DNA from: Naegleria gruberi
Taxonomy: Eukaryota
Assembly (NCBI GenBank): GCA_000004985.1
Contig: GG738865.1
Length of the DNA: 64,000 bases
Reading direction: 5' to 3' (one strand)
The position numbers and the translations under genes were made by a program. The notes under the pieces are model-generated. The model was given only the letters and a program-made list of their open reading frames with translations. It was not told the origin of the DNA and did no database searches. Shown here piece by piece: positions 1 to 64,000 of this stretch. Numbering within the stretch: the first letter of the stretch is position 1; every line of letters starts with the position of its first letter.

Positions 1-1518
1 CTTCATATTTTATCTTCTGTGAGAAGAAAGTTAAAGGAGGAAGAGGCAGAAGAAGAGCAACCTGTAAATAACAATCCCAGACCTTCAAGAATTGCTGAAT
101 ATATCAAAAGATTTAGAACAGCTCCTCCTACACAGAGGAGTGAACGAAAACGTTTGGAATTTGAGGATGAAAAGGAAGAACCAATACCAGTACCAAGAAA
201 TGAGAGAAGGAAATCACCAGAGTTAGAATCTCTGGTTACTAATTCTAGAGAAGATAATCGATCATGGATGAAGAGAGCAATGCAAAGCTCCATAGATAGC
301 TCTCATCCTTCCATAAGAAACATTAATCAAATGAAAGAATCGATCAAGCAAGAAATAATGGATGTGGAGGACAACATTGAGCGTGCAAAAAGATACTCTC
401 AATTTAACCTAGATGAAGAGGAAGCCCTGGCCCTTTCAACACAAGATCATTTTTCATATATGGATACTCTAGACTTTAATATCAACGAACTTAATAATAT
501 TACAGATTTAGCTCTGGAAAATGGAAGTTTCAAAATGTTTGGGAATGTTGAAAGTATTCTGTCGAAGCTGTCTAACGAAAAAACCAATCAATCTAAGGAC
601 TCGATAAATTCTGAAAAGAAAATGGATGAAACTAGTGATTCAAGTGACGAAGAAAAACTAGATGAAATGTTTAGAAAAGGAGTATTATCGAGATTACAAT
701 CCATTGGGCTTCACGAGTCATATTTGGATCTGGAAAGTTATGATATTCTAAGTAGTAACGAGAAACCAAAAATTGAGAATGTCAAAGTTGATAAACTGGA
801 TGAGTTAAAGAAGGAAAGCGAGCAAGTTGAAAAATTGCTTCAAGGGAAAAAAAGCCGAGAGAATTCAATTATTTTAGAGAAAGAAAAGGAATTACCAAAA
901 CTTACTCAAAAAGATTCAAATCATTCAATACTAAGTAGTGTGAAATCCTCTTCCCAATCTTTGTTGTCTGAGGAAAAGTCACCTTCAAAATATGAGATTA
1001 GTATAGATCATGAAGATATGGAGGAAGGTTTCTTCCCTGTAGTAACCATTAAATCAGACAAGTCTGGCCCAGTTGTTTCTCAATCAATGGAATCATTAGA
1101 GAGTGACAATAGTGCGTTTGAGTCGAGACAATTAGACTTTGTTGACGAAGAAGAATTAATTCAAAGACAAAAGAAAAGCGAGCTAACACCACCAATGATG
1201 ACAGAAAGTATTGACAGTCTTCTTGGTAAATCCATTGAGTCTGTTTCATCAGTATCATCTGCAAATGATAATGATATGAGTACTATGGGATATTGTCAAC
1301 GAATGATTGAACAAATGGTTAGTTCAGAACCAGAACCTGAACCAGAAAAACCAATCATTGAAAAATCAATAGAAAAGAAAGAAGTAATTGATATTAATGA
1401 TGATAATCATGAACTCTTTACCAATGATTACATTTGCCAAACACTACGACAAAAAATAGATCAATTGAAAAGCAGATTAGTAGAGTTGGAGAAGAAGGAT
1501 TCCCTTCTCAAATACTAA
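1..1518 (+). CDS. 5'-partial CDS for an acidic, Ser/Glu-rich protein with a C-terminal coiled-coil (…DYICQTLRQKIDQLKSRLVELEKK). Function unknown. The reading frame is open to the window edge, so the start lies upstream.
   Basis: The 499-codon ORF is in frame from nt 1, and the track 'M' at 19 is a GTG. The composition is protein-like, and there are no stops in 1.5 kb of AT-rich DNA. No recognisable domain. Confidence 0.55.
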   Translation, partial: LHILSSVRRKLKEEEAEEEQPVNNNPRPSRIAEYIKRFRTAPPTQRSERKRLEFEDEKEEPIPVPRNERRKSPELESLVTNSREDNRSWMKRAMQSSIDSSHPSIRNINQMKESIKQEIMDVEDNIERAKRYSQFNLDEEEALALSTQDHFSYMDTLDFNINELNNITDLALENGSFKMFGNVESILSKLSNEKTNQSKDSINSEKKMDETSDSSDEEKLDEMFRKGVLSRLQSIGLHESYLDLESYDILSSNEKPKIENVKVDKLDELKKESEQVEKLLQGKKSRENSIILEKEKELPKLTQKDSNHSILSSVKSSSQSLLSEEKSPSKYEISIDHEDMEEGFFPVVTIKSDKSGPVVSQSMESLESDNSAFESRQLDFVDEEELIQRQKKSELTPPMMTESIDSLLGKSIESVSSVSSANDNDMSTMGYCQRMIEQMVSSEPEPEPEKPIIEKSIEKKEVIDINDDNHELFTNDYICQTLRQKIDQLKSRLVELEKKDSLLKY

Positions 1519-1584
1519 TAACATGGTTTGAATTTTGGCGCCAAAATTAAAAAGAATTTTCACGTTTAAACAAATTAAAAAAAA

Positions 1585-3624
1585 ATGAATGAATTCTCGC
1601 CAACAACATCAACCCTAACAACGAGAGACGAACTCAGGAGAGTCATCACGGAAACATCAGAAAGAGGTCTTATTCATACATCAAAATGGCTCGGAGAACA
1701 ATTAATATCACTGCCAAATGAAATACTTTCTAGAGTTGCAACCTCTACAAGTATTTGCACAAATACAATACAAGCAAATGAACAATCTTTATATGATCAT
1801 TATACATTCGCAAAAACACTATTTGATTCAAAGGAATATTCTAGATGTGCTTTTATTTTACAAAAACAAACTAAACCATCGACAATGGAGTTGAATCAAA
1901 ACAAAACTAGTCTATCATCATTCAGTAAGAAATGTTTATTTGTTGAATATTATGCTCTCTTCCTATCGGGTGAGCAACAAAAACAACAAGAAGTATTGGA
2001 ATATAGTTTAAATAATTCATCAAGTACAACAGCTACTGGGGTAGGAACCAATGCTAATGCTCATCATCAAATGATTCATCAACAAAGAAATCAACAAAAA
2101 CATCACAATCAAACTCAAAACAAATATCTTAGAACTATATTGAATGATCTTAAAACATTGCATACATTGGATCAAATGGATTCCTATCTCTACTATTTGT
2201 TTGGAGTCATACTAAAGGAAATGGAAATGAAGAGTAAAGCTCTCGATTGCTTTATCAAAAGTGTAAATTATGAACCACTTATGTGGGGAAGTTGGTTGGA
2301 AATTGTTTATATTCTTATTGATTTAATGCAAGATACTACTCAAAATGACAATCAATCCACTTTAATGTCTAACACATTTAAAAAGTTCAAAAGTATTTTA
2401 AAACAACATTGGATGATGAAGGTTTTCAAATCTAGACTTCAATTGGAAACTCTTTCAAGCCAAGGCAGTTTTACTCAATTAGATTTGGATGATGGCAATG
2501 AAAATCAAACATTCAACTTGATTCAAGATTTATGTTCACAATTTCCAAACTCTAATTATTTATATTCTCAACTAGCAATGTTGAGCTACCATCAACAAGA
2601 CTTCCAACAAGCTCAAGAATATTTCGAACACATCAAAAAGAAAGATCCTTTTAGATTAGAGTTTTTGGATACATACTCTAATATTTTATATGTGAGAGAA
2701 GAAAAAGCTGAATTGAGTAAATTGGCACACGAACTACACTCAATAGATAAGTATAGAGTTGAGACATGTTGTGTTATTGGCAACTATTACAGTTTAAGAG
2801 GTGATCATGAAAAAGCTGTCTTGTATTTTAAGAGAGCACTTTCATTAGATCCAAAATATTTATCAGCTTGGACATTGATGGGACACGAGTATATTGAAAT
2901 GAAGAATACTAAAGCTGCTGTTAATGCCTATAGAAGTGCAGTTGAAATTCAATCAACAGATTACAGAGCTTGGTATGGTTTAGGCCAAACCTATGAAATG
3001 TTAGACATGTCTGATTATGCTTTGTATTATTATAGCAAATCGTGTAGTTTAAGACCATATGATGGAAGAATGTGGTCTGCTCTTGCAAATTGTTATGAAT
3101 CATTAGAACAATTTGATGATGCACTCAAATGTTATCAACGAGCATATGATAACAGAGGTGAACAATTGAGTACACTACTCAAGATGGCTAACATATTTAG
3201 AAGATTAGATCAAAATGATAGAGCAGTTGAATTATATTCGAAATGTTTAGGACACTATGAATCAGACAATGTTCCAAATCAACTTCATCAACAATTAAGT
3301 TCTGCTGATGAAGCTGGTATTTTACTTTTCCTTGCTGATTATTATTATGAAGTAGCTCAACAAGATGAACAATATATTGAAAGTGTGAAACAATATTGTA
3401 TGTTACTAATGGATGATAGATTTACAGGTCTTCCAGAAAGAGATACAGCTACCCAATTACTTCATTCACTCAATTCTAATAACCTGTTACAACCTTCCTC
3501 ATTTGAAAATCAGTTAGAATCAATTTCACAACAGCAATCCACACAAAGAATATTTGGTGGAGGAGTTTTAAATCCTCAAGATTATTCGATTGGTGGCAGT
3601 GATTCTCTAAACTTTTTGAAATAA
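1585..3624 (+). CDS. cdc23: Anaphase-promoting complex subunit 8 (Cdc23/APC8), a TPR protein.
   Basis: Single 679-aa ORF with an ATG at 1585 in an A-rich context. The C-terminal TPR block [62 protein letters not shown] matches the CDC23 signature (human [28 protein letters not shown]…). The N-terminal [14 protein letters not shown] resembles the Cdc23 N-terminal domain. There is a dictyostelid-style Asn/Gln/His insertion. Confidence 0.85.
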   Translation: [679 protein letters not shown]

Positions 3625-3704
3625 ATCATACATTCCTAATCACGACAGAGTTAGGGGAATTCGATAGAAGCTAGATTCTTGTGATGAGAAATACATTAGT
3701 TGTT

Positions 3705-4643
3705 TTATTGATACTTTCGAAGAATATTCTGAATTGTATCAAGCAGTTTGTCATGCACTATTGATACTCTTTTGAAACGAGAGTTGAGATTTTTCAACGA
3801 GCTTAGATTTATCTTTAGAATATTGATATAGTCAACTGGAACAAACCCATCATGAGGTCCTCTACTTATCTGATTATTACATCTCAAACCAGTTTCAATA
3901 CTTTTCACCACTTGAAGGTTGACACGAGTTGCCATGATAAAGAATGGAATCATAAACATACTACAATTATTGAAATATTCTTTCTGAGACAAGTATGTAA
4001 TTCTTAAACTTGATTCTTCTATTAAATCCTTTCTACTTGTAATAGATATCATTATACCCAATCTCAGACCCTCAATAAGAATATCTTGTGTGAATTGAAT
4101 TCCATTCAAATATTCATCACAAATCTCATTTGAATTTTTGAAAATCTTGTCTCTAATATTGGCAATTAACAATTTGATAACTTCACTTCCAGTTTTCATC
4201 ATGTCCATACTATTTTCGTGTGAAATTTTTTCGAGTAGGAGATTAGCAATTTGAGGATGCAATCGAACACCAGTCACCATTTCATAGAGCATTGGCAAAC
4301 TTGACGAGAATTGTAAAACATCAATTTCTTGTAATGAGAAATTCTCAACAAATGAAATAGTTTTCACAGATTTGGTTTCCTGACTGGATAAGATTGGTTT
4401 CATGATATTTTGTGAATAGAATTTGGCAGAGTGGAGATGAAACTTTGAAATTTTCAATTCACCACAACCCATTTCGTACAATGCCAAATTAAGATAACTG
4501 TACGAGTTGAGTAGAGAAAGAGAATCATTACCCTTTGAAATGAACTTTCTTGATTTGAGTGCTGCTTGTTGTGCTTGTTCTTGATCACCACTTGATTGGA
4601 AACAAAGAGATTGAATAGAAAAGAAAAAGCGCTCCTCTCTTTC
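3705..4643 (-). CDS. Hypothetical alpha-helical, possibly TPR-like protein with an unresolved 5' end. The open frame continues upstream of the track ORF (3705..4487, TTG 'start') to an in-frame TAA at 4644-4646. A second coding-like segment in the same frame lies at 4647..4847.
   Basis: I translated the minus strand by hand. The frame reads …SIQSLCFQSSGDQEQAQQAALKSRKFISKGNDSLSLLNSYSYLNLALYEMGCGELKISKFHLHSAKFY… and runs into the 260-aa track ORF. There is no ATG before the internal EMGCGEL Met. I recognise no domain. Confidence 0.45.
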   Translation of the reverse strand, partial: EREERFFFSIQSLCFQSSGDQEQAQQAALKSRKFISKGNDSLSLLNSYSYLNLALYEMGCGELKISKFHLHSAKFYSQNIMKPILSSQETKSVKTISFVENFSLQEIDVLQFSSSLPMLYEMVTGVRLHPQIANLLLEKISHENSMDMMKTGSEVIKLLIANIRDKIFKNSNEICDEYLNGIQFTQDILIEGLRLGIMISITSRKDLIEESSLRITYLSQKEYFNNCSMFMIPFFIMATRVNLQVVKSIETGLRCNNQISRGPHDGFVPVDYINILKINLSSLKNLNSRFKRVSIVHDKLLDTIQNILRKYQ

Positions 4644-4982
4644 TTATTCGAATCTGATAGGCCACATTGTTTCATATTGCTGAATATACTTATCAAACTC
4701 TTCCCTTACCAAGTGAGGGTTTCTCTTTCGAAGACAAATGAAAAAGTTCAGTTGTAAAGGATTGGAAAAGTACCAAGAAAGAAACTCTATCGAATTTTCC
4801 AAATCAATCACTGCAAGTTTCTTATTTGGTGAAATTGGTTCGAAGAATTATCAGCCACATATAAATCTTCTCTTTTTTAAGTAGGATCTTGGGTCAAGCA
4901 TTATATTGCTCGCAGAGTCTTTTAAATCAACAAACGTTATTGAATAAGTCTTTTATTGTGAAAATTTCGAAGCCTGCCAAGT

Positions 4983-6167
4983 CTAGTTATCATCACCACA
5001 CAAATATTCAGTAACTTTTTCTTTTAGAATGTCATTCAAGGATTTGTCTGCTCCCCCCTCAAGATTTGAAGAAATAGAATCAAACCAATTTCCATTATTA
5101 ACTCTTTCCAATTCTTCAGAATTGTTTAACAAAATACTTTCCAAAAAAATTTCGTCATTTGGATCAAGTTTGTTCAATAAGGTTAATACTTTTTGACAAT
5201 TTTCGTTATTGGAGTACCTTTTAGTGTTTTGGTGACCAGCTCTATTAGATCTTAAAACGCATTTAGGAACAGGATCGCTCTCAGAGATTGGAGAATACCA
5301 TAAAGTGATCTTTGTATCTTTGGTGTACAATTTTTTCTCGTCTTTTTCTTGGATAAAATTTTTAATTCCAACATTCAATACCTTTCGTTGGGAACCAGTG
5401 AAATAAACGTTTAAAAAAGAAGATAAGGAATGATCCTTATCTTCTGCAAGTTCCAGATGGGAATAATATTCTTTAAATATTGCTCTTTCTCTATAGTTTG
5501 CTGACAACAAGAGTTCAACCGAAAATGTTTCAAATTCAAATCTTTCTGGCAACATTAAAAGATTATCTCTATATTTCTCAACCACTTGGTAAACATCTTC
5601 TTTAATGCTTTCTAATGCATGTCTTTCATAATTCAACCTATCCATAATTACCATTGAGTTATACACTTGGAATTTGTTATATTTCTCATTACCTGCTAAT
5701 CTTTCAAAATTAGCTTGTGATGATAATCTTGTCTCAATTTTACTTTTGTCAAGAGCTGAGACCAAAGCTCCAAGAGTTGAAATCGCACCACCTCCAATCA
5801 ATAAAGATCTAGTTCTTTGATTCATTGCTGCAAAAGTGTAAATAAAGAAAACGCCAAGTGCATAAACGAGATATTTAAATGAGAATTCTATGTCAAGATA
5901 TTTCCTGTCTTGGAATTCATAAGAATCAAGGGTCAATAACGGTGCAATCAGTAACAGAAGAGCAATACACCAGTGCCATGAGCTTAGGCTCTTCCACTTC
6001 CAAGTATCAGTAGGCTTCTTGGTTAATGGCTCTTGTTCTTGCTCAGACAAGCTTTCAACCACTACTTTGAATGACCTAAATCTCTTAACATTCAAGTTCT
6101 GCAAAAAAATTGGAGCAGAAAGCTTGGGGTTTCGTTTGGGAACAGCTTTAAGTAGGCTTCTTAACAT
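4983..6167 (-). CDS. Putative mitochondrial membrane protein of 394 aa. It has an N-terminal presequence-like MLRSLLKAVPKRNPKLSAP, then hydrophobic helices (WHWCIALLLLIAPLLTL and LLIGGGAISTLGALVSAL), then a soluble domain.
   Basis: ATG at 6167 and TAG at 4983-4985, checked on the minus strand. The N-terminus is Arg/Lys-rich and amphipathic, and there is a GxxxG-containing transmembrane segment. No family assignment is possible from memory. Confidence 0.55.
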   Translation of the reverse strand: MLRSLLKAVPKRNPKLSAPIFLQNLNVKRFRSFKVVVESLSEQEQEPLTKKPTDTWKWKSLSSWHWCIALLLLIAPLLTLDSYEFQDRKYLDIEFSFKYLVYALGVFFIYTFAAMNQRTRSLLIGGGAISTLGALVSALDKSKIETRLSSQANFERLAGNEKYNKFQVYNSMVIMDRLNYERHALESIKEDVYQVVEKYRDNLLMLPERFEFETFSVELLLSANYRERAIFKEYYSHLELAEDKDHSLSSFLNVYFTGSQRKVLNVGIKNFIQEKDEKKLYTKDTKITLWYSPISESDPVPKCVLRSNRAGHQNTKRYSNNENCQKVLTLLNKLDPNDEIFLESILLNNSEELERVNNGNWFDSISSNLEGGADKSLNDILKEKVTEYLCGDDN

Positions 6168-7372
6168 TTTTTAATAATGGAAAAAAAAATTTTGATAATG
6201 ATTATTTTATACATAATCTTTTTAGTAACAGAAATGGATAGAGATTCCATTTTGAACAAGAAATCATTATTATAATTATAATTATTATAAATTTGGAAAT
6301 TCCTTTTATTGATTTTTAATTCAATTAACAACTTGGTTTTGGGAATGGCATTTTTAAACAAATACAGTTCTGTACGTTTTTATTTTAAAAACATTATTAC
6401 CAATTTTACAATACCAAACAATGATTTAGAAATGAATCCATTTAAAGACCTACCCTCTATCTATTCAGCATTGAAAACTCCACAGTAATAATGTATTTCA
6501 TACTCTCCCAATAATACACCCTCAATTATATTCTTCATAAAATCCTATTAAACTTCCTCTCCTCAATATTCCATTATCATCATCACTACAACCTTCTCTC
6601 CCTATTACATAACACCTCCAGAAGAACATTCCTCCAATAATAACAGCACGTTTATCAACTTCTTACTTTGAGGCTTATTTAAAATTGTTTGTGCTTTAGA
6701 AATTTTTTAAAGTTTGAAAAAAATCAGCGAAGAGATAGACGACAATAGACCAAACAACAACGTGAAAATATATATTTATTTCATGTGAAACCTACAAAAT
6801 TCAAAATGAATGAATCTTTTCTCTGTCAATGAAAAAAGAGGATATACACTTTTTAATTTATTTCTTTTTTCGAATTTCACGCTCTTCTGTTCCGATTAGA
6901 TTCGAATATTGATATTTAGATATGTTCCAGCCAAATGTGTGAAAAACAACAAGCATTATTGTGTATTAAGTCAACTCCAAAATATATAAAAAAATTGAGA
7001 AATTACGAATTATACATCATTAGTTCTGTATTTTTTGATTGCGTTCAGGAGGAAGCAATTTGAAAAAAGCAATTCGGAGGTTAATGAAATAATTCAATTA
7101 AGGGTGATGCACGATGAAGAAAATTGATAGCTGTAGCATAAATCATTCAATTTACAATTAGATATTAATTTTTATTGAATATGAACATTTTCATATTTGA
7201 TTTTATTGTCTTATACATATTCATTAAAATCCATCTCACTACTTTCTATTTTGCTTTGTTGTGAATACTATCACAAGTTGATACATCTTGTTCTTCAACC
7301 TTCATCTATATTGTTTTCGGAGGCTTGTTGAAAAATTCTTCATCAAATCATCAAATAAAATATTAAAAAAAA
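6168..7372. promoter_or_regulatory. 1.2-kb divergent intergenic region between the minus-strand mitochondrial-membrane-protein gene and the plus-strand taf8. It is a presumptive bidirectional promoter region.
   Basis: Inferred only from the head-to-head gene arrangement. The region is AT-rich and has a pyrimidine-rich block at about 6470-6650. Confidence 0.3.
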
Positions 7373-7805
7373 ATGTCTTCATCACAAAACAATAACTCGC
7401 TGCGTAATTCTTCATCCATGATGATGAACGGAATGAATCAGCAAAAGATGGGCAATAATAATAATACAAGTAGATCGCAACATCCTAATCAACATTATGA
7501 TCATTTTGCGAGAGAGGTACTACAACGTGTAATTTCGGATACATGTAGATATTATGGATTTCATGCTATTAAAAGTAGTACAAGTGATTTTTTAATTGAT
7601 TTGGTGCAAATGTTTATTCAAAAAATTGCCACAACAAGTGTAATGTATAGTAGTCATTGTGGAAGAACAGAACCAAATGTATTTGATGTTGAAAAATCAT
7701 TAAATCATCATATGGGCTTGGATATTAACGATTTATTATCTTTCTTTTACATTTTACAAGATAAATCTGAAGAAAATTCTGTTGATTTGTCAACATTTGA
7801 ATTTG
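7373..7805 (+). CDS. taf8: TFIID subunit TAF8, exon 1 (histone-fold domain). It ends in phase 1 at the donor G|GTAAGT.
   Basis: ATG at 7373 after an A-run. FAREVLQRVISDTCRYYGF…HCGRTEPNVFDVEKSLNHHMGLDINDL matches the TAF8 histone fold (human …SYCEHTARTQPTLSDIVVTLVEMGFNVDTL). A GTAAGT donor lies at 7806. Confidence 0.75.
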
Positions 7806-7849
7806 GTAAGTTTGATAAAAATAATCAAATAACCTTTAACTTTATTTAG

Positions 7850-9036
7850 ACATTCCTGATATTCCTAAAGCACCACTTTCAAGTTTAATGTCATGTCCAC
7901 AAACTCATTTCCATTTACTCTATAAAAACAAAGCAAAATCACTTTTATTTATTGATGAAGAAGAGGAAGAAGAACATGAAAGACAAATTAAATTAATTGA
8001 ACAACAAAAACCAACATTTCTACCAGCTTTACCACCTAAACATACATTTAGATTTACTCCTATTATGAATAAGAGAACAAGAGATCAATATAGAATTCAA
8101 TTAGAAAAGACAAGACAAAGAAGACATATTGAAGAATCTTTAACAAGACTTCATGAAGCTGAATTGAAACAAGTTCGTGATTTATTAGAATTGAATGAAG
8201 TAAATGGAGAAAATGCATCACAACAATTGGAACAATTAATTAAAACCAAGAAAAAGACAATTGTCCAAAAGAATGATGTTTTATTACATCTTGAAAAGAA
8301 ACCAACTACAAATGTATTAACTCAAAAGAAGAAGGAAGAACAAGCAATTCAACAATCTATTACAGAAGATGATGAGGAACCTGTTGAAGAGGTTGCTGTA
8401 GAGGATAACATTCAAACAATTGTTAATCCATATTTACAAATTGAAAAACAAAGAGTTTCATTGGCAGTTCAAAGAAATGTTACAAACAGTTCATCAAATC
8501 CTCATAATGTCACAAGGTTGACCAATATTCTAACAACACCTAAAAAGAGCACAACTATTAAGAAACCTTTTATTTCACTTATTACAAGAGATGACAGTGC
8601 AGAAGTTCAAGCAAATAATTTAATGAAAAGTGGTGCTATTGCTAATACTACTCAAACATTATCAACAATATCAAATGATGATGGTTATATTGATAATGCT
8701 CAAATAACTCCAAAACAAAAAAAGAATTCCATAATGGAAACATCTATTGGAGGTTCAATCAACAGATCTGCTTCATCATCTGTTTTGAATGATTCAACTT
8801 TAATGCCACCACCTTCTTCTCTTCCTCCTCAATTTGCACCTCCAACCTTCCTCTCTAGTCTTATGGGTTCAAATACTGCTGTAAATAATGAAGTTATTGA
8901 ACCAATCATTAGTAATAATCAACCAATGTTAAATATTGGAAGTTCTATTGCCCCTCCTCCCTCATCTGATTTTGAAGAGGATGAATTTGAAGAAGTTGAA
9001 ATTGATGAACCAAATTCTAAAAAGTTGAAATTTTAA
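7850..9036 (+). CDS. taf8: TFIID subunit TAF8, exon 2 (Pro-rich TAF8 C-terminal domain and NPYL motif). The acceptor is TTTATTTAG at 7841-7849.
   Basis: After splicing the frame reads …FEFG|DIPDIPKAPLSS…. KPTFLPALPPKHTFRFTPIMNKRTRDQYRIQLEKTRQRRHIEESLTRL matches the human TAF8 P..P..HTYIKTPTYREP…DYQ…REK…QRRDVERALTRF. IVNPYL resembles the TAF8 C-terminal NPYL. Confidence 0.75.
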
Positions 9037-9138
9037 ACTAGGAAAACAAATACTTCTAAGTACGATTATAATAATAAATATAATGTTACAAAATTGTATT
9101 TGACACTCTAATTTACACAGTTATTTTACAAAAATGAA

Positions 9139-10359
9139 TTAAGCATACACACATTTGTGCAGTAAGAAACCGAAATATTTGTACCAATCAATCTTTCTAA
9201 TCAAATTAACTCTGGTAATATAATTTCCAGTTACGAGTCTAAAATATCCAGGAGTTGTTTTACTCCAATCAATGAATTGTTGTTGAAAGGTATTAATTAC
9301 ATCAACCAACCATAAACTGGAAGATGAAACAACTTCATTATTGAAAATAATTTCATGCTGTAAATAATCATCTGTAAATTCTGCAGTACTATTTTGAGCA
9401 CTATATGAATTTAACCACCAACTAATAATATCATAAATAAGAGTTGGTTGTTTTGAAATGGCTACCATCTTTTTTTCACATCCATCTGCAAATAATCTGG
9501 TAAATTTAACAAGTGAGGCATCCATTAATGGTGTTTTTGCCACATAATTAACAGGAAATAGATAAATCTTACTTCTCAATTCATCATATGAAAATATTAC
9601 ATCTCTAGATTTAACATCAAAACCCATATTATATTCTCCATCAAAATCTGTTTGATTTGTTGTTCCTCCATATAAAACAATTTTACCAATTTTATCAAAT
9701 ATATATTCATCCCTTTCTCTACAATATTGTAGAGTTTTAGCTAAATTAGTAACTGGTCCTAATACCAGAAAGTTAATAGTATCAGAAGCAGATTTAATAA
9801 TCTGATATGACTTTTCTAAATAATCATCTTGAAATTCATAATTAAGATCATATTTTCCAGTTCTATTTTGTAAAACTTTGTGTATAAAATCTCCTAACAT
9901 GTATTTTCTCATACGTATACCATCTTCAGATGAAAATCTTTGTCCTTTATCATTAGTCATATGGTCTCCTCTTAATAATAAAGTATTATTAATATTATAT
10001 GTTTGTCTATTATAAATGAATGTATTTCTCTTATTTAAAAACATTTTCCAAATATCAGAAATTGCAAATGTTTCATCTCCTATTTTTAATTCATCAAAAT
10101 CATCACCACTATCCTGTAATTCACTTGATGTTGTTACAAGTGCCATTAATGTTTTGTTTTTTGAATTTCTAATCATTAAATTCAAAGAAATTAAATGATT
10201 AACAGAAATATCCGAATGAATAATCCATTGATCTGTATTCTTTATTTTAGTAGTATAGGGTTGTCTCACTACATTTATGAATATCCCAATCACTGCCGCT
10301 ATAAACACAACTGCTAATCCAATAGAAAATAAAAGAGTTTGAGCTGTGTGTTCTTTCAT
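9139..10359 (-). CDS. Inosine-uridine-preferring nucleoside hydrolase (IUNH)-like protein with an N-terminal signal anchor. It is probably a divergent or inactive family member.
   Basis: ATG at 10359. A hydrophobic TM helix (LLFSIGLAVVFIAAVIGIFINVV) lies at residues 9-31. The IUNH motifs FLVLGPVTNLAKTL (LVxxGPLTNxA) and GGTTNQTDFDGEYNMGFDVKSRDVIFS (MGGA..GN.tP.AEFNI..DPEAA..VF.S) are present. The expected N-terminal DxDxxxDD metal-binding cluster is degenerate (IIHSDISVNHLISL). Confidence 0.5.
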   Translation of the reverse strand: MKEHTAQTLLFSIGLAVVFIAAVIGIFINVVRQPYTTKIKNTDQWIIHSDISVNHLISLNLMIRNSKNKTLMALVTTSSELQDSGDDFDELKIGDETFAISDIWKMFLNKRNTFIYNRQTYNINNTLLLRGDHMTNDKGQRFSSEDGIRMRKYMLGDFIHKVLQNRTGKYDLNYEFQDDYLEKSYQIIKSASDTINFLVLGPVTNLAKTLQYCRERDEYIFDKIGKIVLYGGTTNQTDFDGEYNMGFDVKSRDVIFSYDELRSKIYLFPVNYVAKTPLMDASLVKFTRLFADGCEKKMVAISKQPTLIYDIISWWLNSYSAQNSTAEFTDDYLQHEIIFNNEVVSSSSLWLVDVINTFQQQFIDWSKTTPGYFRLVTGNYITRVNLIRKIDWYKYFGFLLHKCVYA

Positions 10360-10776
10360 TTTTTTTTACTGCATGATGAAATTTTCCAAAGCCTTTGCAA
10401 AAAGATAATCAATTGATTATGATGATGATTTACTTTTTATTTATTTTTTAATGGAAATTCATACAAATGATGAATGAAGAATGTTTATAGCCAAGAAAAT
10501 TACAATTTCAATATTTTCTGATATTCTTCATCGGGTGATGAAAGTTTATTTAATTATTTATCATACATCAGGCGGGAAAAATATTCAATTAAAATTTGTG
10601 ATGAAAAAATTACTTCATAAAAAAAAGTGAAAAAAAAAAGCATCAACAAATTTTCAGAGTTGTTCTGAGAACATTAAATTTATAACCATCAACAAATTTT
10701 AAAGCGGATTCACACAATTTTGACCATATTATCATCATAGTTAACAAAACAATAACAACAATATCATTGGAAAATT

Positions 10777-11086
10777 ATGAAAAGAGATAAAAAATTTGCC
10801 AATATCAAGAATAAGATTCAAAATCTTAAAAAGAGAAAAACAACTCCAAATGAAAAGAAGAGACAAGTACAGTATAATGAAGATGATGATATTATTCATT
10901 CATCGGAAGAAGAATTTGAAGTGAGTGCTGAACAATTAGCTAAAACAGCTGATGATGATGATGAAAAAGTTATTAGAGATGCAAGTGAAGTTGTTGAACA
11001 AAAAGAAGAAGAAGAAAAATTGACAGCTGCAGAAAAGAGAGTTTTAAATGCTAAACAATTTTTAGATAATTTGAAACAATATGAAG
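10777..11086 (+). CDS. rrp9: U3 snoRNP protein Rrp9/U3-55K, exon 1 (Lys/acidic N-terminus). It ends in phase 1 at G|GTAAAG.
   Basis: ATG at 10777. A GT donor at 11087 lies directly after …QYEG. The downstream exons continue the frame into the WD-repeat body. Confidence 0.7.
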
Positions 11087-11134
11087 GTAAAGTATTTCAT
11101 TTTGAAATTTTATAATTTTCATGATATTTAACAG

Positions 11135-11214
11135 AGGATAAAGAGGATCAAGATGAATACAATCAAATGTTAAATGAACAAGATCCTATTGCTCAAGCTC
11201 TTAAAAGAGAAGCT
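11135..11214 (+). CDS. rrp9: Rrp9/U3-55K, exon 2 (EDKEDQDEYNQMLNEQDPIAQALKREA).
   Basis: Acceptor …ATTTAACAG at 11125-11134 and GTAAGT donor at 11215. Phase bookkeeping is consistent: 1 nt carried in, ending in phase 0. Confidence 0.65.
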
Positions 11215-11387
11215 GTAAGTATTGATTTAATATTTCTATTATTTACTTACTTTTTATAATAATACATGATATTTACATTTAATATAATACTTAACATTTA
11301 CTTTATAATACTTAACATTTACTTGATAACTACTTGATATTTACTTAACATTTACCTTTTTTTGATAAAAATTATTAACTTTAATAG
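11215..11387 (+). repeat. Rrp9 intron 2 (173 nt) carrying 4-5 imperfect direct copies of an ~13-17 nt unit (…ACTTAACATTTAC(TT)…).
   Basis: Seen directly: tacttaacatttactttataatacttaacatttacttgataactacttgatatttacttaacatttacc. Confidence 0.6.
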
Positions 11388-12578
11388 TTAAAAGCAAAGA
11401 AACAAATACCTTCAAGTTATCATAAATATCTTGAAGAATTAGATTTCAAAGATGAAGGAGTAGTGACATTTTTGAAAGGACATAAAAAACCACCTACTTG
11501 TATTTCATTGGATAATACAAATTCACAACAATTAAAAGGATTTTCAGTTGGTAAAGATGGATGTATTATAAATTGGGATTTTAACAAGGGAAGTAAAATA
11601 TCAATTACCAAAAAAGCACATGATAATTTAGAAATTTTATCTTGTGCACTAAGTTTTGATGGAAATATATTAGCAACAGGAGGAAAAGATTGTAAAATTC
11701 GATTATGGGATACAAAAACAATGAAACAAATTGATGTTTTAGATGGACATTTTAAACCAGTTACAAGTTTAGCATTCCAAATGGGACATTTATCAAATAT
11801 TACTGGTTCTTCAAATAATTCTTCATATGCTTATCAATTATATTCAGGTTCTATGGATAGAACTGTTAAAGTTTGGGATGCTAAAGAATGTTCATTTGTT
11901 GATACTTTATATGGTCATGAAAGTGAAGTACAAGGTATTGATACAATGATTACTCCACACGCTCTAAGTTGTGGTTCTGATGCAACTTTAAGATATTGGA
12001 AAGTTGAAGATGAAACTCAACTCATTTACAAATCTTCTACTACTAAATATAGTATTGATTGCATGAAAATGTTAAGAGAAAATTGCTTTTTAAGTGGTTC
12101 ACAAGATGGTTCTCTTTCTTTATGGTTAAAGACAAAGAAAAAACCAATTTCACATTTCCCTTCTGCTCATGGTGGTGAATGGATTACTTCTGTTGGTGCT
12201 TTACGTTTCTCTGATATTGCTGCAAGTGGTTCTTCAGATGGTTATATGAAATTATGGAGATGTGATCCAAATACAAAGGTTTTACAATTGAAGAATAATA
12301 TTCCAATGGCTGGTTTCATTAATTCTATAGAATTTAATTCAAATGGTCAATTTTTAGCTGCTGCAATTGGTCAAGAACATCGTTTAGGAAGATGGTCAAG
12401 AAGACCACAAGCCAAGAATGGTATTGCAATTGTTAAATTATTATCAGAAGAAACGATAGAAAAGGCAAAATTAGATCCATCCAATAATTATGTTAAACAT
12501 TCTGATCGTGATAATGAATATGACGATTTTGCAGGTGACGAAGAAGAGGAAGATGATAGTGGTAACTTTTTCTTATAA
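11388..12578 (+). CDS. rrp9: Rrp9/U3-55K, exon 3 (WD40 repeats and the conserved C-terminus).
   Basis: Acceptor TTTAATAG at 11380-11387. The track 'M' at 11463 is a GTG inside this exon. The C-terminus SDGYMKLWRC…AGFINSIEFNSNGQFLAAAIGQEHRLGRWSRRPQAKNGIAIVKL matches human RRP9 (…VGFINSLKFSSSGDFLVAGVGQEHRLGRWWRIKEARNSVCIIPL). The exact acceptor is less certain than the identity. Confidence 0.8.
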   Translation, partial: LKAKKQIPSSYHKYLEELDFKDEGVVTFLKGHKKPPTCISLDNTNSQQLKGFSVGKDGCIINWDFNKGSKISITKKAHDNLEILSCALSFDGNILATGGKDCKIRLWDTKTMKQIDVLDGHFKPVTSLAFQMGHLSNITGSSNNSSYAYQLYSGSMDRTVKVWDAKECSFVDTLYGHESEVQGIDTMITPHALSCGSDATLRYWKVEDETQLIYKSSTTKYSIDCMKMLRENCFLSGSQDGSLSLWLKTKKKPISHFPSAHGGEWITSVGALRFSDIAASGSSDGYMKLWRCDPNTKVLQLKNNIPMAGFINSIEFNSNGQFLAAAIGQEHRLGRWSRRPQAKNGIAIVKLLSEETIEKAKLDPSNNYVKHSDRDNEYDDFAGDEEEEDDSGNFFL

Positions 12579-12680
12579 ATAAATTATTTTAGTTCAATCT
12601 TAAATTCCAGCCAATAGGTTTTACTCTTTGTGGAGCCATAGTTCAATAGTTAATGATCAGCTTATTGTAAAGAATGGCGT

Positions 12681-13784
12681 TTATTCATCATCTTCCATAT
12701 CAGAGAATGGTTCTGAAATATCTGAAATGGCTGAATCTTCTTCATCTTGTTCTTCTTCTACTTTGGTTGGATTTTCTTCATATTTCACATACTGTAATTT
12801 ACCTTGTTGAATTCTCTTAGATTCTTCAGCTTGAAGGAATTGTTTAAGTGTTTCAGTAATTTCCTTTGATTTAACAGATCCAATTTGAGCACATTCTAAA
12901 ATTTGATCCTTTGTCAAAGCCAAACCACCACCTTTTTGAATGGCACACAATTCCTTGTGAGCATTAAGGGCAATGGTCATAAAACCTTCTGCAATCATTT
13001 CCTCTTTTTTACATGGATCAACAACGAATAAAGTAGCCGAATCATGATCAAAGAATGAAAAAGATGTACAAATAGGAATGTGATGAACACTCAATGGAAC
13101 TGGTTGTCTATCTTGAACAGTGTGAACAACAACTCTATCACCTTCAATTGTAACTTCAGGTCTCTTAAAATGTAAAAGTGCAGCAACAGCAGCTAAATGA
13201 CAACAATCAAAAACATTTCCATCATCTTGTAAAATATGTACATCAACACGTAAACTCCAAACCTTTCTTCCTGCAATAATACATAAAGCTTCTGTATCAA
13301 TAGATCTTGATCCTCTTAAAGAACGATCAATAACTCTTCCAATTTCAATACATAATTCTCTTTGTTGAGATGTTTGTTTTGTTCCTATTGGTCTTGAACC
13401 AACTGTACTAAAATCTATTTGAAATGTTAAAAATCCTTCGTTTGGTCTATCCATATATGGTTCCATAATACTACAAGAAACAATTCCCAATGCAATTGTA
13501 TTTCCTAATGTAACTTGAACTTGTCCTGAAGGAACAGCAAGTTCTTGTGAAGATGTTGGTAAAGAAAATTCAATACTTCTATAATCATATAAATCACGTC
13601 CATCAATTCTTAAAATACTCGGGAGTGAGGATGATGATGATGACGATACTATTGGAGTTGATTTCTTTGAATCCGATTTATTTGTACTTGTTGGAGTATT
13701 AGATTCAATAGGCTTGTTTTCATCAAGTGTTGTTAGAATAAAATTCTTTTCATTGCTCGAAAGTGCTGAAGGCTTTAAAGACAT
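12681..13784 (-). CDS. exosc9: Exosome complex component Rrp45/EXOSC9 (RNase PH-like).
   Basis: ATG at 13784 and TAA at 12681-12683. It aligns by eye along the whole length to human EXOSC9, for example RIDGRDLYDYRSIEFS vs RLDGRQTYDYRNIRISF, IDTEALCIIAGRKVWSLRVDVHILQDDGNVFD vs IDTESLCVVAGEKVWQIRVDLHLLNHDGNIID, and PVPLSVHHIPICTSFSFF vs PVPLSIHHMPICVSFAFF. It has an acidic C-terminal tail. Confidence 0.9.
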   Translation of the reverse strand: MSLKPSALSSNEKNFILTTLDENKPIESNTPTSTNKSDSKKSTPIVSSSSSSSLPSILRIDGRDLYDYRSIEFSLPTSSQELAVPSGQVQVTLGNTIALGIVSCSIMEPYMDRPNEGFLTFQIDFSTVGSRPIGTKQTSQQRELCIEIGRVIDRSLRGSRSIDTEALCIIAGRKVWSLRVDVHILQDDGNVFDCCHLAAVAALLHFKRPEVTIEGDRVVVHTVQDRQPVPLSVHHIPICTSFSFFDHDSATLFVVDPCKKEEMIAEGFMTIALNAHKELCAIQKGGGLALTKDQILECAQIGSVKSKEITETLKQFLQAEESKRIQQGKLQYVKYEENPTKVEEEQDEEDSAISDISEPFSDMEDDE

Positions 13785-13955
13785 TTTTTTATAAATTTAA
13801 ATTCCAAAACATTTTTGAAATAATTATTTTATGATGAAATATTATGAATTCATTGGTTTTATAATGTTGATTGAATCTAAATTTCACTAATAGATTGACT
13901 ATCAATTTGTAAAGATAACGAAAGATTTTATTAATATTAAATTTAATATAAAAAA

Positions 13956-14210
13956 ATGGAGAATATGCAAAGAATAGTTCAACTTTCATGGATTCCCGAT
14001 AAGAAGGTTGATATTGATAGAGATTGTGATATGTGTATATTATTTCATGATTCACCATGTGCTAATCAATTTGATTCCTTCTTAACAAGTAAGAATGAAA
14101 CAGATTTTGATAAAGTTAAACAATGTTTGGATGCTAACAAGGCTCTTTTTGATACGAGACAAGAGGAAATTCATCAAAAGATTCAACCATTCTTTCCAAA
14201 GAATAATTAA
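13956..14210 (+). CDS. Small hypothetical protein of 84 aa with a C-x2-C-x7-C…C cysteine pattern (DCDMCILFHDSPC…KQCLD).
   Basis: ATG at 13956 after an A6 run. This is a compact ORF in a 170-bp divergent intergenic region shared with exosc9. No family is recognised. Confidence 0.35.
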   Translation: MENMQRIVQLSWIPDKKVDIDRDCDMCILFHDSPCANQFDSFLTSKNETDFDKVKQCLDANKALFDTRQEEIHQKIQPFFPKNN

Positions 14211-14562
14211 ACCACGAGGAAGAAGAAGTGGTAATTGTTCTATCTAACAAGAACAAAAACAACAACAAGAATTTTCCTTCTATTAATGATTGGCTATATG
14301 AAACTAACAAGAAAGAGGAGTAAAAAAGGACTAATAGCTCCACAAAGATTACATTTTGAACTAGTCACGACACTATAATAACATGATAATTCATCATTGT
14401 GATGATGATAAGATTGAAGGCTTTAAATTATTTAATTGAATTTAATTAAAAAAATAAATGCAAAACATTCAACAAGAAGCCTAATTTTATCATACATTAA
14501 TAATAACTAATAACTAAATAATCCTACAAAGAGGAAGATAAAGTTTATAATTGTATATAATA

Positions 14563-17500
14563 ATGCCACCAAAGAAAAACAATCAACCTAAAATAACTGC
14601 CTTTATTTCAAAAAAGTCTTCTTCAACTAATGAATCATCTTCCGAAGAGCCTTTAAAACTGTCAGATCTACTACCACCATCATTAGCTTCATTTGCATCA
14701 TCATCATTAATAGAACAATCAAAGGAACATCATCATGGAGAACATATACAAATTGCAACAGAACATCAAGAAACCTTTCAACCACCACCATCATCATCAT
14801 TCTTATCTGGAACACCAGGATTATCTTTACCTAATAATGATGGTTCTTTATTGTCACTATTTGGAGGAGAATACTTGACTGAAATCATTCCAATTGAACA
14901 AGATAATCAACATCATCCAACAACACTTTTTGAAACTAATATTTCAAAATCATTGGAAAATCAGAATGCTCCATTAAATATTAGTGATCTTATGATGGAT
15001 GATTTACATATTGGTGGAATTGGTAGTGGAGTTGATTCAACCCCAAGTTTGGATGAATTAAAGAATCTTGATATTGGAAAATATATTGAAGAACAAACAG
15101 GTTCAGCTACAAATCAAGTACAAACAGCAATGCAAATTTGTAACATTTTCAGAGAACCTGGTAATCAACAAAATTCAGAATTGTTAAAACAAGCAACAAG
15201 TTCCTTGATAGATCAACAAGAAAATGAAAGTGATGATGATGATAATAGAAGTGTAATGACAGAATCATCTCAAGTAACATCTGAAAATTATAAAGGAGAT
15301 GATTTTGATGAAATTTATGGACCAGATGAGGGTGAAGGAGATTATGATTATTTGGATGATATCTTGAAAGGAATGTTAAAAAGAAAAAAGAGAAAGAGAG
15401 CAATGAAATCTAAAAAAACTAGGAAAAAGAAGGAAGACAAAATACCAAAAGAGGTTAAAGAAATGTTAGGTGAAGCAAATCTTGAATTTATTGGTGCAAA
15501 TTTTTCAAAAGCAGTTCAAATTTTATTAGAAGTTATTCGTGTTTGTCCAAATATTTCTGATCCATATCATACACTGGGTCTTATTTATGAAGAATTGGGT
15601 ATTTTAGATAAGGCAACTGATTTTTATTTAATTGCTGGTTTACTTTCACCAACAAATTTAGAGTTTTGGAATAGACTTTCAGAATTATGCATCTCAACAA
15701 ACAAACTTCAACTTGCTGCTTATTGTTTGAGAAGAATTTACTTAATTGATCCAAAGAATTATAACGCAAGAATCAAACAATGTGAACTTTTCATGATACT
15801 TAATCAACCACAAAGAGCCATTAATGGATACAAATCACTTTTGAAACAATTTCCTGGTGATGTTCCAGTTGTAATGTCATTGGCAAAGATTTACTATGAA
15901 CTTAATAGAGTTTTTGATGCTATTGATGTTTTACAAGAGGCAATTTCTAGAGATGAACAACGTGTAGATTTAACTCTAGTGAACATGCTCGCAGAGTTAT
16001 TCATCAATGAAGGTTGGTATGAAAAGGCTGTCAAACTTATTGAAAGAATTAGTGTTCAACAAAATTGTCCAATTGAAATTATGCCACCTGATATTTCTTC
16101 AAAATATGCAATTTCTCAAACCTATTTAGGAAAGCTTTCTAATGAAAAAGTTGAAAGTATTTTTGAAGATATTTTAAAATCACCTGTTGCAGAATTTGGT
16201 GATTTATTTTTCAGTATTGCAGAAATGTATTACGTTGTCAATGAATTTAGGAAAGCACTTAATGTTTACTCACTACTTACAACAAGTGAAGTTTATAATA
16301 AGGCATCAATTTGGTTAAGAATTGCTGAATGTTACAAATCTTTGAATGAAGTTGATGAATCAATCAAGTATTGTGAAATGGTTCTCCATGTAATTCCTGA
16401 CAATGTTGAAGCTAGAATATTATTGAGTGAAATTTATAAGGATATTGGTGATATTCAAAAGGCTGTTGATGTTCTTGAACATTCTGGTAGTGAAAGAGCA
16501 AAGAAAGATTTGGCCTCTCTCAGAAAATCATTTGACAAGTCTAGTAATGGTAACGATGATGATTACAACAGTGATGATGATGATAGTGATAAAGAGGGAG
16601 ACTATTCATCTGATGAAGATACAGAACAAGAGAAGGATCCAGATTTTAACCCTGAAGATATAGAACCAAGTGATGATGACATTAATTTACCTGACGATAT
16701 GGAAGATGAAAAAACTGAGGAACAAAATAGAACTGAAAAAGTTAAAGATATTAGAATTATGGTTAAGAAAGCTTGGATTTTACATTCGACTGGACAACAT
16801 GAGGAATTTATCAAAACTGCTCTTCCAGTAGTTTTGAGTATTCTTGATCTTGATCAGGAAAATCCAGAATGGATGAAAGAATTAGGAAAGAGGAAGAAAC
16901 GTATCATTCTCAATTATGATATTGGTCTCAAGAGACAAAGAAAAAAGATTGTTGATGTATCTAAGGAAGATGGTTGGACATGGACTGAAGCATTAAGTGC
17001 TATGGGAGATTATAATCTTTATACTTTTATTGTTGCTCTGTGTAAAGTATTGGCATATTGTCAACAGAATGAGGAATGTTTAAGAATATTATCAGTTTTA
17101 CTTTTAAATTCAAGATCCACAAGAAAAAAGTTTACATTCAAATCACATGAAGAAAAACAAAGAAAGAGGCAACATTTAAGATATTTATATGTTGCTGTTT
17201 CGTATAATAGTGGATTTTACAAACGTGCCTATAATGCAATTCGTCCAATTATTTCAGACAAACCATACAGCATACCATTACTTAATCTTTTCAATAAGAT
17301 TACAACTAGAGTTGGTAATATTTTAGCAAATCATGGTTTCATGTTAAGATTATTGGACAAACATCCACAATCAGTTCCATTAATGCTCCTGGTTGGTCAT
17401 AATTGTGCTATGAGTGGAAGTCACAAATTAGCTATTGGTGAATATTTTAGAGCTTATAGATTTATGCCAAATGAACCAATAATTAGTTTGTGTCTAGGAT

Positions 17501-17829
17501 TGAGTTATCTCAATTTAGTTATGAATAGAAGAACTGCTAATAGAAATCTTCATGTCATGCAAGCATTCACATTCCTGTATAGATATTTTGAATTACGAGA
17601 GGGAAATCAAGAAGCTCACTTTAATTTGGCTCGTGCATATCATCAACTTCGTTTATATCATTTAGCAACACCTTATTATAAGAAAGTACTTGAATTATCT
17701 GATTCTGGTAAAATTCAACCTGATTCTGATTTGAAGAGAGAAGCTGCTTATAATTTATCATTAATTTATAAGGAATCGAGTAATTATTCACTTGTAGAAT
17801 ATTTAACTGAAAAGTATTTGACAATTTAA
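14563..17829 (+). CDS. gtf3c3: General transcription factor IIIC subunit 3 (TFIIIC102 / Tfc4 / GTF3C3), a TPR protein.
   Basis: The true ATG is at 14563. The track starts at a TTG at 14551. EANLEFIGANFSKAVQILLEVIRVCPNISDPYHTLGLIYEELGILDKATDFYLIAGLLSPTNLEFWNRLSEL matches human GTF3C3 (GEANIHFARGEYEEAIKLLMEVIRQDPYHAQAWFTLGMIYEEQGNLEKALQFYLIAAHLNPSDTEEWVRLAEM). It has an acidic N-terminus and an acidic Ser/Asp cluster in the middle, typical of this family. Confidence 0.88.
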   Translation: MPPKKNNQPKITAFISKKSSSTNESSSEEPLKLSDLLPPSLASFASSSLIEQSKEHHHGEHIQIATEHQETFQPPPSSSFLSGTPGLSLPNNDGSLLSLFGGEYLTEIIPIEQDNQHHPTTLFETNISKSLENQNAPLNISDLMMDDLHIGGIGSGVDSTPSLDELKNLDIGKYIEEQTGSATNQVQTAMQICNIFREPGNQQNSELLKQATSSLIDQQENESDDDDNRSVMTESSQVTSENYKGDDFDEIYGPDEGEGDYDYLDDILKGMLKRKKRKRAMKSKKTRKKKEDKIPKEVKEMLGEANLEFIGANFSKAVQILLEVIRVCPNISDPYHTLGLIYEELGILDKATDFYLIAGLLSPTNLEFWNRLSELCISTNKLQLAAYCLRRIYLIDPKNYNARIKQCELFMILNQPQRAINGYKSLLKQFPGDVPVVMSLAKIYYELNRVFDAIDVLQEAISRDEQRVDLTLVNMLAELFINEGWYEKAVKLIERISVQQNCPIEIMPPDISSKYAISQTYLGKLSNEKVESIFEDILKSPVAEFGDLFFSIAEMYYVVNEFRKALNVYSLLTTSEVYNKASIWLRIAECYKSLNEVDESIKYCEMVLHVIPDNVEARILLSEIYKDIGDIQKAVDVLEHSGSERAKKDLASLRKSFDKSSNGNDDDYNSDDDDSDKEGDYSSDEDTEQEKDPDFNPEDIEPSDDDINLPDDMEDEKTEEQNRTEKVKDIRIMVKKAWILHSTGQHEEFIKTALPVVLSILDLDQENPEWMKELGKRKKRIILNYDIGLKRQRKKIVDVSKEDGWTWTEALSAMGDYNLYTFIVALCKVLAYCQQNEECLRILSVLLLNSRSTRKKFTFKSHEEKQRKRQHLRYLYVAVSYNSGFYKRAYNAIRPIISDKPYSIPLLNLFNKITTRVGNILANHGFMLRLLDKHPQSVPLMLLVGHNCAMSGSHKLAIGEYFRAYRFMPNEPIISLCLGLSYLNLVMNRRTANRNLHVMQAFTFLYRYFELREGNQEAHFNLARAYHQLRLYHLATPYYKKVLELSDSGKIQPDSDLKREAAYNLSLIYKESSNYSLVEYLTEKYLTI

Positions 17830-17922
17830 ATAAATTTCAATAAGAATTGATTGGAAAATTTCAAATAATATTTCAAATAAAAATAATTCAAGAAACAATT
17901 TATATTAAATTATAATAATAAA

Positions 17923-18023
17923 TTATTGGAACAACTTTTTAGCAATGGTAGTAACATGTTTTCCTTGGAATCTTGCCATTTCCTTTTCTTGATCAGATGG
18001 CAATCTTTCACCTTTTCCACCAG
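17923..18023 (-). CDS. WrbA-type flavodoxin-like NAD(P)H:quinone oxidoreductase, exon 5 (last exon, …[33 protein letters not shown]).
   Basis: Hand translation of the minus strand. The stop is TAA at 17923-17925 (plus TTA). The acceptor follows the 54-nt intron 18024..18077. It enters in phase 1. Confidence 0.75.
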
Positions 18024-18077
18024 CTATTCAAGTAATTAACGTTAATAAATATCAAAAATGATGATTCTCAAACTTAC

Positions 18078-18185
18078 CAATAGTAGCACAACCATATGGT
18101 GAACCTCCCTTAATTTCATCCAAACCCATTTGAGTTGAACATGAATAAGGTAAACCAACATAAACCATACCATGGTGAAGAAGGA
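18078..18185 (-). CDS. WrbA-like quinone oxidoreductase, exon 4 ([36 protein letters not shown]).
   Basis: Matches the E. coli WrbA [44 protein letters not shown] donor follows (plus ACTTAC at 18072-18077). Confidence 0.8.
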
Positions 18186-18292
18186 CTGTTGAAAAAAATG
18201 AAATAATTGTTAAATAGAGGACCGTAATTGTACCAAATAAAGTTAAAAACGGTAAATGGTTGTTTACCAAATATAGTATAAGCTATACTCAC

Positions 18293-18503
18293 CTGGTAAC
18301 GAAGAAAGCACCGTAACCTCATTTCCTCCATGTTGTGTAGCACTGGAAGTAAAGAAGGAACCAACCTTACCAACCAAAGCACCACTTGCCCAATGTCCAC
18401 CAGTTGCATCCAAGAAGGACTTTAATTGAGCTGTCATGGTACCAAATCTGGTTGGAGAACCGAAAATAATTGCATCATAGGATGGAAGTTCAGCAGTAGT
18501 TGC
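18293..18503 (-). CDS. WrbA-like quinone oxidoreductase, exon 3 ([70 protein letters not shown]).
   Basis: Matches the WrbA [68 protein letters not shown] donor follows (plus ACTCAC at 18287-18292). The acceptor after intron 18504..18628 is AATAG. Confidence 0.85.
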
Positions 18504-18628
18504 CTATTACATGTTTTGAAAATGATAATATCAATAATTTCGATTTCGAATTTTAAAGTTAGTTATTTGATCATCAATGAATTCAAATATCAAAATAAAC
18601 ATCAATCAAATAAAATATGAAAACATAC

Positions 18629-18765
18629 AATTGGAATGTGAGCAAAAGCCTTTTGAGCATCAATAGCATTCATCTTTTCTAAAACTTCAACTGGCAGAGT
18701 TTCTGGAACTCTCTTTACAACAACTTCAGCTCCTTCAACTTGTCTTGCACCTTCAGCAATGGCCT
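18629..18765 (-). CDS. WrbA-like quinone oxidoreductase, exon 2 (…[46 protein letters not shown]).
   Basis: Matches the Wrb[35 protein letters not shown] donor follows (plus …ACATAC). The acceptor after the 155-nt intron 18766..18920 is TTCTCATAG. Confidence 0.85.
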
Positions 18766-18920
18766 CTATGAGAATTATTTAATTAGAAAGTATTGATCAA
18801 AATTGGATCATGTTTTTTGAGTTTGTAATAATTGAATGGTTGATCAAATTAATTGAAGAATAAATACTGTGAACAGAGAGTTTAGAATAGATATTATTAT
18901 CAAACAATAACTTACCTAAC

Positions 18921-18978
18921 CAGCCATTTGCCAGATGTGACCATATGTTGAGTAAAAGAGAACGAGTACCTTGACCAT
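18921..18978 (-). CDS. WrbA-like quinone oxidoreductase, exon 1 (MVKVLVLFYSTYGHIWQMA, ending in phase 1).
   Basis: The ATG is the plus-strand CAT at 18976-18978, directly preceded by an in-frame TAA. The sequence matches the WrbA N-terminus MAKVLVLYYSMYGHIETMA. The donor is G|GTTAGGTAAGT. The spliced protein is 204 aa. Confidence 0.75.
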
Positions 18979-19405
18979 TTATTGTGTTGATTTGTTTTTT
19001 TTGATTTGTTTGAATTTGATCTTTTGGTGTTTTAGGATTTTGTGATTTATTTGTAACCTTGTTAACATTGATCAGTGTTGTAAAGTCAAAATCAATGAAT
19101 TTCAAAGATTCTTTAAAGATTGATTTATATTTTCAATTACAATTTCATATTCCTCTTGTCAGTTATTGAAATAGTCAATTACACAATTTACTAATTTCTT
19201 TGATACTTCAATTCTACCATCCATTCATTTCAGAATTTGAATCAAAATGTTCCTCACAACCTCTCCTTCGCATTCTCTTTTAACAATCGAATGCACATAA
19301 ACCAATCATTGGTTCATTTTCAAAATTTATTCTTCACGGCACTGCAAATTTAATTCTTTTTTTAAATTCCAACAATAAAAAAATAGCAAAAAACAGTCGA
19401 GAGAG
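18979..19405. promoter_or_regulatory. Divergent intergenic region of 427 bp between the WrbA-like gene (-) and ltn1 (+).
   Basis: Inferred from the head-to-head arrangement. It is very AT-rich with T-runs. Confidence 0.3.
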
Positions 19406-22400
19406 ATGGGTAAGAATACAGAGCAAAGAAAACCAAAATCACAAAAAGGTGCTATTAGTGCTTCTCAAGCAGCGAATGTACTTTCTAGTAAATCTGGTAG
19501 TAGTTCTAGTGGTGGTTTATTGGGAAGCTCATTGATGGAAGCCTTTAGTAAAAAATCAAGCCTTGGCTCATCATCATTGGATTCATCTTCATCATCTTCA
19601 TCATCATCATCACTCGATCCAACTGTACAATCCTATTTAAAACATTTAAATAAGAGAGATCCAACAACAAGATGTAAAGCATTACAATCTCTTACACAAT
19701 ACATTTCCGAACAACAACCAGAAGATCAAACTAATACATGTAAAAACATTTTAGAACATTTTGAAGAAGTATTTAAAAAGATTGCAGTGATAGACCTTGA
19801 TAGAAAAGTTAGATTAAATTTATTTATTTTATGGAAATTAATTGTTCAAAATGTAGGAAAGAAATTAGGTTTTCATATTAAAAAGATTATGCCATATTGG
19901 TTAATGGAAATGGTTGGAATTGATGATAGAGATGTTTCTAAAGCTGCTATTGCTGCATTTCATCAAGGATTTCCTCCAGAAAAGAGAGATGCTGCTATTT
20001 TATACTGCGATAATGAAATTATGAATAATTTATTTGAAAATTTTAATCAAACTGTAGAATCTTTAAGTTTAAACGAAACTGAACAACAAAGTATTACTAA
20101 AGAAGAAGCAGAAGAAAGATATTCAAGATTTATTACTAGTTCTATTCTAATGTTAAACAAAATGATTGATTTAACTACCCAACAACAACAACAAACAAGT
20201 CAACCAGCAACAGGTGAATCCTATAAGAAAATATTTGGATCTAAGAATTTTTGGAAGTTTTTAGGTATTAAATCTTATACAAATATTAGAGAAGCTATGA
20301 GTAGATTGACAATTACTTTACTCAAGAATGATTTATTGAAAAAGGATGATCCTGAAGTAGTTGAACATATTGTTCCATTTGTTGCTCCAATTTTTATTGG
20401 ATGTTTTAATCAACAACCTTTAGAAAGAACAACTTTGGATTCTTTAATTTTGTTTTTACAAAAATTTGCTCCTGAATGTTGGGCTCATGTTAATGTTTGG
20501 AAACAAACATTCCCTAGATTCTTTTCATTCCTTAAAGATCCATCTAATCCATCAATTAACTATCCAATTGTATTACCTTTCATTTCAATGTTAAATACTT
20601 CTATTTATGGAGCTGATAAGTCAATCAAATTTGTTTCTGATTTATTTGAAAATATGTGGATTGGTTTTGAAAAGTATTGTTCTTCAAATAATCCAAATGT
20701 AAATTCTGCTACTAATAGACAAGCTATTAAAGCTGATAGAGATGCAATTATTGATTCTATTTGTAATTGTATTATTTACATTGCTTTGCAAACTGAAAAA
20801 TATTGCACTGAAGAACAAAAACCAGAAATTCTCAAAATTACTAGATCTACCTTAGAAAAGATTACCATTTATTATTTAACAAATTCAAATACTGTTAATT
20901 ATGGTAAATATCTTTCAGCTGCAATTACAAAGATACAATCAAAACCAGAATTAGCAGAATATATGAATCAATTTTGGAGTGAAATTACAAACTTTACTTT
21001 GAATAATATTAACAAGATTGATGTAGTTTCAATTGAAATTTTCATTTCTAGGTGTGTTAAAGAAAAATTGGAACATGTTTTTAAACTTGCTCATGAATTA
21101 TTTGACAAGTGTATGATGATTGGACAAATTGATGTTGCATCCGCAGTTGCATTCTCCTATCCAACTGTATTGAAATCAACATTATTTGAAGATACTTTGA
21201 AAACTTTATGGCAAACAAGTCAATTCAATGAACATGTTCAACAAATTGTTGGTCTCTATTTTACTCAATTCCAAGATCAATTTGAAAAGTTTGAAAAAGT
21301 TTTAGAAGAAGAAATTAAAGAAGGAAGAGCTCAAGTTCCAATTTTCCCACTCCTCAGATCACTCTACTCTGAGGAAGAAACATTCAGCAAGACTAGTGTT
21401 TCATTGGAAAAGTCATTGTTGGCTAGAAGAGATCTCGACAGTATTGAATATCTCATCACTCACAAACTCTATTCATCAAAGGAAGATTTGAGAAGACTTT
21501 TAACTGATATCATTTCCAATGGAGATGATTTACAAGAAAGAGCTGTTGAATTTATCATTTCTACACCAAGTGAATATAGTATTGACAAGAGTGTTTTGTT
21601 TGCTTTATTCAAGGGTGCTCATTATGGTACTTTGGCTCAATTAATTTCTGATAAACCAAAGCAACAAGAAGACGATGAGGAGGAAGAACAAGATCATGAT
21701 GAAGAGGAAGTTTACACCAATGTTATTACAAGTGAAATGAAGAGTGAATTGTTGAATGATATTACCATCTATTTGAAAGATATCATTACACAAGATTCCA
21801 AGATTACCAATGATATTATTTTAGATCAATTCCTTAAACTTGTAGAATTATCTGGTAGTAATACTCTTGCTGATTCTGTTTTATTGAATTATGAAAATGA
21901 TTCAGTTTGGTCTTTTATTAGAAATCAATGTGCATCCAATCTTAAACCAATTGTTATTGGTAATCAAGTTATTTGGAATAGTACAAAAGATACCAATGTT
22001 TCTGAATTGGAAAAGTCAGTTATCAAGTATAGTCGTTTAGTTTGTGTTGTATTGTCCTATGTTGAAGCAATTCACAAGAATCAAATGGAAATTAGAGAAC
22101 AAAAATGGGAATGGCTTGTTAGAGAAGTTTTACATTCCTTCTATTTTGAATTCTTATTCAATGATTTTACCAAGAATTTAATTAACAAATTCTTAGCTCA
22201 TGTTAATTCAACTGAAGGTTTAAATCTTGAATTTTGTGAATATTTAGCTCATAGACATGAATTGGAATTGTTAAAGATTTACATTTCCATGAATTCTGAT
22301 AAGGTTTCTGGTTTAGATTGTAGCAAGTTATTATTCAAAACAGAAGATGTTAATGATGTTATTTCTGATAAGAACAAATCTAATACTTTCTATGAACTTG

Positions 22401-24148
22401 TTCAATCATTATTTGATAATGACACTGATTTGAGAGGTTTAACAATTTCCAATGAAAAAGTAACTGAATGGTTACTTGGATGTATTAGTATTTCAAGTAC
22501 ATTGGATAATCTTTCAGAGAGTAGCTATGATCACTTAAATTTAATCAAAGTACAAGCAGCTTTATCAATTGTCTATTGTAAACAATTTGTCAATACTTTA
22601 GAAGATGAAGAAGAAATTACCATTGATTCTATTATTGATTTTGCTAAAGAATTTTATGAACAAATCAAACAATCAAATTCTTCTACTGAATTGAATCAAA
22701 TTAGTATTATTGTTGCTAATTTATTAATTAGTGTTTATGGAACTAATGATACAGTTAAAATTGAAGATAATACCTTTGTTGAACAATTTATTACTTCAAA
22801 CTTGCAAGAATTAACAAATAATTTAGAAAATAATTTCGAGTTACTTGATAAGATTATTCATTTATCAGCATGTGTCGCTAAACACAAGAAGAATATTATG
22901 ATTGTTGAAAAACTCATTCATACATTCTTACTTTTGAATAGAGAATCTTTAAATCTCTCAAATCAATATCCAACTGTTATGGAGAGACTTATTAGTAGAA
23001 GTTCAAAATATTTGAAACCATTACAATTATATCAAAATTATTCTGAAATTAAATTAGAAAGTAATTATATTAAGGAAATTTTAGAAATTATTGAAAATAG
23101 TCAAATTGCCAATGCTAAAATTGTTGCAACTGATTTACTGTTATTAACAAATTATCATCAAGATGGTGAAAAAGTTTTAAAACTTATGGAAAATATGAAG
23201 AAACATGTACCTGAACAATTTAATAATATTCTTCAAGAAAGTGCAGTTAGAAATAAGCACATGACACAATTTGTTCAATTATATTCTGAATATAGTAATG
23301 ATAATAATAATGAGTTACCATATTTATTATCTTGGTATTATATTCTTTGTTTAATTGAAACAGATGCAATTTCTCAAGATCAAAATGATAATTCCTTTGA
23401 TTTATTTACCAAACTTAAAGAAAGTCAAGCTTATGCACCAATTTTAAGTTTATTAACATGTTTCTTATATAGTGGTGAGGATGCAATGTTTTCAATGGAA
23501 TTTAGAGAATTTGGAGATGATTTAATGTACAAATTTTCTAAAGTTTTACCTTTATTTGTTAGAATGTGGTTTAATAATTGTAATGATACAGTTACAATTG
23601 ATTGGATTCAAAAGAGATTTTCTGATTCATATAGTCCTGCCATTATTAGAGATGAAATTTCAAAGATTAAAAAATCAGATGCACTCTCAAAATCACTTGG
23701 AGCTAAAATTTCAATGGGAAATCAAATTATTGCCAAATATGAACAAGATGAAGTAGTGTTAAAATTAACAATCAAAATACCAGATTTATATCCATTGAAA
23801 CCACTTCAAATTGAATCTAATGAACATTCAGCAGTTGATGAAAATAAGTATAGAAAATGGATATTGAAAATGACAACCATGTTATTTAGTCAAGTAACAA
23901 GTAATGGTGTTTCAGATGTTTTAGTTTTATGGAAGGAGAATTTAGACAAACATTTCCAAGGAGTTGAACCATGTCCAATTTGTTACAGTGTTGTTTCTGG
24001 AAGAGATCACCAAATACCAAAAGTTGAATGTAAAATTTGTCATAACAAATTCCATGGTGCTTGTATTTATAGATGGTTCTCTACAAGTGGAAATCAAACT
24101 TGTCCAATGTGTCGTAGTATTGGTCAATTTGTTTCAAATCATAAATAA
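19406..24148 (+). CDS. ltn1: E3 ubiquitin ligase Listerin (LTN1/Rkr1), a ribosome-associated quality-control factor. It has HEAT-like repeats and a C-terminal RING.
   Basis: Single 1580-codon ORF with the ATG at 19406. The C-terminal RING EPCPICYSVVSGRDHQIPKVECKICHNKFHGACIYRWFSTSGNQTCPMCRS matches human LTN1 ([49 protein letters not shown]). The N-terminal domain (LQSLTQYI…KKIMPYWLMEM…) resembles the listerin N-terminal domain. Confidence 0.9.
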   Translation: MGKNTEQRKPKSQKGAISASQAANVLSSKSGSSSSGGLLGSSLMEAFSKKSSLGSSSLDSSSSSSSSSSLDPTVQSYLKHLNKRDPTTRCKALQSLTQYISEQQPEDQTNTCKNILEHFEEVFKKIAVIDLDRKVRLNLFILWKLIVQNVGKKLGFHIKKIMPYWLMEMVGIDDRDVSKAAIAAFHQGFPPEKRDAAILYCDNEIMNNLFENFNQTVESLSLNETEQQSITKEEAEERYSRFITSSILMLNKMIDLTTQQQQQTSQPATGESYKKIFGSKNFWKFLGIKSYTNIREAMSRLTITLLKNDLLKKDDPEVVEHIVPFVAPIFIGCFNQQPLERTTLDSLILFLQKFAPECWAHVNVWKQTFPRFFSFLKDPSNPSINYPIVLPFISMLNTSIYGADKSIKFVSDLFENMWIGFEKYCSSNNPNVNSATNRQAIKADRDAIIDSICNCIIYIALQTEKYCTEEQKPEILKITRSTLEKITIYYLTNSNTVNYGKYLSAAITKIQSKPELAEYMNQFWSEITNFTLNNINKIDVVSIEIFISRCVKEKLEHVFKLAHELFDKCMMIGQIDVASAVAFSYPTVLKSTLFEDTLKTLWQTSQFNEHVQQIVGLYFTQFQDQFEKFEKVLEEEIKEGRAQVPIFPLLRSLYSEEETFSKTSVSLEKSLLARRDLDSIEYLITHKLYSSKEDLRRLLTDIISNGDDLQERAVEFIISTPSEYSIDKSVLFALFKGAHYGTLAQLISDKPKQQEDDEEEEQDHDEEEVYTNVITSEMKSELLNDITIYLKDIITQDSKITNDIILDQFLKLVELSGSNTLADSVLLNYENDSVWSFIRNQCASNLKPIVIGNQVIWNSTKDTNVSELEKSVIKYSRLVCVVLSYVEAIHKNQMEIREQKWEWLVREVLHSFYFEFLFNDFTKNLINKFLAHVNSTEGLNLEFCEYLAHRHELELLKIYISMNSDKVSGLDCSKLLFKTEDVNDVISDKNKSNTFYELVQSLFDNDTDLRGLTISNEKVTEWLLGCISISSTLDNLSESSYDHLNLIKVQAALSIVYCKQFVNTLEDEEEITIDSIIDFAKEFYEQIKQSNSSTELNQISIIVANLLISVYGTNDTVKIEDNTFVEQFITSNLQELTNNLENNFELLDKIIHLSACVAKHKKNIMIVEKLIHTFLLLNRESLNLSNQYPTVMERLISRSSKYLKPLQLYQNYSEIKLESNYIKEILEIIENSQIANAKIVATDLLLLTNYHQDGEKVLKLMENMKKHVPEQFNNILQESAVRNKHMTQFVQLYSEYSNDNNNELPYLLSWYYILCLIETDAISQDQNDNSFDLFTKLKESQAYAPILSLLTCFLYSGEDAMFSMEFREFGDDLMYKFSKVLPLFVRMWFNNCNDTVTIDWIQKRFSDSYSPAIIRDEISKIKKSDALSKSLGAKISMGNQIIAKYEQDEVVLKLTIKIPDLYPLKPLQIESNEHSAVDENKYRKWILKMTTMLFSQVTSNGVSDVLVLWKENLDKHFQGVEPCPICYSVVSGRDHQIPKVECKICHNKFHGACIYRWFSTSGNQTCPMCRSIGQFVSNHK

Positions 24149-24426
24149 TTTGTTCTTTTTTCATATGTTGTTATTAGTACTCTCTTTGTTCATTGTTGTT
24201 GTATCCAATATATATTGGAACACTTTCATTCATAGGTAAGGTTACATTGGCTGTTTGTTGAATAATGAAGCAGAGAATTCAACATGTTTTCAGACTAGTC
24301 AATAAATATCTTAGAGTCATCATTACTAAAGAATCTTCCTTATTGCTGTTTCATACATCAATGATTGCTTCAAACCTATTTAAAATCACCATTTGATGAT
24401 CAATTAAAATCAAAAATCATTAAAAA

Positions 24427-26334
24427 ATGCAAAATTCAACCTCTTCATCTACTTCATCACTCGGAGGAAGTAGCAATGGTAGCACAAAGCCTAAAGTTAA
24501 ACCACTTCCAACAGCTCCACTCACCTCCAATCATCACCAACAACAACAACAACAATATTCAAAATCACCAAATACAACAACTTTTTATCCTCCTCCATCA
24601 TCTTCATCATCTTCATCATTAGCCTCTCATTCATCCAATAATACAAATCATACAAATCATCATCATACAAATAATAATCAATATGAATCTAATCTAACAG
24701 ATCAAGATCAACAAACATTAACCAATACAATTATTAAAGAATATTTAACAGCACAAGATGTAATTGATACATTTAAATTAGATGAACAATATCCATCATT
24801 AAAAACAAGTGAATTATCTTATTTTTATGATTTACTAGATGATGAATTTGATGATTATGGTGAAAATTTATCAATTTTTGAAAAATTTTATTACCATAAT
24901 TCAACTATTCAAAATTTAGATCATTTTAATAATAATTTATCTAATAATAATAATAATTTATTAAATAATAATAATTTATCTAATAATAATAATTCTAATA
25001 ATTTAAATAATTTATCTAATAATAATTTAAATAATAATAATTTAATTAATTCAAATTTTAATATTGAAAGTAAAATTGATGAAAAAATGATAATTAATGA
25101 ATTAAATTCCAATTCTGAAATGACAAGATTAAAATCAATTAGAGATTTAAAATTACTTGTAAAATATAAAAAAGAATATTCCATATTTATATTACCACAA
25201 TTATTTTCCTTATATAGTACAATTGAAGATGAAGAACATTATAAACAAAATTATGAATTTAATTCAACATTTCAAATATTACAAGTTATTACTTTTATTA
25301 GTGAAAATTATTCAATTGAATGTAAAAAAGAATATTCAAATCATTTTTATAACATGTTATATATTTTATCAAAAAGGAAATTACCTAAAAAGTATACAAA
25401 CAAATTTATTATAATTAATTTTTTAAAATTATTAAATATTTACATGCCAAATTATTTAATTGATAAAAATGATTTTTATGAATTTGAAAATATTGCATTT
25501 CCTTATTATATTAAATTTATTTCTTTAAATTTTATTTTATTTAATTCTTTATATTTTAATTTTATTTTAAAATCTTTAAAAATTACAAATTTGGAAATTA
25601 AAAATGAAATTGAAAATATTATTGATTTTTATTTTTATATTTTTAATGAATTTAAATATACTAAATATGTAATTAATCAATTAAAAGATTTATTTTCAAT
25701 TATTAATGAAAAATATTTAAATTCTACTTTACAATATTTTATTAATTTATTTAAAAATGAAAAATTAATTTTAGTAATGATTTTAAATAGTATTAATTTT
25801 AAATATTTAAAAAATTTAAATATTTTAGAAATTTTAAATGAAAATTTATTAAATAATTTTGAAAATAATTTAAAATTACTTGATATAGGTGAACAAGTAA
25901 TTTTATTTAATAATTTATTTAATTTATTTAATATTTTATTTAAATTTAATGATAATTTAATTTCTATTTTTATTAAATTACATGAAAATTATTTTGAAAA
26001 TATTTATAAACCATATCATTCATGTTTAAATTTTATTAATAATAGAATTAAATATACAAAATTAGAAAATGTTAAAATACAAGATGTTACAATTAAAATT
26101 TTAATTATTTTTAAAAATTTAATTAAAAAATCAAATTTTGATGAAATTATTTATAATTATTATAAATATTCAATTATTAATAATAATTTTAATATTTTAA
26201 ATTTAAATGAATTTAATCAATGTTTAATTCAAATATTAAAAAATAATAATAATTTAAATATTGATTTATTAAATGAAATTAAATTATTAACAGATAATGA
26301 TGATTTAATTCAATTAATTAATGAAAAATGTTAA
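24427..26334 (+). CDS. Lineage-specific low-complexity protein of 635 aa. The N-terminal third is Ser/Gln/Asn/His-rich, followed by poly-Asn, followed by an extremely Asn/Ile/Leu/Phe/Lys-rich C-terminal half. Function unknown.
   Basis: ATG at 24427. A 1.9-kb ORF stays open through DNA that is over 85% A+T at 25400-26330, where stops would be frequent by chance. This suggests selection. There is no recognisable domain. Confidence 0.45.
   Translation: MQNSTSSSTSSLGGSSNGSTKPKVKPLPTAPLTSNHHQQQQQQYSKSPNTTTFYPPPSSSSSSSLASHSSNNTNHTNHHHTNNNQYESNLTDQDQQTLTNTIIKEYLTAQDVIDTFKLDEQYPSLKTSELSYFYDLLDDEFDDYGENLSIFEKFYYHNSTIQNLDHFNNNLSNNNNNLLNNNNLSNNNNSNNLNNLSNNNLNNNNLINSNFNIESKIDEKMIINELNSNSEMTRLKSIRDLKLLVKYKKEYSIFILPQLFSLYSTIEDEEHYKQNYEFNSTFQILQVITFISENYSIECKKEYSNHFYNMLYILSKRKLPKKYTNKFIIINFLKLLNIYMPNYLIDKNDFYEFENIAFPYYIKFISLNFILFNSLYFNFILKSLKITNLEIKNEIENIIDFYFYIFNEFKYTKYVINQLKDLFSIINEKYLNSTLQYFINLFKNEKLILVMILNSINFKYLKNLNILEILNENLLNNFENNLKLLDIGEQVILFNNLFNLFNILFKFNDNLISIFIKLHENYFENIYKPYHSCLNFINNRIKYTKLENVKIQDVTIKILIIFKNLIKKSNFDEIIYNYYKYSIINNNFNILNLNEFNQCLIQILKNNNNLNIDLLNEIKLLTDNDDLIQLINEKC
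24928..25050 (+). repeat. Coding (AAT)n microsatellite punctuated by TTA/TCT, encoding an NNLSNNNNNLLNNNNLSNNNNSNNLNNLSNNNLNNNNL poly-Asn tract.
   Basis: Seen directly in the sequence and in the ORF translation. Confidence 0.7.
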
Positions 26335-26883
26335 ATATTTGATTAATTATTATAATAAAAATACAAATTTGTAATTTTATCAAGTTATTCTTATCTAAAT
26401 GATCCAATTCAATAATTTTACAGTAATAAATGTTCTATATGAACTCCTTTCCCTTGTCAGTTAAAATCTGATCATTAATCACATATAATTAGATGTTATA
26501 TGTTCATATCAATATTTAGCAGTTAATTGTTTGTGTGTTCTGATATTCCTTTTTTCCTCATCTTCTATTTCATTTTCAATTAGAAGATGAAAGAGTTCGC
26601 ATCACCACACAGAAAAACACAAACGTTGAACTCTATTAATAAATCCATGATGAAAATGCAACACTTTTAAAAAAATAGAAGAAAATAACAATAGCTGTAC
26701 AAATCATTAACGTGATCTGATCAACAACAAAAGCCTTTATTTTTGAAAAATCAAAACAACACGACTACATTTTGATCATATTATACAATATCGGATCAGC
26801 CTCATCACCTACAATAATATAACTCGTTATTATTAAATCATTAAATCAAAATACATCAACCTATATAAATATATAAAAATAAA

Positions 26884-27516
26884 ATGTTAGAAGCAATATT
26901 TGGTAAGAAAAAGACACCTAAAGAATTACTTCGTGAATATAAAAGAAATATTGAACGTACAATGAGACAAATGGAAAGAGAAAGATTAAAATTACAAAAT
27001 CAAGAAAAGAAATTAATTAATGATATGCGTCGTTTGGCAAGACAAAATCAAATGGAAACAGTTAAAATTATGGCTAAAGATTTAGTTCGTACACGTAATC
27101 ATATAACTAAAATGCACAAAATGAATGCTCAACTTCAAGCAATTTCATTAAAATTGACAACTTTAAATTCAACAAATGAAATGACACAAGCAATGAAAGG
27201 AATGACAAGAACAATGACATTAATGAACAAACGTTTAAATTTACCTGAAATGCAAAAGATTATGCAAGAATTTATGAAACAAAATGAAATGATGGATATG
27301 AAAGAAGAAATGATGGGAGATATGATGGATGATGTTATGGAAGATGATGAAGTTGAAGAAGATGAATTAGTAAATCAAGTTTTAGATGAAATTGGTTTAG
27401 ATATGAGTGGTAAATTAGGTAAAACTCCAAATAATAAGATTTTAAATGAAGAAACAGAACAACAAGATAATACAGATGATTTACAAGAACGTTTAGAAAA
27501 TTTAAGAAAGAATTAA
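26884..27516 (+). CDS. chmp2a: ESCRT-III subunit CHMP2A/Vps2 (Snf7 family).
   Basis: 210 aa. MLEAIFGKKKTPKELLREYKRNIERTMRQMERERLKLQNQEKKLINDMRRLARQNQMETVKIMAKDLVRTR… is nearly collinear with human CHMP2A (MDLLFGRRKTPEELLRQNQRALNRAMRELDRERQKLETQEKKIIADIKKMAKQGQMDAVRIMAKDLVRTR…). The C-terminal DLQERLENLRKN matches the MIM motif DLEERLKNLRRD. Confidence 0.92.
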   Translation: MLEAIFGKKKTPKELLREYKRNIERTMRQMERERLKLQNQEKKLINDMRRLARQNQMETVKIMAKDLVRTRNHITKMHKMNAQLQAISLKLTTLNSTNEMTQAMKGMTRTMTLMNKRLNLPEMQKIMQEFMKQNEMMDMKEEMMGDMMDDVMEDDEVEEDELVNQVLDEIGLDMSGKLGKTPNNKILNEETEQQDNTDDLQERLENLRKN

Positions 27517-27702
27517 TTTTTTAGTACCCTTTCTTTGTAAATATATTAAACAATTTTTGTAATTCTATTATTTTTTAATTTGATCTCTATTATTATTATT
27601 TGTTTTTACTCAAATCATTCGAGAATTGAGGTGAAAATAAATTTCAATCAAGGCTTGATGTTTTTTTTAAAAAAATGAAAAGCCTTTAATCGGATCACAA
27701 CN

Positions 27703-27751
27703 NNNNNNNNNNNNNNNNNNNNNNNNNNNNNNNNNNNNNNNNNNNNNNNNN
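27703..27751. other. Assembly gap (49 N).
   Basis: Run of n characters. Confidence 1.
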
Positions 27752-28374
27752 TTGTTGGGACTACTGCTCTTGATTGCATTTTGCAGCTCGACTTCTTTCA
27801 TTCATGCACAAGAAGAACAACAAGCAGGAAGACAACATCCACAACCTTCAGGAATGAGACCAAGACCACCACGTCCAATTCATTCAGGAGAAAGACCACC
27901 AAGACCTCATCCTGAACACTCTGGAATAAGACCAAGACCATCTGGAGGACACAAACTCCATCCACAGCCAAGACCTTCAGGAATGAGACCACGTCCATCT
28001 TATGCTCGTCCAAGACCTTCTGGACCAAAACCTCGTCCACCAGGACCAAAACATTCAGGACAAAGACCACCACGTCCACAGCTCCACCAAAAGATTCTAC
28101 AACTATTGAGCCAGACAATGATATTGCTCAAAATCAAACTGGAGAAATTTACCATGGAGAAAAGGAAGGAAATGAATTGACAATGGAAATTATCATCTTT
28201 TCTAGTGTTGGAGCTGGAATTTTATTGATTGGAGTTGTAATTGCTATTGCTCTTGTTAATTTCTTGATTTTGAAAAATAACAAGACTAAATTTCAAACTC
28301 ATACTGAACTTGTGGATGATGAAGCTGATACTACAAGAATTTTGGGTATTAACGATGGATCTGTTCATGCCTAA
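27752..28374 (+). CDS. Proline-rich tandem-repeat type-I membrane protein. It is 5'-truncated by the assembly gap and carries an apparent +1/-1 frameshift near 28077-28082, so it is either a sequence error or a pseudogene.
   Basis: Frame 1 (27752..28180) reads a signal-peptide-like (L)LGLLLLIAFCSSTSFIHA, then six or more SG-x-RP(R/P)P repeats. After the shift, frame 2 (open from about 28021, track ORF 28177..28374) reads APPKDSTTIEPDNDIAQNQTGEIYHGEKEGNELTMEIIIFSSVGAGILLIGVVIAIALVNFLIL, which is a TM helix, followed by a short cytoplasmic tail. Confidence 0.45.
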
Positions 28375-28660
28375 ATAAAAAGTCAATATAATTCAAACCT
28401 TGATATTACACCAAGTTTACAACACAGTTTTATTCAATTTTAGAAAGATCCAATGGTAAGATTTTGTTCTTTCAAGGAAACAATCTTTTGAGGACTCGAA
28501 AATTTCAACACCCATCACTAGCAATCGTATATCTCTCTTCATTCAAAACTGTCAAAGATCTTATTAACTGAGGTCAGTACCTCCATCCAAATCCTTTAAA
28601 AACCTTCTTTAATCCTCACTCCCAAATCTCTCCCAGCAACGTTTTTTCCCACAATGGTCA

Positions 28661-31600
28661 NNNNNNNNNNNNNNNNNNNNNNNNNNNNNNNNNNNNNNNN
28701 NNNNNNNNNNNNNNNNNNNNNNNNNNNNNNNNNNNNNNNNNNNNNNNNNNNNNNNNNNNNNNNNNNNNNNNNNNNNNNNNNNNNNNNNNNNNNNNNNNNN
28801 NNNNNNNNNNNNNNNNNNNNNNNNNNNNNNNNNNNNNNNNNNNNNNNNNNNNNNNNNNNNNNNNNNNNNNNNNNNNNNNNNNNNNNNNNNNNNNNNNNNN
28901 NNNNNNNNNNNNNNNNNNNNNNNNNNNNNNNNNNNNNNNNNNNNNNNNNNNNNNNNNNNNNNNNNNNNNNNNNNNNNNNNNNNNNNNNNNNNNNNNNNNN
29001 NNNNNNNNNNNNNNNNNNNNNNNNNNNNNNNNNNNNNNNNNNNNNNNNNNNNNNNNNNNNNNNNNNNNNNNNNNNNNNNNNNNNNNNNNNNNNNNNNNNN
29101 NNNNNNNNNNNNNNNNNNNNNNNNNNNNNNNNNNNNNNNNNNNNNNNNNNNNNNNNNNNNNNNNNNNNNNNNNNNNNNNNNNNNNNNNNNNNNNNNNNNN
29201 NNNNNNNNNNNNNNNNNNNNNNNNNNNNNNNNNNNNNNNNNNNNNNNNNNNNNNNNNNNNNNNNNNNNNNNNNNNNNNNNNNNNNNNNNNNNNNNNNNNN
29301 NNNNNNNNNNNNNNNNNNNNNNNNNNNNNNNNNNNNNNNNNNNNNNNNNNNNNNNNNNNNNNNNNNNNNNNNNNNNNNNNNNNNNNNNNNNNNNNNNNNN
29401 NNNNNNNNNNNNNNNNNNNNNNNNNNNNNNNNNNNNNNNNNNNNNNNNNNNNNNNNNNNNNNNNNNNNNNNNNNNNNNNNNNNNNNNNNNNNNNNNNNNN
29501 NNNNNNNNNNNNNNNNNNNNNNNNNNNNNNNNNNNNNNNNNNNNNNNNNNNNNNNNNNNNNNNNNNNNNNNNNNNNNNNNNNNNNNNNNNNNNNNNNNNN
29601 NNNNNNNNNNNNNNNNNNNNNNNNNNNNNNNNNNNNNNNNNNNNNNNNNNNNNNNNNNNNNNNNNNNNNNNNNNNNNNNNNNNNNNNNNNNNNNNNNNNN
29701 NNNNNNNNNNNNNNNNNNNNNNNNNNNNNNNNNNNNNNNNNNNNNNNNNNNNNNNNNNNNNNNNNNNNNNNNNNNNNNNNNNNNNNNNNNNNNNNNNNNN
29801 NNNNNNNNNNNNNNNNNNNNNNNNNNNNNNNNNNNNNNNNNNNNNNNNNNNNNNNNNNNNNNNNNNNNNNNNNNNNNNNNNNNNNNNNNNNNNNNNNNNN
29901 NNNNNNNNNNNNNNNNNNNNNNNNNNNNNNNNNNNNNNNNNNNNNNNNNNNNNNNNNNNNNNNNNNNNNNNNNNNNNNNNNNNNNNNNNNNNNNNNNNNN
30001 NNNNNNNNNNNNNNNNNNNNNNNNNNNNNNNNNNNNNNNNNNNNNNNNNNNNNNNNNNNNNNNNNNNNNNNNNNNNNNNNNNNNNNNNNNNNNNNNNNNN
30101 NNNNNNNNNNNNNNNNNNNNNNNNNNNNNNNNNNNNNNNNNNNNNNNNNNNNNNNNNNNNNNNNNNNNNNNNNNNNNNNNNNNNNNNNNNNNNNNNNNNN
30201 NNNNNNNNNNNNNNNNNNNNNNNNNNNNNNNNNNNNNNNNNNNNNNNNNNNNNNNNNNNNNNNNNNNNNNNNNNNNNNNNNNNNNNNNNNNNNNNNNNNN
30301 NNNNNNNNNNNNNNNNNNNNNNNNNNNNNNNNNNNNNNNNNNNNNNNNNNNNNNNNNNNNNNNNNNNNNNNNNNNNNNNNNNNNNNNNNNNNNNNNNNNN
30401 NNNNNNNNNNNNNNNNNNNNNNNNNNNNNNNNNNNNNNNNNNNNNNNNNNNNNNNNNNNNNNNNNNNNNNNNNNNNNNNNNNNNNNNNNNNNNNNNNNNN
30501 NNNNNNNNNNNNNNNNNNNNNNNNNNNNNNNNNNNNNNNNNNNNNNNNNNNNNNNNNNNNNNNNNNNNNNNNNNNNNNNNNNNNNNNNNNNNNNNNNNNN
30601 NNNNNNNNNNNNNNNNNNNNNNNNNNNNNNNNNNNNNNNNNNNNNNNNNNNNNNNNNNNNNNNNNNNNNNNNNNNNNNNNNNNNNNNNNNNNNNNNNNNN
30701 NNNNNNNNNNNNNNNNNNNNNNNNNNNNNNNNNNNNNNNNNNNNNNNNNNNNNNNNNNNNNNNNNNNNNNNNNNNNNNNNNNNNNNNNNNNNNNNNNNNN
30801 NNNNNNNNNNNNNNNNNNNNNNNNNNNNNNNNNNNNNNNNNNNNNNNNNNNNNNNNNNNNNNNNNNNNNNNNNNNNNNNNNNNNNNNNNNNNNNNNNNNN
30901 NNNNNNNNNNNNNNNNNNNNNNNNNNNNNNNNNNNNNNNNNNNNNNNNNNNNNNNNNNNNNNNNNNNNNNNNNNNNNNNNNNNNNNNNNNNNNNNNNNNN
31001 NNNNNNNNNNNNNNNNNNNNNNNNNNNNNNNNNNNNNNNNNNNNNNNNNNNNNNNNNNNNNNNNNNNNNNNNNNNNNNNNNNNNNNNNNNNNNNNNNNNN
31101 NNNNNNNNNNNNNNNNNNNNNNNNNNNNNNNNNNNNNNNNNNNNNNNNNNNNNNNNNNNNNNNNNNNNNNNNNNNNNNNNNNNNNNNNNNNNNNNNNNNN
31201 NNNNNNNNNNNNNNNNNNNNNNNNNNNNNNNNNNNNNNNNNNNNNNNNNNNNNNNNNNNNNNNNNNNNNNNNNNNNNNNNNNNNNNNNNNNNNNNNNNNN
31301 NNNNNNNNNNNNNNNNNNNNNNNNNNNNNNNNNNNNNNNNNNNNNNNNNNNNNNNNNNNNNNNNNNNNNNNNNNNNNNNNNNNNNNNNNNNNNNNNNNNN
31401 NNNNNNNNNNNNNNNNNNNNNNNNNNNNNNNNNNNNNNNNNNNNNNNNNNNNNNNNNNNNNNNNNNNNNNNNNNNNNNNNNNNNNNNNNNNNNNNNNNNN
31501 NNNNNNNNNNNNNNNNNNNNNNNNNNNNNNNNNNNNNNNNNNNNNNNNNNNNNNNNNNNNNNNNNNNNNNNNNNNNNNNNNNNNNNNNNNNNNNNNNNNN

Positions 31601-34600
31601 NNNNNNNNNNNNNNNNNNNNNNNNNNNNNNNNNNNNNNNNNNNNNNNNNNNNNNNNNNNNNNNNNNNNNNNNNNNNNNNNNNNNNNNNNNNNNNNNNNNN
31701 NNNNNNNNNNNNNNNNNNNNNNNNNNNNNNNNNNNNNNNNNNNNNNNNNNNNNNNNNNNNNNNNNNNNNNNNNNNNNNNNNNNNNNNNNNNNNNNNNNNN
31801 NNNNNNNNNNNNNNNNNNNNNNNNNNNNNNNNNNNNNNNNNNNNNNNNNNNNNNNNNNNNNNNNNNNNNNNNNNNNNNNNNNNNNNNNNNNNNNNNNNNN
31901 NNNNNNNNNNNNNNNNNNNNNNNNNNNNNNNNNNNNNNNNNNNNNNNNNNNNNNNNNNNNNNNNNNNNNNNNNNNNNNNNNNNNNNNNNNNNNNNNNNNN
32001 NNNNNNNNNNNNNNNNNNNNNNNNNNNNNNNNNNNNNNNNNNNNNNNNNNNNNNNNNNNNNNNNNNNNNNNNNNNNNNNNNNNNNNNNNNNNNNNNNNNN
32101 NNNNNNNNNNNNNNNNNNNNNNNNNNNNNNNNNNNNNNNNNNNNNNNNNNNNNNNNNNNNNNNNNNNNNNNNNNNNNNNNNNNNNNNNNNNNNNNNNNNN
32201 NNNNNNNNNNNNNNNNNNNNNNNNNNNNNNNNNNNNNNNNNNNNNNNNNNNNNNNNNNNNNNNNNNNNNNNNNNNNNNNNNNNNNNNNNNNNNNNNNNNN
32301 NNNNNNNNNNNNNNNNNNNNNNNNNNNNNNNNNNNNNNNNNNNNNNNNNNNNNNNNNNNNNNNNNNNNNNNNNNNNNNNNNNNNNNNNNNNNNNNNNNNN
32401 NNNNNNNNNNNNNNNNNNNNNNNNNNNNNNNNNNNNNNNNNNNNNNNNNNNNNNNNNNNNNNNNNNNNNNNNNNNNNNNNNNNNNNNNNNNNNNNNNNNN
32501 NNNNNNNNNNNNNNNNNNNNNNNNNNNNNNNNNNNNNNNNNNNNNNNNNNNNNNNNNNNNNNNNNNNNNNNNNNNNNNNNNNNNNNNNNNNNNNNNNNNN
32601 NNNNNNNNNNNNNNNNNNNNNNNNNNNNNNNNNNNNNNNNNNNNNNNNNNNNNNNNNNNNNNNNNNNNNNNNNNNNNNNNNNNNNNNNNNNNNNNNNNNN
32701 NNNNNNNNNNNNNNNNNNNNNNNNNNNNNNNNNNNNNNNNNNNNNNNNNNNNNNNNNNNNNNNNNNNNNNNNNNNNNNNNNNNNNNNNNNNNNNNNNNNN
32801 NNNNNNNNNNNNNNNNNNNNNNNNNNNNNNNNNNNNNNNNNNNNNNNNNNNNNNNNNNNNNNNNNNNNNNNNNNNNNNNNNNNNNNNNNNNNNNNNNNNN
32901 NNNNNNNNNNNNNNNNNNNNNNNNNNNNNNNNNNNNNNNNNNNNNNNNNNNNNNNNNNNNNNNNNNNNNNNNNNNNNNNNNNNNNNNNNNNNNNNNNNNN
33001 NNNNNNNNNNNNNNNNNNNNNNNNNNNNNNNNNNNNNNNNNNNNNNNNNNNNNNNNNNNNNNNNNNNNNNNNNNNNNNNNNNNNNNNNNNNNNNNNNNNN
33101 NNNNNNNNNNNNNNNNNNNNNNNNNNNNNNNNNNNNNNNNNNNNNNNNNNNNNNNNNNNNNNNNNNNNNNNNNNNNNNNNNNNNNNNNNNNNNNNNNNNN
33201 NNNNNNNNNNNNNNNNNNNNNNNNNNNNNNNNNNNNNNNNNNNNNNNNNNNNNNNNNNNNNNNNNNNNNNNNNNNNNNNNNNNNNNNNNNNNNNNNNNNN
33301 NNNNNNNNNNNNNNNNNNNNNNNNNNNNNNNNNNNNNNNNNNNNNNNNNNNNNNNNNNNNNNNNNNNNNNNNNNNNNNNNNNNNNNNNNNNNNNNNNNNN
33401 NNNNNNNNNNNNNNNNNNNNNNNNNNNNNNNNNNNNNNNNNNNNNNNNNNNNNNNNNNNNNNNNNNNNNNNNNNNNNNNNNNNNNNNNNNNNNNNNNNNN
33501 NNNNNNNNNNNNNNNNNNNNNNNNNNNNNNNNNNNNNNNNNNNNNNNNNNNNNNNNNNNNNNNNNNNNNNNNNNNNNNNNNNNNNNNNNNNNNNNNNNNN
33601 NNNNNNNNNNNNNNNNNNNNNNNNNNNNNNNNNNNNNNNNNNNNNNNNNNNNNNNNNNNNNNNNNNNNNNNNNNNNNNNNNNNNNNNNNNNNNNNNNNNN
33701 NNNNNNNNNNNNNNNNNNNNNNNNNNNNNNNNNNNNNNNNNNNNNNNNNNNNNNNNNNNNNNNNNNNNNNNNNNNNNNNNNNNNNNNNNNNNNNNNNNNN
33801 NNNNNNNNNNNNNNNNNNNNNNNNNNNNNNNNNNNNNNNNNNNNNNNNNNNNNNNNNNNNNNNNNNNNNNNNNNNNNNNNNNNNNNNNNNNNNNNNNNNN
33901 NNNNNNNNNNNNNNNNNNNNNNNNNNNNNNNNNNNNNNNNNNNNNNNNNNNNNNNNNNNNNNNNNNNNNNNNNNNNNNNNNNNNNNNNNNNNNNNNNNNN
34001 NNNNNNNNNNNNNNNNNNNNNNNNNNNNNNNNNNNNNNNNNNNNNNNNNNNNNNNNNNNNNNNNNNNNNNNNNNNNNNNNNNNNNNNNNNNNNNNNNNNN
34101 NNNNNNNNNNNNNNNNNNNNNNNNNNNNNNNNNNNNNNNNNNNNNNNNNNNNNNNNNNNNNNNNNNNNNNNNNNNNNNNNNNNNNNNNNNNNNNNNNNNN
34201 NNNNNNNNNNNNNNNNNNNNNNNNNNNNNNNNNNNNNNNNNNNNNNNNNNNNNNNNNNNNNNNNNNNNNNNNNNNNNNNNNNNNNNNNNNNNNNNNNNNN
34301 NNNNNNNNNNNNNNNNNNNNNNNNNNNNNNNNNNNNNNNNNNNNNNNNNNNNNNNNNNNNNNNNNNNNNNNNNNNNNNNNNNNNNNNNNNNNNNNNNNNN
34401 NNNNNNNNNNNNNNNNNNNNNNNNNNNNNNNNNNNNNNNNNNNNNNNNNNNNNNNNNNNNNNNNNNNNNNNNNNNNNNNNNNNNNNNNNNNNNNNNNNNN
34501 NNNNNNNNNNNNNNNNNNNNNNNNNNNNNNNNNNNNNNNNNNNNNNNNNNNNNNNNNNNNNNNNNNNNNNNNNNNNNNNNNNNNNNNNNNNNNNNNNNNN

Positions 34601-37600
34601 NNNNNNNNNNNNNNNNNNNNNNNNNNNNNNNNNNNNNNNNNNNNNNNNNNNNNNNNNNNNNNNNNNNNNNNNNNNNNNNNNNNNNNNNNNNNNNNNNNNN
34701 NNNNNNNNNNNNNNNNNNNNNNNNNNNNNNNNNNNNNNNNNNNNNNNNNNNNNNNNNNNNNNNNNNNNNNNNNNNNNNNNNNNNNNNNNNNNNNNNNNNN
34801 NNNNNNNNNNNNNNNNNNNNNNNNNNNNNNNNNNNNNNNNNNNNNNNNNNNNNNNNNNNNNNNNNNNNNNNNNNNNNNNNNNNNNNNNNNNNNNNNNNNN
34901 NNNNNNNNNNNNNNNNNNNNNNNNNNNNNNNNNNNNNNNNNNNNNNNNNNNNNNNNNNNNNNNNNNNNNNNNNNNNNNNNNNNNNNNNNNNNNNNNNNNN
35001 NNNNNNNNNNNNNNNNNNNNNNNNNNNNNNNNNNNNNNNNNNNNNNNNNNNNNNNNNNNNNNNNNNNNNNNNNNNNNNNNNNNNNNNNNNNNNNNNNNNN
35101 NNNNNNNNNNNNNNNNNNNNNNNNNNNNNNNNNNNNNNNNNNNNNNNNNNNNNNNNNNNNNNNNNNNNNNNNNNNNNNNNNNNNNNNNNNNNNNNNNNNN
35201 NNNNNNNNNNNNNNNNNNNNNNNNNNNNNNNNNNNNNNNNNNNNNNNNNNNNNNNNNNNNNNNNNNNNNNNNNNNNNNNNNNNNNNNNNNNNNNNNNNNN
35301 NNNNNNNNNNNNNNNNNNNNNNNNNNNNNNNNNNNNNNNNNNNNNNNNNNNNNNNNNNNNNNNNNNNNNNNNNNNNNNNNNNNNNNNNNNNNNNNNNNNN
35401 NNNNNNNNNNNNNNNNNNNNNNNNNNNNNNNNNNNNNNNNNNNNNNNNNNNNNNNNNNNNNNNNNNNNNNNNNNNNNNNNNNNNNNNNNNNNNNNNNNNN
35501 NNNNNNNNNNNNNNNNNNNNNNNNNNNNNNNNNNNNNNNNNNNNNNNNNNNNNNNNNNNNNNNNNNNNNNNNNNNNNNNNNNNNNNNNNNNNNNNNNNNN
35601 NNNNNNNNNNNNNNNNNNNNNNNNNNNNNNNNNNNNNNNNNNNNNNNNNNNNNNNNNNNNNNNNNNNNNNNNNNNNNNNNNNNNNNNNNNNNNNNNNNNN
35701 NNNNNNNNNNNNNNNNNNNNNNNNNNNNNNNNNNNNNNNNNNNNNNNNNNNNNNNNNNNNNNNNNNNNNNNNNNNNNNNNNNNNNNNNNNNNNNNNNNNN
35801 NNNNNNNNNNNNNNNNNNNNNNNNNNNNNNNNNNNNNNNNNNNNNNNNNNNNNNNNNNNNNNNNNNNNNNNNNNNNNNNNNNNNNNNNNNNNNNNNNNNN
35901 NNNNNNNNNNNNNNNNNNNNNNNNNNNNNNNNNNNNNNNNNNNNNNNNNNNNNNNNNNNNNNNNNNNNNNNNNNNNNNNNNNNNNNNNNNNNNNNNNNNN
36001 NNNNNNNNNNNNNNNNNNNNNNNNNNNNNNNNNNNNNNNNNNNNNNNNNNNNNNNNNNNNNNNNNNNNNNNNNNNNNNNNNNNNNNNNNNNNNNNNNNNN
36101 NNNNNNNNNNNNNNNNNNNNNNNNNNNNNNNNNNNNNNNNNNNNNNNNNNNNNNNNNNNNNNNNNNNNNNNNNNNNNNNNNNNNNNNNNNNNNNNNNNNN
36201 NNNNNNNNNNNNNNNNNNNNNNNNNNNNNNNNNNNNNNNNNNNNNNNNNNNNNNNNNNNNNNNNNNNNNNNNNNNNNNNNNNNNNNNNNNNNNNNNNNNN
36301 NNNNNNNNNNNNNNNNNNNNNNNNNNNNNNNNNNNNNNNNNNNNNNNNNNNNNNNNNNNNNNNNNNNNNNNNNNNNNNNNNNNNNNNNNNNNNNNNNNNN
36401 NNNNNNNNNNNNNNNNNNNNNNNNNNNNNNNNNNNNNNNNNNNNNNNNNNNNNNNNNNNNNNNNNNNNNNNNNNNNNNNNNNNNNNNNNNNNNNNNNNNN
36501 NNNNNNNNNNNNNNNNNNNNNNNNNNNNNNNNNNNNNNNNNNNNNNNNNNNNNNNNNNNNNNNNNNNNNNNNNNNNNNNNNNNNNNNNNNNNNNNNNNNN
36601 NNNNNNNNNNNNNNNNNNNNNNNNNNNNNNNNNNNNNNNNNNNNNNNNNNNNNNNNNNNNNNNNNNNNNNNNNNNNNNNNNNNNNNNNNNNNNNNNNNNN
36701 NNNNNNNNNNNNNNNNNNNNNNNNNNNNNNNNNNNNNNNNNNNNNNNNNNNNNNNNNNNNNNNNNNNNNNNNNNNNNNNNNNNNNNNNNNNNNNNNNNNN
36801 NNNNNNNNNNNNNNNNNNNNNNNNNNNNNNNNNNNNNNNNNNNNNNNNNNNNNNNNNNNNNNNNNNNNNNNNNNNNNNNNNNNNNNNNNNNNNNNNNNNN
36901 NNNNNNNNNNNNNNNNNNNNNNNNNNNNNNNNNNNNNNNNNNNNNNNNNNNNNNNNNNNNNNNNNNNNNNNNNNNNNNNNNNNNNNNNNNNNNNNNNNNN
37001 NNNNNNNNNNNNNNNNNNNNNNNNNNNNNNNNNNNNNNNNNNNNNNNNNNNNNNNNNNNNNNNNNNNNNNNNNNNNNNNNNNNNNNNNNNNNNNNNNNNN
37101 NNNNNNNNNNNNNNNNNNNNNNNNNNNNNNNNNNNNNNNNNNNNNNNNNNNNNNNNNNNNNNNNNNNNNNNNNNNNNNNNNNNNNNNNNNNNNNNNNNNN
37201 NNNNNNNNNNNNNNNNNNNNNNNNNNNNNNNNNNNNNNNNNNNNNNNNNNNNNNNNNNNNNNNNNNNNNNNNNNNNNNNNNNNNNNNNNNNNNNNNNNNN
37301 NNNNNNNNNNNNNNNNNNNNNNNNNNNNNNNNNNNNNNNNNNNNNNNNNNNNNNNNNNNNNNNNNNNNNNNNNNNNNNNNNNNNNNNNNNNNNNNNNNNN
37401 NNNNNNNNNNNNNNNNNNNNNNNNNNNNNNNNNNNNNNNNNNNNNNNNNNNNNNNNNNNNNNNNNNNNNNNNNNNNNNNNNNNNNNNNNNNNNNNNNNNN
37501 NNNNNNNNNNNNNNNNNNNNNNNNNNNNNNNNNNNNNNNNNNNNNNNNNNNNNNNNNNNNNNNNNNNNNNNNNNNNNNNNNNNNNNNNNNNNNNNNNNNN

Positions 37601-40600
37601 NNNNNNNNNNNNNNNNNNNNNNNNNNNNNNNNNNNNNNNNNNNNNNNNNNNNNNNNNNNNNNNNNNNNNNNNNNNNNNNNNNNNNNNNNNNNNNNNNNNN
37701 NNNNNNNNNNNNNNNNNNNNNNNNNNNNNNNNNNNNNNNNNNNNNNNNNNNNNNNNNNNNNNNNNNNNNNNNNNNNNNNNNNNNNNNNNNNNNNNNNNNN
37801 NNNNNNNNNNNNNNNNNNNNNNNNNNNNNNNNNNNNNNNNNNNNNNNNNNNNNNNNNNNNNNNNNNNNNNNNNNNNNNNNNNNNNNNNNNNNNNNNNNNN
37901 NNNNNNNNNNNNNNNNNNNNNNNNNNNNNNNNNNNNNNNNNNNNNNNNNNNNNNNNNNNNNNNNNNNNNNNNNNNNNNNNNNNNNNNNNNNNNNNNNNNN
38001 NNNNNNNNNNNNNNNNNNNNNNNNNNNNNNNNNNNNNNNNNNNNNNNNNNNNNNNNNNNNNNNNNNNNNNNNNNNNNNNNNNNNNNNNNNNNNNNNNNNN
38101 NNNNNNNNNNNNNNNNNNNNNNNNNNNNNNNNNNNNNNNNNNNNNNNNNNNNNNNNNNNNNNNNNNNNNNNNNNNNNNNNNNNNNNNNNNNNNNNNNNNN
38201 NNNNNNNNNNNNNNNNNNNNNNNNNNNNNNNNNNNNNNNNNNNNNNNNNNNNNNNNNNNNNNNNNNNNNNNNNNNNNNNNNNNNNNNNNNNNNNNNNNNN
38301 NNNNNNNNNNNNNNNNNNNNNNNNNNNNNNNNNNNNNNNNNNNNNNNNNNNNNNNNNNNNNNNNNNNNNNNNNNNNNNNNNNNNNNNNNNNNNNNNNNNN
38401 NNNNNNNNNNNNNNNNNNNNNNNNNNNNNNNNNNNNNNNNNNNNNNNNNNNNNNNNNNNNNNNNNNNNNNNNNNNNNNNNNNNNNNNNNNNNNNNNNNNN
38501 NNNNNNNNNNNNNNNNNNNNNNNNNNNNNNNNNNNNNNNNNNNNNNNNNNNNNNNNNNNNNNNNNNNNNNNNNNNNNNNNNNNNNNNNNNNNNNNNNNNN
38601 NNNNNNNNNNNNNNNNNNNNNNNNNNNNNNNNNNNNNNNNNNNNNNNNNNNNNNNNNNNNNNNNNNNNNNNNNNNNNNNNNNNNNNNNNNNNNNNNNNNN
38701 NNNNNNNNNNNNNNNNNNNNNNNNNNNNNNNNNNNNNNNNNNNNNNNNNNNNNNNNNNNNNNNNNNNNNNNNNNNNNNNNNNNNNNNNNNNNNNNNNNNN
38801 NNNNNNNNNNNNNNNNNNNNNNNNNNNNNNNNNNNNNNNNNNNNNNNNNNNNNNNNNNNNNNNNNNNNNNNNNNNNNNNNNNNNNNNNNNNNNNNNNNNN
38901 NNNNNNNNNNNNNNNNNNNNNNNNNNNNNNNNNNNNNNNNNNNNNNNNNNNNNNNNNNNNNNNNNNNNNNNNNNNNNNNNNNNNNNNNNNNNNNNNNNNN
39001 NNNNNNNNNNNNNNNNNNNNNNNNNNNNNNNNNNNNNNNNNNNNNNNNNNNNNNNNNNNNNNNNNNNNNNNNNNNNNNNNNNNNNNNNNNNNNNNNNNNN
39101 NNNNNNNNNNNNNNNNNNNNNNNNNNNNNNNNNNNNNNNNNNNNNNNNNNNNNNNNNNNNNNNNNNNNNNNNNNNNNNNNNNNNNNNNNNNNNNNNNNNN
39201 NNNNNNNNNNNNNNNNNNNNNNNNNNNNNNNNNNNNNNNNNNNNNNNNNNNNNNNNNNNNNNNNNNNNNNNNNNNNNNNNNNNNNNNNNNNNNNNNNNNN
39301 NNNNNNNNNNNNNNNNNNNNNNNNNNNNNNNNNNNNNNNNNNNNNNNNNNNNNNNNNNNNNNNNNNNNNNNNNNNNNNNNNNNNNNNNNNNNNNNNNNNN
39401 NNNNNNNNNNNNNNNNNNNNNNNNNNNNNNNNNNNNNNNNNNNNNNNNNNNNNNNNNNNNNNNNNNNNNNNNNNNNNNNNNNNNNNNNNNNNNNNNNNNN
39501 NNNNNNNNNNNNNNNNNNNNNNNNNNNNNNNNNNNNNNNNNNNNNNNNNNNNNNNNNNNNNNNNNNNNNNNNNNNNNNNNNNNNNNNNNNNNNNNNNNNN
39601 NNNNNNNNNNNNNNNNNNNNNNNNNNNNNNNNNNNNNNNNNNNNNNNNNNNNNNNNNNNNNNNNNNNNNNNNNNNNNNNNNNNNNNNNNNNNNNNNNNNN
39701 NNNNNNNNNNNNNNNNNNNNNNNNNNNNNNNNNNNNNNNNNNNNNNNNNNNNNNNNNNNNNNNNNNNNNNNNNNNNNNNNNNNNNNNNNNNNNNNNNNNN
39801 NNNNNNNNNNNNNNNNNNNNNNNNNNNNNNNNNNNNNNNNNNNNNNNNNNNNNNNNNNNNNNNNNNNNNNNNNNNNNNNNNNNNNNNNNNNNNNNNNNNN
39901 NNNNNNNNNNNNNNNNNNNNNNNNNNNNNNNNNNNNNNNNNNNNNNNNNNNNNNNNNNNNNNNNNNNNNNNNNNNNNNNNNNNNNNNNNNNNNNNNNNNN
40001 NNNNNNNNNNNNNNNNNNNNNNNNNNNNNNNNNNNNNNNNNNNNNNNNNNNNNNNNNNNNNNNNNNNNNNNNNNNNNNNNNNNNNNNNNNNNNNNNNNNN
40101 NNNNNNNNNNNNNNNNNNNNNNNNNNNNNNNNNNNNNNNNNNNNNNNNNNNNNNNNNNNNNNNNNNNNNNNNNNNNNNNNNNNNNNNNNNNNNNNNNNNN
40201 NNNNNNNNNNNNNNNNNNNNNNNNNNNNNNNNNNNNNNNNNNNNNNNNNNNNNNNNNNNNNNNNNNNNNNNNNNNNNNNNNNNNNNNNNNNNNNNNNNNN
40301 NNNNNNNNNNNNNNNNNNNNNNNNNNNNNNNNNNNNNNNNNNNNNNNNNNNNNNNNNNNNNNNNNNNNNNNNNNNNNNNNNNNNNNNNNNNNNNNNNNNN
40401 NNNNNNNNNNNNNNNNNNNNNNNNNNNNNNNNNNNNNNNNNNNNNNNNNNNNNNNNNNNNNNNNNNNNNNNNNNNNNNNNNNNNNNNNNNNNNNNNNNNN
40501 NNNNNNNNNNNNNNNNNNNNNNNNNNNNNNNNNNNNNNNNNNNNNNNNNNNNNNNNNNNNNNNNNNNNNNNNNNNNNNNNNNNNNNNNNNNNNNNNNNNN

Positions 40601-43600
40601 NNNNNNNNNNNNNNNNNNNNNNNNNNNNNNNNNNNNNNNNNNNNNNNNNNNNNNNNNNNNNNNNNNNNNNNNNNNNNNNNNNNNNNNNNNNNNNNNNNNN
40701 NNNNNNNNNNNNNNNNNNNNNNNNNNNNNNNNNNNNNNNNNNNNNNNNNNNNNNNNNNNNNNNNNNNNNNNNNNNNNNNNNNNNNNNNNNNNNNNNNNNN
40801 NNNNNNNNNNNNNNNNNNNNNNNNNNNNNNNNNNNNNNNNNNNNNNNNNNNNNNNNNNNNNNNNNNNNNNNNNNNNNNNNNNNNNNNNNNNNNNNNNNNN
40901 NNNNNNNNNNNNNNNNNNNNNNNNNNNNNNNNNNNNNNNNNNNNNNNNNNNNNNNNNNNNNNNNNNNNNNNNNNNNNNNNNNNNNNNNNNNNNNNNNNNN
41001 NNNNNNNNNNNNNNNNNNNNNNNNNNNNNNNNNNNNNNNNNNNNNNNNNNNNNNNNNNNNNNNNNNNNNNNNNNNNNNNNNNNNNNNNNNNNNNNNNNNN
41101 NNNNNNNNNNNNNNNNNNNNNNNNNNNNNNNNNNNNNNNNNNNNNNNNNNNNNNNNNNNNNNNNNNNNNNNNNNNNNNNNNNNNNNNNNNNNNNNNNNNN
41201 NNNNNNNNNNNNNNNNNNNNNNNNNNNNNNNNNNNNNNNNNNNNNNNNNNNNNNNNNNNNNNNNNNNNNNNNNNNNNNNNNNNNNNNNNNNNNNNNNNNN
41301 NNNNNNNNNNNNNNNNNNNNNNNNNNNNNNNNNNNNNNNNNNNNNNNNNNNNNNNNNNNNNNNNNNNNNNNNNNNNNNNNNNNNNNNNNNNNNNNNNNNN
41401 NNNNNNNNNNNNNNNNNNNNNNNNNNNNNNNNNNNNNNNNNNNNNNNNNNNNNNNNNNNNNNNNNNNNNNNNNNNNNNNNNNNNNNNNNNNNNNNNNNNN
41501 NNNNNNNNNNNNNNNNNNNNNNNNNNNNNNNNNNNNNNNNNNNNNNNNNNNNNNNNNNNNNNNNNNNNNNNNNNNNNNNNNNNNNNNNNNNNNNNNNNNN
41601 NNNNNNNNNNNNNNNNNNNNNNNNNNNNNNNNNNNNNNNNNNNNNNNNNNNNNNNNNNNNNNNNNNNNNNNNNNNNNNNNNNNNNNNNNNNNNNNNNNNN
41701 NNNNNNNNNNNNNNNNNNNNNNNNNNNNNNNNNNNNNNNNNNNNNNNNNNNNNNNNNNNNNNNNNNNNNNNNNNNNNNNNNNNNNNNNNNNNNNNNNNNN
41801 NNNNNNNNNNNNNNNNNNNNNNNNNNNNNNNNNNNNNNNNNNNNNNNNNNNNNNNNNNNNNNNNNNNNNNNNNNNNNNNNNNNNNNNNNNNNNNNNNNNN
41901 NNNNNNNNNNNNNNNNNNNNNNNNNNNNNNNNNNNNNNNNNNNNNNNNNNNNNNNNNNNNNNNNNNNNNNNNNNNNNNNNNNNNNNNNNNNNNNNNNNNN
42001 NNNNNNNNNNNNNNNNNNNNNNNNNNNNNNNNNNNNNNNNNNNNNNNNNNNNNNNNNNNNNNNNNNNNNNNNNNNNNNNNNNNNNNNNNNNNNNNNNNNN
42101 NNNNNNNNNNNNNNNNNNNNNNNNNNNNNNNNNNNNNNNNNNNNNNNNNNNNNNNNNNNNNNNNNNNNNNNNNNNNNNNNNNNNNNNNNNNNNNNNNNNN
42201 NNNNNNNNNNNNNNNNNNNNNNNNNNNNNNNNNNNNNNNNNNNNNNNNNNNNNNNNNNNNNNNNNNNNNNNNNNNNNNNNNNNNNNNNNNNNNNNNNNNN
42301 NNNNNNNNNNNNNNNNNNNNNNNNNNNNNNNNNNNNNNNNNNNNNNNNNNNNNNNNNNNNNNNNNNNNNNNNNNNNNNNNNNNNNNNNNNNNNNNNNNNN
42401 NNNNNNNNNNNNNNNNNNNNNNNNNNNNNNNNNNNNNNNNNNNNNNNNNNNNNNNNNNNNNNNNNNNNNNNNNNNNNNNNNNNNNNNNNNNNNNNNNNNN
42501 NNNNNNNNNNNNNNNNNNNNNNNNNNNNNNNNNNNNNNNNNNNNNNNNNNNNNNNNNNNNNNNNNNNNNNNNNNNNNNNNNNNNNNNNNNNNNNNNNNNN
42601 NNNNNNNNNNNNNNNNNNNNNNNNNNNNNNNNNNNNNNNNNNNNNNNNNNNNNNNNNNNNNNNNNNNNNNNNNNNNNNNNNNNNNNNNNNNNNNNNNNNN
42701 NNNNNNNNNNNNNNNNNNNNNNNNNNNNNNNNNNNNNNNNNNNNNNNNNNNNNNNNNNNNNNNNNNNNNNNNNNNNNNNNNNNNNNNNNNNNNNNNNNNN
42801 NNNNNNNNNNNNNNNNNNNNNNNNNNNNNNNNNNNNNNNNNNNNNNNNNNNNNNNNNNNNNNNNNNNNNNNNNNNNNNNNNNNNNNNNNNNNNNNNNNNN
42901 NNNNNNNNNNNNNNNNNNNNNNNNNNNNNNNNNNNNNNNNNNNNNNNNNNNNNNNNNNNNNNNNNNNNNNNNNNNNNNNNNNNNNNNNNNNNNNNNNNNN
43001 NNNNNNNNNNNNNNNNNNNNNNNNNNNNNNNNNNNNNNNNNNNNNNNNNNNNNNNNNNNNNNNNNNNNNNNNNNNNNNNNNNNNNNNNNNNNNNNNNNNN
43101 NNNNNNNNNNNNNNNNNNNNNNNNNNNNNNNNNNNNNNNNNNNNNNNNNNNNNNNNNNNNNNNNNNNNNNNNNNNNNNNNNNNNNNNNNNNNNNNNNNNN
43201 NNNNNNNNNNNNNNNNNNNNNNNNNNNNNNNNNNNNNNNNNNNNNNNNNNNNNNNNNNNNNNNNNNNNNNNNNNNNNNNNNNNNNNNNNNNNNNNNNNNN
43301 NNNNNNNNNNNNNNNNNNNNNNNNNNNNNNNNNNNNNNNNNNNNNNNNNNNNNNNNNNNNNNNNNNNNNNNNNNNNNNNNNNNNNNNNNNNNNNNNNNNN
43401 NNNNNNNNNNNNNNNNNNNNNNNNNNNNNNNNNNNNNNNNNNNNNNNNNNNNNNNNNNNNNNNNNNNNNNNNNNNNNNNNNNNNNNNNNNNNNNNNNNNN
43501 NNNNNNNNNNNNNNNNNNNNNNNNNNNNNNNNNNNNNNNNNNNNNNNNNNNNNNNNNNNNNNNNNNNNNNNNNNNNNNNNNNNNNNNNNNNNNNNNNNNN

Positions 43601-46600
43601 NNNNNNNNNNNNNNNNNNNNNNNNNNNNNNNNNNNNNNNNNNNNNNNNNNNNNNNNNNNNNNNNNNNNNNNNNNNNNNNNNNNNNNNNNNNNNNNNNNNN
43701 NNNNNNNNNNNNNNNNNNNNNNNNNNNNNNNNNNNNNNNNNNNNNNNNNNNNNNNNNNNNNNNNNNNNNNNNNNNNNNNNNNNNNNNNNNNNNNNNNNNN
43801 NNNNNNNNNNNNNNNNNNNNNNNNNNNNNNNNNNNNNNNNNNNNNNNNNNNNNNNNNNNNNNNNNNNNNNNNNNNNNNNNNNNNNNNNNNNNNNNNNNNN
43901 NNNNNNNNNNNNNNNNNNNNNNNNNNNNNNNNNNNNNNNNNNNNNNNNNNNNNNNNNNNNNNNNNNNNNNNNNNNNNNNNNNNNNNNNNNNNNNNNNNNN
44001 NNNNNNNNNNNNNNNNNNNNNNNNNNNNNNNNNNNNNNNNNNNNNNNNNNNNNNNNNNNNNNNNNNNNNNNNNNNNNNNNNNNNNNNNNNNNNNNNNNNN
44101 NNNNNNNNNNNNNNNNNNNNNNNNNNNNNNNNNNNNNNNNNNNNNNNNNNNNNNNNNNNNNNNNNNNNNNNNNNNNNNNNNNNNNNNNNNNNNNNNNNNN
44201 NNNNNNNNNNNNNNNNNNNNNNNNNNNNNNNNNNNNNNNNNNNNNNNNNNNNNNNNNNNNNNNNNNNNNNNNNNNNNNNNNNNNNNNNNNNNNNNNNNNN
44301 NNNNNNNNNNNNNNNNNNNNNNNNNNNNNNNNNNNNNNNNNNNNNNNNNNNNNNNNNNNNNNNNNNNNNNNNNNNNNNNNNNNNNNNNNNNNNNNNNNNN
44401 NNNNNNNNNNNNNNNNNNNNNNNNNNNNNNNNNNNNNNNNNNNNNNNNNNNNNNNNNNNNNNNNNNNNNNNNNNNNNNNNNNNNNNNNNNNNNNNNNNNN
44501 NNNNNNNNNNNNNNNNNNNNNNNNNNNNNNNNNNNNNNNNNNNNNNNNNNNNNNNNNNNNNNNNNNNNNNNNNNNNNNNNNNNNNNNNNNNNNNNNNNNN
44601 NNNNNNNNNNNNNNNNNNNNNNNNNNNNNNNNNNNNNNNNNNNNNNNNNNNNNNNNNNNNNNNNNNNNNNNNNNNNNNNNNNNNNNNNNNNNNNNNNNNN
44701 NNNNNNNNNNNNNNNNNNNNNNNNNNNNNNNNNNNNNNNNNNNNNNNNNNNNNNNNNNNNNNNNNNNNNNNNNNNNNNNNNNNNNNNNNNNNNNNNNNNN
44801 NNNNNNNNNNNNNNNNNNNNNNNNNNNNNNNNNNNNNNNNNNNNNNNNNNNNNNNNNNNNNNNNNNNNNNNNNNNNNNNNNNNNNNNNNNNNNNNNNNNN
44901 NNNNNNNNNNNNNNNNNNNNNNNNNNNNNNNNNNNNNNNNNNNNNNNNNNNNNNNNNNNNNNNNNNNNNNNNNNNNNNNNNNNNNNNNNNNNNNNNNNNN
45001 NNNNNNNNNNNNNNNNNNNNNNNNNNNNNNNNNNNNNNNNNNNNNNNNNNNNNNNNNNNNNNNNNNNNNNNNNNNNNNNNNNNNNNNNNNNNNNNNNNNN
45101 NNNNNNNNNNNNNNNNNNNNNNNNNNNNNNNNNNNNNNNNNNNNNNNNNNNNNNNNNNNNNNNNNNNNNNNNNNNNNNNNNNNNNNNNNNNNNNNNNNNN
45201 NNNNNNNNNNNNNNNNNNNNNNNNNNNNNNNNNNNNNNNNNNNNNNNNNNNNNNNNNNNNNNNNNNNNNNNNNNNNNNNNNNNNNNNNNNNNNNNNNNNN
45301 NNNNNNNNNNNNNNNNNNNNNNNNNNNNNNNNNNNNNNNNNNNNNNNNNNNNNNNNNNNNNNNNNNNNNNNNNNNNNNNNNNNNNNNNNNNNNNNNNNNN
45401 NNNNNNNNNNNNNNNNNNNNNNNNNNNNNNNNNNNNNNNNNNNNNNNNNNNNNNNNNNNNNNNNNNNNNNNNNNNNNNNNNNNNNNNNNNNNNNNNNNNN
45501 NNNNNNNNNNNNNNNNNNNNNNNNNNNNNNNNNNNNNNNNNNNNNNNNNNNNNNNNNNNNNNNNNNNNNNNNNNNNNNNNNNNNNNNNNNNNNNNNNNNN
45601 NNNNNNNNNNNNNNNNNNNNNNNNNNNNNNNNNNNNNNNNNNNNNNNNNNNNNNNNNNNNNNNNNNNNNNNNNNNNNNNNNNNNNNNNNNNNNNNNNNNN
45701 NNNNNNNNNNNNNNNNNNNNNNNNNNNNNNNNNNNNNNNNNNNNNNNNNNNNNNNNNNNNNNNNNNNNNNNNNNNNNNNNNNNNNNNNNNNNNNNNNNNN
45801 NNNNNNNNNNNNNNNNNNNNNNNNNNNNNNNNNNNNNNNNNNNNNNNNNNNNNNNNNNNNNNNNNNNNNNNNNNNNNNNNNNNNNNNNNNNNNNNNNNNN
45901 NNNNNNNNNNNNNNNNNNNNNNNNNNNNNNNNNNNNNNNNNNNNNNNNNNNNNNNNNNNNNNNNNNNNNNNNNNNNNNNNNNNNNNNNNNNNNNNNNNNN
46001 NNNNNNNNNNNNNNNNNNNNNNNNNNNNNNNNNNNNNNNNNNNNNNNNNNNNNNNNNNNNNNNNNNNNNNNNNNNNNNNNNNNNNNNNNNNNNNNNNNNN
46101 NNNNNNNNNNNNNNNNNNNNNNNNNNNNNNNNNNNNNNNNNNNNNNNNNNNNNNNNNNNNNNNNNNNNNNNNNNNNNNNNNNNNNNNNNNNNNNNNNNNN
46201 NNNNNNNNNNNNNNNNNNNNNNNNNNNNNNNNNNNNNNNNNNNNNNNNNNNNNNNNNNNNNNNNNNNNNNNNNNNNNNNNNNNNNNNNNNNNNNNNNNNN
46301 NNNNNNNNNNNNNNNNNNNNNNNNNNNNNNNNNNNNNNNNNNNNNNNNNNNNNNNNNNNNNNNNNNNNNNNNNNNNNNNNNNNNNNNNNNNNNNNNNNNN
46401 NNNNNNNNNNNNNNNNNNNNNNNNNNNNNNNNNNNNNNNNNNNNNNNNNNNNNNNNNNNNNNNNNNNNNNNNNNNNNNNNNNNNNNNNNNNNNNNNNNNN
46501 NNNNNNNNNNNNNNNNNNNNNNNNNNNNNNNNNNNNNNNNNNNNNNNNNNNNNNNNNNNNNNNNNNNNNNNNNNNNNNNNNNNNNNNNNNNNNNNNNNNN

Positions 46601-49600
46601 NNNNNNNNNNNNNNNNNNNNNNNNNNNNNNNNNNNNNNNNNNNNNNNNNNNNNNNNNNNNNNNNNNNNNNNNNNNNNNNNNNNNNNNNNNNNNNNNNNNN
46701 NNNNNNNNNNNNNNNNNNNNNNNNNNNNNNNNNNNNNNNNNNNNNNNNNNNNNNNNNNNNNNNNNNNNNNNNNNNNNNNNNNNNNNNNNNNNNNNNNNNN
46801 NNNNNNNNNNNNNNNNNNNNNNNNNNNNNNNNNNNNNNNNNNNNNNNNNNNNNNNNNNNNNNNNNNNNNNNNNNNNNNNNNNNNNNNNNNNNNNNNNNNN
46901 NNNNNNNNNNNNNNNNNNNNNNNNNNNNNNNNNNNNNNNNNNNNNNNNNNNNNNNNNNNNNNNNNNNNNNNNNNNNNNNNNNNNNNNNNNNNNNNNNNNN
47001 NNNNNNNNNNNNNNNNNNNNNNNNNNNNNNNNNNNNNNNNNNNNNNNNNNNNNNNNNNNNNNNNNNNNNNNNNNNNNNNNNNNNNNNNNNNNNNNNNNNN
47101 NNNNNNNNNNNNNNNNNNNNNNNNNNNNNNNNNNNNNNNNNNNNNNNNNNNNNNNNNNNNNNNNNNNNNNNNNNNNNNNNNNNNNNNNNNNNNNNNNNNN
47201 NNNNNNNNNNNNNNNNNNNNNNNNNNNNNNNNNNNNNNNNNNNNNNNNNNNNNNNNNNNNNNNNNNNNNNNNNNNNNNNNNNNNNNNNNNNNNNNNNNNN
47301 NNNNNNNNNNNNNNNNNNNNNNNNNNNNNNNNNNNNNNNNNNNNNNNNNNNNNNNNNNNNNNNNNNNNNNNNNNNNNNNNNNNNNNNNNNNNNNNNNNNN
47401 NNNNNNNNNNNNNNNNNNNNNNNNNNNNNNNNNNNNNNNNNNNNNNNNNNNNNNNNNNNNNNNNNNNNNNNNNNNNNNNNNNNNNNNNNNNNNNNNNNNN
47501 NNNNNNNNNNNNNNNNNNNNNNNNNNNNNNNNNNNNNNNNNNNNNNNNNNNNNNNNNNNNNNNNNNNNNNNNNNNNNNNNNNNNNNNNNNNNNNNNNNNN
47601 NNNNNNNNNNNNNNNNNNNNNNNNNNNNNNNNNNNNNNNNNNNNNNNNNNNNNNNNNNNNNNNNNNNNNNNNNNNNNNNNNNNNNNNNNNNNNNNNNNNN
47701 NNNNNNNNNNNNNNNNNNNNNNNNNNNNNNNNNNNNNNNNNNNNNNNNNNNNNNNNNNNNNNNNNNNNNNNNNNNNNNNNNNNNNNNNNNNNNNNNNNNN
47801 NNNNNNNNNNNNNNNNNNNNNNNNNNNNNNNNNNNNNNNNNNNNNNNNNNNNNNNNNNNNNNNNNNNNNNNNNNNNNNNNNNNNNNNNNNNNNNNNNNNN
47901 NNNNNNNNNNNNNNNNNNNNNNNNNNNNNNNNNNNNNNNNNNNNNNNNNNNNNNNNNNNNNNNNNNNNNNNNNNNNNNNNNNNNNNNNNNNNNNNNNNNN
48001 NNNNNNNNNNNNNNNNNNNNNNNNNNNNNNNNNNNNNNNNNNNNNNNNNNNNNNNNNNNNNNNNNNNNNNNNNNNNNNNNNNNNNNNNNNNNNNNNNNNN
48101 NNNNNNNNNNNNNNNNNNNNNNNNNNNNNNNNNNNNNNNNNNNNNNNNNNNNNNNNNNNNNNNNNNNNNNNNNNNNNNNNNNNNNNNNNNNNNNNNNNNN
48201 NNNNNNNNNNNNNNNNNNNNNNNNNNNNNNNNNNNNNNNNNNNNNNNNNNNNNNNNNNNNNNNNNNNNNNNNNNNNNNNNNNNNNNNNNNNNNNNNNNNN
48301 NNNNNNNNNNNNNNNNNNNNNNNNNNNNNNNNNNNNNNNNNNNNNNNNNNNNNNNNNNNNNNNNNNNNNNNNNNNNNNNNNNNNNNNNNNNNNNNNNNNN
48401 NNNNNNNNNNNNNNNNNNNNNNNNNNNNNNNNNNNNNNNNNNNNNNNNNNNNNNNNNNNNNNNNNNNNNNNNNNNNNNNNNNNNNNNNNNNNNNNNNNNN
48501 NNNNNNNNNNNNNNNNNNNNNNNNNNNNNNNNNNNNNNNNNNNNNNNNNNNNNNNNNNNNNNNNNNNNNNNNNNNNNNNNNNNNNNNNNNNNNNNNNNNN
48601 NNNNNNNNNNNNNNNNNNNNNNNNNNNNNNNNNNNNNNNNNNNNNNNNNNNNNNNNNNNNNNNNNNNNNNNNNNNNNNNNNNNNNNNNNNNNNNNNNNNN
48701 NNNNNNNNNNNNNNNNNNNNNNNNNNNNNNNNNNNNNNNNNNNNNNNNNNNNNNNNNNNNNNNNNNNNNNNNNNNNNNNNNNNNNNNNNNNNNNNNNNNN
48801 NNNNNNNNNNNNNNNNNNNNNNNNNNNNNNNNNNNNNNNNNNNNNNNNNNNNNNNNNNNNNNNNNNNNNNNNNNNNNNNNNNNNNNNNNNNNNNNNNNNN
48901 NNNNNNNNNNNNNNNNNNNNNNNNNNNNNNNNNNNNNNNNNNNNNNNNNNNNNNNNNNNNNNNNNNNNNNNNNNNNNNNNNNNNNNNNNNNNNNNNNNNN
49001 NNNNNNNNNNNNNNNNNNNNNNNNNNNNNNNNNNNNNNNNNNNNNNNNNNNNNNNNNNNNNNNNNNNNNNNNNNNNNNNNNNNNNNNNNNNNNNNNNNNN
49101 NNNNNNNNNNNNNNNNNNNNNNNNNNNNNNNNNNNNNNNNNNNNNNNNNNNNNNNNNNNNNNNNNNNNNNNNNNNNNNNNNNNNNNNNNNNNNNNNNNNN
49201 NNNNNNNNNNNNNNNNNNNNNNNNNNNNNNNNNNNNNNNNNNNNNNNNNNNNNNNNNNNNNNNNNNNNNNNNNNNNNNNNNNNNNNNNNNNNNNNNNNNN
49301 NNNNNNNNNNNNNNNNNNNNNNNNNNNNNNNNNNNNNNNNNNNNNNNNNNNNNNNNNNNNNNNNNNNNNNNNNNNNNNNNNNNNNNNNNNNNNNNNNNNN
49401 NNNNNNNNNNNNNNNNNNNNNNNNNNNNNNNNNNNNNNNNNNNNNNNNNNNNNNNNNNNNNNNNNNNNNNNNNNNNNNNNNNNNNNNNNNNNNNNNNNNN
49501 NNNNNNNNNNNNNNNNNNNNNNNNNNNNNNNNNNNNNNNNNNNNNNNNNNNNNNNNNNNNNNNNNNNNNNNNNNNNNNNNNNNNNNNNNNNNNNNNNNNN

Positions 49601-52600
49601 NNNNNNNNNNNNNNNNNNNNNNNNNNNNNNNNNNNNNNNNNNNNNNNNNNNNNNNNNNNNNNNNNNNNNNNNNNNNNNNNNNNNNNNNNNNNNNNNNNNN
49701 NNNNNNNNNNNNNNNNNNNNNNNNNNNNNNNNNNNNNNNNNNNNNNNNNNNNNNNNNNNNNNNNNNNNNNNNNNNNNNNNNNNNNNNNNNNNNNNNNNNN
49801 NNNNNNNNNNNNNNNNNNNNNNNNNNNNNNNNNNNNNNNNNNNNNNNNNNNNNNNNNNNNNNNNNNNNNNNNNNNNNNNNNNNNNNNNNNNNNNNNNNNN
49901 NNNNNNNNNNNNNNNNNNNNNNNNNNNNNNNNNNNNNNNNNNNNNNNNNNNNNNNNNNNNNNNNNNNNNNNNNNNNNNNNNNNNNNNNNNNNNNNNNNNN
50001 NNNNNNNNNNNNNNNNNNNNNNNNNNNNNNNNNNNNNNNNNNNNNNNNNNNNNNNNNNNNNNNNNNNNNNNNNNNNNNNNNNNNNNNNNNNNNNNNNNNN
50101 NNNNNNNNNNNNNNNNNNNNNNNNNNNNNNNNNNNNNNNNNNNNNNNNNNNNNNNNNNNNNNNNNNNNNNNNNNNNNNNNNNNNNNNNNNNNNNNNNNNN
50201 NNNNNNNNNNNNNNNNNNNNNNNNNNNNNNNNNNNNNNNNNNNNNNNNNNNNNNNNNNNNNNNNNNNNNNNNNNNNNNNNNNNNNNNNNNNNNNNNNNNN
50301 NNNNNNNNNNNNNNNNNNNNNNNNNNNNNNNNNNNNNNNNNNNNNNNNNNNNNNNNNNNNNNNNNNNNNNNNNNNNNNNNNNNNNNNNNNNNNNNNNNNN
50401 NNNNNNNNNNNNNNNNNNNNNNNNNNNNNNNNNNNNNNNNNNNNNNNNNNNNNNNNNNNNNNNNNNNNNNNNNNNNNNNNNNNNNNNNNNNNNNNNNNNN
50501 NNNNNNNNNNNNNNNNNNNNNNNNNNNNNNNNNNNNNNNNNNNNNNNNNNNNNNNNNNNNNNNNNNNNNNNNNNNNNNNNNNNNNNNNNNNNNNNNNNNN
50601 NNNNNNNNNNNNNNNNNNNNNNNNNNNNNNNNNNNNNNNNNNNNNNNNNNNNNNNNNNNNNNNNNNNNNNNNNNNNNNNNNNNNNNNNNNNNNNNNNNNN
50701 NNNNNNNNNNNNNNNNNNNNNNNNNNNNNNNNNNNNNNNNNNNNNNNNNNNNNNNNNNNNNNNNNNNNNNNNNNNNNNNNNNNNNNNNNNNNNNNNNNNN
50801 NNNNNNNNNNNNNNNNNNNNNNNNNNNNNNNNNNNNNNNNNNNNNNNNNNNNNNNNNNNNNNNNNNNNNNNNNNNNNNNNNNNNNNNNNNNNNNNNNNNN
50901 NNNNNNNNNNNNNNNNNNNNNNNNNNNNNNNNNNNNNNNNNNNNNNNNNNNNNNNNNNNNNNNNNNNNNNNNNNNNNNNNNNNNNNNNNNNNNNNNNNNN
51001 NNNNNNNNNNNNNNNNNNNNNNNNNNNNNNNNNNNNNNNNNNNNNNNNNNNNNNNNNNNNNNNNNNNNNNNNNNNNNNNNNNNNNNNNNNNNNNNNNNNN
51101 NNNNNNNNNNNNNNNNNNNNNNNNNNNNNNNNNNNNNNNNNNNNNNNNNNNNNNNNNNNNNNNNNNNNNNNNNNNNNNNNNNNNNNNNNNNNNNNNNNNN
51201 NNNNNNNNNNNNNNNNNNNNNNNNNNNNNNNNNNNNNNNNNNNNNNNNNNNNNNNNNNNNNNNNNNNNNNNNNNNNNNNNNNNNNNNNNNNNNNNNNNNN
51301 NNNNNNNNNNNNNNNNNNNNNNNNNNNNNNNNNNNNNNNNNNNNNNNNNNNNNNNNNNNNNNNNNNNNNNNNNNNNNNNNNNNNNNNNNNNNNNNNNNNN
51401 NNNNNNNNNNNNNNNNNNNNNNNNNNNNNNNNNNNNNNNNNNNNNNNNNNNNNNNNNNNNNNNNNNNNNNNNNNNNNNNNNNNNNNNNNNNNNNNNNNNN
51501 NNNNNNNNNNNNNNNNNNNNNNNNNNNNNNNNNNNNNNNNNNNNNNNNNNNNNNNNNNNNNNNNNNNNNNNNNNNNNNNNNNNNNNNNNNNNNNNNNNNN
51601 NNNNNNNNNNNNNNNNNNNNNNNNNNNNNNNNNNNNNNNNNNNNNNNNNNNNNNNNNNNNNNNNNNNNNNNNNNNNNNNNNNNNNNNNNNNNNNNNNNNN
51701 NNNNNNNNNNNNNNNNNNNNNNNNNNNNNNNNNNNNNNNNNNNNNNNNNNNNNNNNNNNNNNNNNNNNNNNNNNNNNNNNNNNNNNNNNNNNNNNNNNNN
51801 NNNNNNNNNNNNNNNNNNNNNNNNNNNNNNNNNNNNNNNNNNNNNNNNNNNNNNNNNNNNNNNNNNNNNNNNNNNNNNNNNNNNNNNNNNNNNNNNNNNN
51901 NNNNNNNNNNNNNNNNNNNNNNNNNNNNNNNNNNNNNNNNNNNNNNNNNNNNNNNNNNNNNNNNNNNNNNNNNNNNNNNNNNNNNNNNNNNNNNNNNNNN
52001 NNNNNNNNNNNNNNNNNNNNNNNNNNNNNNNNNNNNNNNNNNNNNNNNNNNNNNNNNNNNNNNNNNNNNNNNNNNNNNNNNNNNNNNNNNNNNNNNNNNN
52101 NNNNNNNNNNNNNNNNNNNNNNNNNNNNNNNNNNNNNNNNNNNNNNNNNNNNNNNNNNNNNNNNNNNNNNNNNNNNNNNNNNNNNNNNNNNNNNNNNNNN
52201 NNNNNNNNNNNNNNNNNNNNNNNNNNNNNNNNNNNNNNNNNNNNNNNNNNNNNNNNNNNNNNNNNNNNNNNNNNNNNNNNNNNNNNNNNNNNNNNNNNNN
52301 NNNNNNNNNNNNNNNNNNNNNNNNNNNNNNNNNNNNNNNNNNNNNNNNNNNNNNNNNNNNNNNNNNNNNNNNNNNNNNNNNNNNNNNNNNNNNNNNNNNN
52401 NNNNNNNNNNNNNNNNNNNNNNNNNNNNNNNNNNNNNNNNNNNNNNNNNNNNNNNNNNNNNNNNNNNNNNNNNNNNNNNNNNNNNNNNNNNNNNNNNNNN
52501 NNNNNNNNNNNNNNNNNNNNNNNNNNNNNNNNNNNNNNNNNNNNNNNNNNNNNNNNNNNNNNNNNNNNNNNNNNNNNNNNNNNNNNNNNNNNNNNNNNNN

Positions 52601-55600
52601 NNNNNNNNNNNNNNNNNNNNNNNNNNNNNNNNNNNNNNNNNNNNNNNNNNNNNNNNNNNNNNNNNNNNNNNNNNNNNNNNNNNNNNNNNNNNNNNNNNNN
52701 NNNNNNNNNNNNNNNNNNNNNNNNNNNNNNNNNNNNNNNNNNNNNNNNNNNNNNNNNNNNNNNNNNNNNNNNNNNNNNNNNNNNNNNNNNNNNNNNNNNN
52801 NNNNNNNNNNNNNNNNNNNNNNNNNNNNNNNNNNNNNNNNNNNNNNNNNNNNNNNNNNNNNNNNNNNNNNNNNNNNNNNNNNNNNNNNNNNNNNNNNNNN
52901 NNNNNNNNNNNNNNNNNNNNNNNNNNNNNNNNNNNNNNNNNNNNNNNNNNNNNNNNNNNNNNNNNNNNNNNNNNNNNNNNNNNNNNNNNNNNNNNNNNNN
53001 NNNNNNNNNNNNNNNNNNNNNNNNNNNNNNNNNNNNNNNNNNNNNNNNNNNNNNNNNNNNNNNNNNNNNNNNNNNNNNNNNNNNNNNNNNNNNNNNNNNN
53101 NNNNNNNNNNNNNNNNNNNNNNNNNNNNNNNNNNNNNNNNNNNNNNNNNNNNNNNNNNNNNNNNNNNNNNNNNNNNNNNNNNNNNNNNNNNNNNNNNNNN
53201 NNNNNNNNNNNNNNNNNNNNNNNNNNNNNNNNNNNNNNNNNNNNNNNNNNNNNNNNNNNNNNNNNNNNNNNNNNNNNNNNNNNNNNNNNNNNNNNNNNNN
53301 NNNNNNNNNNNNNNNNNNNNNNNNNNNNNNNNNNNNNNNNNNNNNNNNNNNNNNNNNNNNNNNNNNNNNNNNNNNNNNNNNNNNNNNNNNNNNNNNNNNN
53401 NNNNNNNNNNNNNNNNNNNNNNNNNNNNNNNNNNNNNNNNNNNNNNNNNNNNNNNNNNNNNNNNNNNNNNNNNNNNNNNNNNNNNNNNNNNNNNNNNNNN
53501 NNNNNNNNNNNNNNNNNNNNNNNNNNNNNNNNNNNNNNNNNNNNNNNNNNNNNNNNNNNNNNNNNNNNNNNNNNNNNNNNNNNNNNNNNNNNNNNNNNNN
53601 NNNNNNNNNNNNNNNNNNNNNNNNNNNNNNNNNNNNNNNNNNNNNNNNNNNNNNNNNNNNNNNNNNNNNNNNNNNNNNNNNNNNNNNNNNNNNNNNNNNN
53701 NNNNNNNNNNNNNNNNNNNNNNNNNNNNNNNNNNNNNNNNNNNNNNNNNNNNNNNNNNNNNNNNNNNNNNNNNNNNNNNNNNNNNNNNNNNNNNNNNNNN
53801 NNNNNNNNNNNNNNNNNNNNNNNNNNNNNNNNNNNNNNNNNNNNNNNNNNNNNNNNNNNNNNNNNNNNNNNNNNNNNNNNNNNNNNNNNNNNNNNNNNNN
53901 NNNNNNNNNNNNNNNNNNNNNNNNNNNNNNNNNNNNNNNNNNNNNNNNNNNNNNNNNNNNNNNNNNNNNNNNNNNNNNNNNNNNNNNNNNNNNNNNNNNN
54001 NNNNNNNNNNNNNNNNNNNNNNNNNNNNNNNNNNNNNNNNNNNNNNNNNNNNNNNNNNNNNNNNNNNNNNNNNNNNNNNNNNNNNNNNNNNNNNNNNNNN
54101 NNNNNNNNNNNNNNNNNNNNNNNNNNNNNNNNNNNNNNNNNNNNNNNNNNNNNNNNNNNNNNNNNNNNNNNNNNNNNNNNNNNNNNNNNNNNNNNNNNNN
54201 NNNNNNNNNNNNNNNNNNNNNNNNNNNNNNNNNNNNNNNNNNNNNNNNNNNNNNNNNNNNNNNNNNNNNNNNNNNNNNNNNNNNNNNNNNNNNNNNNNNN
54301 NNNNNNNNNNNNNNNNNNNNNNNNNNNNNNNNNNNNNNNNNNNNNNNNNNNNNNNNNNNNNNNNNNNNNNNNNNNNNNNNNNNNNNNNNNNNNNNNNNNN
54401 NNNNNNNNNNNNNNNNNNNNNNNNNNNNNNNNNNNNNNNNNNNNNNNNNNNNNNNNNNNNNNNNNNNNNNNNNNNNNNNNNNNNNNNNNNNNNNNNNNNN
54501 NNNNNNNNNNNNNNNNNNNNNNNNNNNNNNNNNNNNNNNNNNNNNNNNNNNNNNNNNNNNNNNNNNNNNNNNNNNNNNNNNNNNNNNNNNNNNNNNNNNN
54601 NNNNNNNNNNNNNNNNNNNNNNNNNNNNNNNNNNNNNNNNNNNNNNNNNNNNNNNNNNNNNNNNNNNNNNNNNNNNNNNNNNNNNNNNNNNNNNNNNNNN
54701 NNNNNNNNNNNNNNNNNNNNNNNNNNNNNNNNNNNNNNNNNNNNNNNNNNNNNNNNNNNNNNNNNNNNNNNNNNNNNNNNNNNNNNNNNNNNNNNNNNNN
54801 NNNNNNNNNNNNNNNNNNNNNNNNNNNNNNNNNNNNNNNNNNNNNNNNNNNNNNNNNNNNNNNNNNNNNNNNNNNNNNNNNNNNNNNNNNNNNNNNNNNN
54901 NNNNNNNNNNNNNNNNNNNNNNNNNNNNNNNNNNNNNNNNNNNNNNNNNNNNNNNNNNNNNNNNNNNNNNNNNNNNNNNNNNNNNNNNNNNNNNNNNNNN
55001 NNNNNNNNNNNNNNNNNNNNNNNNNNNNNNNNNNNNNNNNNNNNNNNNNNNNNNNNNNNNNNNNNNNNNNNNNNNNNNNNNNNNNNNNNNNNNNNNNNNN
55101 NNNNNNNNNNNNNNNNNNNNNNNNNNNNNNNNNNNNNNNNNNNNNNNNNNNNNNNNNNNNNNNNNNNNNNNNNNNNNNNNNNNNNNNNNNNNNNNNNNNN
55201 NNNNNNNNNNNNNNNNNNNNNNNNNNNNNNNNNNNNNNNNNNNNNNNNNNNNNNNNNNNNNNNNNNNNNNNNNNNNNNNNNNNNNNNNNNNNNNNNNNNN
55301 NNNNNNNNNNNNNNNNNNNNNNNNNNNNNNNNNNNNNNNNNNNNNNNNNNNNNNNNNNNNNNNNNNNNNNNNNNNNNNNNNNNNNNNNNNNNNNNNNNNN
55401 NNNNNNNNNNNNNNNNNNNNNNNNNNNNNNNNNNNNNNNNNNNNNNNNNNNNNNNNNNNNNNNNNNNNNNNNNNNNNNNNNNNNNNNNNNNNNNNNNNNN
55501 NNNNNNNNNNNNNNNNNNNNNNNNNNNNNNNNNNNNNNNNNNNNNNNNNNNNNNNNNNNNNNNNNNNNNNNNNNNNNNNNNNNNNNNNNNNNNNNNNNNN

Positions 55601-58600
55601 NNNNNNNNNNNNNNNNNNNNNNNNNNNNNNNNNNNNNNNNNNNNNNNNNNNNNNNNNNNNNNNNNNNNNNNNNNNNNNNNNNNNNNNNNNNNNNNNNNNN
55701 NNNNNNNNNNNNNNNNNNNNNNNNNNNNNNNNNNNNNNNNNNNNNNNNNNNNNNNNNNNNNNNNNNNNNNNNNNNNNNNNNNNNNNNNNNNNNNNNNNNN
55801 NNNNNNNNNNNNNNNNNNNNNNNNNNNNNNNNNNNNNNNNNNNNNNNNNNNNNNNNNNNNNNNNNNNNNNNNNNNNNNNNNNNNNNNNNNNNNNNNNNNN
55901 NNNNNNNNNNNNNNNNNNNNNNNNNNNNNNNNNNNNNNNNNNNNNNNNNNNNNNNNNNNNNNNNNNNNNNNNNNNNNNNNNNNNNNNNNNNNNNNNNNNN
56001 NNNNNNNNNNNNNNNNNNNNNNNNNNNNNNNNNNNNNNNNNNNNNNNNNNNNNNNNNNNNNNNNNNNNNNNNNNNNNNNNNNNNNNNNNNNNNNNNNNNN
56101 NNNNNNNNNNNNNNNNNNNNNNNNNNNNNNNNNNNNNNNNNNNNNNNNNNNNNNNNNNNNNNNNNNNNNNNNNNNNNNNNNNNNNNNNNNNNNNNNNNNN
56201 NNNNNNNNNNNNNNNNNNNNNNNNNNNNNNNNNNNNNNNNNNNNNNNNNNNNNNNNNNNNNNNNNNNNNNNNNNNNNNNNNNNNNNNNNNNNNNNNNNNN
56301 NNNNNNNNNNNNNNNNNNNNNNNNNNNNNNNNNNNNNNNNNNNNNNNNNNNNNNNNNNNNNNNNNNNNNNNNNNNNNNNNNNNNNNNNNNNNNNNNNNNN
56401 NNNNNNNNNNNNNNNNNNNNNNNNNNNNNNNNNNNNNNNNNNNNNNNNNNNNNNNNNNNNNNNNNNNNNNNNNNNNNNNNNNNNNNNNNNNNNNNNNNNN
56501 NNNNNNNNNNNNNNNNNNNNNNNNNNNNNNNNNNNNNNNNNNNNNNNNNNNNNNNNNNNNNNNNNNNNNNNNNNNNNNNNNNNNNNNNNNNNNNNNNNNN
56601 NNNNNNNNNNNNNNNNNNNNNNNNNNNNNNNNNNNNNNNNNNNNNNNNNNNNNNNNNNNNNNNNNNNNNNNNNNNNNNNNNNNNNNNNNNNNNNNNNNNN
56701 NNNNNNNNNNNNNNNNNNNNNNNNNNNNNNNNNNNNNNNNNNNNNNNNNNNNNNNNNNNNNNNNNNNNNNNNNNNNNNNNNNNNNNNNNNNNNNNNNNNN
56801 NNNNNNNNNNNNNNNNNNNNNNNNNNNNNNNNNNNNNNNNNNNNNNNNNNNNNNNNNNNNNNNNNNNNNNNNNNNNNNNNNNNNNNNNNNNNNNNNNNNN
56901 NNNNNNNNNNNNNNNNNNNNNNNNNNNNNNNNNNNNNNNNNNNNNNNNNNNNNNNNNNNNNNNNNNNNNNNNNNNNNNNNNNNNNNNNNNNNNNNNNNNN
57001 NNNNNNNNNNNNNNNNNNNNNNNNNNNNNNNNNNNNNNNNNNNNNNNNNNNNNNNNNNNNNNNNNNNNNNNNNNNNNNNNNNNNNNNNNNNNNNNNNNNN
57101 NNNNNNNNNNNNNNNNNNNNNNNNNNNNNNNNNNNNNNNNNNNNNNNNNNNNNNNNNNNNNNNNNNNNNNNNNNNNNNNNNNNNNNNNNNNNNNNNNNNN
57201 NNNNNNNNNNNNNNNNNNNNNNNNNNNNNNNNNNNNNNNNNNNNNNNNNNNNNNNNNNNNNNNNNNNNNNNNNNNNNNNNNNNNNNNNNNNNNNNNNNNN
57301 NNNNNNNNNNNNNNNNNNNNNNNNNNNNNNNNNNNNNNNNNNNNNNNNNNNNNNNNNNNNNNNNNNNNNNNNNNNNNNNNNNNNNNNNNNNNNNNNNNNN
57401 NNNNNNNNNNNNNNNNNNNNNNNNNNNNNNNNNNNNNNNNNNNNNNNNNNNNNNNNNNNNNNNNNNNNNNNNNNNNNNNNNNNNNNNNNNNNNNNNNNNN
57501 NNNNNNNNNNNNNNNNNNNNNNNNNNNNNNNNNNNNNNNNNNNNNNNNNNNNNNNNNNNNNNNNNNNNNNNNNNNNNNNNNNNNNNNNNNNNNNNNNNNN
57601 NNNNNNNNNNNNNNNNNNNNNNNNNNNNNNNNNNNNNNNNNNNNNNNNNNNNNNNNNNNNNNNNNNNNNNNNNNNNNNNNNNNNNNNNNNNNNNNNNNNN
57701 NNNNNNNNNNNNNNNNNNNNNNNNNNNNNNNNNNNNNNNNNNNNNNNNNNNNNNNNNNNNNNNNNNNNNNNNNNNNNNNNNNNNNNNNNNNNNNNNNNNN
57801 NNNNNNNNNNNNNNNNNNNNNNNNNNNNNNNNNNNNNNNNNNNNNNNNNNNNNNNNNNNNNNNNNNNNNNNNNNNNNNNNNNNNNNNNNNNNNNNNNNNN
57901 NNNNNNNNNNNNNNNNNNNNNNNNNNNNNNNNNNNNNNNNNNNNNNNNNNNNNNNNNNNNNNNNNNNNNNNNNNNNNNNNNNNNNNNNNNNNNNNNNNNN
58001 NNNNNNNNNNNNNNNNNNNNNNNNNNNNNNNNNNNNNNNNNNNNNNNNNNNNNNNNNNNNNNNNNNNNNNNNNNNNNNNNNNNNNNNNNNNNNNNNNNNN
58101 NNNNNNNNNNNNNNNNNNNNNNNNNNNNNNNNNNNNNNNNNNNNNNNNNNNNNNNNNNNNNNNNNNNNNNNNNNNNNNNNNNNNNNNNNNNNNNNNNNNN
58201 NNNNNNNNNNNNNNNNNNNNNNNNNNNNNNNNNNNNNNNNNNNNNNNNNNNNNNNNNNNNNNNNNNNNNNNNNNNNNNNNNNNNNNNNNNNNNNNNNNNN
58301 NNNNNNNNNNNNNNNNNNNNNNNNNNNNNNNNNNNNNNNNNNNNNNNNNNNNNNNNNNNNNNNNNNNNNNNNNNNNNNNNNNNNNNNNNNNNNNNNNNNN
58401 NNNNNNNNNNNNNNNNNNNNNNNNNNNNNNNNNNNNNNNNNNNNNNNNNNNNNNNNNNNNNNNNNNNNNNNNNNNNNNNNNNNNNNNNNNNNNNNNNNNN
58501 NNNNNNNNNNNNNNNNNNNNNNNNNNNNNNNNNNNNNNNNNNNNNNNNNNNNNNNNNNNNNNNNNNNNNNNNNNNNNNNNNNNNNNNNNNNNNNNNNNNN

Positions 58601-61600
58601 NNNNNNNNNNNNNNNNNNNNNNNNNNNNNNNNNNNNNNNNNNNNNNNNNNNNNNNNNNNNNNNNNNNNNNNNNNNNNNNNNNNNNNNNNNNNNNNNNNNN
58701 NNNNNNNNNNNNNNNNNNNNNNNNNNNNNNNNNNNNNNNNNNNNNNNNNNNNNNNNNNNNNNNNNNNNNNNNNNNNNNNNNNNNNNNNNNNNNNNNNNNN
58801 NNNNNNNNNNNNNNNNNNNNNNNNNNNNNNNNNNNNNNNNNNNNNNNNNNNNNNNNNNNNNNNNNNNNNNNNNNNNNNNNNNNNNNNNNNNNNNNNNNNN
58901 NNNNNNNNNNNNNNNNNNNNNNNNNNNNNNNNNNNNNNNNNNNNNNNNNNNNNNNNNNNNNNNNNNNNNNNNNNNNNNNNNNNNNNNNNNNNNNNNNNNN
59001 NNNNNNNNNNNNNNNNNNNNNNNNNNNNNNNNNNNNNNNNNNNNNNNNNNNNNNNNNNNNNNNNNNNNNNNNNNNNNNNNNNNNNNNNNNNNNNNNNNNN
59101 NNNNNNNNNNNNNNNNNNNNNNNNNNNNNNNNNNNNNNNNNNNNNNNNNNNNNNNNNNNNNNNNNNNNNNNNNNNNNNNNNNNNNNNNNNNNNNNNNNNN
59201 NNNNNNNNNNNNNNNNNNNNNNNNNNNNNNNNNNNNNNNNNNNNNNNNNNNNNNNNNNNNNNNNNNNNNNNNNNNNNNNNNNNNNNNNNNNNNNNNNNNN
59301 NNNNNNNNNNNNNNNNNNNNNNNNNNNNNNNNNNNNNNNNNNNNNNNNNNNNNNNNNNNNNNNNNNNNNNNNNNNNNNNNNNNNNNNNNNNNNNNNNNNN
59401 NNNNNNNNNNNNNNNNNNNNNNNNNNNNNNNNNNNNNNNNNNNNNNNNNNNNNNNNNNNNNNNNNNNNNNNNNNNNNNNNNNNNNNNNNNNNNNNNNNNN
59501 NNNNNNNNNNNNNNNNNNNNNNNNNNNNNNNNNNNNNNNNNNNNNNNNNNNNNNNNNNNNNNNNNNNNNNNNNNNNNNNNNNNNNNNNNNNNNNNNNNNN
59601 NNNNNNNNNNNNNNNNNNNNNNNNNNNNNNNNNNNNNNNNNNNNNNNNNNNNNNNNNNNNNNNNNNNNNNNNNNNNNNNNNNNNNNNNNNNNNNNNNNNN
59701 NNNNNNNNNNNNNNNNNNNNNNNNNNNNNNNNNNNNNNNNNNNNNNNNNNNNNNNNNNNNNNNNNNNNNNNNNNNNNNNNNNNNNNNNNNNNNNNNNNNN
59801 NNNNNNNNNNNNNNNNNNNNNNNNNNNNNNNNNNNNNNNNNNNNNNNNNNNNNNNNNNNNNNNNNNNNNNNNNNNNNNNNNNNNNNNNNNNNNNNNNNNN
59901 NNNNNNNNNNNNNNNNNNNNNNNNNNNNNNNNNNNNNNNNNNNNNNNNNNNNNNNNNNNNNNNNNNNNNNNNNNNNNNNNNNNNNNNNNNNNNNNNNNNN
60001 NNNNNNNNNNNNNNNNNNNNNNNNNNNNNNNNNNNNNNNNNNNNNNNNNNNNNNNNNNNNNNNNNNNNNNNNNNNNNNNNNNNNNNNNNNNNNNNNNNNN
60101 NNNNNNNNNNNNNNNNNNNNNNNNNNNNNNNNNNNNNNNNNNNNNNNNNNNNNNNNNNNNNNNNNNNNNNNNNNNNNNNNNNNNNNNNNNNNNNNNNNNN
60201 NNNNNNNNNNNNNNNNNNNNNNNNNNNNNNNNNNNNNNNNNNNNNNNNNNNNNNNNNNNNNNNNNNNNNNNNNNNNNNNNNNNNNNNNNNNNNNNNNNNN
60301 NNNNNNNNNNNNNNNNNNNNNNNNNNNNNNNNNNNNNNNNNNNNNNNNNNNNNNNNNNNNNNNNNNNNNNNNNNNNNNNNNNNNNNNNNNNNNNNNNNNN
60401 NNNNNNNNNNNNNNNNNNNNNNNNNNNNNNNNNNNNNNNNNNNNNNNNNNNNNNNNNNNNNNNNNNNNNNNNNNNNNNNNNNNNNNNNNNNNNNNNNNNN
60501 NNNNNNNNNNNNNNNNNNNNNNNNNNNNNNNNNNNNNNNNNNNNNNNNNNNNNNNNNNNNNNNNNNNNNNNNNNNNNNNNNNNNNNNNNNNNNNNNNNNN
60601 NNNNNNNNNNNNNNNNNNNNNNNNNNNNNNNNNNNNNNNNNNNNNNNNNNNNNNNNNNNNNNNNNNNNNNNNNNNNNNNNNNNNNNNNNNNNNNNNNNNN
60701 NNNNNNNNNNNNNNNNNNNNNNNNNNNNNNNNNNNNNNNNNNNNNNNNNNNNNNNNNNNNNNNNNNNNNNNNNNNNNNNNNNNNNNNNNNNNNNNNNNNN
60801 NNNNNNNNNNNNNNNNNNNNNNNNNNNNNNNNNNNNNNNNNNNNNNNNNNNNNNNNNNNNNNNNNNNNNNNNNNNNNNNNNNNNNNNNNNNNNNNNNNNN
60901 NNNNNNNNNNNNNNNNNNNNNNNNNNNNNNNNNNNNNNNNNNNNNNNNNNNNNNNNNNNNNNNNNNNNNNNNNNNNNNNNNNNNNNNNNNNNNNNNNNNN
61001 NNNNNNNNNNNNNNNNNNNNNNNNNNNNNNNNNNNNNNNNNNNNNNNNNNNNNNNNNNNNNNNNNNNNNNNNNNNNNNNNNNNNNNNNNNNNNNNNNNNN
61101 NNNNNNNNNNNNNNNNNNNNNNNNNNNNNNNNNNNNNNNNNNNNNNNNNNNNNNNNNNNNNNNNNNNNNNNNNNNNNNNNNNNNNNNNNNNNNNNNNNNN
61201 NNNNNNNNNNNNNNNNNNNNNNNNNNNNNNNNNNNNNNNNNNNNNNNNNNNNNNNNNNNNNNNNNNNNNNNNNNNNNNNNNNNNNNNNNNNNNNNNNNNN
61301 NNNNNNNNNNNNNNNNNNNNNNNNNNNNNNNNNNNNNNNNNNNNNNNNNNNNNNNNNNNNNNNNNNNNNNNNNNNNNNNNNNNNNNNNNNNNNNNNNNNN
61401 NNNNNNNNNNNNNNNNNNNNNNNNNNNNNNNNNNNNNNNNNNNNNNNNNNNNNNNNNNNNNNNNNNNNNNNNNNNNNNNNNNNNNNNNNNNNNNNNNNNN
61501 NNNNNNNNNNNNNNNNNNNNNNNNNNNNNNNNNNNNNNNNNNNNNNNNNNNNNNNNNNNNNNNNNNNNNNNNNNNNNNNNNNNNNNNNNNNNNNNNNNNN

Positions 61601-64000
61601 NNNNNNNNNNNNNNNNNNNNNNNNNNNNNNNNNNNNNNNNNNNNNNNNNNNNNNNNNNNNNNNNNNNNNNNNNNNNNNNNNNNNNNNNNNNNNNNNNNNN
61701 NNNNNNNNNNNNNNNNNNNNNNNNNNNNNNNNNNNNNNNNNNNNNNNNNNNNNNNNNNNNNNNNNNNNNNNNNNNNNNNNNNNNNNNNNNNNNNNNNNNN
61801 NNNNNNNNNNNNNNNNNNNNNNNNNNNNNNNNNNNNNNNNNNNNNNNNNNNNNNNNNNNNNNNNNNNNNNNNNNNNNNNNNNNNNNNNNNNNNNNNNNNN
61901 NNNNNNNNNNNNNNNNNNNNNNNNNNNNNNNNNNNNNNNNNNNNNNNNNNNNNNNNNNNNNNNNNNNNNNNNNNNNNNNNNNNNNNNNNNNNNNNNNNNN
62001 NNNNNNNNNNNNNNNNNNNNNNNNNNNNNNNNNNNNNNNNNNNNNNNNNNNNNNNNNNNNNNNNNNNNNNNNNNNNNNNNNNNNNNNNNNNNNNNNNNNN
62101 NNNNNNNNNNNNNNNNNNNNNNNNNNNNNNNNNNNNNNNNNNNNNNNNNNNNNNNNNNNNNNNNNNNNNNNNNNNNNNNNNNNNNNNNNNNNNNNNNNNN
62201 NNNNNNNNNNNNNNNNNNNNNNNNNNNNNNNNNNNNNNNNNNNNNNNNNNNNNNNNNNNNNNNNNNNNNNNNNNNNNNNNNNNNNNNNNNNNNNNNNNNN
62301 NNNNNNNNNNNNNNNNNNNNNNNNNNNNNNNNNNNNNNNNNNNNNNNNNNNNNNNNNNNNNNNNNNNNNNNNNNNNNNNNNNNNNNNNNNNNNNNNNNNN
62401 NNNNNNNNNNNNNNNNNNNNNNNNNNNNNNNNNNNNNNNNNNNNNNNNNNNNNNNNNNNNNNNNNNNNNNNNNNNNNNNNNNNNNNNNNNNNNNNNNNNN
62501 NNNNNNNNNNNNNNNNNNNNNNNNNNNNNNNNNNNNNNNNNNNNNNNNNNNNNNNNNNNNNNNNNNNNNNNNNNNNNNNNNNNNNNNNNNNNNNNNNNNN
62601 NNNNNNNNNNNNNNNNNNNNNNNNNNNNNNNNNNNNNNNNNNNNNNNNNNNNNNNNNNNNNNNNNNNNNNNNNNNNNNNNNNNNNNNNNNNNNNNNNNNN
62701 NNNNNNNNNNNNNNNNNNNNNNNNNNNNNNNNNNNNNNNNNNNNNNNNNNNNNNNNNNNNNNNNNNNNNNNNNNNNNNNNNNNNNNNNNNNNNNNNNNNN
62801 NNNNNNNNNNNNNNNNNNNNNNNNNNNNNNNNNNNNNNNNNNNNNNNNNNNNNNNNNNNNNNNNNNNNNNNNNNNNNNNNNNNNNNNNNNNNNNNNNNNN
62901 NNNNNNNNNNNNNNNNNNNNNNNNNNNNNNNNNNNNNNNNNNNNNNNNNNNNNNNNNNNNNNNNNNNNNNNNNNNNNNNNNNNNNNNNNNNNNNNNNNNN
63001 NNNNNNNNNNNNNNNNNNNNNNNNNNNNNNNNNNNNNNNNNNNNNNNNNNNNNNNNNNNNNNNNNNNNNNNNNNNNNNNNNNNNNNNNNNNNNNNNNNNN
63101 NNNNNNNNNNNNNNNNNNNNNNNNNNNNNNNNNNNNNNNNNNNNNNNNNNNNNNNNNNNNNNNNNNNNNNNNNNNNNNNNNNNNNNNNNNNNNNNNNNNN
63201 NNNNNNNNNNNNNNNNNNNNNNNNNNNNNNNNNNNNNNNNNNNNNNNNNNNNNNNNNNNNNNNNNNNNNNNNNNNNNNNNNNNNNNNNNNNNNNNNNNNN
63301 NNNNNNNNNNNNNNNNNNNNNNNNNNNNNNNNNNNNNNNNNNNNNNNNNNNNNNNNNNNNNNNNNNNNNNNNNNNNNNNNNNNNNNNNNNNNNNNNNNNN
63401 NNNNNNNNNNNNNNNNNNNNNNNNNNNNNNNNNNNNNNNNNNNNNNNNNNNNNNNNNNNNNNNNNNNNNNNNNNNNNNNNNNNNNNNNNNNNNNNNNNNN
63501 NNNNNNNNNNNNNNNNNNNNNNNNNNNNNNNNNNNNNNNNNNNNNNNNNNNNNNNNNNNNNNNNNNNNNNNNNNNNNNNNNNNNNNNNNNNNNNNNNNNN
63601 NNNNNNNNNNNNNNNNNNNNNNNNNNNNNNNNNNNNNNNNNNNNNNNNNNNNNNNNNNNNNNNNNNNNNNNNNNNNNNNNNNNNNNNNNNNNNNNNNNNN
63701 NNNNNNNNNNNNNNNNNNNNNNNNNNNNNNNNNNNNNNNNNNNNNNNNNNNNNNNNNNNNNNNNNNNNNNNNNNNNNNNNNNNNNNNNNNNNNNNNNNNN
63801 NNNNNNNNNNNNNNNNNNNNNNNNNNNNNNNNNNNNNNNNNNNNNNNNNNNNNNNNNNNNNNNNNNNNNNNNNNNNNNNNNNNNNNNNNNNNNNNNNNNN
63901 NNNNNNNNNNNNNNNNNNNNNNNNNNNNNNNNNNNNNNNNNNNNNNNNNNNNNNNNNNNNNNNNNNNNNNNNNNNNNNNNNNNNNNNNNNNNNNNNNNNN
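28661..64000. other. Assembly gap or unsequenced region (35,340 N, running to the window end).
   Basis: Uninterrupted n characters. Confidence 1.

What the first reader, a model, noticed from the sequence alone, without database searches (positions are those of the whole stretch)
27752..28374. Pro/Arg-rich tandem-repeat type-I membrane protein on a 0.9-kb contig island, with a frameshift between the repeats and the TM segment
The only sequence between the 49-N gap and the 35-kb gap encodes a signal peptide, six or more SGxRP(R/P)P repeats, a stalk, a strong TM helix and a short tail. Its codon usage is much more GC-rich than the surroundings because of CCA/CGT codons. The repeat block and the TM part lie in different frames and switch near 28077-28082. 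Repeats next to gaps are the classic place for assembly collapse. The locus is therefore a mis-assembled real gene (a possible adhesion or cell-surface repeat protein), a recent pseudogene, or less likely a programmed frameshift.
Basis: seen in the sequence. Interest (0 to 1): 0.5.

Follow-up and report, generated by a model that had tools for sequence, protein, structure and literature searches.

The report
Broken Naegleria proline-rich membrane protein gene
This is a small Naegleria gruberi gene for a proline/arginine-rich single-pass membrane protein; a 10-base deletion breaks its reading frame in this draft assembly and the public gene model hides the break behind an invented intron, so it is an ordinary draft-genome or pseudogene case.

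Summary
The 909-bp island (27752-28660) lies on a Naegleria gruberi NEG-M scaffold. Frame 1 carries the last 19 residues of a signal peptide and six degenerate 12-residue SGxRP(P)RP repeats. Frame 3 carries an acidic stalk, one TM helix and a 33-residue tail. Both halves use the host codon bias. Each matches, in order, one intact N. gruberi paralog (NAEGRDRAFT_71308). An N. lovaniensis homolog is a single uninterrupted ORF, so the locus descends from one gene.

The break is a 10-bp deletion at 28080/28081, just 3' of the last repeat. A near-identical strain in an ENA assembly keeps ACCTTCAACT there and reads RPPRPQPSTAPPKD. The break is neither a one-base indel nor a repeat collapse. The public model XP_002677751.1 hides it with a 47-nt coding-like "intron" (28035-28081) and an internal Met start; the true start lies in the 50-N gap.

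Programmed frameshifting is excluded: there is no slippery heptamer, and the permissible shift zones of the two strains do not overlap. The sister copy has its own stop plus a 1-nt deletion, so I lean towards a young pseudogene or null allele (about 0.5) over a draft error (about 0.35). Only reads can decide. Interest is low.

The parts
27702..27751 (.). 50-N scaffold gap that swallows the start of the gene: at least 54 nt encoding MNKYPTSLSVSRRAILTV, plus the promoter.
   Evidence: The sister contig L002 has the ATG 54 nt upstream of the point where the island begins. L002's 3.4 kb upstream of that ATG has no match in window 1-27701, so the gap is larger than 50 nt or the island is only loosely placed.
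27752..27808 (+). Remaining 19 codons of the signal peptide (LLGLLLLIAFCSSTSFIHA), frame 1. Cleavage after IHA is predicted, not shown.
   Evidence: Hydropathy 2.0-2.4 over the h-region of the reconstructed N-terminus. The region is identical to L002. The cleavage site is inferred from the -3/-1 rule.
27835..28080 (+). Block of six degenerate 36-nt (12-aa) Pro/Arg/His-rich repeats (xPxP-SGxRP(P)RP), frame 1. The mature repeat segment, including the 3 residues restored from L002, has net charge +15.
   Evidence: Codon log-odds are +53.8 in frame 1 against -48 and -31 in the other frames. 63% identical to residues 63-135 of paralog NAEGRDRAFT_71308.
27893..28020 (+). Hypervariable middle of the repeat block. 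It has a different unit content from the sister strain (128 nt against 118 nt, poorly alignable), while the flanks are 98-100% identical.
28035..28081 (+). The 47-nt 'intron' of the public gene model XP_002677751.1 / NAEGRDRAFT_67129. It is an annotation patch over the frameshift. It actually encodes RPPGPKHSGQRPPRPQ, the best-conserved repeat unit of the family.
   Evidence: Exon 27854-28034 plus exon 28082-28374 reproduces P0001 exactly. The 'intron' has GC 0.53 and a GTCCAC donor. A genuine intron in this window (7806-7849) has GC 0.18 and GTAAGT...TTTAG. In L002 the same segment has no AG acceptor and is read through in frame.
28080..28081 (+). The lesion: 10 bp (ACCTTCAACT in the sister strain) are missing between these two bases, moving the reading frame from frame 1 to frame 3.
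   Evidence: Pairwise alignment. The sister protein P0002 reads ...GQRPPRPQPSTAPPKDSTT....
28081..28180 (+). Out-of-frame tail of frame 1 (LHQKILQLLSQTMILL...KEMN, stop TGA at 28178-28180). This is what a ribosome would actually make from this sequence.
   Evidence: Codon log-odds are -48 in frame 1 here.
28081..28188 (+). Frame 3: S/T/P hinge and acidic juxtamembrane stalk (APPKDSTTIEPDNDIAQNQTGEIYHGEKEGNELTME, net charge -7, one NQT sequon).
   Evidence: Aligns with the stalk of the paralogs.
28189..28272 (+). Frame 3: single transmembrane helix IIIFSSVGAGILLIGVVIAIALVNFLIL.
   Evidence: Kyte-Doolittle 2.96.
28273..28374 (+). Frame 3: 33-aa cytosolic tail KNNKTKFQTHTELVDDEADTTRILGINDGSVHA plus the TAA stop. 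The acidic motif HxxLx[DE][DE]ExD is shared with the paralogs.
   Evidence: Codon log-odds are +46.5 in frame 3 for 28081-28374.
28375..28660 (+). Non-coding 3' flank up to the contig end. It has 5 mismatches to the sister strain, 3 of them in the last 21 nt, which suggests a low-quality contig end.
   Evidence: No Rfam match.

Best explanation
The island holds one gene of a small Naegleria-restricted family of type I membrane proteins. The family architecture is: signal peptide, cationic Pro/Arg/His-rich 12-residue repeats (SGxRPPRP), acidic stalk, one TM helix, and a short acidic cytosolic tail.

In this record the gene is incomplete and broken. Its first 18 or more codons lie in the 50-N gap. 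A 10-bp deletion at 28080/28081, immediately after the last repeat, puts the stalk, TM and tail in another frame. As written, the sequence would yield a secreted repeat peptide with a 33-residue nonsense tail and no membrane anchor.

My best guess is that the deletion is genuine, making this a young pseudogene or null allele of a dispensable, fast-evolving surface-protein gene. The public protein XP_002677751.1 is an annotation artefact that bridges the break with a fake 47-nt intron and an internal Met.

Shown: the architecture, the homology, the exact lesion, and the nature of the gene model. Inferred: that the lesion exists in the living genome, and that the intact protein is a cell-surface or endosomal protein with an extended cationic ectodomain, possibly binding anionic surfaces such as bacterial prey.

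The confidence of 0.5 applies to the 'genuine lesion' part. The descriptive part (one family gene, a 10-bp deletion, a fake intron) I hold at about 0.9.
For: Organism and gene model:
- P0001 (XP_002677751.1, N. gruberi) is reproduced exactly from window exons 27854-28034 and 28082-28374.

One gene in two frames:
- Codon log-odds are +53.8 for frame 1 in the repeats and +46.5 for frame 3 in the C-terminal part; all other frames are strongly negative.
- The frame-1 part aligns to residues 63-135 of paralog NAEGRDRAFT_71308 (63% identity, E 2e-7). The frame-3 part aligns to residues 134-226 (E 6e-4). The two matches are colinear and abut.
- The N. lovaniensis homolog C9374_014486 is one uninterrupted 1005-nt ORF with the same architecture. 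The four-way alignment shows a shared tail motif.

Lesion:
- Sister-strain contig L002 is 98-100% identical in the flanks, has 10 extra bp and reads through in frame.

Arguments for a real lesion rather than an error:
- A 10-bp loss sits 329 nt into a 909-nt contig. It is not in a homopolymer, not inside a repeat unit, and not a multiple of the 36-nt unit.
- The only other known copy (L002) is independently broken by GGA>TGA plus a 1-nt deletion in an upstream repeat.
- The C-terminal half differs from the sister at 6 of 291 sites (3 synonymous, 3 non-synonymous) plus one codon indel, about the same rate as the 3' non-coding flank (5 of 286). The neighbouring Snf7 CDS has 0 differences in 633 nt.

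Fake intron:
- GC 0.53, GTCCAC donor, in-frame repeat coding, and no acceptor in L002. The real intron at 7806-7849 has GC 0.18 and GTAAGT...TTTAG.
Against: - No reads or transcripts could be examined, so the deletion may exist only in the draft. The island is a short Sanger contig between gaps (NEG-M was Sanger-sequenced: PMC9928731, Table 1). Its last 21 nt carry 3 of the 5 flank mismatches, which hints at low coverage.
- Substitution counts are too small to prove relaxed constraint. Three synonymous changes out of 6 against 22% expected under neutrality gives P of about 0.13, by my own calculation.
- Codon bias is fully intact, so any inactivation is very recent.
- Two independent recent inactivations in near-identical strains is itself a mild coincidence.
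- The function is inferred from composition and topology only. There is no Pfam family and no literature on this gene or its paralog.
Confidence: 0.5

Rival explanations
1. The gene is intact in the living NEG-M genome. The 10-bp deletion would then be an artefact of a low-coverage Sanger contig: a clone deletion, or a consensus built from misaligned reads of divergent haplotypes next to the hypervariable repeat block.
For: - The island is a 909-bp contig bounded by gaps.
- Mismatches to the sister strain cluster in its last 21 nt, as at low-quality read ends.
- The repeat middle differs strongly between otherwise near-identical strains. Divergent haplotypes within NEG-M could therefore have confused the assembler and broken the contigs here.
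- Codon bias and family architecture are perfectly preserved.
Against: - Sanger errors are typically 1-2 nt and lie at read ends. This is 10 nt in mid-contig unique sequence, without flanking direct repeats.
- It is not a whole-unit collapse.
- The sister copy, from an independent Illumina/MEGAHIT assembly, is also disrupted. That shows the gene can be lost.
- No second, intact N. gruberi allele appears among 5.8 billion proteins.
Confidence: 0.35
2. The 47-nt GT...AG segment 28035-28081 is a genuine, very short intron, and the public 157-aa model (or a longer version of it) is the real product.
For: - Removing it restores the frame, and it has GT-AG ends.
- Introns of about 44 nt do occur in this genome (7806-7849).
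Against: - GC is 0.53 against 0.18 for the real intron, and the donor is GTCCAC rather than GTAAGT.
- The segment continues the repeat in frame 1 with host codon bias (GC3 0.07). It encodes SGQRPPRPQ, the unit conserved at the same position in both paralogs.
- The sister strain lacks the AG acceptor and reads the segment as coding, in frame with the TM part.
- GT and AG are frequent enough that a frame-bridging pair is nearly always available.
Confidence: 0.04
3. Programmed ribosomal frameshifting (-1 or +2) joins the repeat ORF to the TM ORF.
For: - Frames 1 and 3 overlap as open frames over 27916-28180.
- The signal-peptide-to-TM phase offset is the same in both strains: 188 nt between the identical flanks in each.
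Against: - No X_XXY_YYZ heptamer lies in the overlap zone.
- The sister strain needs its shift before L002 3681, which corresponds to about window 27897. The window needs its shift after 27915. No common site is possible.
- The sister reads through 28080 in frame.
- The paralog and the N. lovaniensis homolog are single ORFs.
Confidence: 0.02
4. Two separate genes: a small secreted Pro/Arg-rich peptide (frame 1) and an independent TM micro-protein starting at the ATG at 28183 (frame 3).
For: - As written, frame 1 gives a signal-peptide-bearing 160-aa ORF.
- Frame 3 has an ATG (MEIIIF...) just before the TM helix.
Against: - Both parts align colinearly to single proteins in the paralog and in N. 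lovaniensis.
- The stalk region 28081-28182 has strong frame-3 coding signal upstream of that ATG.
- No database protein matches either short ORF.
Confidence: 0.04

Closest known systems
NAEGRDRAFT_71308 (XP_002673731.1, UniProt D2VQQ3), N. gruberi 'predicted protein', 260 aa
   Same: It has the same order of parts: signal peptide, SGxRPPRP(D/Q)H repeats ending in SGQRPPRPQ, S-rich/acidic stalk, one TM helix, and a tail with the HxxLx[DE][DE]ExD motif. The repeat part is 63% identical and the C-terminal part 26%.
   Different: It is annotated as one continuous protein and has a longer tail of about 60 aa. The window gene is frame-broken and lacks its 5' end. Neither protein has been studied.
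C9374_014486 (XP_044553078.1), Naegleria lovaniensis hypothetical protein, 334 aa
   Same: Signal peptide, PSQRPPRP repeats, acidic stalk, TM helix and a tail with LQEEEDVE. It is a single uninterrupted ORF in the genome.
   Different: It has two repeat blocks separated by an acidic spacer, its units use SQ instead of SG, and its neighbours differ (G-gamma, CAF17-like). It may be the ortholog of the paralog rather than of this gene.
Sister-strain copy on ENA contig ERZ929261 k127_151123 (L002; protein P0002)
   Same: It is orthologous or allelic. The flanks are 98-100% identical, with the same signal peptide, last repeats, stalk, TM, tail and 3' flank.
   Different: It keeps the 10 bp and so reads through 28080. 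It carries its own TGA plus 1-nt deletion upstream and has a different set of middle repeats.
Proline-rich antimicrobial peptides (apidaecin, Bac7, PR-39, oncocin). This is recalled from memory and is a lead only.
   Same: Cationic PRP/RPRPPRP/PQPRP motifs. Some of these peptides (apidaecin) are made as tandem-repeat precursors behind a signal peptide.
   Different: There is no detectable sequence-family match (Pfam scan). The repeats here sit on a membrane anchor, there are no evident dibasic processing sites between units, and no activity has been tested.
Small disordered-ectodomain type I membrane proteins and proline-rich ectodomain receptors (plant PERKs, class I formins, mucin-like stalk proteins). 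General knowledge.
   Same: Signal peptide, low-complexity Pro-rich extracellular region, single TM helix.
   Different: Those carry kinase or FH2 domains, or O-glycosylated S/T-rich mucin domains. This protein has only a 33-aa tail and Arg/His-rich rather than Ser/Thr/Hyp-rich repeats. No homology.

Membership tests
Unnamed Naegleria SGxRPPRP-repeat type I membrane protein family (NAEGRDRAFT_71308, C9374_014486) | N-terminal signal peptide | tested here: met
   The window holds only the last 19 residues. The sister contig supplies MNKYPTSLSVSRRAILTV upstream. Hydropathy is 2.0-2.4. No SignalP-type predictor was available.
Unnamed Naegleria SGxRPPRP-repeat type I membrane protein family (NAEGRDRAFT_71308, C9374_014486) | Tandem S[GQ]xRP(P)RP units ending in SGQRPPRPQ before the stalk | tested here: met
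   Six SGx[RK]P units, 0 of 20000 shuffles reach this. 63% identity to the paralog's repeats, with the terminal unit identical.
Unnamed Naegleria SGxRPPRP-repeat type I membrane protein family (NAEGRDRAFT_71308, C9374_014486) | Acidic stalk, single TM helix, and tail with the HxxLx[DE][DE]ExD motif | tested here: met
Unnamed Naegleria SGxRPPRP-repeat type I membrane protein family (NAEGRDRAFT_71308, C9374_014486) | All parts in one uninterrupted ORF | tested here: not met
   The frame changes at 28080/28081. The N. lovaniensis member is a single ORF.
Programmed ribosomal frameshift site | Slippery heptamer X_XXY_YYZ (or a known +1 site) in the zone where both frames are open | tested here: not met
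   None in 27916-28180.
Programmed ribosomal frameshift site | Shift site and two-frame arrangement conserved in relatives | tested here: not met
   The sister reads through in frame at this site. The permissible shift zones of the two strains are disjoint. The N. lovaniensis homolog is a single ORF in its DNA, and the N. gruberi paralog is annotated as one continuous protein.
Programmed ribosomal frameshift site | Downstream stimulatory RNA structure | not tested
   Not pursued, because the two features above fail.
Spliceosomal intron (as in gene model XP_002677751.1) | GT...AG borders whose removal gives a continuous ORF | tested here: met
   28035-28081, 47 nt. The test is weak, since such pairs are common.
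Spliceosomal intron (as in gene model XP_002677751.1) | Intron-like composition and donor consensus of this genome | tested here: not met
   GC 0.53 and GTCCAC, against GC 0.18 and GTAAGT...TTTAG for the intron at 7806-7849. The segment has frame-1 coding bias. The control is a single intron.
Spliceosomal intron (as in gene model XP_002677751.1) | Splice sites conserved in close relatives, or transcript evidence | tested here: not met
   L002 has CAA instead of CAG at the acceptor and reads through. Transcripts cannot be tested with these tools.
Unitary pseudogene or null allele | ORF-disrupting lesion relative to functional relatives | tested here: met
   10-bp deletion.
Unitary pseudogene or null allele | Lesion present in the organism's DNA (reads) | not testable with these tools
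   No read archives are accessible. No independent NEG-M-type contig was found.
Unitary pseudogene or null allele | Neutral substitution pattern | tested here: inconclusive
   3 synonymous and 3 non-synonymous changes plus one codon indel in 291 nt. The rate equals that of the non-coding flank, while the Snf7 CDS shows 0 of 633. The counts are too small.

The most novel reading that the evidence does not exclude
The intact members of this family could be Naegleria-specific surface or phagosomal proteins. Their strongly cationic Pro/Arg/His repeats (PQPRP, RPRPPRP) would bind bacterial envelopes, or be released as peptides that act like proline-rich antimicrobial peptides, in a bacterivorous amoeba. 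The repeat cassette would turn over very fast between near-identical strains, through diversifying selection or frequent on/off loss.

The evidence does not exclude this. It supports only the composition, the topology, the restriction to Naegleria, and the hypervariable middle of the repeat block.
Probability: 0.06. Interest if true: 0.55.

Novelty: new member of a known kind. Interest (0 to 1): 0.17.

Why it matters
The main value is in curation.
- XP_002677751.1 / D2VE29 is a mis-modelled protein. It has an internal start, and a fake intron removes the family's most conserved repeat unit. It should be flagged as a partial, frameshifted gene.
- The 50-N gap is not a 50-nt gap. In the sister strain the gene's real upstream neighbour is a membrane-bound cyclase-like gene, not Snf7.

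Biologically, the work defines a tiny, uncharacterised Naegleria-only family of cationic proline-rich type I membrane proteins. Between two near-identical strains, the repeat block differs sharply while the flanks are identical, and both copies are broken. That pattern is typical of fast-evolving, dispensable surface proteins. Nothing here bears on a long-standing open question.

Tried and rejected
- Tandem Repeats Finder on the island found nothing. The repeats are too degenerate; the repeat finder and a protein-motif count found them.
- I considered reading frame 3 through the repeat block as a Thr/Lys-rich mucin (TTSRKTTSTTFRNETK...). Rejected: the codon log-odds is -30.9, GC3 is 0.72, and there is a TGA at 27913-27915.
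- I considered an 8-nt GTCCACAG 'mini-intron' at 28074-28081. Rejected as far below any known intron size (general knowledge).
- Exact-product look-ups for P0001, for the 65-aa and 63-aa frame-3 ORFs, and for P0004 found nothing on record.
- Both JGI metagenome scans (a 22-mer from the TM region, and back-translated C-terminal peptides) found no relative.
- Pfam gave no credible family. Rfam found nothing in 26800-28660.
- Literature searches found nothing on PRJEB11402 or on the accessions and locus tags. A search for Naegleria proline-rich TM proteins listed no paper whose title or abstract bore on this gene.
- The N. gruberi genome paper (PubMed 20211133) is not held in the library.
- A profile search for further family members, for example in N. 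fowleri, returned only the four known sequences plus one weak unrelated hit. The exhaustive HMMER search added only low-complexity or TM look-alikes: P0003, P0006 and P0007.
- I did not predict a structure. The protein is a disordered repeat plus one helix, so a model would add nothing.

Full report
**What is in the sequence.** The window has two N runs, at 27702-27751 (50 N) and 28661-64000. Between them lies a 909-bp island, 27752-28660.

- Frame 1 reads LLGLLLLIAFCSSTSFIHAQEEQQAGRQHPQPSGMRPRPPRPIHSGERPPRPHPEHSGIRPRPSGGHKLHPQPRPSGMRPRPSYARPRPSGPKPRPPGPKHSGQRPPRPQ. It then runs on as nonsense to a TGA at 28178-28180.
- Frame 3 reads, from 28081, APPKDSTTIEPDNDIAQNQTGEIYHGEKEGNELTME-IIIFSSVGAGILLIGVVIAIALVNFLIL-KNNKTKFQTHTELVDDEADTTRILGINDGSVHA, with its stop at 28372-28374.

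The gap is 50 N. The island contains no start codon, because the signal peptide is cut by the gap. The high GC of the repeat block (0.48-0.50) comes from Pro/Arg/Gly content; third-position GC there is only 0.07.

**Are the repeats and the two coding frames real?**

- SGx[RK]P occurs six times, with one additional SYARP. None of 20000 residue shuffles reaches six.
- At the DNA level there are six copies of a roughly 36-nt unit at 27835-28075, 65-85% identical, with spacings that are all multiples of three. Tandem Repeats Finder misses them.
- I built a codon table from ten long ORFs of the same window. It scores +53.8 bits for frame 1 in 27830-28080, against -48 and -31 for the other frames. 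It scores +46.5 for frame 3 in 28081-28374, against -48 and -87. The 3' flank scores negative in all frames.

Both halves therefore carry the host's coding signature, each in its own frame. Reading the repeats in frame 3 as a Thr-rich mucin is rejected on the same numbers.

**Organism and public annotation.** A search of 5.8 billion proteins with the joined protein found only two sequences.

- P0001 is the N. gruberi 'predicted protein' XP_002677751.1 / NAEGRDRAFT_67129 / D2VE29, on an 820,293-bp scaffold. It is reproduced exactly by joining window 27854-28034 to 28082-28374. The window is therefore the NEG-M assembly, a Sanger project (PMC9928731, Table 1).
- The model starts at an internal Met inside the first repeat. 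It also removes a 47-nt 'intron', GTCCACC...CCACAG (28035-28081).
- That segment has GC 0.53 and continues the repeat in frame 1 as RPPGPKHSGQRPPRPQ.
- For comparison, the window holds a convincing real intron at 7806-7849. It is 44 nt with GC 0.18 and GTAAGT...TTTAG borders, and its removal fuses two ORFs into one.

The annotated intron is a patch over a frameshift.

**The lesion.** P0002 comes from a 5013-bp contig (L002) of ENA assembly ERZ929261 (run ERR1078381), evidently a very close N. gruberi-lineage strain.

- The neighbouring Snf7 CDS is identical at all 633 nt between the window and another contig of that sample.
- L002 aligns to the whole island. The stretch 27752-27892 is identical, 28021-28080 is identical, and the 3' flank differs at 5 of 286 positions.
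- At 28080/28081 L002 has ten extra bases: CGTCCACA-ACCTTCAACT-GCTCC. It therefore reads ...GQRPPRPQPSTAPPKDSTT... in one frame through to the stop.

The window's break is thus a 10-bp deletion. It lies in unique sequence five bases after the last repeat copy and has no flanking direct repeat. It is not a multiple of the 36-nt unit. This is neither a one-base indel nor a repeat collapse.

L002 also supplies the missing 5' end: ATG plus 54 nt encoding MNKYPTSLSVSRRAILTV, followed by the island's LLGLLLL... Together these make a canonical signal peptide.

**It was one gene.** An exhaustive HMMER search with P0002 found an N. gruberi paralog (P0004 = NAEGRDRAFT_71308, 260 aa) and an N. lovaniensis homolog (P0005 = C9374_014486, 334 aa).

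- Both have a signal peptide, S[GQ]xRPPRP repeats ending in (S)GQRPPRP(Q/T), an acidic stalk, one TM helix, and a tail with a shared HxxLx[DE][DE]ExD motif.
- The window's frame-1 part aligns to P0004 residues 63-135 (63% identity, E 2e-7). Its frame-3 part aligns to residues 134-226 (E 6e-4). The two matches are colinear and abut.
- The N. lovaniensis gene is a single uninterrupted 1005-nt ORF.
- A profile search found no further members. There is no Pfam family, no Rfam hit, and no literature on either locus.

**Rivals for the frame change.**

- Programmed frameshifting fails on three counts. No X_XXY_YYZ heptamer lies in the zone where both frames are open, 27916-28180. The sister strain reads through the site. 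And the sister copy has its own break elsewhere.
- In the sister copy, one repeat unit carries GGA>TGA and, a few bases later, a 1-nt deletion at L002 about 3678-3686. Its rescue would need a shift before L002 3681, which corresponds to about window 27897. The window needs a shift after 27915. No common site exists.
- 'Two separate genes' fails on the colinear matches to single proteins.
- The annotated intron fails on composition, coding bias and non-conservation, as described above.

**Real lesion or draft error?** This cannot be settled without reads.

For a real lesion:
- The size and position of the deletion argue for it (10 bp, 329 nt into the contig).
- The only other known copy is independently broken in an Illumina assembly.
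- The C-terminal half differs by 3 synonymous and 3 non-synonymous changes plus a codon indel in 291 nt. That is about the rate of the non-coding flank, while Snf7 has no change in 633 nt.

For an artefact:
- The island is a short Sanger contig between gaps.
- Three of the five flank mismatches fall in its last 21 nt.
- Codon bias is untouched.
- The middle of the repeat block (27893-28020 against L002 3667-3784) is so different between near-identical strains that haplotype differences could have confused the assembly.

I put a genuine young pseudogene or null allele at about 0.5 and a draft error at about 0.35.

**What the intact protein would be (inference).** After signal-peptide cleavage it would be a type I membrane protein. 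The roughly 90-residue ectodomain is extended and strongly cationic (net +15, 7 His, 33% Pro). It is followed by an acidic stalk (net -7, one NQT sequon), a 28-residue hydrophobic helix, lysines on the inner side, and an acidic 33-residue tail. A role at the cell surface or in the endocytic pathway, binding anionic surfaces, is plausible but untested. The resemblance of PQPRP and RPRPPRP motifs to proline-rich antimicrobial peptides is recalled from memory and is a lead only.

**Surroundings.** The 3.4 kb upstream of the ATG in L002 holds two minus-strand ORFs that probably belong to one gene. One of them has a weak, sub-threshold cyclase-domain match (E 0.0017). None of this sequence is found in window 1-27701, at either DNA or protein level. 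The 50-N gap between the Snf7 gene (26884-27516) and the island is therefore an underestimate, or the island is only loosely placed in the scaffold.

**Verdict.** The feature is real and correctly located. It is an ordinary case of a frame-broken, 5'-truncated gene in a draft eukaryotic assembly, with a compensating annotation artefact. The gene belongs to a small, undescribed Naegleria-specific family. Interest is low.

Noticed in passing
window 27702-27751 and L002 1-3471: In the sister strain, the 3.4 kb upstream of the gene's ATG holds two minus-strand ORFs (555 aa, cut by the contig end, and 265 aa). They are probably one intron-split gene; the 555-aa ORF has a weak, sub-threshold adenylate/guanylate cyclase domain match. 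None of this is in window 1-27701. The '50-N' gap next to the Snf7 gene is therefore much larger than written, or the island is misplaced or misoriented in the scaffold.
   Followed up: partly
L002 3660-3690: The sister strain's copy of the gene is also broken. One repeat unit has GGA>TGA and, a few bases on, a 1-nt deletion, so its signal peptide and TM parts are also in different frames. The ENA gene caller split it into a 69-aa and a 157-aa ORF, the latter with a TTG start.
   Followed up: yes
window 27893-28080 vs L002 3667-3854: The stretch between the identical flanks is exactly 188 nt in both strains, so the signal-peptide-to-TM phase offset is the same even though the frame breaks are at different places. 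This is probably coincidence: intact precursors of 198 and 189 nt that lost 10 and 1 nt respectively. It remains unexplained.
   Followed up: partly
window 7806-7849: A clean 44-nt AT-rich intron (GTAAGT...TTTAG, GC 0.18) joins ORFs 7373-7849 and 7888-9036 into one 539-aa protein. I used it as the control for what a real short intron looks like here.
   Followed up: partly
window 24427-26334: A 635-aa ORF whose C-terminal 1.5 kb has only 6.5-18% GC (mostly 8-10%) yet stays open. It is rich in Asn, Ile, Leu, Lys and Phe. That is far below the 35% genome average reported for N. gruberi. It may be a very AT-rich real gene or an odd low-complexity region.
   Followed up: no
window 26884-27516 and L001: The Snf7/CHMP-family gene (Pfam PF03357, E 2.6e-35) is identical at all 633 nt to the ENA strain. 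Its upstream intergenic region has 13 mismatches and 42 gap columns in 432. The two strains are therefore extremely close, which makes the divergent repeat block of the target stand out.
   Followed up: yes
P0007 (marine eukaryote catalogue, ERR1711976) and P0006 (ENA, 646 aa): P0007 is a signal-peptide protein with FSGERPPRPD tandem repeats and no TM helix. P0006 has a Pro-rich ectodomain, a TM helix and a kinase-like C-terminal region by eye (no domain scan was run). Both match weakly (E about 1e-3 to 1e-4). SGxRPPRP-type repeats therefore recur outside Naegleria, either by convergence or by distant homology.
   Followed up: no
window 28640-28660: Three of the five mismatches between the island's 3' flank and the sister strain fall in the last 21 nt before the big gap. 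This pattern is typical of a low-quality read end at a contig edge.
   Followed up: partly
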